Assembly (NCBI GenBank): GCA_963841015.1
Contig: CAWJAX010000003.1
Location: 352,001-416,000, forward strand
Origin: an uncultured Methanoregulaceae archaeon
Lineage (GTDB): Archaea > Halobacteriota > Methanomicrobia > Methanomicrobiales > Methanospirillaceae
Reading direction: 5' to 3'
DNA length: 64,000 nt
Every line of letters starts with the position of its first letter. Within the stretch, counting starts at the first letter, position 1. The position numbers and the translations under genes are program-made. The notes under the pieces were generated by a model. That model was not told the origin of the DNA, made no database searches, and worked only from the letters and a program-made list of their open reading frames with translations. Positions 1 through 64,000 of this stretch are shown here, piece after piece.

Positions 1-108
1 GCGGACGTCCTCTGCCCGGTCAACGACCAGCGCATCCGCTCCGCTCTCGATTGCCGTTGTGGCAATCTCCTTGTTCCATGGCCTGATATCGACCCAGAAC
101 TGTTTCAT
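1..108 (-). CDS. aroB': 3-dehydroquinate synthase II (archaeal type), 5' part only, runs off the window edge
   Basis: Manual translation from ATG at 108: [36 protein letters not shown], matching the DHQ synthase II N-terminus; ATGA overlap with the upstream aldolase stop; expected position after aroA'. Confidence 0.8.
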   Translation of the reverse strand, partial: MKQFWVDIRPWNKEIATTAIESGADALVVDRAEDVR

Positions 109-896
109 TTGTGCTGCTCCAGCGCCTTTGCCGGATCCACGTTGTTATGCACCACATTGCAGAGTGCCTGGACAAACGATTTCGTGTCCTTGCGCTGGAA
201 GGCGTTCCGGCCAACACAGACCCCGGCGCCCCCGCCATTGACCGAGTCCCGGATGATCTGGAGAGACTCGAGGTCGCCGGTCTTCTCGCCGCCGGCAATA
301 AAGACAGGTACCGAGCAGGCTTTCACGATCTTTTTGAACGCCTCAGGGTCATTGGGGTAGTTGGTCTTGATCATGTCAGCGCCAAGCTCCTCAGCTACCC
401 TTACAGCATGCCCGATCGACTGCGCCGAGAAGGAGTCAATCCCCTTGCCCCGCGGGTAACTCATGATAAGGAGCGGCATGCCCCAGCGGTTGCAGTCGCG
501 TGCAACATTGGCACCGATCTCGAGCATCTTGGACTCATTGGGCGAGCCGAGGTTGATGTGAATAGAGACCGCGTCGGCGCCGAGCGCAATCGCTTCTTCA
601 ACCGTGCAGACCTGCACCTTGTCGTTCGGATCCGGGTTGAGCGAGGTACTCCCCGAGAGATGGATGAACAGGCCGATGTCACGGCCGTGCTTCCGGTGCC
701 CGCGCTTGACGAGCCCCTTGTGGAGCACTATCGCGTTTGCACCACCTTCGCTCACGTCCGAGATGACTTTTGTCATATCCAGCAATCCCTCGATCTGTCC
801 CATGGAAAAACCGTGGTCCATCGGTACGATCACTGCTCTTCCCGTGTTCCGGTTTATGATCCGTTCGATCCTGATGTCCTTTCCAATCATCTTCAT
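105..896 (-). CDS. aroA': 2-amino-3,7-dideoxy-D-threo-hept-6-ulosonate synthase / DhnA-type class I aldolase, paralog 2
   Basis: Motifs [34 protein letters not shown] (Schiff-base Lys), AGG, GRNAFQ; adjacent to aroB'. Confidence 0.85.
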
Positions 897-1684
897 TCCT
901 CCAGAATTTTCAGTGCTTCCTCTACGCTCTTGTTTGCATGCACGATACAGGCCGCTGCCCGGACGAACTTAGCCGGGTTCTTGTGCTGGAATGCGTTCCG
1001 GCCAATCGAGATGCCTGCTGCGCCTCCGGCCATCGCGCCTTCTATCAGTTCCAGGGTTGTGCGGTCATCGGTCTTTGAACCTCCGGCCACCACGACCGGT
1101 ACCGGACAGCCCCGGGTGACCTCACGGAAGCTCTCCGGGTCACCGGTATACACGGTCTTGACAATATCAGCCCCGAGCTCTGCTGCTACCCGTGCCGCGA
1201 GTTTCACGTTCTCCGTATCGTTCTCCGCTTTCACCTTCTTTCCCCGAGGGTACATCATGGCAAGGAGCGGCATGCCCCACTCCATGCACTCAACCGCGAC
1301 CACGCCAAAGTCGGCGAGCATCCGGGCCTCCGATTCGGCTCCGATATTCACGTGGATCGAGACCCCGTCCGCACCCATCTTCAGGGCATTCTGTACCGAG
1401 TTCACGAGCACTTTCTCGTTCGGGTCCGGCCCGAGCGAGGTGCTCGCGGACAGGTGCAGGATTAATCCTATGTCCCTCCCACCCTGCCGGTGGCCGTGGA
1501 GCGCGAGCCCCATGTGCCCTATCACGCAGTTCGCCCCGCCGTCCGCAACCAGGTTCACAGTCTGGCCCATATCGATAAGCCCGGGAATCGGCCCGTTCGT
1601 AACCCCGTGGTCCATGGGCACGATGACGGTTTTTTTCGTATTACGGTTCATGATTCGTTCAAGACGGATTTCCTTTCCTCTCAT
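893..1684 (-). CDS. aroA': 2-amino-3,7-dideoxy-D-threo-hept-6-ulosonate synthase / DhnA-type class I aldolase, paralog 1
   Basis: Same motifs ([34 protein letters not shown]); start set at ATG 1684, 11 nt after a GGAGGAG Shine-Dalgarno. Confidence 0.88.
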
Positions 1685-1747
1685 GGTAACAACAACTCCT
1701 CCCCCTGCATTCACACAGATTTTAATTTTTAGTGCAAACCAGAGGGC

Positions 1748-1909
1748 TTACCGGTACCAGAAAAAATACCGGAAATAATAGCTGGAATAAATGCCAAAGT
1801 CGCGATACGCGGACGTACCTGCGTTCACGATTTCAGAAACGGTTGCTTCGATGCAGTGGGCGGGTGAACTAGTTGAGATAAAGACATTCACGGGCAAAAA
1901 AACCCTCAT
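1748..1909 (-). CDS. Putative aromatic-amino-acid-rich leader peptide (53 aa) of the aro operon
   Basis: Manual translation: MRVFLPVNVFISTSSPAHCIEATVSEIVNAGTSAYRDFGIYSSYYFRYFFWYR*; 11 of the last 19 codons are Tyr/Phe/Trp; same strand as, and 63 nt upstream of, aroA'; shorter than the ORF-track cutoff. Confidence 0.75.
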   Translation of the reverse strand: MRVFLPVNVFISTSSPAHCIEATVSEIVNAGTSAYRDFGIYSSYYFRYFFWYR

Positions 1910-1957
1910 GAATGCGGTGGCACTCGTCCTGCATGATCTTTTGTATGATGTGCTTTG

Positions 1958-1964
1958 TATTTAA
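1958..1964 (-). promoter_or_regulatory. Candidate TATA box for the leader-aro transcript
   Basis: TTAAATA on the minus strand about 50 nt upstream of the leader ATG; usual archaeal spacing predicts a start site near 1935. Confidence 0.45.
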
Positions 1965-2261
1965 CTATGTGTGCTACAGTGTAGCACGGTCGAAGTGTGA
2001 ATAAATAGATATGGTTTTTGTCTAAGGACATTGGAAAAAAATTTCAATCTTTTTTTAGGAGAAAATCTAATATGAATAAAACCTACTGAATGAATCAAAG
2101 CGGTCAGACACATGGGATGCATAGGGAAATAAAAAACCTGTGACTTCTCAATATTTCGCACATTTTTTTTCAGAACCGGAATCCATGCTGCAATGAAATT
2201 GAAGACAGGGCCGGTTTCGAATCCGGTTCCGGGTCCACCCCCCACGCATACTCATGAATCC

Positions 2262-2891
2262 CTACCGTTGCGGCAGGGATCCCATCAGGGCATAGAAATA
2301 CTCAGGCTGCCGGGTGGTGAAAAGACCGTGCCAGGCTTCGAGCGTTGCAGGTGCCATGACATCAAGACTCCGAAATATATGGTACGCGAACTCTAATGGT
2401 GCAAGTCCGCTTGCAGTGATGAGATTGCCGCCAGTCACTGCGGGTTCGTTCACATAATAATTCTCGCCACGGTAGTTCGGGCAGAACATTTTCAGGGCTG
2501 TAGGATCGTTGCTGGTATGCGGGCGTTTGTCCAGCAGGCCCGCGTTTGCAAGGCCAAGCGTCGCACCGCAGATAGCGGCAACAAGTATTCCTTCATCAAG
2601 CAACCGGCCTGCCACCTTGAGGGTGGGCACCTGTGCCGTATCAAGCCAGGTATCTGCTCCCGTCAGCACGAGCACGTCGCCAAGTACCGGGTGGATATCC
2701 CTTATGAGAACTTCCGGCGTCAAATGCAACCCGCCCATGGTGGTCACTGGGTCTGATGTACTGCCGCACAGTACAACAGAATACCTGAGCGCCGGATCTT
2801 TCAGGTAACGTCCGGAGCGGAGCTCGGCCGTGACATGGCCCGGTTCCCAATCGGAAAGGGTATCGAGGATATAGAGATAGAGTGTGCGCAT
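2262..2891 (-). CDS. DJ-1/PfpI family protein (type 1 glutamine amidotransferase-like)
   Basis: SDWE near the N-terminus, VTTMGGL, nucleophile elbow AAICGA, NLITASG. Confidence 0.85.
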   Translation of the reverse strand: MRTLYLYILDTLSDWEPGHVTAELRSGRYLKDPALRYSVVLCGSTSDPVTTMGGLHLTPEVLIRDIHPVLGDVLVLTGADTWLDTAQVPTLKVAGRLLDEGILVAAICGATLGLANAGLLDKRPHTSNDPTALKMFCPNYRGENYYVNEPAVTGGNLITASGLAPLEFAYHIFRSLDVMAPATLEAWHGLFTTRQPEYFYALMGSLPQR

Positions 2892-3339
2892 GATTCACCA
2901 GTATAGATTATTGAACGGGATTGAGATATCTCTACTCCTTATGTTTCATCCCCATTCGCTTCCCAGTGCCTTTTGATCCGGCAACTGACTGCAGCACTAT
3001 AAGGAGTTACCAGGATCGTCAAATTAATTCTTCCCCTTTCTCTCCTTCCCTCATTCAACTCATGCACCAGTTATCCTTAATCAAAAATTTTTAAAACACA
3101 TACAGGATTTTTTTGTCAGTGTTCATCTCCCAGGGACGAATGAGGAATAGGACAGCCCGGTGAATCAAAGACCTGGTGATTGAGGATCCGTGAAAAGGGA
3201 TTCCTTTCAGCTGTACCAGGTGCATGACGACCATCATCACACCAGACTGATCGGCAGGAAAATATTCCCCTGAATGGCTGAGGGGCGAACCGGAGTTGGC
3301 ATCCCCGGCCCATCCCCCATCCACTATGTTTTTATCCGC

Positions 3340-4401
3340 ATGAGTGAGAATACAGCGTTGAGTACATCCTCCATGTGGGAGATTGCAGTAATTACGGTAC
3401 TTCTGGCGTTTGCGTTTACCTTCACCAATGGTTTTCAGGATGCCAGTTCAATTGCTGCGACATTCATTGCTTCACGTTCGGCATCACCAAAAAACGGCAT
3501 CATCTTTATTGCAGGTGTGTCCCTGCTCGGGGCGATCCTTGGGGGGAGCGCCGTCGCCTTCACCATTTCGGGTCTCCTTATCCTTCCTTCAGATGAACAA
3601 ACCCTGCTTGTCCTCCTTATCGGACTTCTGACTGCAACCATCTGGAACCTCATCACCTGGAAATACGGTCTTCCTTCCTCATCCACGCAATCCCTGATCG
3701 GGGGGCTGGTCGGTGCAGGCATTGCAGCTGCCGGAATTGGGGGGATTTACTGGGGTTTTGAAGAGCTTGTTAATCCTCCGTATGAATTAACAGGTTTTGT
3801 CAAGATCCTATTCTTTTTTGGTATTTCCATCGTGATCGGTTTTGTCGGGAGTTTTATGATGCACAGGTGCACGGGTTTCATCCTCCGCAATGCAGAGAGA
3901 ACGGTAAACAAATCGATAATTTTCTTCAACTGGTGCGCTGCCGGGATCATGGCTTTTTCAAACGGGGCAAACGATTCACAGAAACAGCTGGGTATTATCG
4001 CTCTTGCCCTCTTTGCTGCCGGGCTGTCAACGGCTGCAGAAGTGCCGTTCTGGGCCCGGGTTACCTGTGCAATCCTCATCGCTGCAGGAACACTGAGCGG
4101 GGGATGGCGTATCATGAACACGCTGGGACGCAGGATTTTTAAAATTGAACCCATCCACTCATTTGATTCACAGGTCTTTTCGTCCGCATCCATTGCCGTT
4201 TCAACCCTGGCCGGGGCACCGGTATCATCCACCCAGATCATCACCATGTCAGTACTCGGGGTGGGCGCAGCGGAGAATCCAAGGAAAGTGAAATGGTCAA
4301 CAGGAACTCACATTCTCATAGCCATGATTATTACCATCCCCGTCACCATGGTGATGTCAGCTGCCCTGTATCTGTTCATTTTCCCTTTTATTGGAGTGTG
4401 A
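3340..4401 (+). CDS. pit: Inorganic phosphate transporter, PiT family
   Basis: Motifs NGFQDASS, GLPSSSTQSLIGG, GANDSQK, GAPVSSTQ; multiple TM segments; start taken at MSENT. Confidence 0.9.
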   Translation: MSENTALSTSSMWEIAVITVLLAFAFTFTNGFQDASSIAATFIASRSASPKNGIIFIAGVSLLGAILGGSAVAFTISGLLILPSDEQTLLVLLIGLLTATIWNLITWKYGLPSSSTQSLIGGLVGAGIAAAGIGGIYWGFEELVNPPYELTGFVKILFFFGISIVIGFVGSFMMHRCTGFILRNAERTVNKSIIFFNWCAAGIMAFSNGANDSQKQLGIIALALFAAGLSTAAEVPFWARVTCAILIAAGTLSGGWRIMNTLGRRIFKIEPIHSFDSQVFSSASIAVSTLAGAPVSSTQIITMSVLGVGAAENPRKVKWSTGTHILIAMIITIPVTMVMSAALYLFIFPFIGV

Positions 4402-4407
4402 TTAACG

Positions 4408-5073
4408 ATGGTTACCGATAACATAAAACAGCATACAGATCCCGAGGTGAAGAAAAAAAAGAACCCATTCTTTGAAATTTTCCCCCGGGAGTATGATTTT
4501 GAATCGATGCTTTCCCTCCAGTCAGAAATGACGGTATCTGGTGTGAAGGCATTTATCGTATTGCTGGAGACCCGTCCCCTTTCAGATCCCCACGAACTGC
4601 AACGCATAGAAACCGAAGTGGACATCATGCGCAAGGATCTGGAGGAGAAACTGATCAAATCATTTTCCACACCGTTTGACCGGCAGGATATCTTCAGTAT
4701 TTCCCGACAGATGGATTACATCCTCAACTTCTCCAATGAAACGGTAAAAGAAATGTATGCTTTCGGGGTGCAACCGGATCCTTCAATACTGGCAATGGCA
4801 AGATACCTGCTGAGCGGGACTGAGTGTATCTCCCGGGGGATCAGGAATATCACCTCGGATAAAACCGCAGTGGAAGCAGAGATCCGTCATGCCCGTGATG
4901 CGTATCACAGAATTGAAGAGGTGTATATCGCCGGCATGACCGAACTATTGAAAACGACCGACGCGATGAATGCCTTGCGGACGCGGGAGATCTACCACCA
5001 CCTCCGGGATGCAGGGCGGGCGATGCGGGATACGCTGGATATCCTGCACAATGCGGTTATTGATCTGGCTTAA
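4408..5073 (+). CDS. DUF47 / PhoU-like phosphate transport regulator
   Basis: FSTPFDRQDI and REIYHHL motifs; usual partner gene of pit, 6 nt downstream. Confidence 0.85.
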   Translation: MVTDNIKQHTDPEVKKKKNPFFEIFPREYDFESMLSLQSEMTVSGVKAFIVLLETRPLSDPHELQRIETEVDIMRKDLEEKLIKSFSTPFDRQDIFSISRQMDYILNFSNETVKEMYAFGVQPDPSILAMARYLLSGTECISRGIRNITSDKTAVEAEIRHARDAYHRIEEVYIAGMTELLKTTDAMNALRTREIYHHLRDAGRAMRDTLDILHNAVIDLA

Positions 5074-5098
5074 AAAGAGTTGATTTTTCCAGGTATTG

Positions 5099-5611
5099 TT
5101 ATTTTTTTACTTTCCTGATAATGGTCAGATCACCGAGCGTGGGAGTGAGTTTACTCTGAACCTTCTTTTCTGATTCCGGGACAGGGGCATCGATGAGGCG
5201 AATCTCAAGAACTTTCTCCAGTTTTTTGCGTACGGCTTCCTCAGGGATCAATTCACTGTTCTCAATCTTTTTGATGAGATGTTCACGTTCCTTGATCTGC
5301 ATGGCCAGATCTTTTGCAGAGAGCCCTTTTTCCATCCGTGCTTTTCTTATGCGGGCTGCATAATCCTCAACGATCTCTCCTTCCATGTAATCAAAGAGAT
5401 CCCGTTTTCTCCGGTCAACAGGAACTACGGTCGTCGGTGTTTTTCCCGGTCGGGGTGCTGCAGTGCTCGGGCGTGCAATATCTGCACGCCGTACCTGCTG
5501 CACTTCAGTGCCGAATTTCTCGCACTTGGTGCAGACCTGCAGTTCGGCACCCTCGACCCGAACTAATTTGGCGGCGCCCCGAATCGTTTCTCCACACATT
5601 TCACACTGCAT
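5099..5611 (-). CDS. mbf1: Archaeal multiprotein bridging factor aMBF1 (Zn ribbon + HTH)
   Basis: CEMCG...VCTKC zinc ribbon, HTH region [12 protein letters not shown]-terminal TLGD motif. Confidence 0.92.
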
Positions 5612-5665
5612 ATTCTCACAAACACTTTATATGCAGTTTCCCTATATAGCTATTTGAGAAACGAG

Positions 5666-6976
5666 ATGGGAGACATCCTCCACCAATCACCGGAACCTCA
5701 GACGCCAGAGGAGCTCTACCGATTGTACCGCACACTTTCGGAACAGCTTCGCGGACAACTGAGCCAGATCGAAAACGACAAGCATGAACTCGAGATACAG
5801 ATGATGGATCGGGTGGGAAACCTTGAATCCCGCAATCTTGAACTCCGCGAGCAGTTACGGCAGGTTGAAGCGGACAAACGGTATATCGAGACCCAGAAGA
5901 TCCGCTACGAACGTGAAGTCCGGAAACTCAAGAGTGAAAGCGAGCAGCTTCGCAGCCCGCCCCTGATCATCGGTACTATCACCGATGTAGTCGATGCTTC
6001 CCGTGTCATTGTGAGGAGCAGTGCCGGCCCGCGTTTCCTGGTACGGAGTTCTCCCTCCATCAGTGCTGAAGAGATCAAGCCCGGTGTCCGGTGTACGCTT
6101 AACCAGCAGTCGCTTGCTATCGTTGAGCTGCTGCCAACCAGCTTTGATGCGCAGATCTATGGCATGGAACTGGTGGATTCCCCGCAGGAAACCTATGCAG
6201 ATATCGGCGGTCTTGAGGTCCAGATCAACGAGATAAAAGAGGCAGTCGAACTCCCGCTGAAGCGTCCTGAACTTTTCCTCAGGATTGGAATTGATCCCCC
6301 AAAAGGTGTACTGCTCCATGGACCGCCGGGTACAGGAAAGACGTTGCTGGCAAAAGCTGTTGCCCATGAAACCAACGCTCATTTCATGCGGGTGGTAGGA
6401 TCCGAGCTCGTGCAGAAATATATTGGTGAAGGGGCACGACTCGTCCGCGAGCTCTTCGATCTTGCCAGGAAAAAAGCCCCGACCATTATCTTCATCGATG
6501 AAATTGATGCAGTAGGCGCATCACGCTCTGAGGCAAACACCTCCGGCGACCGTGAAGTACAGCGAACGCTCATGCAACTCCTGGCAGGTATGGACGGATT
6601 TGAGAACCGGGGGGATGTGAAGATTATCGGCGCAACAAACCGCATCGACATCCTTGACAGGGCATTACTCCGTCCCGGTCGGTTTGACAGGATTATCGAG
6701 ATACCGCTTCCGGATGAAACAGGACGGTTGTCAATCCTGAAGGTCCATTGCCGGGCATTGACCATTGAAGAGAATGTTGACCTCGGTGAAGTCGCACGGC
6801 AGACGGACGGCAAGAACGGTGCAGACCTTCGGGCAATCTGTATGGAAGCCGGTATGTTTGCGATCAGGAAAGATCGCCCGGCTATTACCCAGGAAGATTT
6901 CCTTGCCGCAATAGCCAAAATACGTCTGGATTTCAACCGCGGTACGGCTGATGTTGAAGGCGCTATGTTTGCATAA
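5666..6976 (+). CDS. pan: Proteasome-activating nucleotidase (AAA ATPase)
   Basis: N-terminal coiled coil, Walker A GPPGTGKT, Walker [22 protein letters not shown]-terminal HbYX-like MFA. Confidence 0.95.
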
Positions 6977-7018
6977 GGACTTTTTTCCTTTTTTCTGACA
7001 AATCTCACAGGTATCACG

Positions 7019-7390
7019 ATGCCGGACGAGAACCATTCCAATGATTGCGATTCTCAAAAGAACGATGCACCCCCACCGGAGGATGGTTTCCTGACAATGG
7101 TTCCTGTAGGTATGACCCTGGAGAATATTATTGATCGTACCGGAGAACTTGAACACTTAAACGAACTGGTTATGCTCCAGCTCAATAAAGCAGGGGGATT
7201 CACGTGTACTGAATCTTATTTTTCGCTTGTGCAGCCACTTCTGGATCTGCTTGAAGTCGAGATCCGGCTCCGATACTATCATGGGATGTCTGACCAGGAG
7301 ATGAAACTCCTTGTCCAGGACTGGATAGACAGAGAGATTGCGGAATTGAGAAAAACATGCGATGTGCAGGACCCGTTCACTCAACGGTGA
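7019..7390 (+). CDS. Hypothetical protein
   Basis: 123-aa ORF co-oriented after pan with helical, protein-like composition; family not recognised. Confidence 0.6.
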   Translation: MPDENHSNDCDSQKNDAPPPEDGFLTMVPVGMTLENIIDRTGELEHLNELVMLQLNKAGGFTCTESYFSLVQPLLDLLEVEIRLRYYHGMSDQEMKLLVQDWIDREIAELRKTCDVQDPFTQR

Positions 7391-7603
7391 TGGGGGTCTG
7401 AAAACTCATTTAGGATCCCGTTTTGGTTTTTTTCATCGCTTCGACATTTGATAAAATAAAGGTGATTTGGCACATCCAATACACGGAAGAATTGTGAAAT
7501 TTTTTTCCCGTTGTTGTGCTTCTTCAAAGTTTTCAATTTCAAGGAAGCATGATTGGTTGATTGGGCGGAAACCTTCATTCCCTGGTGCGGTGATGAAACC
7601 GAT

Positions 7604-7977
7604 AATATCGTCAGACAACATATCCCGGGAACCTATAAGGGGTACTACTCCCCCAAGGGTAAAATAAGCCCGTTTCGGGCTCCGTTTGCTCTTTTTTCGT
7701 GCCCGGAAAACCCCGCAAAACGCTCCGATAGTATCTGGTCCAGAAATCCGACAATTGAGGGTTATTTGAACAAAAAAACACCATATTGGCCTCAAATTCC
7801 TGAGCCTGGAAGCTGCGTGGGTTTTGATCCTGAGCCTGCTTTGGCCTGTCATGGTCGGGATCGGCCACGCAAAGGGCATTGGCGGCCTCGAAAAAAGGGA
7901 TCGAAACAGGCGAATATTCAGGAATATTTTCGCTAAATAACCGTGATTTCGAGTTATTTTGGAACGACAGCGAGGAA
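7604..7977. repeat. Dispersed non-coding repeat module A, copy 1
   Basis: Colinear with 54531-54905, including an identical 26-nt block CGGAAAACCCCGCAAAACGCTCCGAT; ends approximate. Confidence 0.85.
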
Positions 7978-8005
7978 ATGGATGATAATAAAAGAGGATT
8001 TTTTG

Positions 8006-8214
8006 GCTCGGGAGAATTCCTTTTCCATTGATATGAAATTCAAGATGTTGGTACTAGAGTAGGAGGGGACAGTACCTGTCCCCCCATACCGCCCCTGTGC
8101 TGAGCGGATGATGACGGAGCACCTGTTCGGGAGTTATCGCATAGGGGGAGCAACAGCGGAGGAGATGAAACCCCCCTGAGCGTTTCAGCTTGTAATTGAG
8201 CATTTCTCCAGAGC
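8006..8214. mobile_element. MITE-like module B, copy 1 (uninterrupted)
   Basis: Imperfect terminal inverted repeat GCTCGGGAGAATTCC ... GCATTTCTCCAGAGC; colinear with 54038-54232 plus 54457-54471; internal hairpin GGGGACAG-TAC-CTGTCCCC. Confidence 0.7.
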
Positions 8215-8289
8215 AGATATTTTGGCATGGTGGGCAGAGAGGAGGGTTCTTTCCGGCCATTTCCTGCCCAGGAAAAAACCAAAATACTA

Positions 8290-9495
8290 TCAGATCCATC
8301 CGGTAAAAAATGCCCACATATTCTGAAGTCCCGTCGAGATAACAACACGGGGATCAATTCCCAGAACCGGGAAGACGAAAATGAAATAGAGGACTGTCCC
8401 TAAGAGGCTGCCGAGATTTGCGAGAGCAGCAACGAGAACAACCCGGAAGAGCGGGATTTTTGCCATATCGGTCAGGGACTCGGCTTCATAGATCTTCCTG
8501 AAGTCTGTGACCGGAGGTTTTCTCACCCTGGCCTCGACATATGCACCAATCCAGCCGGCGTGGATCATGGGGTTTAGGGAAGTAAACCATGCTACGCAGA
8601 AAACGGTAAGCGCTGTGTAGGGATGTCCGCCCGCAAGGAGCGTGAAGACTGCTGCAAGCACCCCGTGAATGATTACCCAGAAAAGGAACGCATACAGCAG
8701 CACCTCCCAGCCGACACCGGAAAAAGCGATCGCCGCGAGAAGCAGGAAAAAAACCGCTGATACACCGAACCCGAACACTTTGCCCCAGGGGAATGATTTT
8801 GGTTCCCGGGTAAGCGGTTCGAAAGGAGGAAGGGTTGCCGGGTTATCAAGGTAATTTGCTATCCCCTGCCGGTGGCCGGCACCAACAACCGCGAGGATAC
8901 GCCCTTCTGGTCGCTGGGCTTTCAGGAGGATGAGCTGGTGTGCGATGAAAGCATCCCGCTCATCAATCAATGCACGGGCACCATTGGGGGAGAACTTCCG
9001 GAATTCCTCCATGACTGCATCGATCACATTTTGTTCCTTGAGCGATTCGATATCAATCTCCTGACCATTGTCAATTTCAGCAATTGACGCGATGAGGGCC
9101 CAGAACATCTTAATTTTTTCAAAAAAACCCAGAGAACTCCAGAAGCGTAAAAGCGTGAGGCGTATATCCCGGTCTACCAGAGCGAGGGGAATGCCCCGCT
9201 GCTCTGCCTCATCAATGGCAATTTTCATCTCAGCCCCGGGTTCAACACCGACATCGATGCCGATCTTGCGCTGGAGGTAGGCAAGCAGCCACTGAACGAG
9301 GAGCGAATTGAAGTTCTTCACTTCTAGCACATCGTTTACCGAAGGGTCCCGGGCCTGCTTTTTTAATGCGGTAAATCGCGATGTATCGAGTTCAATGGCC
9401 ACAACATCCGGCCTGAAATCCCCGATTGCTGCCCGCACTTCATCGACACTCTGCTGCGAGACATGTGCTGTCCCGATGATCTTTATCTCTGCCAT
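8290..9495 (-). CDS. traB: TraB/PrgY/GumN family protein with C-terminal membrane domain
   Basis: IIGTAHVS, PDVVAIELD, PGAEM, LVDRDIRLT, LIDERD, VVGAGH motifs; hydrophobic C-terminus. Confidence 0.9.
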   Translation of the reverse strand: MAEIKIIGTAHVSQQSVDEVRAAIGDFRPDVVAIELDTSRFTALKKQARDPSVNDVLEVKNFNSLLVQWLLAYLQRKIGIDVGVEPGAEMKIAIDEAEQRGIPLALVDRDIRLTLLRFWSSLGFFEKIKMFWALIASIAEIDNGQEIDIESLKEQNVIDAVMEEFRKFSPNGARALIDERDAFIAHQLILLKAQRPEGRILAVVGAGHRQGIANYLDNPATLPPFEPLTREPKSFPWGKVFGFGVSAVFFLLLAAIAFSGVGWEVLLYAFLFWVIIHGVLAAVFTLLAGGHPYTALTVFCVAWFTSLNPMIHAGWIGAYVEARVRKPPVTDFRKIYEAESLTDMAKIPLFRVVLVAALANLGSLLGTVLYFIFVFPVLGIDPRVVISTGLQNMWAFFTGWI

Positions 9496-9977
9496 CGATC
9501 TCCGTTATGCCTTTATTATCTGTGCTTCATCCACATTAAGGATGATGGGGGGATAGTGGTGCAGATTTTTTTAAAGGTAATTCCCCGCGCAGGAAAAATT
9601 GACAATGCGATTATGTCGGGGGTACGGCGAGGGGTAGTACTGGAATAAAAGTCATGGAAGGATTCTTACCCTGTCTGTGTTTTTTTCGGGTTACCGCTTT
9701 TTTAAGGAATCATACGGAAAAATACCCGCTGTTCCACTATTGAATGGTGTGAGACCAGATCTTCGTCTCCTGTTTTTTTCAGAACTGATAGTATTGCGAT
9801 GACCCATAAGTTATGAGCGTTATTCAGCGCGTAATATCTTTTTTTTAATCTTTTTACAGGGTCGTGTATTTTCGGATTTTTGTGATTCACTTATTTCTAT
9901 ATAAAAATTTGATTTTTATTTTCAGCATAACATTTATTATATAGTGATAGGAGTATTCAATCAGAGGTATTGTAACT

Positions 9978-10811
9978 ATGGCATGTGTTGAACCTGGTTG
10001 GAATGGAACTAAAGCATTTGGAACAACTGTCAATGTCACCGATCCTGTTCAGGGAGGAGTCCCCAAAAACTGTTCATTTATCGCTGGAATTGCATCCCTT
10101 GCCTGGAAACAGAAAGTAGGTCTCCAGCAAGGTCCGACATACACTTTCAATTTTTATCGCATAGCGAATAATGTAACCATTTCAGATCCTCAACAAACAG
10201 ACGGGGTAGTCCCCAATCCGTTGCAAGCAAAGTCTGATGATCCGACCGAATTCTGGCCTGCCTTGTACGAGAAAGCATATTACCAGTGGTTGGAAAACCT
10301 CGGACTCACCAAACCATCGGCACGACCAAAATACTGTTCGCACACCACATGGCAAAATCCGAGTACGGTCTTGTTCCAGCTTACGGGAAAGACGGTAATC
10401 ACAAAAGGTTGCACGGATTGGAACACTGTTTTTAACGATATCAATGGATTCTGCACGAATTGCCCCAGAAGTATAATAAATAGAATGATAAACTCCCCTG
10501 CGGTTGCATGGACATACGATCCAGCGGTATCCAACCCCAACGGTGCGGTGTATTCCGATGCAACAATTGCCGCCAGACATACCTATTCACTGCTTGGCGT
10601 AGTGAACCTGGGAGACACCATGGATAAAAGATTCATTGTACTGCGCAACCCGTATGGAAAGAGTAAAGGTGATCCGAATATGCCCGGATATCTCTATACC
10701 AGCGCACCCTGGTGTAATAATATCATTCTTGGAGATGTTGACGGGATATTCGCGCTCCGTATCGACCAGTTTGTGAAGTATTTTGAAAAATATGCTTGGG
10801 CCACGGTATGA
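9978..10811 (+). CDS. Stand-alone calpain-like (peptidase C2, CysPc) cysteine protease
   Basis: DPVQG...NCSFIAGIASLA (catalytic Cys), FWPALYEKAY, HTYSLLG (His), LRNPYG (Asn), DGIF. Confidence 0.8.
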   Translation: MACVEPGWNGTKAFGTTVNVTDPVQGGVPKNCSFIAGIASLAWKQKVGLQQGPTYTFNFYRIANNVTISDPQQTDGVVPNPLQAKSDDPTEFWPALYEKAYYQWLENLGLTKPSARPKYCSHTTWQNPSTVLFQLTGKTVITKGCTDWNTVFNDINGFCTNCPRSIINRMINSPAVAWTYDPAVSNPNGAVYSDATIAARHTYSLLGVVNLGDTMDKRFIVLRNPYGKSKGDPNMPGYLYTSAPWCNNIILGDVDGIFALRIDQFVKYFEKYAWATV

Positions 10812-10834
10812 TTATCCGGTTACAGGGATGATCT

Positions 10835-13800
10835 ATGCGTAAAGACAGGAATGGGAAAGAAAGGAAGCCAATACAGTTGCCTTTCTCTTTTGTTTTCTGT
10901 GCTTGCATTCTTTTCTTATTTTCAACTGTCGTTTTTCCGGTTTCTGCACTACTGAATGGTACGGAAACGCTGATTACTACTGAGGTCTATAAAACCCTCA
11001 CGTATCCGCCGGCCATAAACGGAGACCGGATAGCCTGGGCAACACAGGATATCGTAGATGATCCGGCATCAGGCTACAGTAGCAGATATATCATGATAAC
11101 GAACCTGACAAGCGGTGATCAATATACAATTCCTTCTCCAATGACCTCCTGGAATTCTGCACCCTCTCTTGAGAAAGATACCCTTGTCTGGATGCAGGAT
11201 CCGGATGGTTTGAATTTTAAAATCATTGCTTACAATTTGGCGACCAATACCGAGATCGCTGCAATCCCGGTAACTCCGGGTGATTACTATACTGACCCAA
11301 AGAATAATATCTTCCCAAAAATATCCGGCAATTCTATCATCTGGCAGGATTATTCCAATGGGAACTGGGATATATTTCATTATAACCTGACCCTGCCTCC
11401 GGGAACACCTCCGGAACAGATTATTACCGGGGGAGAAGACCAGAAAAATCCGGTAATTTCCGGAGATTATGTTGTGTATGAGAACTGGAGCGGACTCAGC
11501 TCCACATTGTATCTTTACAACCTGTCAGACAGAACATCAGTCCGGATTTCACCATCAGCAGATGAGATAAATCCTGCAATAGACGGCATGAATATCGTAT
11601 GGCAGAACCTCAGTCCAACGGGTAAAAAGAGGATACTATTTTACAACATCACATCCGGAGAAACCCGCCAGATACCCCCGGCAGATTTATCGTTTGATCA
11701 GACACATCCCAAAATCTTTGGGAAGTATATCGTCTGGGAAGATACCCGAGAACGCAACCCGTATACTGATATCTACCACTATGATCTCACCGATGGTTCT
11801 GAACGTTTGCTCACGCTAGGGTCACCCGGGAGTAAATTAATGCCGGCGGTGTCTGAAAACCGCATCGTCTGGGAAGACTGGCGTGCGATACATAGTGGTG
11901 AATATAACCCCGATATTTACCTGCTGACCCTTGGCACTCCGGAAACCTGTCCCGGAGCTAATTTCACAGCAAATTATCTCGTGGATCCCCCGGGGGGTCT
12001 GGTAACGTTTACTGACGCTTCCTCATCAGGTACGACTCCCATAGCGTATCGTATCTGGAACTTCAGCGATGGATCCTCATGGGAAAATGATCCTGCACCA
12101 GTCACGACCCACAGCCACATGTTCAGCCAGGATGGAGTATATACTGTCAAATTAACAACAGGCAATGCAAAATGCAGAAATATTTCAACTGGCGGACCAA
12201 GCCATACATTCTTTATCAACAGCTCCCCGATTGCTGATTTCACCGCAACGCCGCTGGAAGGATTATCCCCACTTACCGTCACATTTACTGACAGATCCTA
12301 TGGTGGCCCGACAAGACTTACATGGGATTTCGGCGATGGCAGTCCGGTAGCCAATGGCAGTTCTGTGAATCACCTGTTTACAGAAACCGGGAAAGAATAC
12401 AACGTTACGTTAACCGCATCGAACGGCCATGGCTCCTCAACAGCGACAAAAAACATCCGGACACTCATGGGAGCTCAGAGTGCAGCTTCGACACCCATCG
12501 ATGGCATCAGGGTTGATACCCGGTACAAAGGGCAGTTCCTTACCTATAATGCCACAATGCTGCCATCATTTATTCCGGCTGTTCCGACAACCATTCTCAC
12601 ATCCTTCCCACCCCTCCAGTACGGATGGCAGAATATCACCTTTGTGATTGCTGATAACGAGGCTATCAGTACGGATCCATCAAATACCACATTTTACGCA
12701 AACATTTCACGGTTCTCCTTAACGTCAAACGATACGATTGCCACTACAACCGGCTCGATTCCGCGGATTGGCAACAACTGGGGTGTCAGCTACCAGATGA
12801 ATACTACCGTTTATCCGTCACCGGCATCATTCATGACTGATACACGGGAAGGTGCATCGGCAGGTGATCGTGCAGTATTTGATGATATTGCTTCAAAGGT
12901 CTGGCCTTCTGGTACGCTTGTACGCGATATTGCCTATACCGCAACATTCACGAAACAGAATATCAGACACGAAGGTACTGCAATAATTAATATGAGTGTC
13001 GCCGAAGACTGGGTGAAGGGTCCAGCTGCATCTGTAACCGAAGGCCGGAATTATACCTATATTATGGCATATGGGTATGATACTGAGGGGAACAAGCAGG
13101 GGGCGATCCTATCCAAGCGCTATATTACTACCCATAATGGCCTGGACTATTATGAGGCGGAAGTTCCGGAATCAGCACTCTATCTCTCAAAATTCGCTCT
13201 CGTTAAACTTTCAGGTTCCGGAAATCCCTTCCAGCTCATCACTCTTACCGTTGCAAGCCATATTGATTTAGGTGATGGCGGAGGGGGAGGGGGTAGTGCT
13301 CCGGTTGCTGTTCAGAACACCTTAACCCCGGAGATAAAACCAGCAGCACTTCCTGATTCGGGAAAAACAGCCAAAATCTACGCAAACCTGCAGGGGGTCA
13401 TATCTCAGGCGACCATTCTCCAGTCAAGTGACGGGCTCACATCGGTTACCCTTGGTGAGGGGATTGTTGCAAAAGACAGCGTCGGTAAGTCACTTTCATC
13501 AATAGCCATCAAGGCAATTCCTGCAGATGAGATGCATGCGATCCCCCCAGGTTCTGCATTTACGTTCCAGGGTATGGCTTATGATCTGCAGCCGGATAAC
13601 GCAACATTCTCCCCGGAAATAACAATCAATTTCACTGTCCCGCAGGCAAGGTGGGGACAGGTGTTCGTTGTAAAAACATTTGATACCCCCTCTGGTACCT
13701 GGCAGGATGTCCCCACCAGATATAACCCAAATACCGGTATAGTAACTGCCCGCGTATCGCATTTCTGCTGTTTTGCTCTCTTTGCCAAAGCAGTTGCTCC

Positions 13801-14017
13801 CTCCCCAACCATAACTCCTGTTCCTGCGCTTCTCGCCCCGCAGGTAGCAGCACCACCTCCCCCCACTGCGATGTCCACATTCTCAGGTATGGTCCTGTGG
13901 ATAATTGATGTAGTATCGAAAAATGTTCTGGTCATTGCAGGAATTGTAATCCTCGCAGTTGCCTTATTCCTGTATGGAGGGAAACGGCGGCGTGACCGGT
14001 CGAGGTACCTTCGCTAA
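10835..14017 (+). CDS. Large cell-surface protein: signal peptide, beta-propeller repeats, two PKD domains, C-terminal TM anchor
   Basis: Repeated P-x-I-x-G-x-x-I-V-W-x-D ... D-I-Y-x-Y-D-L units; PKD signatures WNFSDGS and WDFGDGS; SHFCCFAL (PGF-pre-PGF-like); Pro-rich linker, TM helix and KRRRDR tail. Confidence 0.85.
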   Translation: MRKDRNGKERKPIQLPFSFVFCACILFLFSTVVFPVSALLNGTETLITTEVYKTLTYPPAINGDRIAWATQDIVDDPASGYSSRYIMITNLTSGDQYTIPSPMTSWNSAPSLEKDTLVWMQDPDGLNFKIIAYNLATNTEIAAIPVTPGDYYTDPKNNIFPKISGNSIIWQDYSNGNWDIFHYNLTLPPGTPPEQIITGGEDQKNPVISGDYVVYENWSGLSSTLYLYNLSDRTSVRISPSADEINPAIDGMNIVWQNLSPTGKKRILFYNITSGETRQIPPADLSFDQTHPKIFGKYIVWEDTRERNPYTDIYHYDLTDGSERLLTLGSPGSKLMPAVSENRIVWEDWRAIHSGEYNPDIYLLTLGTPETCPGANFTANYLVDPPGGLVTFTDASSSGTTPIAYRIWNFSDGSSWENDPAPVTTHSHMFSQDGVYTVKLTTGNAKCRNISTGGPSHTFFINSSPIADFTATPLEGLSPLTVTFTDRSYGGPTRLTWDFGDGSPVANGSSVNHLFTETGKEYNVTLTASNGHGSSTATKNIRTLMGAQSAASTPIDGIRVDTRYKGQFLTYNATMLPSFIPAVPTTILTSFPPLQYGWQNITFVIADNEAISTDPSNTTFYANISRFSLTSNDTIATTTGSIPRIGNNWGVSYQMNTTVYPSPASFMTDTREGASAGDRAVFDDIASKVWPSGTLVRDIAYTATFTKQNIRHEGTAIINMSVAEDWVKGPAASVTEGRNYTYIMAYGYDTEGNKQGAILSKRYITTHNGLDYYEAEVPESALYLSKFALVKLSGSGNPFQLITLTVASHIDLGDGGGGGGSAPVAVQNTLTPEIKPAALPDSGKTAKIYANLQGVISQATILQSSDGLTSVTLGEGIVAKDSVGKSLSSIAIKAIPADEMHAIPPGSAFTFQGMAYDLQPDNATFSPEITINFTVPQARWGQVFVVKTFDTPSGTWQDVPTRYNPNTGIVTARVSHFCCFALFAKAVAPSPTITPVPALLAPQVAAPPPPTAMSTFSGMVLWIIDVVSKNVLVIAGIVILAVALFLYGGKRRRDRSRYLR

Positions 14018-15528
14018 TACCTGTCCTGAAGATTATAGACCTGGGGTGCCGGTTTCTGTTTGGTCACATCATCCTGAATCCCCTTGAAGATCCCAAGGGC
14101 AATAATAATCACCGGAACAATCTCAAGTCTTCCCAGCCACATGAGAACAATAAAAATCCATTTAATGGAGAGCGGACTTGCTGCAGAGATGAATCCTACC
14201 GTAAGTCCCACATTGCTCAGCCCTGAAACCAGTTCAAAAATTACTTCATCGAGCCGGAACGAGGTAATGTACACATGCAGGGAGATAATCGTCGCGACAA
14301 ATATTGTCAGAACATAGACAACAATAACGAGCATGTTCCGGGAGATCGCCAGCTCCGAGATCTCCCCTGAGAGTGTTTTCCCACCAAAACGGAGCGGTAC
14401 AAGGACGCGGCTGCTCACGAAGAAACGCCGGAACCACCATTTCACTCCCTCATAGGCAAGCATAACACGGTTTACCTTGATTCCTCCTGCAGCACTTCCC
14501 ATAGATCCGCCAATGAACATCATCATCCCGACAACAGCGATCGGGATTGCCACCCATTGATGCGGATCAGAGTTCTGCAGTCCGCAGGTGCAGAGTCCGG
14601 ATATTGCCGTGAAGGTGCCCTGCCGGAATGCAGTTGCAAGTGACAGATTGCCCAGAATGTACAGATCCCAGGAGGTTATGAGGGATCCTGCAAGGGCAAT
14701 CAGCAACAGCATTCTAACCGTAGTATCACGGAACATATCACGGACTTTCCCATGATACAGGAGAAAGAAGACCTTGAACGGGATCGCACCGGCAAGCATC
14801 ACCGGAATAAGCAGGATTTCCAGGAGCGGGTTGTTGTAGTACGCCAGCCCTCCGGAATGGACGGTGAAACCACCCGTAGCGATTGCCACCATCACAAGGT
14901 TAAGCGAATCCCAGAGAGGTATGCCCACGAACATGATAAGACCGGTGAATGCAAAGGTCAATACCAGGTAGATCATCCACATCCGCCGGCTGGTTGATGC
15001 CGCAGGAGAGACGAGTTCTTCTTCGCGCCCTTCAGCACGATAGAGCCGGAACAGTGATACCCGGGTTTTCCTTCGCAGTGAAATCCCGAATGCGATAATT
15101 CCGATACCCCCGATCCAATGGGTAAAAGACCGCCAGAAAAGAAGCGTTTTCGGGGTTGTGTCAAGTGAGGAAATCATGGAAAAACCGGTACCGGTCCACC
15201 CGGACATGGACTCAAAAAAACTGTCAGTAAAGTTCATGTGCAGACCGAACATGAAGGGAAGTGAACCAATAAGGGCAATCGCAAGCCACGAGAACGCAAC
15301 TGCAATAAGGGTACCGGAGAACGTTGGTTCAAGATCCTTATACGAAAGGCGTGATAACAGGCCTCCTGATGCCAGGAAAACGACAGGAGCAGACGCCATA
15401 GGAAGGAGCATATGCCACTCACGGAAAATAACCAGCACGAGAAATGGCAGCAGTGAAGCGATGCCAAGGAACTCAAAAATGCGACCCATGTCGTGAGCGA
15501 TCATGGCGATATGCTCGATGCGCTTCAT
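14014..15528 (-). CDS. trkH: Trk-type potassium uptake membrane subunit
   Basis: Pore-loop motifs FFESMSGWTGTG, AIATGGF, GGSMGSAAGGIK, SGLSNVGL, MWLGRLEI. Confidence 0.93.
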   Translation of the reverse strand: MKRIEHIAMIAHDMGRIFEFLGIASLLPFLVLVIFREWHMLLPMASAPVVFLASGGLLSRLSYKDLEPTFSGTLIAVAFSWLAIALIGSLPFMFGLHMNFTDSFFESMSGWTGTGFSMISSLDTTPKTLLFWRSFTHWIGGIGIIAFGISLRRKTRVSLFRLYRAEGREEELVSPAASTSRRMWMIYLVLTFAFTGLIMFVGIPLWDSLNLVMVAIATGGFTVHSGGLAYYNNPLLEILLIPVMLAGAIPFKVFFLLYHGKVRDMFRDTTVRMLLLIALAGSLITSWDLYILGNLSLATAFRQGTFTAISGLCTCGLQNSDPHQWVAIPIAVVGMMMFIGGSMGSAAGGIKVNRVMLAYEGVKWWFRRFFVSSRVLVPLRFGGKTLSGEISELAISRNMLVIVVYVLTIFVATIISLHVYITSFRLDEVIFELVSGLSNVGLTVGFISAASPLSIKWIFIVLMWLGRLEIVPVIIIALGIFKGIQDDVTKQKPAPQVYNLQDRY

Positions 15529-15648
15529 CAAAATAATCATGCTGATTGGTTGTTTTATATTGTTATGGGTATCGTTTTTTTAGTGCAGTGCCAGTAAAAA
15601 ACCCGGCACAGCTATTAATTTCAGGACAGGTACAATAGGTAATCATTC

Positions 15649-16681
15649 ATGAAACATCTCAATTCCGACCTTTTTCCCTTTGCACTCTTAGTCATTCTTA
15701 TTCTCGTTGGATTCATTGCCTTCTGGTCGGTTGCGGATGTGGTAATACTCGGAGCTTCACTTGCAGTTGTCCTCATCCCGCTGCACCACCGGATTTCAGA
15801 GCACACCATTCCGGAGATCTCAGCGGCAATTGTGACCCTTGCGATTTTTCTGGGAGGGTGCATCATGGTACTATTCACGTACCTCGTCCTTTCTTCAAAC
15901 GTCGTTATACTGACCGGATTGTTTGGAACGATTGGAATATGGCTGAATAATCCTGCAACCAATCCCCTGGATTTTGGTATCCCGGTTGCCAAAGCCACAT
16001 TGTTTGACCTGCTCAATAAAGGGACAGCCCTTTTTGTAGACTACCAGGCAACCCTGCTCGGCAACCTGTCCCTTATCGTATTCAGGATATTCGTGTTTTT
16101 CGTTTCTTTGTTTTCCCTGCTGAGATGGGGTGAACGAGCTCAACATGAAATTCACGAGTCACGTTCCCGAAGTTTTGTCAGGGTATTTCAGGAAGTTGTC
16201 CGGAGTAACCGTGGATACGCTGTATGCAATTTACATTGTCCAGATCGCAATCGCGGCTCTCACGTTCTTCATAGCATTACCGGTTTTTTACCTGCTGGGA
16301 TACGGAAATGTCATTTTTTATTCCTTCCTCGCTGCTTTCTGTGAGCTTATCCCTATTCTCGGGTCATCTGTCGTATTCCTCCTGATGGGGACGTATGCAT
16401 TTGCTCTTGGGGATACCCGGGGAGTCCTCATCCTGTTCTTCCTGGGTTACCTGATTGTTTCCTGCGTGCCGGAATTTTATATCCGTCCCGTGCTTGTGGG
16501 CAGGCGGGTGAAGATTCATCCGGTTATTATGTTTATTGGCATTGTCGGAGGCACCCTCACCATGGGACTTGCCGGTTTCGTGCTGGGCCCGGTCATCATC
16601 GTCCTCATCATCACGAGCTTCCGAATCTATGTGCAGGAAAAAAAAGAACGATCCGTACAGGGAACTTCATCTCACCCTTAA
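15649..16681 (+). CDS. AI-2E family transporter, split by one frameshift near 16132 (probable sequencing indel)
   Basis: ORFs 15649-16344 and 16130-16681 join as WG|NELNMKF; motifs ELIPILGS, YIRPVLVG, KIHPVIMFIGIVGG, GFVLGP. Confidence 0.8.
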
Positions 16682-16752
16682 TAAACAAATTATATCCCCC
16701 GTATTAAAAGAGAAAGGATTATACCTTATTTCTGACGACAGGTATTGAAGGA

Positions 16753-18567
16753 ATGCTTAAAAACTATTTCGCAATCCCGGGAATCGTCAAGTCGATGGGA
16801 CTTGTCTTTGGAGATATCGGCACGAGTCCGATTTATACCTTCACGGCAATTTTTCTCCTCATCCCCCCCACTCCTGAAAATGTGATGGGTATCCTTTCAC
16901 TGATTATCTGGACGCTCACAATTCTTGTAACTGTAGAATACACGTACCTCGCGATGCACCTTGGTAAGAAGGGTGAAGGCGGCACCATAGTGCTCAAGGA
17001 GATCCTTTTACCCTTATTGAAAACAGGAAATCAGGTTGCTTTTGTTTCATTCCTCACGATTGTAGGAATCGCTCTCTTTATCGGCGATTGTGTCATCACG
17101 CCGGCTATCACTATCCTTTCTGCAGTTGAGGGGGTACTCCTGATTCCGGGTCTGGAGAATACCTCTCAGGTCACGCTTATGGTCGTTGCCGGAATAATTG
17201 CCATTGTTCTTTTTTCAGTCCAGGCACGCGGTTCGGAAAAAGTTGCCTGGGCATTTGGCCCGGTAATGGTAATCTGGTTTTTAGCGCTTGCATCCGGCGG
17301 ACTGATGGCACTCTTTGCCGCCCCGCAGGTGCTCCTTGCACTCAATCCGATGTACGGTATCAATTACCTGCTACATAACGGTCTTGCAGGATTTCTTATC
17401 CTCTCATCGGTAATCCTGTGTGCAACCGGCGGCGAGGCATTATACGCAGACATGGGTCATCTGGGAAGAGAGCCTATCGTAAGGGCATGGTATCTGGTCT
17501 TTATTGCGCTTTCCATTAATTATTTTGGACAGGGAGCATTTCTGATCACCCATCCCGGTGCACAAAATATTCTTTTTGAAATGATGTACTCAGAGATGCA
17601 ACTGCTGTATATTCCGTTCCTGATTCTCAGCATCATTGCTTCCGTGATCGCCTCACAGGCAATGATATCGGGAATTTTTTCAATTATCTATCAAGGCATC
17701 ACTACCCGCATCATGCCCCTGCTGCATATCGATTTTACGTCCCCTCAACTCCGGTCGCAGATTTATATTGACATTGTCAACTGGTTCTTACTCTTTGCTG
17801 TCCTTCTCATGATTATCATATTCAAAACCTCAAACAACCTCACGCATGCTTATGGTCTTGCAGTCAGTGGCACCATGGTAATCACCGGTCTCATGATACT
17901 TTGGATTCTTTTCCTCCGCGGTGAGATTGTGAAGACATCGATCGCTTTGGGCGTGTTATCGGTTAATATGGTTTTTTTACTCGCAAACCTGAACAAAATT
18001 CCCTACGGGGGATACATTTCCCTGCTTATCGCTTTTATTCCGTTCTCCATCATATTTATCTTTGTTAAGGGCCAGAAAAAACTCGCCGCTGCCCTGAAAC
18101 CAGTTCCCCTCGATGAATTCCTGGGACAGTATAATGAACTGTATAAATCTATCAACAGGATTTCAGGATCGGCACTGTTCTTAGCCCGCGACTTCCGCAG
18201 CCTGCCCCCGTATATCCCACGGATTATGTTCACGAACAATATCATGTATGACGATAATATTATCGTTTCAATTATCCGGACAGAACAACCCTTTGGCGTA
18301 ACGTGGGGTGTCACCCGCGAGATCGCAAAAGGACTCTCAATCTTTGAGATATACCTTGGGTATATGGAGATAGTCGATATCGGGGCAATATTAAAAGAGG
18401 CTGAGATCGAAGAAAAGACCATCTTCTATGGTATGGAAGACATTGTGACCACCCACCCGATCTGGCGTATCTTTGCGGCGATAAAGCGTCTTTCGCCGGC
18501 ATTGGTCCAGTTTTATAAGCTGCCATCAGACAGGATCCATGGTGTTGTTACGAGGGTTGAGTTATAA
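16753..18567 (+). CDS. kup: KUP/HAK/KT family potassium transporter
   Basis: GLVFGDIGTSPIY, GEGG, GDCVITPAITILSAVEG, GGEALYADMGH, SQAMISG, QIYI. Confidence 0.95.
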   Translation: MLKNYFAIPGIVKSMGLVFGDIGTSPIYTFTAIFLLIPPTPENVMGILSLIIWTLTILVTVEYTYLAMHLGKKGEGGTIVLKEILLPLLKTGNQVAFVSFLTIVGIALFIGDCVITPAITILSAVEGVLLIPGLENTSQVTLMVVAGIIAIVLFSVQARGSEKVAWAFGPVMVIWFLALASGGLMALFAAPQVLLALNPMYGINYLLHNGLAGFLILSSVILCATGGEALYADMGHLGREPIVRAWYLVFIALSINYFGQGAFLITHPGAQNILFEMMYSEMQLLYIPFLILSIIASVIASQAMISGIFSIIYQGITTRIMPLLHIDFTSPQLRSQIYIDIVNWFLLFAVLLMIIIFKTSNNLTHAYGLAVSGTMVITGLMILWILFLRGEIVKTSIALGVLSVNMVFLLANLNKIPYGGYISLLIAFIPFSIIFIFVKGQKKLAAALKPVPLDEFLGQYNELYKSINRISGSALFLARDFRSLPPYIPRIMFTNNIMYDDNIIVSIIRTEQPFGVTWGVTREIAKGLSIFEIYLGYMEIVDIGAILKEAEIEEKTIFYGMEDIVTTHPIWRIFAAIKRLSPALVQFYKLPSDRIHGVVTRVEL

Positions 18568-18762
18568 TCAGATTTTATGGCAGGGATTGTTTTGTGGATT
18601 CGCCCCAGAATACCGGACACTCTTTTAAACCAACTGCAGGAACAATTCCCGAAAGGCAACAGATCGTGAATTGAATCGGTTTAGAACTGCTGCGAATCAG
18701 GGACCAGAGGGATATACTGAATTCGCTCAACTACCGTTCCGCTTCACAAAAAATTGATGATT

Positions 18763-19419
18763 TCAGATATATCCTACTCTTAACAGGAGAGAGATCAGCG
18801 AATAGAGTGCAAAGGAGAATACCACGAGGGTAATAATCAGAATACCTGTCCGTATCTTTATTGAATCCCACCGGGTATAGATGCCACAGAAGAAAAGAAC
18901 AATCGCAAAGAGGACCGTGTTGGAGATGTAGAGATCCCCGTTTGTATTTGCATCCTTGCCGTCGTTAAATGCGGTTGTTGCCATTGCTTCCAGATGGGCA
19001 CTCTCATTATATTTGGCCAGGGAATATTCAGGAAGTTCAAACGGTGTTCCCGGGGGAATCGGGTTTGTTGTACTGGCTTTGGCAATCCAGACTTCAAAAG
19101 CAGGTTTGAACTCTTCCCTGAAACGCTCTTCTAAAAATTTTGCTTCTCTGAGATCACCTTTGCCCATTGCATCGACCCAGCTCGTAAAAGTCTGAACATC
19201 GATTATCACCTGGGTATTGGCCGCGGTTGACGCCCTGACCGATTCTGTGCGGTACTTTGAAGCATCACCGAAATCAACTGCCTGGATTCCATTCCACCGT
19301 GTGGCCTGGTAGACGCAGAACGCTGTTGAGAGTGTGGCAATCAGGAGGAGGATGGCAAAAATGATATCCATCTTCGGAATGCCTTTTTGCGGAATTTTCA
19401 TCTGACCTGGAATGATCAT
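18763..19419 (-). CDS. Hypothetical membrane protein
   Basis: N-terminal TM (AILLLIATLSTAFCVYQATRW), soluble helical middle, two C-terminal TMs. Confidence 0.7.
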   Translation of the reverse strand: MIIPGQMKIPQKGIPKMDIIFAILLLIATLSTAFCVYQATRWNGIQAVDFGDASKYRTESVRASTAANTQVIIDVQTFTSWVDAMGKGDLREAKFLEERFREEFKPAFEVWIAKASTTNPIPPGTPFELPEYSLAKYNESAHLEAMATTAFNDGKDANTNGDLYISNTVLFAIVLFFCGIYTRWDSIKIRTGILIITLVVFSFALYSLISLLLRVGYI

Positions 19420-19614
19420 GGTAGATACCTTCGGATTCTCTATGAGATAATCTCCTCGATACTATAATTAGGTAACCAAATTCAGATAATCGCCTCTATC
19501 GGTAAGGAGGGATTAATCCGCAAACATCGAATAATCTTTTCACCTGATGGAGGAAAAGAGATATGTTTTCATCTGTCACTTTTCAGCTCTGTCTCTCTCC
19601 AGCCGAACTGAGCC

Positions 19615-20296
19615 TCAAATCTCACCGGTACCCTCATCAGGCTGTTTGTGAAGGTTTCGGACCAGGACAATAACACTTACCACCAGCACCCATCCCGGGA
19701 AGATCAGGGTCACCCAGGAGGAATAATCGATACTCAGCAATAACACAAGCGCCAGAACGTATGTCAGGTATGCCCAGCCACGGTGCATCAGACCGGTGCG
19801 GAGCAGAATGCTGGCCAGAGATATCATGAAAACACCTGACATTCGTATGGCATAGATGTTGAAGACATGATACAACACCATCCGGCTGTAGGTCAGTACA
19901 CCGCTCTGTATAAGGATACTCGATTCGATAGCGTAGCTGCTCAGCAGCCCGGCTGCCAGAGCTGCGCCTATGAAGGTCAGGGCCAGAAACAGCAGACCAC
20001 TACCGAGGAACACTGTCGCAAAGAGGCGATCTTCCATGTCGCTCATGAGATCACGAATTACACCGATGAACCAGAGAAAAGCAATCCCTGCAAACGGAAT
20101 AAGGTTCAGCGCCAGAGTGACCGTTGTTGTGTCTGCCTCCAGCCACGCGAGGAAAGCTGTGGGATCGTGGGGAAGGGAGTCTGTTTATGAGTACCATGCT
20201 GGTTCCGTACAGGACAGAAAAGATTATCCCGGCAATTGCCGCAGCACGCGGTGTTTTCAGTGCCTGACGTTTCGATGCGCCAGATGTTTCCGTCAT
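19615..20296 (-). CDS. Hypothetical multi-pass membrane protein with one frameshift near 20185
   Basis: LKTPRAAAIAGIIFSVL joins, after a frame change, LNLIPFAGIAFLWFIGVIRDLMSDMEDRLFATVFLGSG. Confidence 0.7.
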
Positions 20297-20612
20297 GGGC
20301 TTATCCGTTCCTTCAGGATTTGTTCATAGATGATTATCTCCCCCGACAGGCAACAGGTTGCTTCTTCATTTGTTAGTTTACCTGTACATGAATGAACAAT
20401 TTTTGTGAGAGAGATTTGATTGAATTCTAACACTGAACAGTGTGCGCAATTCCTGTGCAGCCAAAAGTCTTCTGTGAGGCTTTTGTTCTCTTTTTATATA
20501 GTAATATCCCTGGAGCAAACATCTGTTCATCAGGCACTATTCTCTTAAAAATTTTTAGCTGGGAAAATGCGAACCTATTTCACCGGGATACTCCCAACAA
20601 TTCTCTGATATA

Positions 20613-21547
20613 GTGAAAAAGTCCCCGGGTCTTCTCTGGTATGGTGTGCTGGCATTCGGTATCCTGATCCTATGTTGCACCATACTTATCGGTTATATGT
20701 ACTGGGAAGCCGGGACCGTTGAAGTCACAGCCCTTTCTGTTCCCGGGGCCCCTTCCGGCATTGTTTTTATCGCCGATCCTCATGTAAGACCAGAGAACAT
20801 TGAGCATACACGAGGGGTAATCAGGGCAATAAACAGCCTGCACCCTTCGGTAGTCCTCATCGGGGGGGATTTTTCTTACCACGGGCATGAAAACCTCTCG
20901 CTCCAGGAAGTATGGAAAGAGATCGATGCCCCGGTATATGCCGTTTTAGGGAACCATGACTATCTTGCTGGTATTGACGGTGGTGGAATGAAGGGGCGGA
21001 TATCATGGCTGCAGGAACTGTTGCTCCGCTCAAACGATCATGATGCCGGGTTTCTGTACAGTGATTTCCCGGATCCGGACCATGCACAGGCTGTCGTTTC
21101 GGTTCTGGAACAGAACGGGGTAACCGTTCTCCGGAATGAGTACGTGGACATTGACCTTGACGGGAAGCACCTTATGCTGGTCGGTGTTGATGACATCTGG
21201 GCGGAGAGGGATGATCCCCCTGAGATTCCCGATACCGGAGCCTATGTTATCTACCTAGTCCATGAACCCGCATGGCGATCAGACTGGGATGCTGACCTCG
21301 TCCTCTCCGGTCACACGCATGGCGGGCAGTACAAATTCCCCCTGTCTGGGTCATAGAAAAACTCCAGATAATCCAGATACGGGGTCTTTCCTGGAAGGGT
21401 GATGTCCCGCTGTACGTAACCCGTGGAACGGGAACCTCGGATCATGCCATGGAGTTCCGGTATCTCTCACCTCCGGAAATAGTGGTGATCAATCCTGAAC
21501 CGGGAACCCTTCCGGATAATGCCGTTCATACTATTGTTTCCCGCTGA
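20613..21547 (+). CDS. Membrane-anchored metallophosphoesterase (YkuE/YaeI-like), frameshift near 21330
   Basis: ADPH, GGDF, LGNHD, HEP, GHTHGGQ; the shifted frame continues YVTRGTGTS...PPEIVVINP to TGA at 21547. Confidence 0.85.
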
Positions 21548-21666
21548 CAATTGCACGGACTTTTTCCAACAGTGCGGTCGCAGACAGACACGTCATCTTC
21601 GAATTGATTGCGATTCATGGCATTTTTTTTTGAGTACGGAAGGTATATTTCGCGAATCTGTTTCCG

Positions 21667-21853
21667 TCAGGTATCAGACCCCCCACCAACCACCAGAAGA
21701 TACAGCAGAATCAGGATAATTAACAAAAACATACCGATGATAGAGCTCCCGATCCACGTCACTTACCCGGTGTTCCCCAAGACAGATACAGGATGGGCCA
21801 ATGAGCACAATCAGAGCGGCATCGACAGAAATGACTGCCCACCGCATCCATCC
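21667..21853 (-). pseudogene. Degenerate C-terminal fragment of a PAP2-family phosphatase
   Basis: Translates LIVLIGPSCICLGEHRVSDV/IGSSIIGMFLL, a decayed S-R-I-Y-L-G-x-H-W-x-S-D-V-I-G motif with substitutions and a frameshift; no 5' part found. Confidence 0.55.
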
Positions 21854-21952
21854 TTTGAGCTATCCATCGTAGCTGACAAGGCCGGGTAATTCACCCTGAA
21901 ACATTCAGGCCAGGGGTATTACCGGACCACGGTCTCAAGAAAAAAAATTGTA

Positions 21953-22843
21953 TTAAAGTGATGCTGAGGGCTTTTTCCCGGACCCGGATGCAGGTTTCTT
22001 TCTCCACTTTGCTGCAATCACCGCGCTCATGATGATCTGGACAATGATGTATGCCACAAGAACCGCGAGAATGTCGCCAAGCTCTGATGAAATGCTGGTA
22101 GCAAAGAGCAGGGCCATACCGGCGTTACGATTGGCAGAACCAAAGGCAAGCGAGCGGCGGTTGCCCTCCGCTGGTCCGCCGAAGAGGTATCCAAGGATCA
22201 GCGATATCCCCACCGCAAGAGCAATTGCGAGGATGCCCAGGGTTCCGAAGAGATCTCTCAATCCTCCGACAGGGTCAGGTGAGAATATTTTATACAAAAG
22301 GAACACTACGAACACAACAAGGATCATAATGTAGGAAGTCCAGACTACCGGTGACATCAGCTTTTCCGCTACCTTGGGCCATCTGGCACGGATGAAAAGG
22401 CCGATAACCATGGGGATGAACATCAGCAGGAGGAGCGTACGGATAACCGGCCAGACACTGACCGTACTTCCCTCAGGGAGAAGGAGTAGTATCGTGATGG
22501 GCGCTGAAACAAGTGCTATGGTGGACAACAGGAACATGAGCCCGGTTGAAAAAGGCACATTCCCCTCGGCAATCTCGGCAATCCTCGGACTATAGGATGC
22601 CCCGGGGGCACTCGTCATCAGGAGAAAGCCAATAATCATCGAGCCGGAAAGGGCAAAAACCGTAGCAATCAGGTACCCCGCAACCGGTATCAGGATGAGG
22701 TTGACAAGGAGTGCGAACAGGACAAGTTTCACGTTTTTGAAAGGGGCCAGAATGTCCCGCCAGGTATGGCCAAGCCCGATAAAGAGCATGGACGTGATGA
22801 TAAAAAGATAAATACTGACGGTTATGATGGTTTCAGAATTCAT
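21953..22843 (-). CDS. Bile acid:sodium symporter (BASS) family transporter
   Basis: SMLFIGL, ALLVNLILIP, SAPGA, AFGSANRNAGMAL; about nine TM segments. Confidence 0.85.
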   Translation of the reverse strand: MNSETIITVSIYLFIITSMLFIGLGHTWRDILAPFKNVKLVLFALLVNLILIPVAGYLIATVFALSGSMIIGFLLMTSAPGASYSPRIAEIAEGNVPFSTGLMFLLSTIALVSAPITILLLLPEGSTVSVWPVIRTLLLLMFIPMVIGLFIRARWPKVAEKLMSPVVWTSYIMILVVFVVFLLYKIFSPDPVGGLRDLFGTLGILAIALAVGISLILGYLFGGPAEGNRRSLAFGSANRNAGMALLFATSISSELGDILAVLVAYIIVQIIMSAVIAAKWRKKPASGSGKKPSASL

Positions 22844-22940
22844 TTATTCTCTCCATGCTTCTCTTTTTTGATCCGGGAATATAAATAACAGGAGGAAATC
22901 GTTTTTTTCCGGTTATCGTCTCTTCTATCGTGGGGAAAAA

Positions 22941-24348
22941 TCAGATTGAACTGCCCTGCTTTGCAAGCCGCTTTCCAACAAACAAAAGAATGATCAGGGC
23001 GGCAATACCCAGCAACACGATCATGAGAAGGACTGTCGGATCATACACGGACGAACCGGGGTTTATCTCATATACCAGAAGGCTGAGAAGGGGAAATACC
23101 AAAGCTACAGAAAGACCCCTCTGGGCAGTCCCGAATGCTAAAACCGCCCGCATGTGCTGATTATATCCTCCCAAGAGATACCCGATGCCAAATGCAGCCA
23201 GCGTAAAGAGGATGATCGCAAGCAAACCACCATACCCGATAATAGCGGTCAACTGAACGGAAAACACAAATATTACGCCGATAAAAGTTGCAAAAAATGC
23301 ACCATACGATGTCCTGTCCAGCCAGGGAAGTACCCGTGCGATCTTTTCTTCTCTGCCGGACCGCAGGAACAGCGCCAGAAAAAGCGGGATAATGATTAAA
23401 ATTACCAATGTTATGAATAAAAGAACAGGATCTATTACAGACTCACCAGGAACGAGGAATGGTGCGATCAGGGGAATATAGAAAACGGAGAAAATGGTAA
23501 GCAGAACCCCAAGACCACCGGCTGTTCCGCGATTATCAGCAGGTATCTGGTTAGCTCTGGCAAGGAATGGCGATCCTGCCGCAGTACCAACCAGGATCAA
23601 TCCAATCGCAATGCCGGCAGGGAGATGCAATCCGGTAACCAGCAGATACGCAATGACGGGAACAAGTATGAAATTGGCAAGGATTGCGCGGCTGATGAGG
23701 TTTTTATCTTTCAGCGGGGCAAGCACCTGGGAAACGGTAGTCGACAATCCCAGTGTTACCATGCTGACGATAATGAAGATCATGGCCCCGAGGTTTGCAG
23801 CCAGTAACATGATCTCGGTTATCTTGTTGGCAAAGAATAAGACAAAAAGTGAAGTCTACCGTGAAGGAGGCAACGATGATGGGAATTGCGTGCCATCGTT
23901 TCCAGTTCATAAGCCATGCAAATACCGGTGCACCATAAATGCCAAAGGGGGGAATCCACGCAATGAAAAAACAGGAGATAACACCATATTTCTGAAGCTG
24001 GGGATATTTTGCACTCGCTTTTTCCATCTTTTCAAGCCATTTCTGTACCCGTTCTGATGTTTCAGACAGGCTGTCACATATCTCAAAGACGGCTAGCACC
24101 ATGCCGAGGGCAAAACAAAACATGGTTATGATGATTACCGGATTTGAAATACCCAGGCCCACCCCAAGTAACGGAGCACCAGCCTGAAGTACGAAAGTTG
24201 AGGTGATGAGCGTGAGTAAACTGGCAATCGAGGTTCCGGTAACTGTGCCAACAATAAGCGGTATTGCCAGTGCGATTATCACGAAAAAAATGATCGCCTT
24301 TGAGAGTTTTTTGAGGATAATCTTCCTTGTATTTGCCCCGCTTTCCAT
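22941..24348 (-). CDS. Probable fusion of a small multi-drug export-like membrane domain to a BASS transporter; frameshift near 23855
   Basis: ORF 23704-24348 (KYGVISCFFIAWIPPFGIYG) joins the BASS ORF 22941-23810 through TSLFVLFFANKITEIMLL in the shifted frame. Confidence 0.7.
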
Positions 24349-24536
24349 ACTTTATGATAACGCAGGGAATATATATAAATAAGGACTCTTTGTGCATTTT
24401 TTTAGAGAGAAAATAAAAAAAATCCCGGTAAAGATATGGCAGACACCGGGATATCCCTTTACCCGATATCCAAGATCACATGCCATTACCTGAAAAGATA
24501 TAAGATACCAGATACCACCGGATAGCAGATCACCGG

Positions 24537-25445
24537 ATGAATCTTCGCCTTCCCGAAACAAACTACATGCGATACCTAACCCTGGTTATTCTTGTTGGGT
24601 TTCTCCCCGCATCTCTTGGGTATATGTATAATGAGGGGAAGTCACCTGCTGAGATAACCAGTCTCGAAGTTGAAGGTGCACCTGCAGGAATCGTGTTTAT
24701 CGCAGATCCTCATTTGAGAGAGAGTAATTTCAATCAGACCCGGGAGATTGTCCGACAGATTAATGAACTTCATCCTTCGCTGGTCCTGATAGGGGGGGAT
24801 TTTGTCTACGATGATGAAGAGAATCTCACATTCCAGAAGGTGTGGTCAGACATAGATGCACCCGTGTATGCAGTGCTGGGAAATCATGACTATAAATCGG
24901 GCATCGTTGCTTCAGGCTGCTGGGAAAAGACGCTGAATGACCCCCATCCCCCGCTGAAAGCCGGAGATTACAGTGCACTCAGGGTTCATGATGATTCCGC
25001 AGATTATGGATATGCGGATAAAGTAGCCGGTGTCCTGGCCGAAAACGGGGTCAGGGTGCTCCGCAATGAATATGATAAGATCCTTATAGGTAACCAGAGC
25101 GTGATCATTGTCGGTGTGGATGACGGCTGGGCCGGAATGGCAAATCCACCGCATGTGCCGGACGAACTGAAAAATGACTCGTTTATTATTTACCTGGTCC
25201 ATGAACCGTCATACCGTGGCGACTGGGATGCAAATCTGACGCTGGCCGGGCATACTCATGGTGGTCAGATCATTCCGTCAGGATCTGAACGGATTATTTC
25301 TGGGGGGCTGGTCACGTTAAGCGGGGAGATAGAAGAGGGAGATACCATCACCTACATAAGCCGGGGTATAGGAACATCCAACCTTGATGTCAGTTTACGG
25401 TCTTCGCCCCCTGAAATTGTGTACATCAATCCTCAAACAACCTGA
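24537..25445 (+). CDS. Membrane-anchored metallophosphoesterase, paralog of 20613-21547
   Basis: GAPAGIVFIADPH, GGDF, LGNHD, HEP, GHTHGGQ, SRGIGTS, PPEIVYINP; start may be ATG 24567. Confidence 0.88.
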   Translation: MNLRLPETNYMRYLTLVILVGFLPASLGYMYNEGKSPAEITSLEVEGAPAGIVFIADPHLRESNFNQTREIVRQINELHPSLVLIGGDFVYDDEENLTFQKVWSDIDAPVYAVLGNHDYKSGIVASGCWEKTLNDPHPPLKAGDYSALRVHDDSADYGYADKVAGVLAENGVRVLRNEYDKILIGNQSVIIVGVDDGWAGMANPPHVPDELKNDSFIIYLVHEPSYRGDWDANLTLAGHTHGGQIIPSGSERIISGGLVTLSGEIEEGDTITYISRGIGTSNLDVSLRSSPPEIVYINPQTT

Positions 25446-25559
25446 ACGCAGGTCACTTTAGCGTTCAGCTGGATGTATACCAGACCACAAAAGAAAATCC
25501 TGTTTTTTGTATATTCTGACTCTGGTGAAACGGGCATAAACAGAGTGGTCGCACCCAAA

Positions 25560-25748
25560 CCATGAAAATCGTAATATATGCGATGGAACCCCTCCTCAAG
25601 GCCTCTCCGAGACACGGCGGCAGGGGTTTTTGAATTGTTAGTTCCTGATCCGCCGCGGGGGGACCGTTTGCTGGGCGGCGGCAATCATCGTACAGGGATG
25701 CGTGTGAAAAAAATCTCGTAGCATACCAGAATAATTCAATTTTCATGG
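25560..25748. mobile_element. MITE-like module C, stand-alone copy (inverted relative to 54237-54426)
   Basis: Terminal inverted repeat CCATGAAAATCG ... CAATTTTCATGG; its reverse complement is colinear with 54237-54426. Confidence 0.8.
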
Positions 25749-25826
25749 GAAAATCATAGTCCAGAAAAAAAGAAGAAATATCTATCCCCCTGCTGATAGG
25801 GAATAGGAATTTATCAGGAGAATACC

Positions 25827-26405
25827 ATGAAAGTTATTGAAGCGATACACCGTGAAGAAAACGGACGAACCATCGTGAGCCTGAAATTTAAAACCAGAGA
25901 TCAGTTATTTGATTCTGAGGATACATCTCCACTCCCAAAAAAAGAACTCACCCAGGATGCAGAAGATGCGATTCTGAATAATGTGTTTGCTTATAGGGTG
26001 AAAAAGCCTGTTAATATTGAGATACAGCTCCCGATGATTCCGGATCCTGGATCCACGAAAGATATTTCTGATGCAATTCGTAATCATTTCCGCTTTGTAC
26101 TCACTGAACATAAACGCGACACCGCAATTTTCATCCGGGAAAGGAGAACCGCCCTTGCCTTTACAGGATTAAATATCCTGATTGCCCTGCTCTATGTAGG
26201 TTATGCCTACATGAACGAGGACTGGATGTCCACAATTGCAGGAACTCTCGTCGGGGGATTGGTTATAATTATCAACTGGGCTACCATTTGGGATACCTAC
26301 GAATTTTTTATCTTCGACTCACGTGAAAAGTATCAAAGGAAAAAACTGCTCACTAAAATCATAGACGGAGAAATTCAGGTGATTCCCCTTGAAGAAAAGA
26401 ACTAA
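25827..26405 (+). CDS. Hypothetical membrane protein (two C-terminal TMs)
   Basis: AGGAG Shine-Dalgarno, 192 aa, QLFDSEDTSP and IINWATIW motifs. Confidence 0.75.
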   Translation: MKVIEAIHREENGRTIVSLKFKTRDQLFDSEDTSPLPKKELTQDAEDAILNNVFAYRVKKPVNIEIQLPMIPDPGSTKDISDAIRNHFRFVLTEHKRDTAIFIRERRTALAFTGLNILIALLYVGYAYMNEDWMSTIAGTLVGGLVIIINWATIWDTYEFFIFDSREKYQRKKLLTKIIDGEIQVIPLEEKN

Positions 26406-26790
26406 ATCCTGAAATACCTGAAACTCCATTCTCTCTCCAATTTTTTTCGTATTTTGCAATTTCTTTCTCATAATCGGCAGAAAAAATCGGAATTCAGGAA
26501 TATTCCTTCCCTGATGCAGAGCAAAGAATTCTGCCGGATCAATGATTCATTCCACTCATTAGCGCAGTATATACCTGCAATTGGATCTTTTAAACGCTAA
26601 CAATCGAATTGCATTCTCCCGTTCTATCGTGTCTCCATGCTGATTCAGGATCAGCACAACCTGCTTTGATCCGGAAAATCAGGGTAAATGCACTTTTGAC
26701 ATCAGGAAAATGTCAGGCTATTCTTTACTAAAAAAATTACGTTGGCACATCATCTCGCCGCCAGGTCATCTCTAAATAACAAAACTAAAT

Positions 26791-27438
26791 ATGGATATAC
26801 TACAAAAAAACTACACCATGTCTGAACGTTCATATGGAATGTATCTGGCTTACTTCACCCAGGCAGCCCTTGGTTTTAATGTCCTGATTGCAATATACCT
26901 GGGCTTTGGAGTCGCCTCAGGAGTTTTAGGATTCCTGATAGCATTGGTTCCCTATCTTGTCACCAAATTTACCAGGATTAAATTCCCCTGGTTTGTGTAC
27001 TTCCTCATATCGCTGGCGCTCCTGATTCACATTTCGGGATATATCCAGGGACGGTATCTCAATATCCCCAACTGGGATACCCTTGCCCACACGGTTTCAG
27101 GATCGATTTTAGCCCTGCTAGGGTTTATTCTGGTTCTCTTTATGGATAAGATCCGGAAATATAACCTGGATCCTTTATCTATTGCAGCCTTTACCGTCAT
27201 GTTTGGATTGACAGGTGAATATCTCTGGGAGATCTATGAATTCCTTGTCGACACCATCCTTGGAGGCTCCCTTGCCGGCAAGATGCAGGCTGACAACACG
27301 GATACCATGATGGATATGATCTTTGTATTTCTTCCATCACTCATCATCGCAATTGTATGTTATTATTACGTGAGTAAATACAAAAAAGAGACAATCGTAC
27401 ACGAAATGCTTAAGGATAGTACCTTTTTCCCCGAATAA
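26791..27438 (+). CDS. Hypothetical membrane protein (DUF2238-like metal-dependent hydrolase motifs)
   Basis: LLIH, WDTLAHTVSG, LWEIYEF, DTMMDM motifs; start may be 26818. Confidence 0.7.
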   Translation: MDILQKNYTMSERSYGMYLAYFTQAALGFNVLIAIYLGFGVASGVLGFLIALVPYLVTKFTRIKFPWFVYFLISLALLIHISGYIQGRYLNIPNWDTLAHTVSGSILALLGFILVLFMDKIRKYNLDPLSIAAFTVMFGLTGEYLWEIYEFLVDTILGGSLAGKMQADNTDTMMDMIFVFLPSLIIAIVCYYYVSKYKKETIVHEMLKDSTFFPE

Positions 27439-27485
27439 TTTTTCACTTTGGGGACCGGAGATGCCACCGGAAAAAATAATTTTTT

Positions 27486-27776
27486 TTAAAATTTATCGAT
27501 CGTTTCCGGGATCTCAAACTCGGGAGTAGACGGGGGGCTGGTATATACCTTCCAACAGAAAAAGGCAACACAGGTAATGATGATACCAGCAAGCAGGATT
27601 GCACTTATTACATTTTCAGTAACATTCGTGCTCACCGGAATATTAATCCCCGTCGAATCGTTGAGTAATGCGATCACCAGGGCTAATCCAAAAAACAGGA
27701 ATAATCCAACAAAAATCCCAAGGATAACTGCGGCGACAACTCTGAGTATAGCGGGTTTGGGGGCATTTTCTGGCAT
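27486..27776 (-). CDS. Small two-TM membrane protein
   Basis: MPENAPKPAILRVVAAVILGIFVGLF..., two hydrophobic segments. Confidence 0.6.
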   Translation of the reverse strand: MPENAPKPAILRVVAAVILGIFVGLFLFFGLALVIALLNDSTGINIPVSTNVTENVISAILLAGIIITCVAFFCWKVYTSPPSTPEFEIPETIDKF

Positions 27777-28181
27777 AAAATCACTATTTATTCCTGTAAT
27801 ATATAGTAATTGGCATTGACCATACCGGGTGTACTTCCGTGATCTCCCCTGAGATCTCTCTCTGAAGGAAAATAACTGAATACAAAGAGCAAGGAGCGAT
27901 GTAACAGTCCCCCGCCGGAACACAGAAGTAAACATGAGGAAACTCCCTGCAGACCAGGATATAATCCGCACCCGAATCTGACGATACGCTCATATTTTCT
28001 CCGCACCAATATATCGACACGCGAGCGTTCCCCTGCATGCTCAGTATGGTTGATTAAACCTCGCGTACAGATACGGGCAATACCGTTTAAAGGGAGGATA
28101 CCCGGGTCGGTTCAAAGGAGCGGGATTCAGGGAACGTTATGAAAGTTCGCTCAAAGCCCGTAAAAAGCATAGTACAATCGT

Positions 28182-28266
28182 GCGAGGATTGCCAAGCTTG
28201 GTTAAAGGCGCAGGGCTTAGGACCCTGTCTCGCAGGAGTTCGCCGGTTCGAATCCGGCTCCTCGCA
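28182..28266 (+). tRNA. tRNA-Leu (anticodon TAG)
   Basis: Acceptor stem GCGAGGA/TCCTCGC plus A, anticodon arm CAGGG-CTTAGGA-CCCTG, long variable arm, GGTTCGAATCC T-arm, followed by a T-run. Confidence 0.95.
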
Positions 28267-28430
28267 TTTTTCCATTTTTCCTTGGGGTTTAGATAACTAA
28301 AAAATTGCCACTCCAGATATCCAGTGGGCGATTAGTTCTAAAATACATTAATAACAAATCCGGGCCGGGTGCATTGCACTGGCGCGTTGCACGAATTTAT
28401 CAGGAATCGTGTATGAGCGACTAATCACCT

Positions 28431-28829
28431 ATGAGTGAGAACAAAGATTCCCAGTTTCAGACTCAGTATATTCTGGTAAAAAAATATCACCGTCACGTTC
28501 TCTGGCTTATTCTGGGATTATTATTTGCCCTGGATATTTTAACAACATCCATGAGTCTGCACCTGGGGAATTTTGAAAAAAATCCCTTCATGGTCCCCTT
28601 TGTCAATAACCCGCTTCTCCACGGGATAGTAAAAATGAGTGCGTATATTTTCCTTTTTTTCGTCATTGAAAGAGCGGTCGTGTTCATACAGGAAAAACGA
28701 CCTGAAAACAAACCTTTCTGGATTAAACTGAATTTCCAGACATTGTACGGCTTGATAATTTTTGTTCTGATTTATTTAATCTGGGTTTACCTCTACGTGG
28801 TGATGAGCAATATACTGGTAATTTCTTAA
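28431..28829 (+). CDS. Small membrane protein (DUF5658-like)
   Basis: LDILTT...FEKNPFM motif with three hydrophobic segments. Confidence 0.65.
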   Translation: MSENKDSQFQTQYILVKKYHRHVLWLILGLLFALDILTTSMSLHLGNFEKNPFMVPFVNNPLLHGIVKMSAYIFLFFVIERAVVFIQEKRPENKPFWIKLNFQTLYGLIIFVLIYLIWVYLYVVMSNILVIS

Positions 28830-28955
28830 GCGATTTTTTAGAAATCTGAAAAATCTGATAATATCAAAATCCGCTTCGAGCCTTCCAGGGTTCTTTGGAA
28901 AAATTGCAGAGGATCTGACAGTTTCAACAACCAGCGATACTAATAATCCTTCTTT

Positions 28956-29262
28956 TTCGTGGATCATCGTCAGCATCATTTTAAACCGTTGCTATGCCTG
29001 GAGGGCATGCGGTTTGTTTGCCGGCATGATGATTATCTGACCATCTTTGAGCAGGTATTGCGTCTTCTCTATAGAGATCTCCGCTTCACCATCAATTATC
29101 GTGGCAATTGCATCGAATGGTGCCGTATGTTCCGACAGATCTTTACCGGCATCAAAGGCGAAGAATGTGATAGTACCACTCCTTTTAGACGAACATCCGG
29201 CTCACTACGGATCCTTCCATAGAGGTGATAAGGTCTCTTGGATTCAGGATTTTTCCGGCAGG
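28956..29262 (-). pseudogene. Degenerate duplicate of the cupin gene at 30525-30860
   Basis: Long near-identical blocks such as ATCATCGTCAGCATCATTTTAAACCGTTGCT and GAGGGCATGCGGTTTGTTTGCCGGCATGATGAT; has indels and has lost the stop codon. Confidence 0.85.
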
Positions 29263-29375
29263 GATAGCAATAATTTCCCTGGCCGTGGATGATACCCGGA
29301 TCTCATATGTACTATTGGATTCACAATATTTAAATAAGCAATTTATTTAAATAAATTAAAAATATACATATAGTT

Positions 29376-29630
29376 ATGGCAACCATCACCATCAGCGTGG
29401 ACGATGAAACAGAGAAAAAGTTCCGTGAAGTTGTAACACGTATGCACGGCAAAAGAAAAGGAGCATTGGGTGAAGCCACAACAGAAGCACTGAACCTCTG
29501 GGTTAAGGAAAAGAAGCAGGAAGAGATCTCCCGCACTGCCCTTATTCTCATGGAAAAGGAGTACGACCTGGGAGTTCGGCATTACCGCACACGAGAGGAT
29601 CTCCATGGACGGCTCACCAGCGTTGATTGA
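29376..29630 (+). CDS. vapB: Antitoxin, ribbon-helix-helix type (VapB-like)
   Basis: MATITISVDDETEKKFR RHH-type start, C-terminal TREDLH, overlaps the PIN gene. Confidence 0.8.
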   Translation: MATITISVDDETEKKFREVVTRMHGKRKGALGEATTEALNLWVKEKKQEEISRTALILMEKEYDLGVRHYRTREDLHGRLTSVD

Positions 29631-30054
29631 TACCAATATCCTGGGATATGTATTCGATTCCCGGGAACAGGAAAAGCGGCAGATATCTCACGATCTGCTT
29701 GCCAGATGCTGGAAGGGGGAGATACAGTATGCAGTTTCGGTCCAGAATCTTGCCGAATTTGCTGTCATCGTAACAGAAAAAGTGGCCAATCCCCTACCAT
29801 CTGACACCGTCCAGGCATTCATCCACGCGATAGTTGCATACGACGGATGGATAAAAATCGGGTATTCTGGTAAAACAATAGAGGAAGCAATTACCCTCCA
29901 GGCACTCCACAAGATTCATTTCTGGGACGCGCTGATCATTGCTTCGATGAAAGAGCATGGGCTTTCTCATATATATTCTGAAGACCGGCATCTCGCCCGC
30001 GTACCTTCAATCACCGTTATTAATCCATATCATAAAGCAAAGGAGTTCAGATAA
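29605..30054 (+). CDS. vapC: PIN-domain toxin (VapC)
   Basis: LIDTNIL, QNLAEF, FWDALIIA, IYSEDRH, INPY. Confidence 0.9.
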   Translation: MDGSPALIDTNILGYVFDSREQEKRQISHDLLARCWKGEIQYAVSVQNLAEFAVIVTEKVANPLPSDTVQAFIHAIVAYDGWIKIGYSGKTIEEAITLQALHKIHFWDALIIASMKEHGLSHIYSEDRHLARVPSITVINPYHKAKEFR

Positions 30055-30524
30055 AAAAGGATAATAAATATCTGATTTCGGTGCGTTCTTTGGTCTCTCC
30101 ACTGATGATGCGGGTTCAAAGATAGCCTGGTTCTCTCGCATATCTGAACTCATGTTCACAGATCTGATCTTCATCGCACCACAACCCGGGATAGACGGTT
30201 ATTTGCAGAATTTCTGATGACACATGCTGGTGTTTTTTTGGACTGATTCTGTTGGAAAACCGACAGTACAATCGATACCCGGTTCAGCTTATTCATCAGC
30301 TGATTTTTGTGCTGGAAATACCGCAATAACTCAGATTTTACCTCAAACCAGACTCCAGAAATGCAGGAAAATGTATCCTGATGATTGCATTTGGAGGCGG
30401 ATCGGAGTTCGATCAAATATACGGATTTGGAACAAAAAAGAAAACCTGTTTTTTAGTGTCCTGTCTGACACAAGAGTATGCTTCATCGGGAGCAATACAC
30501 CAAATGGATACGATTCATTGCTGG

Positions 30525-30860
30525 TTATTCGTGAATCATCGTCAGCATCATTTTAAACCGTTGCTCTGCATGGAGGGCATGCGGTTTGTTTGCCGGCATG
30601 ATGATCATCTGGCCTTCCTTGAGCAGGTATTGGGTCTTCTCAATGGAGATCTCTGCTTCGCCATCAATTATTGTAGCAATTGCATCGAACGGTGCGGTAT
30701 GTTCTGACAGGCCTTCACCGGCATCGAAGGCAAAGAGGGTTATGGTCCCGCTCTTTTTGTACACGATCATGCGGCTCACTACGGATCCATCCTGGTAGGT
30801 GATGAGGTCTTTTGGATTCAGGATTTTTCCGGCAAGGTTTTCGTGGGATTTTTCTGGCAT
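30525..30860 (-). CDS. Cupin domain protein
   Basis: LFAFDAGEGLSEHTAPFDA and IIMPANKPHALHA cupin motifs. Confidence 0.9.
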   Translation of the reverse strand: MPEKSHENLAGKILNPKDLITYQDGSVVSRMIVYKKSGTITLFAFDAGEGLSEHTAPFDAIATIIDGEAEISIEKTQYLLKEGQMIIMPANKPHALHAEQRFKMMLTMIHE

Positions 30861-31580
30861 GGGATCACTTATGCATCTTATTGTGCAGGTGTTCATAAAG
30901 ACCTGTTTTGAGGACTGTCCGCTCCAGGTAGTTCCTTATAAGCGATACCAAGCAGGATACGAACTTACCCGATTTTGCACTCATTGTTAAGATAAAATAT
31001 TCAATTCCGTGAAACCCATAGTTCCATGATTTCAAGGCTGACAAAAGACCAAAAGATGACTTGCAAAAAGTGAAAAAAACAGTATTACTTATCCTACGGA
31101 AATTCTGACTGCTTAAAGGAATTGAGTTCATTTGAGCATTCTGAGACAAATAAGTAATTCGCTAAAAGGCGCAATTATAGAACTCATCTGATATCTTGTT
31201 CGCCATCGGAAATACCCAATGGTAATCCTGATCCTTATTCTGTCGATTGGATCCTAAAGATCAATCGGGCATGATGTAATTTGTGATATTAGCACCTCGA
31301 TCACGTTATAAAGGTGTGATTCGGTGGTATGTCATTAATTATCAGATGCACATCCAATTGAAAGTTTACACATCAGAACAGATGAATAACACTTTGCACA
31401 AAGTGTCTGATAATAGCATGCTAGATGCATACGCGGAAATTATGTAAGTCATGATTGCACCTTGATGACGATGAGGTGATCTGCATTTCATTTGCACGAC
31501 ATCTGCACGAGGAATAGAGGACAATACTTCAATGAAAACATAAATTGAATCATTGCAGTGAATACAAAAAAAGGTTGGAT

Positions 31581-32031
31581 TTAGACGTAGGTATCCAGTA
31601 ATACCTGATTGTGATCCATCGTCAAATGAACCAGCAACAACAACAGTGATGTTCTTGACCTGATGCTATAAGAACCAATAACGTCGAATGACGTTCCAAC
31701 CGACTGGGTTTGGTAGTTGCCGTTCCAATAGCGACCAATTCGTAGCCGCATCATAATCAGATGTATTGTATAGCATGTGCCATTTGGTGCAGTAACCATC
31801 AATATATTAAAGGGTTGAATCGTCCTGTCCACCATGTATGTCATGACATATACAGTTTGCATCTGGCTTCGTGCAGCAGTAGACTGCAACAACCTTGGTC
31901 TTGCTGATATTACCCGACATTCCAAACACGAACGCAGCAATGACTGCTGCGAGGATCACTGTAATAGCGACCATCAGGATCACACCGATAACGGGTGATA
32001 CTGCTTCATCATTCTTTCTTGTGTATACCAT
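31581..32031 (-). CDS. Archaeal type IV pilin (DUF1628 N-terminus) with several frameshifts in the variable region
   Basis: Class III signal KNDEA|VSPVIGVILMVAITVILAAVIAAFVFG; later pieces (KPDAN, HGGQD, QVLLDTYV) lie in different frames. Confidence 0.8.
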
Positions 32032-32460
32032 AATTTTGAACACCCTTTTCACAATGCCCACGTTGGACATGACAATGTATACTATTTCTATGAATGTTAT
32101 TAGTATATAAAGATTTCTTTTGAATTCAGATTCATTTTGGGTTTCATACAATAAAATACAACAAATTTTTATCGGGATACTCATAAAAATCGGGGTAAAT
32201 ACTTAATAATAAGCATAACTACAGGAACGTCGCCTGTTATGACCATAGTACCACCATTTAAGTCTCTACCGAAGCACTAGAGGAATTTAAAAAGTAAATT
32301 GAGACCCGGTATCTGCGAACATTAATAAAAGATCACTCTCGATGAGCGATTATCATTGTCATGAATATAATATTTCGCTCAGGATCAGGAGATATCAGGT
32401 TACCGGCGTTTTGGGTCTCGGAACATGAGGGATGCGAGAGGTCAAGGGATTTTTTGCTCT

Positions 32461-33568
32461 TTACGGGATTTCCCGGGTCGGGTCCAGTAGTATTTCATGC
32501 GGCAGCCCGGCGAGGGCAACCGCCCCAAGAGCACCGATGATGCCGTTACCCCCGTGCAGCGTAATACCGAACCGCTCCGCTGTCGCTTCCGCAACCGCCC
32601 GGGTGATTACCTGATCCCGGACGAGTCTCCCGTACTCTCTCAACCCACCAGGGATCTGGAGCCCGGACCGGATCGCTATCCCCCATTCATGGGAAAGCGA
32701 TTCATCTGCCACAAAGCGCAGTACCTTTTCTTCAAGATCCGCGTAACTTTCAGGAGAAACTGCCACTTCAATAAAACTCGCCGAGTTGCCGGCCGTTTTT
32801 GCAAAAACATCCTGGTTGAGCATTGCAACATGGTGGCTGATGGGGAGAACACCTTTGATCCGTGTCACATGGGAAAGAAGGGCCAGCGCAAGGGCAAATG
32901 TTGCACCGCCGGCTTTTGAATCGGTATCATCAATACCTATGGTCACATGCATCAGAGCCTGTGTCCGGACATTGCCTTCCACAATCGGCCCGGCATGCCG
33001 GGTCTTCACCTGGATAACCCCTTCCGCACGGGCCATCATATCCGACAACGAGTAGGCAGGGCCACCAATGCAGCGTATGTGCTGGATAACCGTATCTCCA
33101 TCCCGCTCAATCGCAGTGACCCCGACCGCGGGAAGCGGTGAGAGTCCTACCGGAACCTCATGCGACCCGATCCGGGCACATTCCCTCAGCAGGGTCCCGT
33201 CACGCTCCACGCTGATAAGAACACCTCCTGCCAGTGCATGGTGGTACCCGCAGAATGCTGCACAGGCCCCGCTCAGGCAGTCATGATAAATCTCGACGTT
33301 ATCACCATCAATCGTTGTGAAGATCCGGCGGCAGGCACTTGAAGGCATTGCACTGATCGCAACATAGCGTGCTGCACTTCGCCCGCGCTTCACCTCCCGT
33401 ACAAGAACACATCCCTCGCCAAGCAAGCCGGTTCACCCAGTCCTGTGCAGTGCTGCGGGGAATATTGGTAGAGTGCTGGATATCGGTGACGGTAAAAAAA
33501 CCGTTATCGAGAGTGAACTGCCGCATCAGGCGCAGATATTCGCGTCTGCGCTCAAGCACGCCGGACAT
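32461..33568 (-). CDS. Winged-HTH protein fused to a methanogenesis-marker-11/TiaS-like domain; frameshift near 33425
   Basis: N-terminal FTVTDIQHSTNIPRSTAQDWVNRL HTH, Cys/His cluster HDCLSGACAAFCGYHH, C-terminal IGIDDTDS...GATF and KTAGNSA. Confidence 0.7.
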
Positions 33569-34541
33569 AGCAGTCTTTGATGAACAGCAGGTCGCCGATG
33601 ATGGCACTTGCCGTCTCGATTGATCCTGCTCCCCTGCCGATCAGGGTAATCTCCTTAGCCATATCTGTTTCCAGGGTAAGGGCGTTTAAGGTACCCTCAA
33701 CAACAAGCGGGTGGTTCTTTTCAATGATACGGGGCGACACCCGGAGGATGTGTTTGCGGGGAATCGCTTCAGCAATCAGACGGATGGTGCTTCCTTCGTC
33801 ATCAGCAAGCCGTAATGCGTCGGGGGTCAGCAGATCAATACCCGTACGCTCGATATCGCTTAACCGTGTACCATTGCCCCAGATAGTATTGACAAGAATC
33901 ACGAGCTTGATGGCTGCATCTATTCCCTGAACATCATAGGTTGGATCCGCTTCTGCATACCCCATTTCCCGGGCTTCCATCAATGCCTGCTCATAAGTAA
34001 GCCCCTCAGCAGCCATACGGGTGAGAATATAATTGCAGGTGCCATTGAGGACACCATACAGGGCAAGGATCTCATTACCAGCCAGCCCGTGTTCCAGCAT
34101 GTGCATGATGGGAATTGCACCCGCAACGGTAGCTTCATACCGCAGGGCTACACCTTTCTTTGCTGCAAGCGCGCGGAGTTCTTTGTAGGCAAGGGCAATC
34201 GGCCCCTTATTTGAGGTTACAACATGTTTCTTCCGCAGAAGTGCTGTTTTGATATATCCTATTGCAGGTTCTCCGGTAAGAGCGTTGGTGGGAGTCACTT
34301 CAATAAGTGCATCGTAATCTGCCTTTTTGATCACGTCAGGAGCAGAAATCTTCTTATCGCCACAGTATCCTTTTTTGGTTTTACTCTCCAGCAGGCTTGC
34401 GATGTCAATCCCGTCAGGATCCAAAAAACCGCTTTTAGAATCGGCAATCCCCGTTATGGAAATCCCGAGATCCTTTTTGGCAATCATGCCGGCGACTCCC
34501 CTGCCGACCGAACCAAGGCCAATCAATGCAACCTTCATCAT
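33552..34541 (-). CDS. hom: Homoserine dehydrogenase
   Basis: GLGSVG Rossmann motif, HVVTSNKGP, YEATVAGAIP, GVLNGTCNYIL, GYAEADPTYDV. Confidence 0.95.
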   Translation of the reverse strand: MMKVALIGLGSVGRGVAGMIAKKDLGISITGIADSKSGFLDPDGIDIASLLESKTKKGYCGDKKISAPDVIKKADYDALIEVTPTNALTGEPAIGYIKTALLRKKHVVTSNKGPIALAYKELRALAAKKGVALRYEATVAGAIPIMHMLEHGLAGNEILALYGVLNGTCNYILTRMAAEGLTYEQALMEAREMGYAEADPTYDVQGIDAAIKLVILVNTIWGNGTRLSDIERTGIDLLTPDALRLADDEGSTIRLIAEAIPRKHILRVSPRIIEKNHPLVVEGTLNALTLETDMAKEITLIGRGAGSIETASAIIGDLLFIKDCYVRRA

Positions 34542-35041
34542 GCAATCTCCTCGAGGGGTTCAATAAGGAGCAGGGACTTCTGGTGTGAAACGCGGCGGAG
34601 AATTGCAAGAGCTGCCTCCATATCACCTTTGCTCACCGCTTTTATGGTTATCCGTGAGCTGGATCGCTCGTTCACAGCGGGCATCCTCATTGAAAGTTCG
34701 CAGACTTCAGCAAAACCGGTAGAATCGATCTGGTCAACCGTGTCAGAAAGATCGGTGTGCATAAGATGCCCGATCATAATCACCGTCCGTTTGTAAAGAA
34801 GGCGTTCCTCATCAATCCGCTGAATTCGCACACCCTGTTCTTTGAGAAGCGCAACAAGATTTTCCCGGCGCCCTTCCGGCAACTCGAGCACAATCTGCAC
34901 ATTCAGGGTATCATCATCAAGATCGGGTTCACGCTGGTGAATTACCGCAATGATATTTCCCCCGACATCGGATATGGGTTTGAGAGCAGCAACCAGCTGA
35001 CCGGGAGAATCCTTCATCTCAAGTTTCATGGAAACCTGCAC
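34538..35041 (-). CDS. ACT-domain amino acid-binding regulator associated with hom
   Basis: LEMKDSPGQLVAALKPISDVGGNIIAVIH ACT signature; GTG start after a GGTGG Shine-Dalgarno; overlaps hom. Confidence 0.85.
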   Translation of the reverse strand: MQVSMKLEMKDSPGQLVAALKPISDVGGNIIAVIHQREPDLDDDTLNVQIVLELPEGRRENLVALLKEQGVRIQRIDEERLLYKRTVIMIGHLMHTDLSDTVDQIDSTGFAEVCELSMRMPAVNERSSSRITIKAVSKGDMEAALAILRRVSHQKSLLLIEPLEEIA

Positions 35042-35173
35042 GAGACCACCTGTCAAGTAGTAGAACGGCTTTCAAGATAAGTCTTCTATTTTGAAAATCC
35101 TGACAGAGTGTTTTAAAAAAACATCTATCGTTCATTACCAGCGTAATTAACAAAAAATTCGATTCGTAACAAT

Positions 35174-35986
35174 TCAGAGTTTTCGGAGTTTATTATCCAC
35201 CTTTTCAAAGAAATTACGTTTGACGTCTACGAAAAGTGCCGGCTGTACAGATCTTTTGACGGCGATCGTCATTGAAATTCCCAGATCAATCGTCTTCTGG
35301 CCATCAATAACGAGGTGTGCGGGTTTTGAACTCTCCAGTTTGACTTCCAGGTTACGATCACTGCTTATGAGGTGAGGGCGGGAGGATAACAGGTAGGGAG
35401 CAAGCGGAACAAGTAAAAATCCCTGTATTCTCGGGTCAACAATGGGTCCTCCTGCACTCATTGCATATGCAGTGGAGCCGGTTGGCGTGCTGATTAAAAG
35501 ACCATCAGCACGGAACTGCTCAGTAGTAACCCCATCAACAATGATCGAGAACTTCAGCATTTTTGCCGGACGGGAAGTCACGATTAATGCTTCATTCAGG
35601 GCTGTTCCAAGACAGGCGCTGTCATTGGAAAGCGTGATTCTCATCCGTTCCTCAACAGAAAATCCGGATGAGAGTGTATGCACAAATTCCAGCGCTTCAT
35701 CGGGTTCAAGATCAGCAAGAAAACCCACCTCTCCCCAGTTGATGCCAAGAACCGGAACCGGGCGGTCCATCTGCTGGATCGTGCGGAGAATGGTTCCATC
35801 ACCGCCAATAATTATTACGGCATCTGTATGCGAATATTCGCACGAACCTCCAGGAATACCGAGAGACCGTGCAGTATCGGGGTCGAATGCAACTTCCAAC
35901 CCTTCTTTTTCAAGAACAGTTCTCAGTTTTTCAGCAAATACGAGTGCATCCCGGTTGTCAATCCGTGAAACGAGCAGAATTCTCAT
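35174..35986 (-). CDS. nadK: NAD+ kinase
   Basis: [41 protein letters not shown]. Confidence 0.95.
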
Positions 35987-35991
35987 GGTAA

Positions 35992-36768
35992 TCACCGCAG
36001 GTACTCGATCACTTTATGGTGCAGTATCCCGTTCGTAGCCACAAGACACCGCCCGATCGTTACTTCATTGGGAAAACGTATCGATTTGCCATCGAGGTCC
36101 GTAACTTTCCCACCCGCTTCGGTACAGATAAGCATCCCGGCGGCAGCATCAGTGACCCTGAGCGTCCCCCGGAGATCGACAAATCCATCAATCCTGCCGC
36201 ACCCGACATAACAGAGTTCAAGCGCTGATGCCCCCAGGAGACGCCATCGTCGTATCTTCTGCCCAAGCTGCATCATCCCCGAGGGATCGAATTTTCTCCC
36301 GTACACACTCATGGCACATGCATCCAGCTGGGAAACATCTGATACCTTTATGGGTTTATTATCACATTTCGCGAATTTCCCTTTTATTGCCGTGAACGTT
36401 TCGCCACTCGCAAGGTTACGGACAAACGCCTGCTGGGTAACTCCCTTCTCAGCGTATGCAATGGAAAGAGCATAGAAGGGAATACCGGCAACAGCATTGA
36501 ACGTTCCATCAACAGGATCGAGAAAGATGGTCCCGCCATCTCCTTTGAACTCCATCTTTCCGGCTTCTTCACTGACCAGGAGAGAGCAGAGCGGGTGCTC
36601 CTGTAAATACGTGACGACACAATCCTCTGCGACCTGATCGATCTTTTTTGTCGGGGTAAGATCGGCACCCATCTTTACGGTCTTACCACCGTTGGGAGTG
36701 CCGGTAAGATCTCGAATGCTTTCCTGTACAAGCTCCGCCATCTTCTCACAGGCAGAAAGAAACTCCAT
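35992..36768 (-). CDS. suhB: Bifunctional inositol monophosphatase / fructose-1,6-bisphosphatase
   Basis: [32 protein letters not shown]. Confidence 0.9.
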
Positions 36769-36871
36769 ATGCTTTGGGACAACTCCTTTATTACACGCTG
36801 TATTTATGTAATGCGATGAAGATAAATTACTACCGCGTTTGCGATATGTGGTTATTCAAGGTGTACATGAA

Positions 36872-37249
36872 ATGAAAGAGCAGACAGAAATAGGAAAAAT
36901 CAAGGAAGGACGCTATGTTGTTATCGAAGACGAACCCTGCAGGGTACTCGGCATTGCCACATCAAAGCCCGGAAAACACGGTGCAGCAAAGGCCCGGATC
37001 GATGCAGTCGGTATCTTTGACGGGGTCAAGCGATCTATTGTTCAACCAGTATCGGCAAAAGCATATATCCCGGTTGTCGAACGCAAGAGCGGCCAGGTAA
37101 TCTCCATTGCCGGCAATACCGCACAACTGATGGATATGAAGGATTTTACCAATTTTGAAATTCCCATTCCTGAAGACAGGAAAAGTGTTGTTGAAGTTGG
37201 CAAAGAGATCGTCTATATTGAATCCATGGGGAAGAGAAAGATCGATTAA
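36872..37249 (+). CDS. eif5a: Translation factor aIF-5A
   Basis: SKPGKHGAAK hypusination motif. Confidence 0.95.
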   Translation: MKEQTEIGKIKEGRYVVIEDEPCRVLGIATSKPGKHGAAKARIDAVGIFDGVKRSIVQPVSAKAYIPVVERKSGQVISIAGNTAQLMDMKDFTNFEIPIPEDRKSVVEVGKEIVYIESMGKRKID

Positions 37250-37387
37250 AATCAGTGCTGTTTTTTCACAACAATATTCTTAATTATTTTCTTTAGGAGG
37301 AAAAAATCTATTTTGAGATTTTTTAATGATAAATTCCTCACTACTCAGGAGTAACCTGATCAGTTTTTACGGAGAAGAGAGAGAGAA

Positions 37388-38170
37388 TTAATATTTTCCA
37401 ATATATTCCGCCGGAACACGGATTTCAATAGTATAGGAACTGAGTGCCTGGGTGTTAATTACAAAATAGTAATTTCGCTGGCCTTCGTAGAATTTTTCTT
37501 TCCAGGGACGGGGATCTGAATCGGTCCATAACGTAGAATCAAGGCCCCCGGGAGGGGTGATGGTCCGGACAATCCGGTTGGGATCATCAGCATCCATCAC
37601 CTGAAGGTTAAACACCGGAGTGATAACGGAAAATGATCCCTGCACAAAGGAATGGGAAATTCCGCTTCCTTCCTCACCGAGAACAGTTGAAGTACCCAGT
37701 TTCTGATCCTTACCTCCCATCTTTCCCGCAGGTTCGACAGTATACCAGAGTTCCCAGTAAGGAAACGGGATATGCATAACCTGGGTGGTGCCACGGTATT
37801 GACCGGAAATTGTTGCATAGGTTATCCTGCTGGCGTTACGGCCGGCACTGTCAATCCGGGTGCCATTTGGAAGTGACTGGTTCAACGAAATCCCATAGGA
37901 GGCAGGATTAACAAATCCAACCTTCACGATATTTTTGTCCCAGGTTGGAACCGGTGTCGGGGGACGTGTTATTGCAGCAGTCGCCGGGATCACTACGACC
38001 GACACTCCACTCGTATCAGGAGTTGTCACCGGGTAGGTAGGATACGGAGTGGTCGCTTCTGGAAGACCAAGATTCAGCGGTTGTCCTGTCGCAAGCGGTT
38101 TAACGACCAGTGCTACAATCAGGATGATGACCATTGCACCCACTGCATACATGACAGCTTTTTTATCCAT
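37388..38170 (-). CDS. Hypothetical membrane-anchored exported protein (paralog of 56565-57218)
   Basis: N-terminal TM, Pro/Thr linker, TQVMHIPFPYWEL and YFVINTQALSSYTIEIRVP. Confidence 0.7.
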   Translation of the reverse strand: MDKKAVMYAVGAMVIILIVALVVKPLATGQPLNLGLPEATTPYPTYPVTTPDTSGVSVVVIPATAAITRPPTPVPTWDKNIVKVGFVNPASYGISLNQSLPNGTRIDSAGRNASRITYATISGQYRGTTQVMHIPFPYWELWYTVEPAGKMGGKDQKLGTSTVLGEEGSGISHSFVQGSFSVITPVFNLQVMDADDPNRIVRTITPPGGLDSTLWTDSDPRPWKEKFYEGQRNYYFVINTQALSSYTIEIRVPAEYIGKY

Positions 38171-38461
38171 GCGGGAACAGTAAAAAATAGTTTGGTTTCC
38201 TTGCATAAATACTCGCATATTGGGCGAAAATGAGGTTGCAGAGGATATTTTGGAAAATGTACTCTCTCACATTCACAATTATTAGCGCAGAATAAAAGTT
38301 GGGCGATTCTTTGTTCATGATTATTTGAAATTGCACTGAAAAAACGCCAAAATCCAGAAAAAAAGACAGCCTACAAGAAAAATCTATATATACTATGACA
38401 TCATTTTATGAATTAGGGACGTTGGTATATCCAGGGTCCACTTTCCAACTAAGGTGAATTT

Positions 38462-39028
38462 ATGAGTTCTGTGAAACGTAATGATGAAGGGTTCACTGGC
38501 CTTGAGGCAGCGATTGTGCTTATCGCATTCGTTGTCGTTGCGGCAGTGTTCTCATATGTCGTACTCGGCGCCGGGTTCTTTACAACCCAGAAAGCCCAGG
38601 AGACTGTGTACAAAGGTGTTGAACAATCAACTGCAAACATCCAGATGATAGGTAACCTCTACGGCTTATCAAACAACACGGCTGGTAAAATTGATGAGGT
38701 CAAATTCTCTATCGGTCTTGCCCCGGGTGCACCACCCATTGATTTAACGGGTATGAAGATTGTCTTCTCCACACCAACCACTGGCCCAATCATCCTTACC
38801 CAGGGTCCAGTTGCCAGTACGACCGTATTTACCACACAATTAAATGGTAATCCGGCATTCAATAACCTATCAATGAGTGGAAACGACCAGATACAGGTCC
38901 ATTTCATAGTAGCTGGTGTTGATCCTAATACCAAAATGAACCTTGAGTTAAGACCGTCTGTCGGAGCGGCATTACCATTCTCAAAGACTGCACCTGCAAC
39001 AATTGCAAATACGAATATTCTCTATTAA
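38462..39028 (+). CDS. flaB: Archaellin
   Basis: Class III signal KRNDEG|FTGLEAAIVLIAFVVVAAVFSYVVLGAGF; AAGGTGA Shine-Dalgarno; T-rich terminator after the stop. Confidence 0.95.
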   Translation: MSSVKRNDEGFTGLEAAIVLIAFVVVAAVFSYVVLGAGFFTTQKAQETVYKGVEQSTANIQMIGNLYGLSNNTAGKIDEVKFSIGLAPGAPPIDLTGMKIVFSTPTTGPIILTQGPVASTTVFTTQLNGNPAFNNLSMSGNDQIQVHFIVAGVDPNTKMNLELRPSVGAALPFSKTAPATIANTNILY

Positions 39029-39088
39029 TCTCTCCTTTTTTTAAACTCATAGTTAAATCTGCAGGTCATCCTCCTGCCGCAGCGGATG

Positions 39089-40126
39089 TTATTCTAACCC
39101 TGGAGGAGATAATTTGGATGAAGCATCGAAATTACCGGAAGGAGAGGTTTTAAGATAGATCGTCTCTATTTTCCTGATCTTTGCGATTTCCGCAATTACC
39201 AGGTACATGTGAATAATCGCCAGTTCCACATCATCTTTGGACACACGCTCGTGCAATACTCGTGTTTTTTCATGGGGGTGTTGAGCCTTTGCAAAGATAT
39301 ATGCCATTTCTGATTCGATCATCGATACTCCCGGATCATTTCCTGAATTCTGTTCAATATAGGAAAAAATCCGGTTGAGGTATTGATCCGGCGCAATACT
39401 CCGTTCATGCCCTTTCTTGTCCCGGTAGATTTTTTCCAAGGGGGGAACAAGGGTATCAGCAACAATGACCAGTATCTTCTGGACTGCACCAAGAGCCTGT
39501 GCATAGGACTCGGGATCAAAATACCGCATCCGCTCATTTATTTCAAGGAGCTGTTCGCCGGCCCGGGGACAGTTCTCCCGGATAAACCTGTCAGCAGCCA
39601 GTCGTGTATCTTCAAAGATATCCTCGGCAAAATCCCCGACCGAGAGGGATATGTTTACCTCGGTAATATAATTGTGGATAGCGGTTTTAAGACGTTCAAA
39701 ATCATTGACCAGTTCATGGTGTTTATTCAGGATCTGTATTTTCTGGCTTTCGTTTGCCCCTATTTTTGTCACAGATTCGATTTTAGTTGAATTGATATAG
39801 GATTCAAGGTGGGGAAGACCGATGGAGTGAGGCCGTCGCGTCTTTTCGTCCCGGATCACCGGTCTGTCACTGGTATAATATTTTTTGCAGGATCCCAGTT
39901 CACCTGGATCGAATACAACGGGATAGCCCATAATCTCATAATCCAGCCATTTCTGGGCATCAGAATCATGCAACATGCGGGCCAGTCGTTTGGCTTTCAT
40001 TAAAATCTGCGATATGGGCAACTGGTTGATTTCCAAATCTCCAAGAATGATATTGGATAATTCTTTTGCCATTCTCAGGTTCGAATTCTGATAATCGTCC
40101 ATAACCATTTTTGGTTCTTCTCCCAT
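39089..40126 (-). CDS. AbiTii-like domain protein
   Basis: N-terminal ISQILMKAKRLARMLHDSDAQKWLDYEIMGY resembles the AbiTii signature; helical C-terminal domain. Confidence 0.6.
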   Translation of the reverse strand: MGEEPKMVMDDYQNSNLRMAKELSNIILGDLEINQLPISQILMKAKRLARMLHDSDAQKWLDYEIMGYPVVFDPGELGSCKKYYTSDRPVIRDEKTRRPHSIGLPHLESYINSTKIESVTKIGANESQKIQILNKHHELVNDFERLKTAIHNYITEVNISLSVGDFAEDIFEDTRLAADRFIRENCPRAGEQLLEINERMRYFDPESYAQALGAVQKILVIVADTLVPPLEKIYRDKKGHERSIAPDQYLNRIFSYIEQNSGNDPGVSMIESEMAYIFAKAQHPHEKTRVLHERVSKDDVELAIIHMYLVIAEIAKIRKIETIYLKTSPSGNFDASSKLSPPGLE

Positions 40127-40783
40127 GTTAGAAATCTTAATTGCTATAAATACGTTCTCATCATCAGGGACTATAACACTATGGTTGCATCATCCACAGG
40201 TTGGCAGGTCAGTCATGGTTTGTCCACCTGAAAAAGCGAAGGCCGGATACCCGGTTTTACATTCGGTTTTACTTGAAGGGATAATATCAGGAAACATGAA
40301 CTCAAATACCCACAGCAAAAAGGAAGCGGAAAACGCTCCCAGGTTTGCCGGTTAATCCATTGAGAAAGGAGGTTGGTATTGATTCATAGTGTCGACAGGA
40401 TACAGGATTATATTCCTCATGGGGGGAACCATTCGATTATTCTTTCATTCATTTACCATGAAAACGGTAATTTGTGCTTGTACGGTAACCAAAACTTTTT
40501 TTATTCCATAAAAAACCCCAGTGTTATTCTATGATGATGAAATCAGAGAAAATGTTTAATCATCCCCTGCACATATACAATTGACCCGGATGATTCGGTT
40601 TTTCTTTTTGTTACTGCCGTGTAGGGGGAATACCTGAAGAATGAAAAAACAGAGAGTTTGTCTCACAATCAGCCTTTATTCGGAGTTAAATTTTTTTGTT
40701 TTTCTGCTTTAACCAGTAATTATTGCTATTTACGTAACACAATGTTTAATAATCATGAATGAAATATAACAAATAGATACATC

Positions 40784-41707
40784 ATGGCGGTAAACCAGTC
40801 TCAGGTTGATCACATTATTACTGCTGCATCAGAAGATGATCCGGAGGTCAAGCTCCAGAACCTCGAGCGGGAGGTGGATCTTATCAAAACCTCCATTAAA
40901 CGCCTTTTAATGGACATCAGGGAACGGATGAATGAGCTGGAGAATCCATTTACCCTTGCGGCTACCGGCACTGCCGGTGCTCCGGCAATACATTCAGCAG
41001 CTGCAACTGAGGCAGAAGAAGCACAAAAATCTGCACTTGAAGCACGGGAAGCAGCACTTGAAGCACGCGAATCCCGGCTGGAAGCAGCAAAAGTAAAATT
41101 GGAAACCGACAATAAAAAAGAGCTGGTGCAGGGTAAATCTGAACCGGTAAGTCCGCCTTTTGAAGACAGCAGAAAAATGCTGGATGAACAGATGCTCGCA
41201 ATCCTGAGATCCCAGGCAGGAACACCCCAGAAAGCTGTTTTTACCGCTCCGGCCCCCCCCGCTCCGACAAACGAGAAACTCCGGCTCCAGAAGGTTTACA
41301 AACTTTTCAAGTGGACGCACCAGGCCGTCAAAAAGGTCGGCCATGACCGGCTGGAGATCACGTTGGAATCCTACCGGGCAATGGGATACATAACCAAAGA
41401 ATCCTGCGACGAGATCCGGGAGATCTCACGCCTCATGCCGGCAAACCTTGGAGAAGAGCATGAAGTTGGTCCTGATGAATTTGTCTCCGAACTCTATACG
41501 CTCAACAGGATTCTTTCCCCGGACGACACTTCACTTGACCGCGATATGATAGAAGTGATGATGGAACAGCGTCAGAATATGGCCACCGGCAAGGCCGGAA
41601 AAGTTGAAGAAAGAATTGATCTTCCCCGGGTCTCCCTGCTCGAGAAAAAATCTTCGATGCATAAAGAAAAAGATGAAGAATGGATGAATTTACCCGACAG
41701 GATCTAA
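40784..41707 (+). CDS. flaD: Archaellum accessory protein, FlaD/FlaE-like
   Basis: N-terminal coiled coil, C-terminal LFKW...LESYRAMGYIT typical of the FlaD/E domain; first gene of the fla operon. Confidence 0.7.
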   Translation: MAVNQSQVDHIITAASEDDPEVKLQNLEREVDLIKTSIKRLLMDIRERMNELENPFTLAATGTAGAPAIHSAAATEAEEAQKSALEAREAALEARESRLEAAKVKLETDNKKELVQGKSEPVSPPFEDSRKMLDEQMLAILRSQAGTPQKAVFTAPAPPAPTNEKLRLQKVYKLFKWTHQAVKKVGHDRLEITLESYRAMGYITKESCDEIREISRLMPANLGEEHEVGPDEFVSELYTLNRILSPDDTSLDRDMIEVMMEQRQNMATGKAGKVEERIDLPRVSLLEKKSSMHKEKDEEWMNLPDRI

Positions 41708-41711
41708 CCAG

Positions 41712-42221
41712 ATGTCATCCGAGACTATTACTACTGCATTATTTCTGATCACCGCGGTGGTCGCATCGGCAGTACTTATTAATGCAGTATATCCGGTCAT
41801 CCAGAATATGGCAGGAACATTTTCTTCCTCTACCCATGAATCAGATGTGAGGATCCGAACGGATTTTAAGATTATTGCTACCTATGCAAGTGGGGAAACG
41901 GTTCAGGTATGGATGAAAAATATTGGAAGTGAACAGATATCTCTCTCAGAAATTCAACGTTCTGATGTGTTTTGTGGTCCGGTCGGCAATTTTGATCATC
42001 TTGCCTATCATGACGTTGAACCCGGCACTCTGGCGAAAGGTGAATGGACCGAAGAATTCGGAGCCGGTTATGATCTGAACTCGAATAGTTACTGGGATTC
42101 TGGTGAAACACTGAAAGTAACAGCGAGAATGAAAACGCCGATCCCATCGGGAAATAAAATCTATTTCCAGTTTGCACTCCCCAATGGTATCTGGCGATCA
42201 AACGAATTTACGGCGAGCTGA
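41712..42221 (+). CDS. flaG: Archaellum protein FlaG
   Basis: MSSETITTALFLITAVVAS, IRTDFKII, VWMKNIG, WDSGETL. Confidence 0.85.
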   Translation: MSSETITTALFLITAVVASAVLINAVYPVIQNMAGTFSSSTHESDVRIRTDFKIIATYASGETVQVWMKNIGSEQISLSEIQRSDVFCGPVGNFDHLAYHDVEPGTLAKGEWTEEFGAGYDLNSNSYWDSGETLKVTARMKTPIPSGNKIYFQFALPNGIWRSNEFTAS

Positions 42222-42227
42222 TGTTCT

Positions 42228-42704
42228 ATGGCCGTTGCTGGAATTATTGCTGCTGCGGTGGGAGTAATGCTCCTTATTGTTGTGGGGTATGTAGTGGTGG
42301 GTGCTACCATTACAACTGCTGAAACGGTCACCAATGCCCAAAAAGACGTTACTCTCCAGAATGAGATGCGTCTGGGGACGGCTATCCTCATTACCGATCC
42401 ACAGCAGTCCAGCTCAAATATTATCTCGAATATTACCAACTCCGGTACTGAAATCATCAGTGATTTCAGACATATGGATGTGATAGTGTATGACACAGGA
42501 TCCGATGAGTATCAGGTCTGTATCTATGATGCAAGCGGCAATCCTGGTACCTGGGGTATTACCAACCGTTACCAGGATTTCATCCATCCTTCTGAACTTG
42601 ACCCCGGGGAAAAATACCAGATACGGGTCGCCACGAGCGGATCTTCACCTTCCTGGTTCCAGATCACAACAAGTAACGGGGTTTATGCTTCAGCGTATGT
42701 TTAA
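42228..42704 (+). CDS. flaF: Archaellum protein FlaF
   Basis: N-terminal TM, NITNSGT, LDPGE, ITTSNGV; lies between flaG and flaH. Confidence 0.8.
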   Translation: MAVAGIIAAAVGVMLLIVVGYVVVGATITTAETVTNAQKDVTLQNEMRLGTAILITDPQQSSSNIISNITNSGTEIISDFRHMDVIVYDTGSDEYQVCIYDASGNPGTWGITNRYQDFIHPSELDPGEKYQIRVATSGSSPSWFQITTSNGVYASAYV

Positions 42705-42724
42705 CATAAAATGGAGGTCCTGAA

Positions 42725-43456
42725 ATGGCAAACCTTTCCGATCTGATGGGGGGAGAAGACCGGCGGATTATTTCGACCGGCAACAGCGAACTCGATAAAA
42801 AAATAGCCGATGGTCTGCCACTTGAATCCCTCACCCTTATCGAAGGTGAAAACGATACCGGGAAAAGTGTCCTTACCCAGCAGATCATCTGGGGTGCGAT
42901 GAAGCAGGGTATGTCTGTTGATCTCTTTACAACAGAAAACACCAGCAAGAGTTTTATCAAGCAGATGGAGTCTATGAGTCTCGATATCTCGGACTATTTT
43001 GCCTGGGGCTACCTCAAAATCTTCCCCCTCCACGTGGTCGGTTTTGAATGGAAAAAAGAAGAGATGGCAGGTATTCTTGCACGCCTGATCAGCCATATCG
43101 AGAAAAGCAAATCCCAGGTAATAATTGTTGATTCACTGACGCTTTTTACCGAGTATGCGGCTACGGATCATATCCTCACGTTCTTTACTAACTGCAAATC
43201 GCTTGTCGATCATGGCAAGACAATCCTGATAACGCTGCATACCTATGCGTTTGAGGAAGACACCCTCGTACGGATACGGTCAATCTGTGATGCCCACCTG
43301 AACATGAAAAAAGCCCTCGTCGGGAGCAAGTATGTCATGGTGATGGAGGTTATCAAGGTCCGTGGGGCACATAAAACGACCGGAAACGTTGTCAGTTTCG
43401 AGGTACATCCCGGTTATGGTATGAAAGTCATCCCGATGAGTTTTGCGAAGGTCTGA
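42725..43456 (+). CDS. flaH: Archaellum RecA/KaiC-like ATPase FlaH
   Basis: GENDTGKS Walker A, IIVDSLT, RIRSICDAH, FEVHPGYG. Confidence 0.93.
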   Translation: MANLSDLMGGEDRRIISTGNSELDKKIADGLPLESLTLIEGENDTGKSVLTQQIIWGAMKQGMSVDLFTTENTSKSFIKQMESMSLDISDYFAWGYLKIFPLHVVGFEWKKEEMAGILARLISHIEKSKSQVIIVDSLTLFTEYAATDHILTFFTNCKSLVDHGKTILITLHTYAFEEDTLVRIRSICDAHLNMKKALVGSKYVMVMEVIKVRGAHKTTGNVVSFEVHPGYGMKVIPMSFAKV

Positions 43457-43457
43457 T

Positions 43458-45335
43458 ATGGGTACTCTGTCTGTTGCTGTCAATCTCCCGTTCAAACAGG
43501 AGATCGTTGATTCGAATGTGGATTTTTATAATGATATTGAATCAAGTCCACTCTATAAGATGCTGCCGGCAAACGCCAAAGAGTATGTGAAAGCCAGTCC
43601 TCATCTCCTTGAATACCTTCATACGTTCCCGGTAAACACGTATGGAATTCCCCTCTTCCTCTCGGAATTGAAAAAAGAACTCCGCTCCATGGAAAGCCCC
43701 AATATCATTTATCCGGTCAATGATACTACCTTTGTCCACATTCTCCCGGACCCGGATGATGTGAGGAACTTTTACATTCCCATCGAACCTTCATTCCTCC
43801 ACAACGTGAACCAGCTTCTCCCGGAAATTGAGACGAAACTCATTAATCTTATCGATGGTCTCGAAGATGATCCAATCAGCGACAAGGAACGGGCTGAAGT
43901 GATAAAAAAGATGCTGGCTTCTGTGTCTGTCATCCTGCCAAAAGGTATGACTCACGCACAGCTTCAGGGAAGTGCGGCCAGCCAGCAGGATATCAAATCA
44001 AAGATCACGACATTTCTGAACACCGATTTCACTGCCCAGAAAAAAATGAAAGATACCAAAGTGAAGCACCAGGTCCCCCTCACGCCTGAAGGCAAGGTGA
44101 TCCTGACCGATGAGGAATACCGGGCTATCGAGTACCTGCTGATACGGGATAAGATAGATATGGGGGTGCTGAAACCGTTCCTTTCCGATCCCTACATCGA
44201 AGATATTTCCTGTGACGGTGTTGGTCCGATCTTCATCGAACATAAGATTTTCAAAGGTCTCAAATCGGTTATTGAGTTCAAAGTCTCCCATGAACTGGAT
44301 GAATTTGTTGTTAAAGTGGCAGAAAGGATCAAACGTCCTATTACATACAGGAGTCCAATTGTTGATGCCACCCTGCCTGATGGCTCCCGTATCAATATCG
44401 TGTATGGAACTGCTATCAGCAGGCACGGGAGTAATTTCAGCATTCGTAAAGTAAACGAAGTGCCATTGAGCATCCTCAATATTATCGACAGCAATGGTCT
44501 TGACTACCTGGCAGCAGCATACATCTGGATCTGCGTCGAGTACGGGATGTCGCTTTTCGTTTCCGGAGAGACCGCAAGCGGAAAGACTACGCTCCTGAAT
44601 GCAATCACGGGATTTATTCCTCCCGAAAATAAAATTGTTACCATTGAGGATACACCGGAGCTGAACGTGCCCCACCGGAACTGGATTCGGGAAGTGGCAC
44701 TTGCCAAGGGAAAAGGAGAGGGGACGGGGGGTTCTGCTGCCGGCGGGGAAGTGACCATGTTTGACCTGCTCAAGGCCGCCCTGCGTCAGCGCCCGAACCA
44801 GATTCTTGTCGGTGAAATCCGGGGTGTTGAAGGAGCCGTTGCATTTGGTGCCATGCAGACCGGTCACCCGGTGATGAGTACATTCCATGCAGCTTCTGTT
44901 GAAAAACTCATCCAGCGTCTCTGTGGAGATCCGATCAATATTCCCAAGACGTATGTAGATAACCTCAACCTGGTGATAATCCAGAGTGCCGTCAAGCGAC
45001 CTGATGGTCAGCTGGTCAGGCGGATGATCAGCTGCAACGAACTGGTTGGTTTCAATGCCGAGACACAGGGATTCACCTTTGTCGAGATGTTCACCTGGGA
45101 GCCGATTACTGATACGTTCATATGGTCCGGAAAGGGCAGCTCCTATCTGCTTGAAAATAAAATCGCCACCATGCTCGGCATGCCCGATAGTAAAAAATCC
45201 GAGATATATCTTGAAGTGGAAAAGCGGGCAAAAATTCTCGAGCGGCTTCACAAAGCAGGCTACACCAAGTTCTGGGACTTATTTACCATGATGACGAAGA
45301 TCAAGAAACAGGGGCTCTTGAAGATTGGTTCCTGA
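43458..45335 (+). CDS. flaI: Archaellum motor ATPase FlaI
   Basis: GETASGKTT, TIEDTPEL, ALRQRPNQILVGEIRG, QTGHPVMSTFHA. Confidence 0.95.
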   Translation: MGTLSVAVNLPFKQEIVDSNVDFYNDIESSPLYKMLPANAKEYVKASPHLLEYLHTFPVNTYGIPLFLSELKKELRSMESPNIIYPVNDTTFVHILPDPDDVRNFYIPIEPSFLHNVNQLLPEIETKLINLIDGLEDDPISDKERAEVIKKMLASVSVILPKGMTHAQLQGSAASQQDIKSKITTFLNTDFTAQKKMKDTKVKHQVPLTPEGKVILTDEEYRAIEYLLIRDKIDMGVLKPFLSDPYIEDISCDGVGPIFIEHKIFKGLKSVIEFKVSHELDEFVVKVAERIKRPITYRSPIVDATLPDGSRINIVYGTAISRHGSNFSIRKVNEVPLSILNIIDSNGLDYLAAAYIWICVEYGMSLFVSGETASGKTTLLNAITGFIPPENKIVTIEDTPELNVPHRNWIREVALAKGKGEGTGGSAAGGEVTMFDLLKAALRQRPNQILVGEIRGVEGAVAFGAMQTGHPVMSTFHAASVEKLIQRLCGDPINIPKTYVDNLNLVIIQSAVKRPDGQLVRRMISCNELVGFNAETQGFTFVEMFTWEPITDTFIWSGKGSSYLLENKIATMLGMPDSKKSEIYLEVEKRAKILERLHKAGYTKFWDLFTMMTKIKKQGLLKIGS

Positions 45336-45336
45336 T

Positions 45337-46981
45337 ATGGTTGATACCCCGCCGGACAATGACAAAAAACCAGAAGGCCGTGCAATCCCGTTTGCCTCGC
45401 ACATAAAGCGATTGAAAGAAAAAATCGCTGAGGTCACTGAAGATCGGAAAATGGGGGCCGACCTCCTTTTTTTAAACACGTATATGGCATCTCTGGCCAT
45501 TGCAAATGCGTCAAGGCCTGAGATCTTTGCCTATGCGTCAAACCGGAAGGAGTACATCTCGGCGAAGTATATCACCAAAGTGGACATGTATGTAAAAAAA
45601 TGGAATTACAGTTATTCCGAAGCGCTTGGGATAGTGGCGGACAGAACGCACAATATCATCTTAAAAAGCATGCTGAACCGGTATGCAAATGCAATCGACT
45701 CCGGTGTCCCTGACGATGATTTCTTAAAAAATGAACTGTCTACGGTCAGAAGCGTGTACCGCAGCCAGGTCGAGCAGGGGCTCGAGATGCTCAAAAAATG
45801 GGGAGATGCATATATTGCCATGCTCCTTTCCGGGACGGTGATCTGTGTCACCATCATGATCTCCATTGCCATCTATTCCCCCCAGGGTCTTGATGCCACG
45901 CTGAACATGGCCTACGCAATTGTTCTCACGATCTGTGTCTTTGGCAATCTTCTCATGTACACATCCGTGCCGGATGACCCGAAATCACATGGTCTCAAGG
46001 ACAGGACCTCAAAGGAACAGCAGACAATACACGCCATGGAAAGGGTTATTGTACCTTTGGTCCTGGGAGCGTTTATTGTCATGACGCTGCTCGGGATTAA
46101 TGCCGGCCTGATATTTATGATGGTGGGGATCCTCATGGCGCCCCTTGGCATCATCGGGTTTATTGATGACAGTAATATCACCCTCCGTGACAACGATTTT
46201 TCCACATTTATACGGAGTCTGGGATCGATAATGGGGGGTCAGGGCACCACTGCCGTCCATGCACTTGCAACTATCGATAAAAAATCGCTCACCGCTCTCG
46301 AACCTCTGGTGAATTCCGTCTATTCCCAGATGAACCTTGGTCTTGATAATAAACAGATCTGGGATAAATTCATCGGTGAATCGGGGAGTAATCTCATTTA
46401 CAAATATCTCAACATCTACCTTGATACGGTTATTATGGGGGGTCCGCCAGAACCTATCGGGTACTGTAGTGGGATCTTCGGTACTCGAACAGACACTCCT
46501 GCGGGAAAAAAAGGATATGCACGCCCGCAGTTTTATCGTGCTTCTCGCTCCCATGCACATGGCAATGGTAGGGATCTTTGTGGTCCTTTTCCGCATAATG
46601 TTAACTTTGACCGGCTCGGTTTCATCGATGATGGGAAAATTTGCGGCAGCGAATGCTGCCTCGTCTGGTGCGAGCGCCGGGGGGGTATCCGCGGGCAGTG
46701 CCCTTGGCGGGATGTCGATGTTTACTAACTTCCCGGAAAGAGAGATGGGCAACTTTGTAGTAATCTCTCTTACGATCATTACCATTTCCAATATTGTCGC
46801 GGCACGGATTGTCGGGGGAGGGGATCGGTATATGTTTTATTTCTATACCGCCCTATTCTGTGTACTTACCGGACTCATACTCCTGATTGCACCCATTGGA
46901 GTGAACATATTCTTCAGCCCCGAGGGGCTCTCGAATATGGGAAAAACAGGTGCCGGAGCAGTAGGGATGTATCTTATATGA
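45337..46981 (+). CDS. flaJ: Archaellum membrane platform protein FlaJ; frameshift near 46461
   Basis: Multi-TM GspF-like protein; PPEPIG|TVVGSS is restored by removing one T. Confidence 0.88.
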
Positions 46982-48250
46982 AGGAAAGTCTGCGCAGGGT
47001 AATCCTCTTTGCGGTGATTGTTATCACCGGATCAGTCATGATCCTGTTTGATGTACCGCTTATCCTTATGATCCCCCTGATTCTTGCTGTAGGGTTTGTT
47101 ATTCTTCTTCTTCTTGGTGCGATAACAATTGCTGACTTTAAATCCGTTTTCACGAGGAAAAAATTAAAAAATCCCAAAAAAATTTCCCTGATACAGCGAT
47201 TGAACGGGATGAAATTTTTTGAAAAAAAAACAGTACCAGCCGGATAAGAAACCATCATCTCCTGCCAAATCAGTGGAAACGCCAAAAAGTGCGCCACAAA
47301 ATGCCGGAAATAAAACCGGAGCCGTGTCCCATCTGCGTTTATTTTTTGGCTCACTCGGTTCACTGCGAACAGTTCTCAAAGAGCGCAGCAGACAGGCAAA
47401 AAAAGTGGAACACATTGACGAGCTGCTCGATAAAACGGTCAGTGAAAAGGTGAAAAGCTCTGCACTCGCCAGTGCCGGTAAGGAAGTCGGTGCAAAAACC
47501 CCCCCCTCCAGCATGAGCGCCGGGCCGGGCCTGAAGGATCAGGAAAAAGAGCAGGATCCTTTCCTGTCTCTCTCCGGGGATGAATTTGACGCAAGTCTTC
47601 TCGACGGGCTGGACGAGCAGGAAATCCCCCTGAAACCGTCTATGGGTCAGATCCCCAATCCGGGCACCCCGTTACCCGGGTCTGCCATGGTAGTCAGCCA
47701 GCCTGAGATCCCGATGCCCTCGCTGGATATCAGTTCAGAAGCAGACGAAATTCTCAAAGATAACAAGGAGGGTCTTGAAGACTTCAATGGTCTTGAGAGC
47801 GGGGAATCCATGGACCAGGACTTTTCCGGTCTGGATTCTATAAATCTTGATGACATTGATCTTGACGCCGAGTTGGAAGAAGAGCCCCCGTCAGCCACAG
47901 GGAGTTCTCCATCGCCAGCGGAAACACCCGCCCAAACGGTGAATGCAGGTTGGATCGCTTCTGACGCCCCAAAAGGTGCGGATCTACCGGGAGACGAGAT
48001 CTCTACCCAGGATGACATGTCCTCATTTGCAAAAGGTGCATCAGCAAGCGATGCAGACCTGTTAAGTTCACTCGCATCGGATGTCAAGCGGGTAACAAAA
48101 GAAAAAAATACCAGCCTGCTGAGAGATTTAAAAGATTTCAAAGCCCCGGCAACAGACATTGAGAATGAATTGAACATGATACATGAAACAATGAAGGCAG
48201 TCCCGCATCCCCGGAAAAAAGCGATCCCGTCACCGAAGAAAACGAAATAG
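46978..48250 (+). CDS. Hypothetical protein: two TMs, long acidic low-complexity region, helical C-terminus; frameshift near 47230
   Basis: ORFs 46978-47247 and 47219-48250 overlap at an A9 run; lies between flaJ and cheF. Confidence 0.7.
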
Positions 48251-48318
48251 ACCAGGTAAATAGGTTAATGTTACAGGAAAGAACACATGAAAAGAGTAAG
48301 GATTGCCCGTGAGGATAT

Positions 48319-49128
48319 ATGAAAGAAGTTCCGGTAAAAATCCAGCACAACAACGAGTGGATTGTCGTTAAACTGGGCATCGGAGATGACCTGATCGCAA
48401 TTCCTGCCCCCATCAATAAAGAAATTCTCTTCAAGACGGTAACCGATATTGCCGAAAAGAAAAATGTCCTCATTATTACCGTAAAAACCGATACAGAAAC
48501 CGTCTACAAAATCCTGTCCGTTGAAAAAGTCCTGCAGGTTTTAAAGAAACTTATCCTTGCGTCGTGCAATGCCTACCGCCTGATGGCCTACTTTATGTCA
48601 CCTGCTATCCGTGGCGGTGTGATGATCAAGGATGCCCAGTGGGATAAAGGGAGTGTTGTTGTGGTCAGTTCCGGGATCTGGTTTGTCTCTGCGATAAAAC
48701 AAATCTGTGTCCCGTTCAATGACGTGGCAGCCATCGAACTTACCAAACGGGATGTCCAGGGCAAACCCACGGATGTCATAAAAATCGATCACCTGGATTC
48801 CGGGGAAGTTTCCTCCAGTCTTGTACTCTGCCCGCTTTCCACCCTTCAGGTACTCTACAATTACCTCAGGGATACGACAAAGAGCATGGATATGAAAGGT
48901 ACTGAGCTGGACGGCATCGATCAGCAGGTTGCCATGCTCGTCTATTCAGGCATGGACTCGCATGCAATCGAAAATATGCTCAATATCCCCCAAAAACAAC
49001 TCGATAGGATCTATGATAAAATCCTGAAACTCGGTCTCGGGGAAGTAGTCACAACGCGGAGAGAGATCCAGCTTACTACAAAAGGAGTTCGCTATATATC
49101 CGATGCTACAAAATCCCAGACAAACTAG
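48319..49128 (+). CDS. cheF: Archaeal chemotaxis adaptor CheF
   Basis: SPAIRGGV motif, QVAMLVYSGMDS C-terminal wHTH, LTTKG; directly before cheY. Confidence 0.85.
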   Translation: MKEVPVKIQHNNEWIVVKLGIGDDLIAIPAPINKEILFKTVTDIAEKKNVLIITVKTDTETVYKILSVEKVLQVLKKLILASCNAYRLMAYFMSPAIRGGVMIKDAQWDKGSVVVVSSGIWFVSAIKQICVPFNDVAAIELTKRDVQGKPTDVIKIDHLDSGEVSSSLVLCPLSTLQVLYNYLRDTTKSMDMKGTELDGIDQQVAMLVYSGMDSHAIENMLNIPQKQLDRIYDKILKLGLGEVVTTRREIQLTTKGVRYISDATKSQTN

Positions 49129-49196
49129 CATTTCTCCAAATAATGAATTCAATACTTCTTTATGGAATAATCTACCAATTATTTTATTGATCGTCA

Positions 49197-49559
49197 ATGG
49201 GAAAAATTCTGATTGTGGATGATACGCTCTTCATGAGGACCCTGTTAAAAAATATTCTGTTCTCCGGTGGACATACAATCGTCGGCGAGGCAGGGGACGG
49301 CGAGGATGGCGTTACAAAATACAAGGAGCTGAAACCCGATCTCGTGACCATGGACATCGTGATGCCTAAACTCAACGGGATTGAAGCGTTAAAAGCAATA
49401 AAAGAGTTTGATCCGGCAGCAAAGATTGTCATGTGCACCGCAGTCGGTCAGGAACAGATGGTTAAACTCGCCATCAAGACCGGTGCGAAAGGGTATATTA
49501 TCAAACCGTTCCAGGCTCCGAAAGTTTTGGAAGAAGTCAAAAACGTCCTGGCTTCCTGA
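49197..49559 (+). CDS. cheY: Chemotaxis response regulator
   Basis: ILIVDD, PDLVTMDIVMP, GYIIKPF. Confidence 0.95.
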   Translation: MGKILIVDDTLFMRTLLKNILFSGGHTIVGEAGDGEDGVTKYKELKPDLVTMDIVMPKLNGIEALKAIKEFDPAAKIVMCTAVGQEQMVKLAIKTGAKGYIIKPFQAPKVLEEVKNVLAS

Positions 49560-49564
49560 CCACC

Positions 49565-50608
49565 ATGGTGAAAGTTCTCATTGTTGATGATTCCGTGTTC
49601 ATGCGAACGGTCATCAGGGACATGCTGGCCAAAGATGCCTCCATTGAAATAGTGGGAACTGCGTCCAACGGTATTGATGCACTTGAAAAGATCCAGACGC
49701 TCAATCCCGATCTCATCACCCTTGACATCGAGATGCCAAAAATGAACGGTCTCGAGGTTTTAAAAGAACTCCGGAAAATTAAAAAGCACCCGAAAATCCT
49801 GATGCTGAGCTCCCTGACCTCCAAAGACGCTGAGATGACCCATGATGCGATTCGTCTCGGCGCAGATGATTTCATGCTGAAACCAAAAGATCTCCCTCAC
49901 ATGCGGGAAATCAGCGAAGAATTAATTTCGAAAGTCAGGCATCTTGCCACACTCTCTTTACCAGGTATATCTCACAAACCCCCCACGTCACCTGCCTTAC
50001 CTGCTGACCGGGTCGTGCTCATCGGCTCATCTGCCGGGGGACCACAGCAGGTCGATACGCTGCTTTCCATGTTGTCTCCCGATCTTCCTGCGAGTGTTAT
50101 TATCACCCAGCATATGCCGGTTGGTTTCACCGCCCCTCTTGCCGAGCGTTTCAACAGGATTGCCCCCATGCCCGTCAAAGAGACCCAGAACGGGGATATG
50201 CTTGAAACCGGAAAAATTCTGCTGTCGAAAGCAGGTGTCCACACGGTCGTTTCAGGAGTGATGGGAGAAGATGGCAAAATGACCGGGCGTATTGTTCATA
50301 CCACCTCACCTCCCGTCCACGGGGTCCGGCCAGCAGTGGATAAGACCTTTGAATCCGCTGCTCATGTCTATGGAAAAAACGCACTCTCGGTCATTTTAAG
50401 CGGCATGGGAAATGACGCGGGTGAGGGAGCACATGCAATAAAAGAAGCCGGCGGCGTGAGCCTTATCTGTGATGAAAAGGATTGTCTTGTATACGGGATG
50501 GCACGATCGGCGATCAGGAATAACGCGGTCGATCAGATCCTCCCCTTAAGAAAACTCTCAAAAGAGATAGAGCGGGTAGTTCATATGATGGAGGAAACCT
50601 GTGTCTGA
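49565..50608 (+). CDS. cheB: Chemotaxis methylesterase
   Basis: Receiver domain plus GSSAGGP, TQHMP, RPAVD, LSGMGNDAG, VYGM. Confidence 0.95.
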   Translation: MVKVLIVDDSVFMRTVIRDMLAKDASIEIVGTASNGIDALEKIQTLNPDLITLDIEMPKMNGLEVLKELRKIKKHPKILMLSSLTSKDAEMTHDAIRLGADDFMLKPKDLPHMREISEELISKVRHLATLSLPGISHKPPTSPALPADRVVLIGSSAGGPQQVDTLLSMLSPDLPASVIITQHMPVGFTAPLAERFNRIAPMPVKETQNGDMLETGKILLSKAGVHTVVSGVMGEDGKMTGRIVHTTSPPVHGVRPAVDKTFESAAHVYGKNALSVILSGMGNDAGEGAHAIKEAGGVSLICDEKDCLVYGMARSAIRNNAVDQILPLRKLSKEIERVVHMMEETCV

Positions 50609-52814
50609 ATTTGAGGCATATCGCGGGCTGTTTGTGGCCGAATCCCGTGAAAACCATGAGAATCTGGTCAAGAACCTTCTCCTCCTTGAACTGGGCTCAT
50701 ACCAGGAAGCCATAGATGAAATCTTCCGCTCAATCCATACCCTCAAAGGAGCATCGGCGTCCATGGGTTTCTCCGCTATGGAGCACCTCTGTCATACCAT
50801 GGAGGATGTCTTCTCTCTCATCCGCAGCGGGGCCGCAGATATTTCCCCTGACCTGGTCAACCTGCTCCTTGCATGTTCCGATATCATTGAGCAGATGCTT
50901 GATGACGTAGAGTCGGGAGGAGATTCTTCGTCAAAAAATCCGGATGCCGAGGTCAATGCCCTGAAGCAATGGATTGAAAAGCATGGTGTCAAGCCAAAAG
51001 AGAAGATTGAGACCGCAGAAATCCCGACACCGGCAGAACAGAATCCCGAACCTCCCCAGATACCTGAAGGGGAGCAGTGTCAGGAATACGAGATGCTGAT
51101 CATCGTTGCAGGTGATTGCACGATGAAGGACGTGCGTGCTATGCTCGCGATCGGTAACTTGCATGCCCTTGGTACCATCCTTTCGGTTAATCCTTCCCTT
51201 GAAGCGATTGACGAGGGGAAATTTGATGGTACACTCCAACTCATTATCGCAAGCGATGCCGGGGAAGAGGCACTAATAACTGCAGCTTCGGGAACTGATA
51301 TTGCTGAAATTGAGATACGAGCTGCAGAGAAAAAGGAGATCGCAACTCCAGTTGTCGTCCCAGAAAGCAAAAAAACAGCCGATACGGGTATAAAACAACA
51401 CTCTGCCCATGAAAAAAGATGGGAAATTCAGTCTCCCGACGAAGTCCCCGGGAGCTTAAAAACAACCGGAATTGATACACAACATACGTCCACTCCTGAT
51501 AAAAGCCGGGAGATCCAGACTCCTGAAGATGTAACCGGGAGCACAAAAACAACCAGGGCTGATATAAAACCACCATTCTCACCTGAAAAAAGCCCGGAGA
51601 TTCCGATTCCTGAAGAATTACCCGAGAGCTTAAAAACAACCGGAGTTGATACAAAACAATCCTCCTCATCGGATAAAAGCCGGGAGATCAAAAATCTCAG
51701 GGTCAATATCCAGCAGCTTGACCATATCATGAACCTGGTCGAAGATCTTGTTATCAACCGGGGCAGGTTGAAACAGATTGCCGAACAGCACAAAATAAAG
51801 GAAATGGACGAAGCGATTGCCATGGTGGACCGGTCCGTTTCCGAGCTTCAGAACCTGATGATGATCATCCGGATGATTCCCCTGAACCATATCTTCAACC
51901 GCCTGCCACGGGTTGTCCGCGATGTCGCCCTGTACGATGGTAAAGACGTCAATTTCGTTATTGAAGGGGGAGAGACTGAACTTGACCGTAGTGTTATGGA
52001 CGGGCTCAATGATCCGCTTCTTCACCTGATAAGGAATTCAGTAAATCATGGGATTGAATCCCCCGATGCCCGGGAAAGGGGTGGAAAGCCACGGAAAGGG
52101 AATGTCAGGCTCTCTGCGCACCGTGACCGGGACAATGTAATCATAGAACTTATCGATGACGGCGCAGGAATCAATATCGACAAGGTCAAGGCAAAAGCCA
52201 TCGAAAAGGGACTGATTACCCAGGAAGTTGCCGATACATTCACCACAGAAGAGGCCATTGACCTGTTATTCCAGCCTGGTTTTTCTACTGCCGAAAAAAT
52301 AACTGACATCAGCGGCAGAGGAGTCGGGCTTGATGTCGTTAAAAGGTCTATAGAGGCGCTGAAAGGTACAATAAGGGTGGAAACAACACCGGGGAAAGGA
52401 AGCCGGTTTGAATTATTACTCCCGCCAACCATGGCGATTGTCGATGTAATGATCGTCAGGATCAATGGAAAACGACTTGGTATCCCAATCAGCAGTATTG
52501 TTGAGGTAGCACATTTCAAAAGGGATACAACCCACCACATAGGAAAAGGCGAAGCAATCCTGCTGCGTGACGAGGTACTTCAGATTCTCTGGCTGAATGA
52601 GATGGTCGGGATTTCCAACTCCTGTGAAATACTCATTGTTGTGCAATACCAGAAGCGGAAGTGCTGTATTCCGGTGGACGTCGTTGAAGGTAAGCAGGAA
52701 GTAGTTGTGAAGCCATTGAGCAGTTTTATCGGCAATACCCGTGGCGTAAGCGGTGTTACCATCCTGGGTGATGGGGGCGTCGTGCCGGTACTTGATGTTA
52801 ACACCATTGTCTAG
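50601..52814 (+). CDS. cheA: Chemotaxis histidine kinase
   Basis: HPt IFRSIHTLKG, HLIRNSVNHGIE, DDGAG, SGRGVGLDVV, C-terminal CheW domain. Confidence 0.95.
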   Translation: MSEFEAYRGLFVAESRENHENLVKNLLLLELGSYQEAIDEIFRSIHTLKGASASMGFSAMEHLCHTMEDVFSLIRSGAADISPDLVNLLLACSDIIEQMLDDVESGGDSSSKNPDAEVNALKQWIEKHGVKPKEKIETAEIPTPAEQNPEPPQIPEGEQCQEYEMLIIVAGDCTMKDVRAMLAIGNLHALGTILSVNPSLEAIDEGKFDGTLQLIIASDAGEEALITAASGTDIAEIEIRAAEKKEIATPVVVPESKKTADTGIKQHSAHEKRWEIQSPDEVPGSLKTTGIDTQHTSTPDKSREIQTPEDVTGSTKTTRADIKPPFSPEKSPEIPIPEELPESLKTTGVDTKQSSSSDKSREIKNLRVNIQQLDHIMNLVEDLVINRGRLKQIAEQHKIKEMDEAIAMVDRSVSELQNLMMIIRMIPLNHIFNRLPRVVRDVALYDGKDVNFVIEGGETELDRSVMDGLNDPLLHLIRNSVNHGIESPDARERGGKPRKGNVRLSAHRDRDNVIIELIDDGAGINIDKVKAKAIEKGLITQEVADTFTTEEAIDLLFQPGFSTAEKITDISGRGVGLDVVKRSIEALKGTIRVETTPGKGSRFELLLPPTMAIVDVMIVRINGKRLGIPISSIVEVAHFKRDTTHHIGKGEAILLRDEVLQILWLNEMVGISNSCEILIVVQYQKRKCCIPVDVVEGKQEVVVKPLSSFIGNTRGVSGVTILGDGGVVPVLDVNTIV
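51366..51692 (+). repeat. 87-bp (29-aa) tandem repeat, about 3.7 copies, in the CheA P2-P3 linker
   Basis: Units start at 51366, 51453, 51540 and 51627 (SKKTA, SLKTT, STKTT, SLKTT), each containing an E/D-K-x-x-E-I segment. Confidence 0.9.
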
Positions 52815-52823
52815 GAGAAGATC

Positions 52824-53435
52824 ATGAAATTATCGGCAGTTCAGGCAGATGCAATTCAGGAACTCGGAAATATCGGGGCTGCACATGCAGCGACTACGCT
52901 TTCCCAGATGCTGGGAAGTACTATTGAGATGAGTGTCCCCGCCATCAGAGTGGTGGATCTCTCTCAACTTGGACAGTACATGGGTGAGGAATCGGCGGCG
53001 ATCGTGGCATTTGAGCTCCAGGGGGATATTCCCCATGGGGGATATATCCTGTTTTACATCACCCGGGAGTCAGCAGTCCGCATGACGAACACGATGCTCG
53101 GATTAACGGAGATCAACCGCCCCCTCAGTGAAATGGACGAGAGTGCACTGCTCGAAGTAGGTAATATCATGGTCTCTGCCTTTCTTGATGCCACCGCTGA
53201 ACTGCTCGGTTTTGTGATGCTTCCTTCCCCTCCGTCACTCACCATTGACATGGCACATGCCGCCATGCAGTCGCTCATTGCCCAGATGCAGGAAGAGACG
53301 GATGAGGTATTGCTTTTCTCTACTGAACTTGTCTGTGAAGAGTACAAGGTAGACAGTGATATCATCATGATGCCGGAAAGAAGCACTCTTTTGAGAATTA
53401 TTGAACTGCTCGAAAACATGATGAAGCCCATATAA
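52824..53435 (+). CDS. cheC: CheY-P phosphatase
   Basis: DAIQELGNIGAAHAAT and SALLEVGNIM motifs. Confidence 0.93.
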   Translation: MKLSAVQADAIQELGNIGAAHAATTLSQMLGSTIEMSVPAIRVVDLSQLGQYMGEESAAIVAFELQGDIPHGGYILFYITRESAVRMTNTMLGLTEINRPLSEMDESALLEVGNIMVSAFLDATAELLGFVMLPSPPSLTIDMAHAAMQSLIAQMQEETDEVLLFSTELVCEEYKVDSDIIMMPERSTLLRIIELLENMMKPI

Positions 53436-53453
53436 TTACCGTAGTACCTGAAA

Positions 53454-53946
53454 ATGCCCGACCACCAACCCCAGAGCGAACAAACGGCGATGATCGGCAT
53501 TGGAGAATACCGCGTAGGTTCTTTCCCGATGATGACCATCGGACTGGGTTCCTGTATCGGGCTTACCATGTATGATCCAAATCTCAGGATCGGAGCGATG
53601 GTGCATATCATGCTGCCCGAAAGCAGCGGCAGGATGGATCGACCAGGGAAATACGTGGATACGGCAGTTCCACTCCTGGTGAAGGAGCTGGTCAGCTCTT
53701 GGATGCAAGAACAGGTCTATAGTTGCGAAGATAGCGGGGGGTGCCTGCATGTTTGAGTACTTTGGCACCAACCTCAATATCGGTGAAAGGAATGCCGTAA
53801 AAGTCAGGATTCTTTTAAAAGAGCACAATATCCAGCTGGCTGCAGAGGATGTTGGGGGTAAAGTCGGCAGATCGGTCACGTTCCTTCCTGCCAATGATGG
53901 CAGGGTTTCTATCCGCAGGGCAGACGGGACATCAAACAATCTCTGA
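53454..53946 (+). CDS. cheD: Chemoreceptor glutamine deamidase; frameshift near 53694
   Basis: TIGLGSCIG, HIMLP, KYVD, then AKIAGGACMF, IGERN, EDVGG in the shifted frame. Confidence 0.9.
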
Positions 53947-54037
53947 TTATTTCCGAAGGTTTTTTTTAAGAGAACGGGAGGGTCAACAGGTTTTTTAAAA
54001 TCCCGATGATAATCTCTCGGTGGAATCATCTTTTTTG

Positions 54038-54471
54038 GCTCTGTAGAATTCCTTTTTCATTGATATGAAATTCAAGATACTGGTACGAAGGAAGGAGGGG
54101 ACATGAGCCTGTCCCCCCATGCCGCCCCTGCACTCAGCGATGATGACGGAGCACCTGATAGGGAGTTATCGCATCGGGAGAGCCACAGCAGCGGGGGTGA
54201 AACCCCTTGAGCGTATAGCTGGTAATTGAGCAGTTCCCATGAAAATTGAACTATTCAGTTATGATACGAGATTTTTTTACACACATCCATTTACGATGAT
54301 CGCCACCGCCCCCGAAGGGTCGCCCCCGCGGTGGATCAGTAACAAACAATTCAAAAAAAACCCTGCCCGCCGTGCCTCGGAGAGGCCCTGAGGCGGGGTT
54401 CCATCGTATACATTACGATTTCATGGTTCTAGTGTGTACCTGATCAGATCATGACCGCATTTCTCCAGAGC
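54038..54471. mobile_element. MITE-like module B, copy 2, interrupted by an insert carrying module C
   Basis: Left end GCTCTGTAGAATTCC, right end GCATTTCTCCAGAGC; the junction TAATTGAGCA|TTTCTCCAGAGC, contiguous in copy 1, is split here by about 227 bp. Confidence 0.75.
54237..54426. mobile_element. MITE-like module C, nested copy
   Basis: TIR CCATGAAAATTG ... CGATTTCATGG; reverse-complement homolog of 25560-25748. Confidence 0.8.
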
Positions 54472-54530
54472 AAATTTTTTTAACCTGTCTCGTAGGTAAA
54501 TCACGTCAATCGTGCTCCACCGCCATTTAC

Positions 54531-54905
54531 GATATTGTCTGATACCATATTTCCAGGATCCTATAGGAGGTAATACTCTTTTGAGGGTAAAATAACCCCA
54601 TATCGGGCTCCGTTAACTCTTTTTCCCCTTCGGAAAACCCCGCAAAACGCTCCGATTTGACCGAAATACAAAATCCCGATTATTGAGGATTATTTGACAA
54701 AATAGCACCATATTGACCTCAAATTTTGACCCCAAAAGCTGCGTGAGTTTTGATCCTGACCCTGCTTTAGCCTTTCATACTCGGGATCGATCACACAATC
54801 ACCATTGGCAGCCTGTTAAACTGAGATCGAAAATAGACGAATATTTCAGGTCATTTTCGCTAAATAATTATGATTTCAGGTTATTTTAGAACAACACCGG
54901 GGGAA
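54531..54905. repeat. Dispersed non-coding repeat module A, copy 2
   Basis: Colinear with 7604-7977; its right end overlaps the last codons and stop of the 54881-56104 gene. Confidence 0.85.
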
Positions 54906-56104
54906 GGTGAAACGCCTTTCTTTTTGATCTCTTCGGAACAATACTGATCAACAGAGTCCAGAAATGCTTTTTTTGCCTTTTTGACCTGCATCTCATCATT
55001 CGAGAAGAAATCATTTGCTATATACCTGAGAGTAGTTGCGTAGTATTGGAAATGAGGAAATTCTTTTTCGAATTCCGCAATCCGGTTCAGGGCTTCCTTT
55101 TTGTCACCGTTGAGAAGATCAAAGGAAATATCAAAAAGGTGGATAGTATGGACTGGCATCCCCTTCTGGTTCGCCAGCTTCCTGAAACTGTGATAAGTGA
55201 TCTTTTTTTTCGTCAGGAGAGAAAACCTGAGCCCGAGGTAGATGGGTTCGAGATCATCGGGATACTGCCGGATAAGATGGTTGAGGACACCTGCAGCACC
55301 ACTGGCGTCACGGTTGTCAAGGTAATAATAATACATCACCCGCAGGAAATGAAAATCATTATAAAACCGCTCAGAACTGATATCCAGCAACCGCTTTCTC
55401 ATTTCGGTGTCATGGACAAGAGCTGCGTTTTCCAAACCGATTTCCAGGAACCATCGCTCACTGGGGAACCACTCGAGTCCCAAAAAAATCATCTGCCAGA
55501 AAAATTTCTCCAGAAACGACGGGTCTTCCAGTTCCAGCTGTTTCATTTTGTGTAACGGTGTCGATGTGTGGGCGAGATCCAGCAGGGTTTCACGCGCAAG
55601 AAGTTCCATCTCACCGGGACGCTGGTTCTGTGCAGACTCATCATCACTCTTAAACTCCCGAAGGGACAGGGTATAATAACAGTACGCTACTGAAGTGCCA
55701 ATCTTGGCATCGAGATTGACATAATATTTCAGGTAATCGATAGCATGAGGATAGTCACCGGATTTTAATAATTTCAGGCCAACGACAATGTTGACCCCGG
55801 TTTCTGCATCTTTTTTCTTTTTAAAGCGAAGAGCGTTATGGATGATCTTCCTGACAAATTCAAAATCCCCGCTGTTCTTACTTGCATCCAGGACTTCAAA
55901 CGTGATATGATCAATAAATTCGTCATACGTTTCATCAGGGATATCCGGAAAAGAATTCTCGAGTGCAGAGACCACATGTCCATAAAAAACCGGCAGGTTG
56001 GAGTCTACTTTGTCCGAATTGCCACGGATGTAGCCAAAGAAATCATTTTTCAACAGGTTCAGCTTCTCGTAGACAATCGCGTCTGAAAGCTTCTCTCCCC
56101 GCAT
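54881..56104 (-). CDS. Hypothetical alpha-helical (TPR-like) protein
   Basis: 407-aa ORF with helical-repeat character (AIDYLK, LIRQYPDD, EFEKEFP). Confidence 0.75.
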   Translation of the reverse strand: MRGEKLSDAIVYEKLNLLKNDFFGYIRGNSDKVDSNLPVFYGHVVSALENSFPDIPDETYDEFIDHITFEVLDASKNSGDFEFVRKIIHNALRFKKKKDAETGVNIVVGLKLLKSGDYPHAIDYLKYYVNLDAKIGTSVAYCYYTLSLREFKSDDESAQNQRPGEMELLARETLLDLAHTSTPLHKMKQLELEDPSFLEKFFWQMIFLGLEWFPSERWFLEIGLENAALVHDTEMRKRLLDISSERFYNDFHFLRVMYYYYLDNRDASGAAGVLNHLIRQYPDDLEPIYLGLRFSLLTKKKITYHSFRKLANQKGMPVHTIHLFDISFDLLNGDKKEALNRIAEFEKEFPHFQYYATTLRYIANDFFSNDEMQVKKAKKAFLDSVDQYCSEEIKKKGVSPSPGVVLK

Positions 56105-56564
56105 ACAGGAAAAATGGCATGTTTAAATATTAAAAGGTATGACAGGCCAACCTGGTTCTTATCGGATTTATCCAGTCATCCTTATCCATTTCCCGAGTGT
56201 TACAAAGACTCCCCATGCCCCGAAGGATTCCCGTGGCGGAACATCGGTGACCAACAATTACGCGCGTCAGACAGGAATGGGTACTAAAAAAGGGTATAGT
56301 CACATTTTAACGATGAACATTTCTTCACGATTTATCAAAAAACTCAATTGATGACACTCCCGGGGGCTTCGGCTTTTGCCTCCACCACCGGCTGTTGCGA
56401 CCCCCGGGATTCGACAGAACCGCTAATCCCACTACGAGCCGGGAATCATTTGTCAAAAAATGAAACACTTTTCTGTCCTGAATATAGTGCTTTATATTTT
56501 TCATTTTTTCACGGTTAAATCAATTTTTTTTCATAGTTAAACCGGGACTATACCGATAAAAAAA

Positions 56565-57218
56565 TCAGTCAGTACGTTGGGCAGTATAATATTCTCTCGG
56601 TGTCTCAAGACGTATCCGGTATGAATCGATATTCTTTACGCTGATGATCATGTACATACTGGTGTTTGATGTCCGGACAATTCTGTAGGAGGTACCGGGT
56701 TTCACGATCTCTTCTCCGGTGATAATACCCCCGGTGTCAGCATACGAGAGGGCCATGCGAAAGTTTGCATACTGAGGCTGGTTTTCTGCCACGACGGAAG
56801 TGTTTATCATCCAGATTGGATACGGTACAGAAAAAACCTGGGTCAGCCCCCCACGCGTATTTTCAATAACGGCAAACGGAACCCATTCCTGAGTCTGCCG
56901 GGGTGCTTCGGACGCTCCCGTCGTCACCATGTTTTCGGGAAGTTTATACACGGGATAGGAAAAGGGTTTGTCGGTATAAAAAATACGATATGGGGGGGCA
57001 TCAGGTTTTGGCATTCCTGGAGTGACTACCGGGATCTGTTCAGGATATTCTGGCGGGAACGTGAAGGGATTAGGGGTTTTTACAACCGTTTCTGCAGGCT
57101 TCAGCAGCATTTCAGGCAAATTCTGCAGTTCCGATACGTACTCAGGGTTTGCCATGAATGCCACAAAGATTACAATAGCGATACCCGCAAAGAGGGTAAG
57201 AAGGTCCCTGGAGTCCAC
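56565..57218 (-). CDS. Hypothetical membrane-anchored exported protein (paralog of 37388-38170)
   Basis: GTG start, N-terminal TM, Pro-rich linker, TQVFSVPYPIWMI and YMIISVKNIDSYRIRLETP. Confidence 0.7.
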   Translation of the reverse strand: MDSRDLLTLFAGIAIVIFVAFMANPEYVSELQNLPEMLLKPAETVVKTPNPFTFPPEYPEQIPVVTPGMPKPDAPPYRIFYTDKPFSYPVYKLPENMVTTGASEAPRQTQEWVPFAVIENTRGGLTQVFSVPYPIWMINTSVVAENQPQYANFRMALSYADTGGIITGEEIVKPGTSYRIVRTSNTSMYMIISVKNIDSYRIRLETPREYYTAQRTD

Positions 57219-57435
57219 ATACTATACTGGACATCGGGCAATAAAAAACCTCCATGATACCCTGCAACTTACAGTAAATCCATACATATTCCGGATTTGT
57301 CAGGCCCAATAAAAAATATCTGCCGGATTTACAATAGGTCTTACCATTTTCTTGGAAAAGGAGAGAGCCATTCTGTACAATAAACGATAGTTATTATAGA
57401 ATAACACATAAATAAAAAAAATATAAGGTGGTATA

Positions 57436-58336
57436 ATTACAATCATTACCTTTTCTCACCATAAAGGAGGTACTGGCAAGACTACCTCCTGCCTGAATAT
57501 CAGCCGGTTTTTGCCAAAAAGCCGGGAGAAAAGTACTGGTTGTTGATTGCGATCCTCAGGCGAATGCAACCGCCGGGCTCGGCGTCGACCCCAGTGCAGC
57601 TTCCGGCAAAAATATGTATCAGGTTTTTATGAGTGGGATTGATGATTTTCCGAAAGTCAGGATACAGGATATTATTCTGAAAACCGCGTCGGGCGTTGAT
57701 CTTGCACCTGCACACCTTGATCTTGTCGGAGCGGAACCGTACCTCTATCATGCGAAATTCCCCACCGGGGTGCTTAAAGAAGCTCTCGCCATTGTCAATA
57801 ACCAGTATTCTTATGTTTTCATTGACACTCCGCCGAGCTTAGGTCAGTTTGTGATCAATGGACTCTTTGCAGCAGATCATGTCATCGTGACCCTCGATTC
57901 GGGATCGTTTGCGCTCAACGGGGTTACAACACTCTCCACAATATTTTCTGATATTAAAGAGGGTCTGGGTAAAGAAATCCGACCTGATATGGCAATCGTC
58001 AGCCGCTGGGGTGAGGGGCTGCTCCAGTCAGATTCAAAACCTGAAAAAGAAGAGGGAAAGGGTCTTTTTACCCGTATCCGGAATGTTTTTTCCAAACCGC
58101 CGGAACCTTCTCCTGAGAGCCTGAAAGCCGCAGAAGAACAAAAACAGGAGCATATGCGGCTGCTGGCGATGCTCAACCAGATTAAGCGAAGATTTCGCAG
58201 CGTGTATACTGTCCCCTACTCTACAGCAGTGTACGAAGCCCAGAAACGCGGTATGCCCCTTTCTCATGTTGCACCAGACAGCAGTGCCGGAATCGCGTAT
58301 AAAACCATTGCAGAAGAGGTTATGAGATGGAACTAA
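57436..58336 (+). CDS. ParA/MinD family ATPase; frameshift near 57502; apparent ATT start
   Basis: [17 protein letters not shown] deviant Walker A, then [23 protein letters not shown]; AAGGTGG Shine-Dalgarno just before ATT 57436. Confidence 0.85.
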
Positions 58337-60319
58337 AAGAGCTAGAAAATGCACTAAAGAAAACCAGTGAAGGCAATTTCTCTGTCCGTATCGACGAGAA
58401 TAAGGTTGGTACAGAATTAAAGGCAGTGGCACAGATGCTGAACCTGACGCTCGAAAAGGCTGCAGTGGCAAAGGAGCTCAAGCATCGTGCAGACGTGATG
58501 ATCCAATACAATCCTATGGCGATTGCCATACTGAGAAAGGACAAAACGAGGATCCATATCAACAAGGCTTATGAAACCGTATGGCGCGGAACCCGTGAAG
58601 AACTTCTCAAAAAGAAACTCAACGATTTTGATATTGCTATTCTTTCCGGGGAACACTTCTACGCCTGCTTTGAGACAAAGAAACTCTCGATCACTGAATG
58701 TCTTGTCACATTCCCTGACGGTGTCAGGAAATACCTCACGCTCAATGCCATCCCCATTCTCGATAAAAACGGGGAAGTTGATGGTGCTTTCTATATCTGG
58801 ATAGACCACACAGAGCTCCACGGGAAGATGGAAGCAATAAAAAAGGTAGAGCAGCGGGTGGACCGGATCATTCAGGAAAACCCGTTTCCCCTTTTTACAA
58901 TCGATGCCGAACTGAATGTAAAAATCTCTAACCTGGCATTCCTGGAATTCACCGGCTATTCCAAAGACAATGCATCTTCTCTTTCGATGAAGGACTTCAA
59001 GTACCTCAAAAATAAAGGAGAAACCGTCGAAGGAACAATAAAATCCAGGAAACGCAGTCATGGTGAATCGACAATAGAATTCCCCCGTGGTACATTCGTT
59101 CTTGAATGGTACTATATCCCCCTGCTTGATACCGACGGTAATGTAGAAAGTTTGTTGATCGTTCTCAATGATATCACCGAACGGCGCAAGAAAGAAAAAG
59201 AAGTCAGGCAGCTGATGGAGGATACGCAGAAGAAAGCCGAAGCGCTCTCTGCCAGTGCTGCAGTCCTGGAAAACGGACTGGAACGAATTGCAAAAGGGGA
59301 TCTTACCTTCATTATCCCACTCGTTGATGGAGATCCGTTAATAAAACTGAAAAAAGATTATAACCTGTCTGTCGATTCAATCAAGAAGGTTATCGGGGAA
59401 CTGGAAAAATCAATTAAACAGATTGAAGTAACCACGCAGGATACCAGTAGGGGTACAACGGAAATTTCCAAATCCACCGAACAGGTTGCAGTCGGAACGC
59501 AGAAATCAGCTGATGGTGCAAAAAAGCAGCTTGATGAGCTGGAAAAAGTTGGAAAAGAAGTCTCCGACCTCTCAGCTTCCATTGAGGAAATTGCCAGCAC
59601 TTCGCAGGACCTGTTGAGTCACGCCCAGAAAGCAGCGCAGGAAGGGAACAAGGCTTCCGAACTGGGCAAGATTGCAACTGCCAAGATGACGATGGTTGAG
59701 AAAATCGCCGGGGAGAGTGTAAGTGAGATCACCGCACTCAACGATCGGATGAAAGAGATCTCAAACATCGTGAAGATGATTGCTGATATCTCCAGCCAGA
59801 CGAACCTCCTTGCACTGAATGCTGCGATCGAGGCTGCACGGGCCGGGGAGCATGGGCGCGGTTTTGCAGTAGTAGCCGGCGAAGTCCGGAACCTTGCCGG
59901 TGAGTCAAAAACCGCAACGAACCATATCGAAACGCTCATCAGTTCCATCCAGAACAACAGCGATAAAACCGCGGCAGCAATTAAAAGTTCATACAAGGAA
60001 ATACAGGCAGGAATTGAGAGTGTAAACAAGACGATTGAAGCCTTAAACCGGATTATTGCCTGAGTCGAATGTGGTTGCACAGGGTGTAAACGAGATCACC
60101 AAAGCGACCGAGGATCAGGCAGAAGCGACGACCCGTGTGGTTCACGGAATGGAGAAATCCAGTGTTATTACCCGCGAGAACCAGGGGCGGATGGAGGATA
60201 TGGCGGCACTTGCACAGGAGACGAGTGCGTCAACTGAAGAGATCGCCAGCGCATCTGCTGAGCTTGCTGAGCTGGCAAACCGGCTGAAGAAGATAATGGA
60301 ACAGTTCAGGCTGCGGTGA
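58327..60319 (+). CDS. Soluble methyl-accepting chemotaxis protein with two PAS domains; frameshift near 60061
   Basis: No TM; two NP-x-x-I/L PAS starts; [27 protein letters not shown]; removing one T joins RIIA|ESNVV. Confidence 0.9.
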
Positions 60320-60322
60320 ACA

Positions 60323-60793
60323 ATGGTCTCTACGGTAGATGTGGTGGAATTTGTGCTGGGGGGTGAGCGTTATGCTCTTGATATACAACTGGCGCGGGAA
60401 ATTGTTGAGATGATTCCCATCACTCCCATTCCCCGTGCACCTCCTTACATCTCCGGGGTAATTAATCTTCGCGGAGAGATCACCAACATCATGAACCTCA
60501 ATACCCTGCTCGGATTACCTCCTCAGGAGACGCGGGAAAATCAGAAGATAATCGTCCTGGTACCGGATGCTGCATCCGGGAGCAACGTCGGGATCATTGT
60601 TGATGAGGTAACGAGTGTCCTCCAGGTTGCAGAAACTGATATCGAACACCTCGGCGAAGGACTCTCGTCTGAGGTTTCCAGTTTCGTAAAAGGGATCATC
60701 AAGATGAAAGGTGATGGTGCTGACAAAAAGAGTACGGGCCTGATCATCTGGATCGATATGAAGAAAGTGCTTGAGGATGTGGCAACAAAGTGA
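60323..60793 (+). CDS. cheW: Chemotaxis coupling protein
   Basis: VVEFVLGGERYAL, ITPIPRAP, GVINLRGEI, GIIVDEV. Confidence 0.95.
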   Translation: MVSTVDVVEFVLGGERYALDIQLAREIVEMIPITPIPRAPPYISGVINLRGEITNIMNLNTLLGLPPQETRENQKIIVLVPDAASGSNVGIIVDEVTSVLQVAETDIEHLGEGLSSEVSSFVKGIIKMKGDGADKKSTGLIIWIDMKKVLEDVATK

Positions 60794-60847
60794 ACGGCAG
60801 GAACATATCATGGTAAAAATTACTCGTGCAGGACAATTGACGGGGGG

Positions 60848-63562
60848 ATGGATGTGACAGAACTACCGGGGAGAAAAGCGTTATTTACCGGGGCGGTAAC
60901 GCCTGCAATACCCGCCAATCCTTCAGAAGAGATTGCACCGGTCAGAGAATCTGAACAAACGATCGCAGAACTCCGACAACGGCTTGACGTAATGGTCAGT
61001 AATAATCCCGTCCCCATGCTCCTGACCACACCCGGGTTCTCAATCGTTGAAGCAAATGCTGCCTATATTGAGATGAGCGGAATCAGGGAACGCGATCTCT
61101 TAAAGACCAATCTGAAAAATTTCAAGATTATCAGCCAGAAGGGAGAGGGGGCTAAAGTCGCTCTTTTAGAAAAACGGCGCTCGTTTGGCGAAGTGAGCGT
61201 GGAATTGCCGTCAGGTATACATATTCTTGAACAATACTGCATTCCGATTATGGGCAAAGACCAGACAATCACCAGTCTGCTCTTTGTCTATAATGACACG
61301 ACAGCACAGAAAAAGAAGAGCGAGGAAATCGAACAGCTCAAGCACCGTTCCGAAACGATTGTCCAGCAAAACCCGATGCCAATCATTCTCGTGGATATGA
61401 ATTTCCACATCCGGGTAGTAAATGAGGCATATGCTTCCTTAAGTGGAATCAGTCGCGTTGACCTGATGAAGATGACCCTGCGTGATTTCAAGATCCTCGA
61501 CCAGACCGGTGAAGGAATCAGGCAGGCAATCCAGGAGAAAAGGCGGGTTGCAGGTGAAGTCCAGGTCGAATTTCCCACGGGTGTAAAAAGGTTGCAGCAG
61601 TATGGTATTCCAATTCTTGACAACAGCGGGAATGTGACCAGTATCCTGATCGTCTATAACGATGTTACTGAGGATCGCCGGCAGATGGATGAGATCACCG
61701 AACTGCACAGGACAGCTGAAACCATTGTCCAGCATAACCCGATCCCCATGCTGATGACCAATCCCGGTTTTGTCGTAATCGAAGCAAATGCAGCCTATGC
61801 AAAGATGAGCGGGATTCCCCGTGATCGCGTCCTTGGCATGAATCTCCGGGAGGTAAAAATTCTCGAGCAGAAAGGCGAAGGTGCAAAGGTGGCCATCGAG
61901 AAGAAACAACGGGCATTTGGTGAAGTTACCGTTGAACTTCCCAGCGGCACACATATCCTCGAGCAGTACGTAATGCCGGTTCTTGATGGCAACAATAAAA
62001 TAAAAAATCTCCTTTTTGTCTACAATGAGGTCACCATTCAACGCAAGAGCCAGCAGGAACTGCAAAAGAAGATGGATGAGGTTGCCCTGCTCAAGCTGCG
62101 GTCAGATATTATCGTCAACCAGAATCCCATGCCTATCATGCTGATGAATACCGGGTTTAAGATCATCATGGTAAATGATGCATATATCTCCCTGACCGGC
62201 CTTGCCCGGGAACGGCTTATCGGCATGAGTGCCAAGGATTTCAAGATCCTCGAACAGAAGGGAGAAGGGCTCAAAAAGGTGCTGCAGGAACAAAAAAGGA
62301 GTTTTGGGGAGATAAAAATTGAATTCCCGACCGGTGTTCGTATCCTCAGCCAGTACGGTATACCCATGGTTGATCCAAAAGGAATTCTCCAGACCATTGT
62401 CTGTGTATATAATGACGTAACGACCCAGCGCGAGCAGGAAACAAAGATCAAAGAGATGATGGACGAAGCACGGGCCAAAGCTGAACTCCTTACCGTAAGC
62501 GCAGAAGAACTCCAGATGGCACTCTCAAAAATTGCATCCGGTGATCTCACGTACCGGGTGAGCATAGATGATGCTGATCCACTGGTAAAGCTGAAGGCCG
62601 ATTATAATGCAGCAGTTGATTCGATCAGGATCGTCTTATCCGACCTGATGCAGGGTATGATCAAACTCGATGCCACCATCAACGATACTATCAAGAGCAC
62701 AGAAGAAATTGCAAAGGCCACCGAGCAGGTTGCAATCTCGTCCCAGAAAGCCGCTGACAATTCAAAATTGCAGCTCACGAATGTAGAAAAGATTTCGACG
62801 GATATTTCAGATATCTCTGCATCCATCGAAGAGATTGCGAGTACTTCACATGATGTAATGACCCATGCGGAGAAAGCTTCCAAAGAAGGTGCACAGGCAG
62901 CAGAGATCGGCCAGCTTGCCACGACCAAGATGCAGAGCGTGGAGAAGGTCTCCAAGCAGAGTGTAGATGAAATAACCGCGTTGAACGAGCAGATGCGTGC
63001 AATCTCAAAAATCGTGAACCTTATTACCGACATCGCCAACCAGACCAACCTGCTGGCACTCAATGCTGCGATTGAAGCTGCCCGGGCTGGCGAACACGGG
63101 CGTGGCTTTGCAGTAGTCGCCGGTGAAGTCAAGAATCTTGCCGGGGAATCCAAGAAAGCAAGCAGCCAGATCGAGACCCTGATCAAAGCAATCCAGGCCA
63201 AGAGTGAGCAGACTTCAGCATCAATGAAAAACTCTTTTGAAGAGATCAAGACGGGTATTGAGAGTGTGAACAAGACGGTCGATTCGCTGAATCTTATCAT
63301 ATCTGAAGCAAATATTGTCGCGCTCGGAGTAACCGAGATTTCCAAAGCAACAGAAGACCAGGCACAGGCAACCAACACGCTTATGACCGGCATCGAATCC
63401 GTATCAATCCTGACCCGGGATAACCAGAAACGGATGGAGGATATGGCAGCCCTTGCTGAAGAGACCAGTGCTTCAACTGAAGAGATCGCAAGCGCTTCGG
63501 CAGAGCTTGCGGAGATGGCAGAACGCAGCAGGAAGATGATGGGGAAGTTCAACCTGAACTGA
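60848..63562 (+). CDS. Soluble methyl-accepting chemotaxis protein with four PAS domains
   Basis: Four ~122-aa repeats (NNPVP, QNPMP, HNPIP, QNPMP) and the MCP hairpin signature; no TM. Confidence 0.93.
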
Positions 63563-63655
63563 TTGGTGAACCCTTCATCTTTTTATCGGAAAAAACGACA
63601 AATGTTATCATCTTTTAAAAGTTCGCCATATTACTGAAGATAATCCGGGAATATC

Positions 63656-64000
63656 ATGGATGGTTTTGCATCCCTCAAGAGGTTTATCGAACACACACTA
63701 TCTATCCAGTGTTCAAATTACAAAGAGGATTACATCAAGCGCAGGATTACCTCACGGATGCGTTCGACCGATACTGCTAGCTACGAGGATTATCTGGCGT
63801 ATCTGAAAGCAAATCCTCCTGAACTCGAGAACCTCAGGAACGCACTTACTATCAATGTTACAGAATTCTTTCGGGATACCGATGTGTATGACTCCATGAA
63901 AAAGGAGATCCTTCCCTTGTTATTCAGCCAAAGAAAACGGCTGCGTATCTGGTGCGCCGGTTGTTCCACCGGTGAAGAACCCTATTCCCTTGCCATGATA
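63656..64000 (+). CDS. cheR: Chemotaxis methyltransferase, 5' part only (runs off the window edge)
   Basis: Manual translation: YKEDYIKRRI, LTINVTEFFRD, RIWCAGCSTGEEPYSLAM. Confidence 0.93.
   Translation, partial: MDGFASLKRFIEHTLSIQCSNYKEDYIKRRITSRMRSTDTASYEDYLAYLKANPPELENLRNALTINVTEFFRDTDVYDSMKKEILPLLFSQRKRLRIWCAGCSTGEEPYSLAMI

Follow-up and report, generated by a model that had tools for sequence, protein, structure and literature searches.

Does the short ORF directly upstream of the aromatic amino-acid operon of an uncultured Methanoregulaceae archaeon act as a leader through which ribosomes sense the supply of phenylalanine, tyrosine, and tryptophan? The question arose from a 64,000-nucleotide stretch of contig CAWJAX010000003.1 (assembly GCA_963841015.1; hereafter, the window), in which a 53-codon ORF rich in aromatic codons had been read as an attenuator of the aroA'-aroA'-aroB' genes. 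The ORF, its codon counts, its location on the same (minus) strand as the operon, and its distance from aroA' were all reproduced. Translation of the window sequence gives the product MRVFLPVNVFISTSSPAHCIEATVSEIVNAGTSAYRDFGIYSSYYFRYFFWYR before the stop codon; the last 19 codons comprise 6 Tyr, 4 Phe, and 1 Trp, 8 of the final 10 codons are aromatic, and 63 nt separate the leader stop from the aroA' ATG (1684-1682). We presume that this tail is the sensor for the supply of Phe-, Tyr-, and Trp-tRNA. The downstream genes were also as described: the two AroA' paralogues match TIGR01949 (355.3 and 347.5 bits; cut-off 299.45), and they are followed, beyond the start of the window, by genes for 3-dehydroquinate (DHQ) synthase II, tyrA, pheA, EPSP synthase, an aroK-aroE fusion, and aroC, such that the leader heads an eight-gene aromatic amino-acid operon. 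The features of the locus are collected in Table 1. We lean toward regarding the minus-strand region 1987-1682 as the control region of this operon in a Methanoregula-like archaeon.

Table 1. Features of the aromatic operon control region and first operon genes (window coordinates)
Feature	Position	Strand	Details
Inverted repeat	1971..1987		GTGCTAC-ACT-GTAGCAC; abuts the TATA-like box on its upstream side
TATA-like box	1957..1964	minus	TTAAATAC; begins 30 nt ahead of the promoter-proximal ATG (counted to its A)
Frame A short ORF	1869..1934	minus	ATG 1934 to TAG 1871-1869; 21 codons, MQDECHRIHEGFFARECLYLN, then stop
Three tandem 18-nt units	1875..1928	minus	1928-1911, 1910-1893, 1892-1875; two units in other genera
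Leader ORF (frame B)	1909..1748	minus	53 codons plus TAA; ATG 1909, stop 1750-1748
Aromatic tail	1751..1807	minus	YRDFGIYSSYYFRYFFWYR; 11 F/Y/W in 19 codons
Small hairpin inside tail	1751..1772	minus	arms CCGGTATT / GGTACCGG, 6-nt loop, ends at stop codon; in MFE and centroid structures
Sequestor hairpin	1701..1746	minus	5' arm CCCTCTGGTTTGCAC (1746-1732), 3' arm GTGTGAAT.CAGGGGG (1716-1701)
aroA' Shine-Dalgarno (SD) region	1696..1705	minus	purine-rich GGGGGAGGAG; core GGAGG 1702-1698; 5' portion forms the 3' side of the hairpin base
aroA', first operon gene	893..1684	minus	2-amino-3,7-dideoxy-D-threo-hept-6-ulosonate (ADH) synthase; TIGR01949, E 2e-106
Second ADH synthase (AroA') paralogue	105..896	minus	4-nt overlap with first gene

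Tails of this kind are rare in the genome from which the window was taken. Among 93,693 stop-terminated frames of at least 12 open codons each, 6 had at least 8 F, Y, or W codons in the final 12, and 27 had at least 7. The leader ORF was the only one of these 27 with an aromatic-pathway gene downstream; the ORFs behind the remaining 26 were unrelated or absent. Taken alone, this rarity is suggestive of a leader. A scan of all frame tails in the same genome for runs of any single amino acid returned lysine-, proline-, and serine-rich ends, which we consider noise, with no cognate operon behind them. No short cognate-codon ORF was found upstream of trpE or of either hisG copy in this genome.

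An ORF with an aromatic tail is present upstream of aroA' in all 93 usable loci, which represent 31 of 31 genera of the class Methanomicrobia (locus L008, with only 16 nt of upstream sequence, was left out). Ten of these leader ORFs were picked by hand (L028, L064, L069, L071, L073, L079, L080, L085, L086, and L087), and the remainder were chosen by an automatic 'most aromatic tail' rule. At least 5 of the final 12 codons encode F, Y, or W at 88 of the 93 loci, and three genera (g24, g27, g30) have a dilute tail with 3-4 aromatics in the last 12 codons. Over the last 15 residues, F accounts for 28.8%, Y for 21.6%, and W for 5.2%, and Trp occurs in 69 of the 93 tails; a leader that is dominated by Phe and Tyr, usually with one Trp, fits an operon that contains tyrA and pheA besides the genes of the common pathway. 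The tail keeps its composition rather than its sequence or length, the middle of the peptide diverges between loci, the ORF ranges from 36 to about 75 codons, and all three stop codons are used (TAA 31, TGA 48, TAG 14). The leader ends 105-230 nt before the ATG in genera g4, g8, and g10 (family f4), in g25 (f6), and at the g1 loci L007 and L011. Thus, the search for comparable ORFs before orthologous operons, proposed as a means of refuting the original prediction, instead found them in all 31 genera despite nucleotide divergence. By contrast, no aromatic leader was found upstream of aroA' at 20 loci from other classes of the phylum. The range first suggested, which included Methanosarcinales, would be too wide if, as we assume, these 20 loci include Methanosarcinales-type lineages.

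Could the tails be a by-product of base composition? In that case there would be no gene, the T-rich DNA would serve as promoter, operator, or terminator, and a regulator would bind the repeat at 1987-1971. T-rich DNA indeed yields Phe and Tyr codons when read in a suitable frame, and five other tails in the genome are equally aromatic with no related gene behind them. The conserved inverted repeat adjoining the TATA-like box points the same way: with its 7-nt arms it is the sole copy in the genome, and GCTA-N5-TAGC occupies the same position at 31 of 31 loci of the genus, compared with 13 of 5000 random 240-nt windows. This repeat is a candidate operator for a DNA-binding regulator, which would form a second, independent control layer; because an operator and a leader can coexist, it is no argument against the leader. 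The tail, however, is frame-specific, with a mean over the 93 loci of 8.34 aromatic codons among the last 15 in frame compared with 2.98 and 1.78 in the shifted frames. Moreover, from the repeat element described below to the stop (99-234 nt), frame B is open at 72 of 72 loci and the other two frames at 0 of 72, TGG and TAY codons are conserved, and on the antisense strand 3 of the 93 loci reach at least 5 F/Y/W in the final 12 codons; the out-group loci likewise argue against an effect of composition. We regard the absence of a gene as extremely improbable and conclude from the comparative data across the class that the leader ORF is beyond chance.

A real ORF might still be translated without sensing anything, either by unfolding the aroA' ribosome-binding site (RBS) constitutively through translational coupling or by encoding a small, aromatic-rich protein that has a separate function. 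The leader stop lies right at the base of the hairpin described below, as in coupled gene pairs, and there is conservation, of peptide or of nucleotides, in an N-terminal V-N-V-F-S-P-V-N-V-F-I stretch and in a block in the middle (P-A-R-C-I in the family). Nevertheless, coupling requires no aromatic run, and conservation of the composition of the tail, together with the variable length of the ORF, speaks against an independent protein. So does the failure of the 53-residue product to match any NCBIfam family and the recovery, from 5.8 billion proteins, of one relative of 29-93 residues, a 52-residue 'hypothetical protein'. In addition, the ORF always accompanies aroA', and a genome search for its repeat element that allowed 4 substitutions gave three other, unrelated matches and thus no close second copy. 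This explanation seems to us very unlikely.

The promoter region suggests where ribosomes enter. At 87 of the 93 loci an A/T-rich octamer begins 28-33 nt ahead of the first ATG, whether this opens frame A or the leader in frame; the spacing predicts a leaderless or near-leaderless transcript, whose start would lie at or beside ATG 1934. Ribosomes would then probably load first at this promoter-proximal ATG, in an overlapping frame and 25 nt upstream of the ATG (1909) originally taken as the leader start. RNA-library contigs from two studies span the tail and the start of aroA' (1644-1899, 1649-1818, and 1616-1813), with DNA carry-over possible, and some contigs reach 1990-1992, which exceeds the predicted start by about 56 nt on its upstream side and would be due to read-through, another start, or DNA carry-over. 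Such contigs have no power to give starts, ends, or strand, and the lack of RNA cover over positions 2001-2100 in 3 of 4 runs says nothing on the start.

The ORF opened by the promoter-proximal ATG (frame A) runs across the beginning of the leader in the -1 register. In the window, T-rich slippery sites within this ORF encode Phe-Phe (1901-1896) and Leu-Tyr (1883-1878). This two-frame layout, with the tail in +1 relative to frame A, recurs at 73 of the 93 loci. Frame A is 15-21 codons long across loci, and a by-eye reading indicates that its stop (TAG, TAA, or TGA) is maintained 1-4 codons past the Tyr codon; while this stop varies among the three codons, the overlapping serine of frame B is always AGY. 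The tandem 18-nt units are the most conserved nucleotide block of the leader. The last two units each contain an SD-like GAGGG or GTGA followed by YTT-T, and YTT-TTY and YTT-TAY occur in the units. With up to 4 substitutions allowed, the repeat element is found at 72 of the 93 loci (22 genera), in frame with the aromatic tail every time, and it is absent wherever the first ATG is already in the tail frame. In six genera, the first ATG is fused to the tail frame and the element is lost; in one of these, comparison of L080 with L071 places a net deletion of 1 nt at the first slippery site. The TATA spacing follows the frame A ATG, even in the genus with an additional 18-nt unit. A long-range pairing of CUUUAUCUC (1883-1875) with aroA' codons 2-4, proposed by RNAalifold, was rejected, since both sides are invariant and hence provide no test and since the pairing fails to account for loss of the element upon frame fusion.

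One reading of this arrangement, which we put forward tentatively and consider doubtful, is that the leader is a two-stage, two-frame sensor in which hungry-codon frameshifting acts as a regulatory gate in an archaeon. In a first stage, ribosomes would load at the leaderless AUG and decode the 15-21 codons of frame A. Shortage of Phe-tRNA or Tyr-tRNA would leave the A site empty, and the P-site tRNA would slip +1 (Y-UUU-UUY, Y-UUU-UAY), such that entry into the long frame would be limited to shifted ribosomes. In a second stage, these would reach the tail beside the SD hairpin, stall again, and open aroA', while unshifted ribosomes would terminate about 120 nt upstream (118 nt in the window) with no effect. 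In the programmed +1 frameshift of the prfB type, and in the +1 shift at the end of pheL, the zero frame stops soon after the shift site, as frame A does, and the long product is in +1. Further likenesses are a CUU-U or UUU-U at which the P-site tRNA could re-pair in +1 and an SD-like stretch a few nt upstream. In prfB the slow zero-frame codon is a stop, whereas in the leader it would be a Phe or Tyr codon, the A-site codons at the slippery sites, which is slow only if its tRNAs are uncharged under starvation. The frameshift in the leader is a hypothesis, and the +1 shifting at pheL was considered incidental by the authors who described it (PMC3082878). Internal initiation at a GTG or ATG of frame B, which is present at all two-frame loci, accounts for the layout equally well and is the simpler alternative.

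Immediately behind the leader, a C-rich, anti-SD-like arm pairs with the aroA' SD region. The 5' arm of this hairpin begins 1 nt past the leader stop, and the 3' end of 16S rRNA from the same genome reads ...GGATCACCTCCT. The hairpin statistics cover the 82 loci in which the leader stop is at most 90 nt away from the ATG and omit the other 11. In all 82, the first paired base lies 0-7 nt past the leader stop, with a mean z of -1.9 against dinucleotide shuffles; the distance from the last aromatic codon to the first paired base is 3-10 nt at 80 of 82 loci (median 7 nt). The arms are specifically matched and co-vary across 27 genera: cognate arm duplexes average -13.27 kcal/mol, a value equaled in 0 of 5000 permutations, whereas permuted partners give -10.49 +/- 0.54. 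Within the genus, 94.1% of cells are paired, compared with 30-69% with slid partners. Across representatives of 27 genera, the probability that the SD window (-18 to -5) is unpaired averages 0.27-0.32. Four genera (g14, g15, g17, g28) have weak cognate arm-SD duplexes (-4.9 to -7.4 kcal/mol), and in the window's own genus no more than the first two G of the GGAGG core fall within the hairpin, whose end is 16 nt away from the ATG. When the leader is folded at full length, the ensembles also show the SD window paired with other pyrimidine-rich leader segments, which implies that the local hairpin is not the sole possible sequestor.

We relied on per-sequence folds, shuffles, and the partner-permutation test rather than on a multi-genus consensus fold. 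For 43 stop-to-ATG segments drawn from many genera, alignment with MAFFT and folding with RNAalifold returned 0 consensus pairs because of poor alignment. A covariance model based on 17 sequences from the genus reached only 8 of 44 sources, all close relatives or weak hits, and thus gave no cross-genus pair counts. Covariation within the genus amounted to one pair with changes on both sides, which shuffles equaled in 288 of 500 cases; the helix varies too little there to give a signal. Folds with swapped halves (cognate -16.3 compared with swapped -12.4) were confounded by unequal lengths, and in several genera many foreign halves were as good as the cognate. A search of Rfam 15 gave three chance-level matches (15-16.5 bits compared with gathering scores of 40-62). 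Separately, inspection of the alignment by eye suggests matching arms for the small tail hairpin in further species of the genus, with CCGG, CCAG, or CAGG opposite CTGG or CCTG.

On balance, and with moderate confidence, we consider the ORF to be a ribosome-stalling leader that controls access to the aroA' SD. A transcript starting at or near ATG 1934, directed by the TATA-like box, would be read by ribosomes as a leader of about 50 codons whose final 12-20 codons are mainly Phe, Tyr, and Trp. By default, the hairpin would cover the aroA' SD region, and the first biosynthetic gene would therefore be initiated poorly. When charged Phe-, Tyr-, or Trp-tRNA is scarce, ribosomes would dwell and queue on the last aromatic codons, and the leading edge of a stalled ribosome would prevent the anti-SD:SD base pairs at the base of the hairpin. 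The hairpin would thereby be kept open, and aroA' and the translationally coupled genes behind it would be translated. When all three amino acids are plentiful, ribosomes would complete the leader and depart, and the hairpin would re-form.

Occupancy simulations modestly support opening of the hairpin by a stalled ribosome. In a local model that masks the sequence 5' of the ribosome leading edge, placing a ribosome at the last codon or at the stop, compared with no ribosome, raised the number of genera with the SD more than 50% unpaired from 2 to 9-14 of 27 and the mean unpaired probability of the SD window from 0.32 to 0.42-0.46. Folding of the full-length leader with a 27-nt footprint masked changed the mean only from 0.27 to 0.32-0.33, with a gain of more than 0.15 in only 5-6 of 27 genera, which counts against SD access being controlled by a stall. 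A further point against this reading is that the promoter-proximal ATG is out of the leader frame in most genera.

Is control exerted on translation or on transcription? No alternative helix pair of the antiterminator/terminator type was found between the leader and aroA' (RNAalifold, 30 sequences). Instead, there is one hairpin, followed by AGGAGTTGTTGTTACC with no U run, and it forms a stable structure that occludes the downstream SD, which makes control at translation initiation more likely. Archaeal RNA polymerase is not known to use hairpin-plus-U-run terminators. The multi-amino-acid stalling attenuator first proposed is supported in part: the aromatic leader is conserved, frame-specific, and open, no terminator/antiterminator pair is present, and regulation through ribosome stalling is inferred.

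The same translated leader could act on transcription if its U-rich tail were a loading or recognition site of FttA/aCPSF1, a termination factor of archaea, or an oligo-U intrinsic termination signal that stalled ribosomes mask, a possibility that we judge unlikely. Ribosomes that finish quickly would expose the tail and transcription would be cut short, while stalled ribosomes would let RNA polymerase enter aroA'. The model for this logic is tnaC with Rho, where a ribosome at the leader end masks the adjacent site of a termination factor; tnaC differs in sensing free tryptophan via its nascent peptide and in inducing a catabolic operon, and Rho is not known from archaea. Codons of the tails are predominantly U-ending (TTT 336 of 466 and TAT 267 of 326, compared with 34 of 69 and 23 of 42 in the genes of the operon), and 56 of 93 tails contain a T run of at least 5. 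Archaeal termination employs oligo(dT) tracts, and FttA prefers U-rich nascent RNA and has a Rho-like action (PMC13681488). The modest simulation support for steric opening of the SD also favors this alternative. However, it gives no account of the conserved, co-varying hairpin over the SD, the U-ending codons may reflect A+T bias at weakly constrained positions in a genome of 48% G+C, and the RNA-library contigs cross the tail and enter aroA'.

In bacteria, leader-peptide attenuation is textbook knowledge; the mechanism needs ribosomes on a nascent or just-made transcript. In ermC/cat translational attenuation, the opening of a stem-loop that hides a downstream SD is likewise attributed to a leader-stalled ribosome; a drug induces that stall, which depends on the nascent peptide and is relayed via a four-segment structure, whereas the archaeal leader has no room for a relay segment between tail and hairpin. 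Stalling on ermC/cat leader peptides is mentioned in PMC5118997. The enterobacterial trpL, pheL, hisL, and thrL leaders also place a run of end-product codons before the first biosynthetic gene (PMC1262725, PMC3082878); here, the run is 11 F/Y/W in 19 codons before an operon that makes chorismate, Tyr, and Phe. They share with the present leader conservation of composition rather than sequence. Unlike them, this leader is archaeal, lacks mutually exclusive antiterminator and terminator hairpins and a hairpin-plus-U-run terminator, is 36-75 rather than 14-30 codons long, and would sense three amino acids in one tail. A working precedent in bacteria is the Cys-responsive attenuator of mycobacteria, in which leaderless poly-Cys short ORFs carry stalled ribosomes that block a structure sequestering the RBS of the next gene (10.1101/834739). 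Shared features are a short ORF that opens a probably leaderless operon transcript, a run of cognate codons near the end of that ORF, and control on translation instead of at a terminator, which for the archaeal leader is the probable mode. The mycobacterial ORFs sense one amino acid and have no second overlapping frame, and it is their codon tract that pairs with the SD (10.1101/834739); in the archaeal leader, a separate pairing arm follows the last aromatic codon at a distance of 3-10 nt.

No archaeal leader-peptide attenuator was found in the full-text literature searched, outside which lie supplementary small-ORF tables (for example, from Ribo-seq; PMC11456600) that may list such ORFs, and the word 'archaea' is absent from a 2024 review on microbial uORFs. 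The control device that most likely operates in this archaeal class has, within that literature, been described only in bacteria. Gene callers almost never report the leader ORF, and similar leaders before other archaeal operons may have been overlooked. The overlapping promoter-proximal frame, in which Phe and Tyr codons lie at slippery sites, may further represent regulated frameshifting. If the proposed mechanism is true, a whole class of methanogens would control aromatic amino-acid synthesis via ribosome stalling, with three amino acids integrated by one leader, and the locus would provide a natural, conserved, and readily mutated test bed for the interplay of archaeal ribosomes with mRNA structure and perhaps with FttA.

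Directly upstream of the aromatic operon, a conserved aromatic-tailed ORF abuts a conserved structure over the Shine-Dalgarno (SD) sequence of the first gene. The two genes following the leader, on its strand, encode paralogues of the ADH synthase AroA' (TIGR01949, 355 and 348 bits), and the third encodes 3-dehydroquinate synthase II. In the window's own genome, further genes on this strand encode prephenate dehydrogenase, prephenate dehydratase, EPSP synthase, a shikimate kinase-shikimate dehydrogenase fusion, and chorismate synthase, and most neighbors are joined by 4-nt overlaps. This gene content, together with strand and overlaps, implies that the leader heads an eight-gene operon covering the common aromatic pathway and the Tyr and Phe branches; trpE is located elsewhere in the genome. 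The split of the prephenate dehydrogenase gene is due to a frameshift or to an error in the assembly. A 555-codon plus-strand frame (111-1778), antisense to both aroA' genes, was rejected as a gene and regarded as a shadow of the coding strand, since the ADH synthase matches span the entire minus-strand products.

Features of the leader region and operon (window positions unless marked C3, a contig of the same genome)
Feature	Position	Strand	Details
Inverted repeat	1971-1987		GTGCTAC-ACT-GTAGCAC; directly upstream of TATA-like box
TATA-like octamer	1964-1957	minus	TTAAATAC; starts 30 nt upstream of ATG 1934
Frame A	1934-1869	minus	MQDECHRIHEGFFARECLYLN, then stop; consensus M[QRC]G[EG]CFFAGECFYxx, then stop
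Tandem 18-nt repeat	1928-1875	minus	three units in Methanoregula, two in most genera
Leader ORF (frame B)	ATG 1909 to TAA 1750-1748	minus	53 codons; C-terminal end ...AYRDFGIYSSYYFRYFFWYR, then stop
Hairpin inside aromatic tail	1751-1772		eight bp; arms CCGGTATT / GGTACCGG; uses Arg (CGG) and Trp (TGG) codons
Putative sequestor hairpin	5' arm 1746-1732; 3' arm 1716-1701	minus	arms CCCTCTGGTTTGCAC / GTGTGAAT.CAGGGGG; G run is start of SD region GGGGGAGGAG
Prephenate dehydrogenase (tyrA), split	C3:350293-351118, just outside window	minus	N-terminal ORF 122 residues; C-terminal ORF 230 residues, other frame; overlap ~230 nt
Shikimate kinase-shikimate dehydrogenase fusion	C3:346855-348300		inside operon; 481 residues; kinase 19-180, dehydrogenase 224-479

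As originally noted, the last 19 codons of the leader contain 6 Tyr, 4 Phe, and 1 Trp, aromatic residues make up 8 of the last 10, and 63 nt separate the leader from the next ATG. The ORF is passed over by gene callers; its product matched no NCBIfam family, and among 5.8 billion predicted proteins a single relative of comparable length was found, an unnamed 52-residue entry. We scanned the six frames of the same genome for stop-terminated frames with at least 12 open codons (n=93,693). At least 8 F/Y/W residues in the last 12 codons occurred in 6 frames and at least 7 in 27 frames, and the leader was the only one of these strongly aromatic tails upstream of an aromatic-pathway gene. The tails elsewhere imply that T-rich intergenic DNA can yield such sequences accidentally, and this single locus, taken alone, would not be convincing evidence for a leader.

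We therefore rely on aroA' loci from 94 species-level genomes, which represent all 31 genera and 6 families of class Methanomicrobia; one (L008) has no upstream sequence, and 93 loci were counted, with the leader ORF chosen by hand in 10. A short aromatic-tailed ORF lies on the aroA' strand in 93/93 loci, although species within one genus are not independent, so that locus counts overstate and genus counts (31, or 27 in the permutation test) are fairer. Its stop is 33-230 nt upstream of the ATG, and tails include GFFSFYYRFYYWY, AFFGYYRYFFAYFFSFGFWYRF, FYRFFWYF, YRYFNWFSQF, and GFFFRYFYLF, each followed by the stop. At least 5 aromatic residues occur among the last 12 in 88/93 loci. In controls, the antisense strand of these 300-nt segments reached this level in 3/93, and out-group loci, drawn from 13 further families of the phylum, did so in 0/20, with at most 4 aromatic residues. 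The aromatic cluster is more dilute or more internal in three genera (g24, g27, and g30). Tail nucleotides are not conserved between genera, and tail length within the window's genus varies by whole codons (alignment A2). The expectation that orthologous operons would carry aromatic short ORFs despite nucleotide divergence was thus borne out in all 31 genera: no genus of the class lacks the leader, and it was found in none of the 20 out-group loci. An aroA' gene 80-90% identical to that of Methanoregula is also carried by two contigs whose titles assign them to Spirochaetia and Bacteroidales metagenome bins (L137 and L174), and these assignments are probably binning errors.

Across the 93 loci, the last 15 codons before the stop contain a mean of 8.34 aromatic codons in frame versus 2.98 and 1.78 in the shifted registers. 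The last 15 residues are 28.8% F, 21.6% Y, and 5.2% W; both F and Y occur in 92/93 tails and W in 69/93. The 72 loci bearing the 5' repeat element all have an uninterrupted leader frame between this element and the stop (99-234 nt), compared to 0/72 for the remaining two frames. The stop itself is TAA in 31, TGA in 48, and TAG in 14 loci. Pairings of CCGG or CCAG with CTGG, like that of the tail hairpin, are present in other species of the window's genus, and this pairing may be the cause of the conserved Arg/Gln...Trp spacing.

For the hairpin over the SD, we folded stop-to-ATG segments of the 82 loci whose leader stop is at most 90 nt from the ATG. The minimum-energy fold begins pairing 0-7 nt past the stop in 82/82, with a mean z of -1.9 versus 100 dinucleotide shuffles (z < -2 in 38/82). 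The arms change between genera yet stay complementary (CCCTCTG/CAGGGGG, CCCTTC/GAAGGG, TCCCATTTT/AAAATGGGA, TCCCGGAA/TTCCGGGA, CCCCG/CGGGG, and CTCAGCAG/CTGCTGAG). When the 18 nt 3' of the stop were paired with the 30 nt 5' of the ATG in one representative of each of 27 genera, cognate duplexes averaged -13.27 kcal/mol versus -10.49 +/- 0.54 for permuted partners, and 0/5000 permutations were as good. The cognate partner ranked in the top three for 9/27 genera, and duplexes were weak in g14, g15, g17, and g28. Within the window's genus, 94.1% of cells pair versus 30-69% for slid partners, and variation is too low to reveal covariation. Two Methanoregula species (L007 and L011) have ~60 extra nt between hairpin and ATG, which resemble a partial copy of the former SD/start region lacking its ATG; a new AAGGAG SD lies further 3', and the hairpin no longer contacts the working SD.

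Upstream of ATG 1909 is a highly conserved block, with a second ATG (1934) 25 nt further 5'. An A/T-rich octamer lies 28-33 nt 5' of the equivalent ATG in 87/93 loci, a spacing expected in archaea when transcription starts at or beside the ATG. In 73/93 loci, this ATG opens frame A (15-21 codons) and the aromatic leader follows in +1; in 14/93 (g7, g10, g17, g21, g25, and g27), the tail shares the frame of the first ATG, and 6/93 were left unassigned by the script. The 18-nt repeat is restricted to two-frame loci and has no close second copy in the genome. Frame A always stops 1-4 codons past its Tyr codon, by TAG, TAA, or TGA at slightly differing places, and the frame B serine overlying a frame A TAG is always AGY, never TCN, a pattern suggesting that the frame A stop is under selection. 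Both frames look real. The repeat units contain YTT-TTY and YTT-TAY, which could allow +1 re-pairing of the P-site tRNA when the A site holds a waiting Phe or Tyr codon. A GGTGA or GAGGG motif with complementarity to the 16S rRNA 3' terminus of this genome (...GGATCACCTCCT) precedes each unit, and frame B has its own GTG or ATG start in all two-frame loci. Frame B could be entered by a +1 shift or at this start, and the sequence is compatible with either.

Assembled metatranscriptome contigs, which carry no transcription-start information, from two studies span the tail and aroA' (1644-1899, 1649-1818, and 1616-1813), and others cover 1786-1903 and 1875-1990, extending ~56 nt 5' of the predicted transcription start. 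They show the leader-aroA' stretch as one piece in RNA libraries, with DNA carry-over possible.

From this arrangement we infer every functional statement on the leader. Ribosomes short of Phe-, Tyr-, or Trp-tRNA would dwell on the tail and hold the aroA' SD open. The last aromatic codon lies 0-2 codons before the stop in 81/82 loci, and its distance to the first base pair is 3-10 nt in 80/82, with a median of 7 nt, so a ribosome with this codon in its A site would reach the helix base, the site of the anti-SD:SD pairs. We simulated occupancy crudely by forbidding pairing beneath a footprint of bacterial ribosome size and scoring an SD window at -18 to -5. With the whole leader free to fold, unpaired probability rose from 0.27 to 0.32-0.33. 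When a queue was mimicked by covering all sequence 5' of the leading edge, the value went from 0.32 up to 0.42-0.46, and genera with an SD window >0.5 unpaired increased from 2/27 to 9-14/27. These simulations lend modest support to SD opening by stalled ribosomes; the predicted equilibrium also includes SD pairing with other parts of the leader. Occlusion by stalled ribosomes is preferred because simple coupling, where a fast ribosome helps, gives the wrong sign for a biosynthetic operon. In the main rival explanation, stalled ribosomes would instead hide the U-rich tail from the archaeal termination factor FttA, which prefers U-rich RNA (PMC13681488). Consistent with this, U-ending TTT and TAT make up 72 and 82% of the Phe and Tyr codons of the tails versus 49 and 55% in the operon's genes, and 56/93 tails have a T run of at least 5.

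A DNA-binding regulator is probably a second control layer. GCTA-N5-TAGC occurs upstream of the TATA box in 31/31 Methanoregula loci versus 13/5000 random windows, its 7-nt-arm form has its single occurrence in the genome at the aro leader, and this inverted repeat is likely an operator. Several out-group aroA' loci without the leader have long inverted repeats (TGCTA...TAGCA) immediately 5' of the SD, either perfect with 10-14-nt arms 13-15 nt upstream of the ATG (L106 and L107) or imperfect as judged by eye (L104, L105, L111, and L112). They could be operators or RNA hairpins, and a relationship to the window's inverted repeat is possible. The original prediction proposed a scan of operons such as trp and his for cognate leaders, and we found none before trpE or the two hisG copies of this genome. 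About 450 nt upstream of trpE (contig C5), repeated ATGCAT motifs (atgcatttaaaaatgcat) lie in an A+T-rich spacer that has no Trp-codon leader; these motifs may bind a protein involved in tryptophan control.

No archaeal precedent was found in full-text literature searches, where the attenuators retrieved were all bacterial; a Methanosarcina Ribo-seq paper mentions possible uORFs in general terms. The closest known system is a mycobacterial leaderless poly-Cys short ORF (10.1101/834739). The logic of the archaeal leader resembles that of bacterial attenuators, and, as read from its sequence, it would be new in its domain, its tail for three amino acids, the hairpin just past the stop, and the overlapping first frame.
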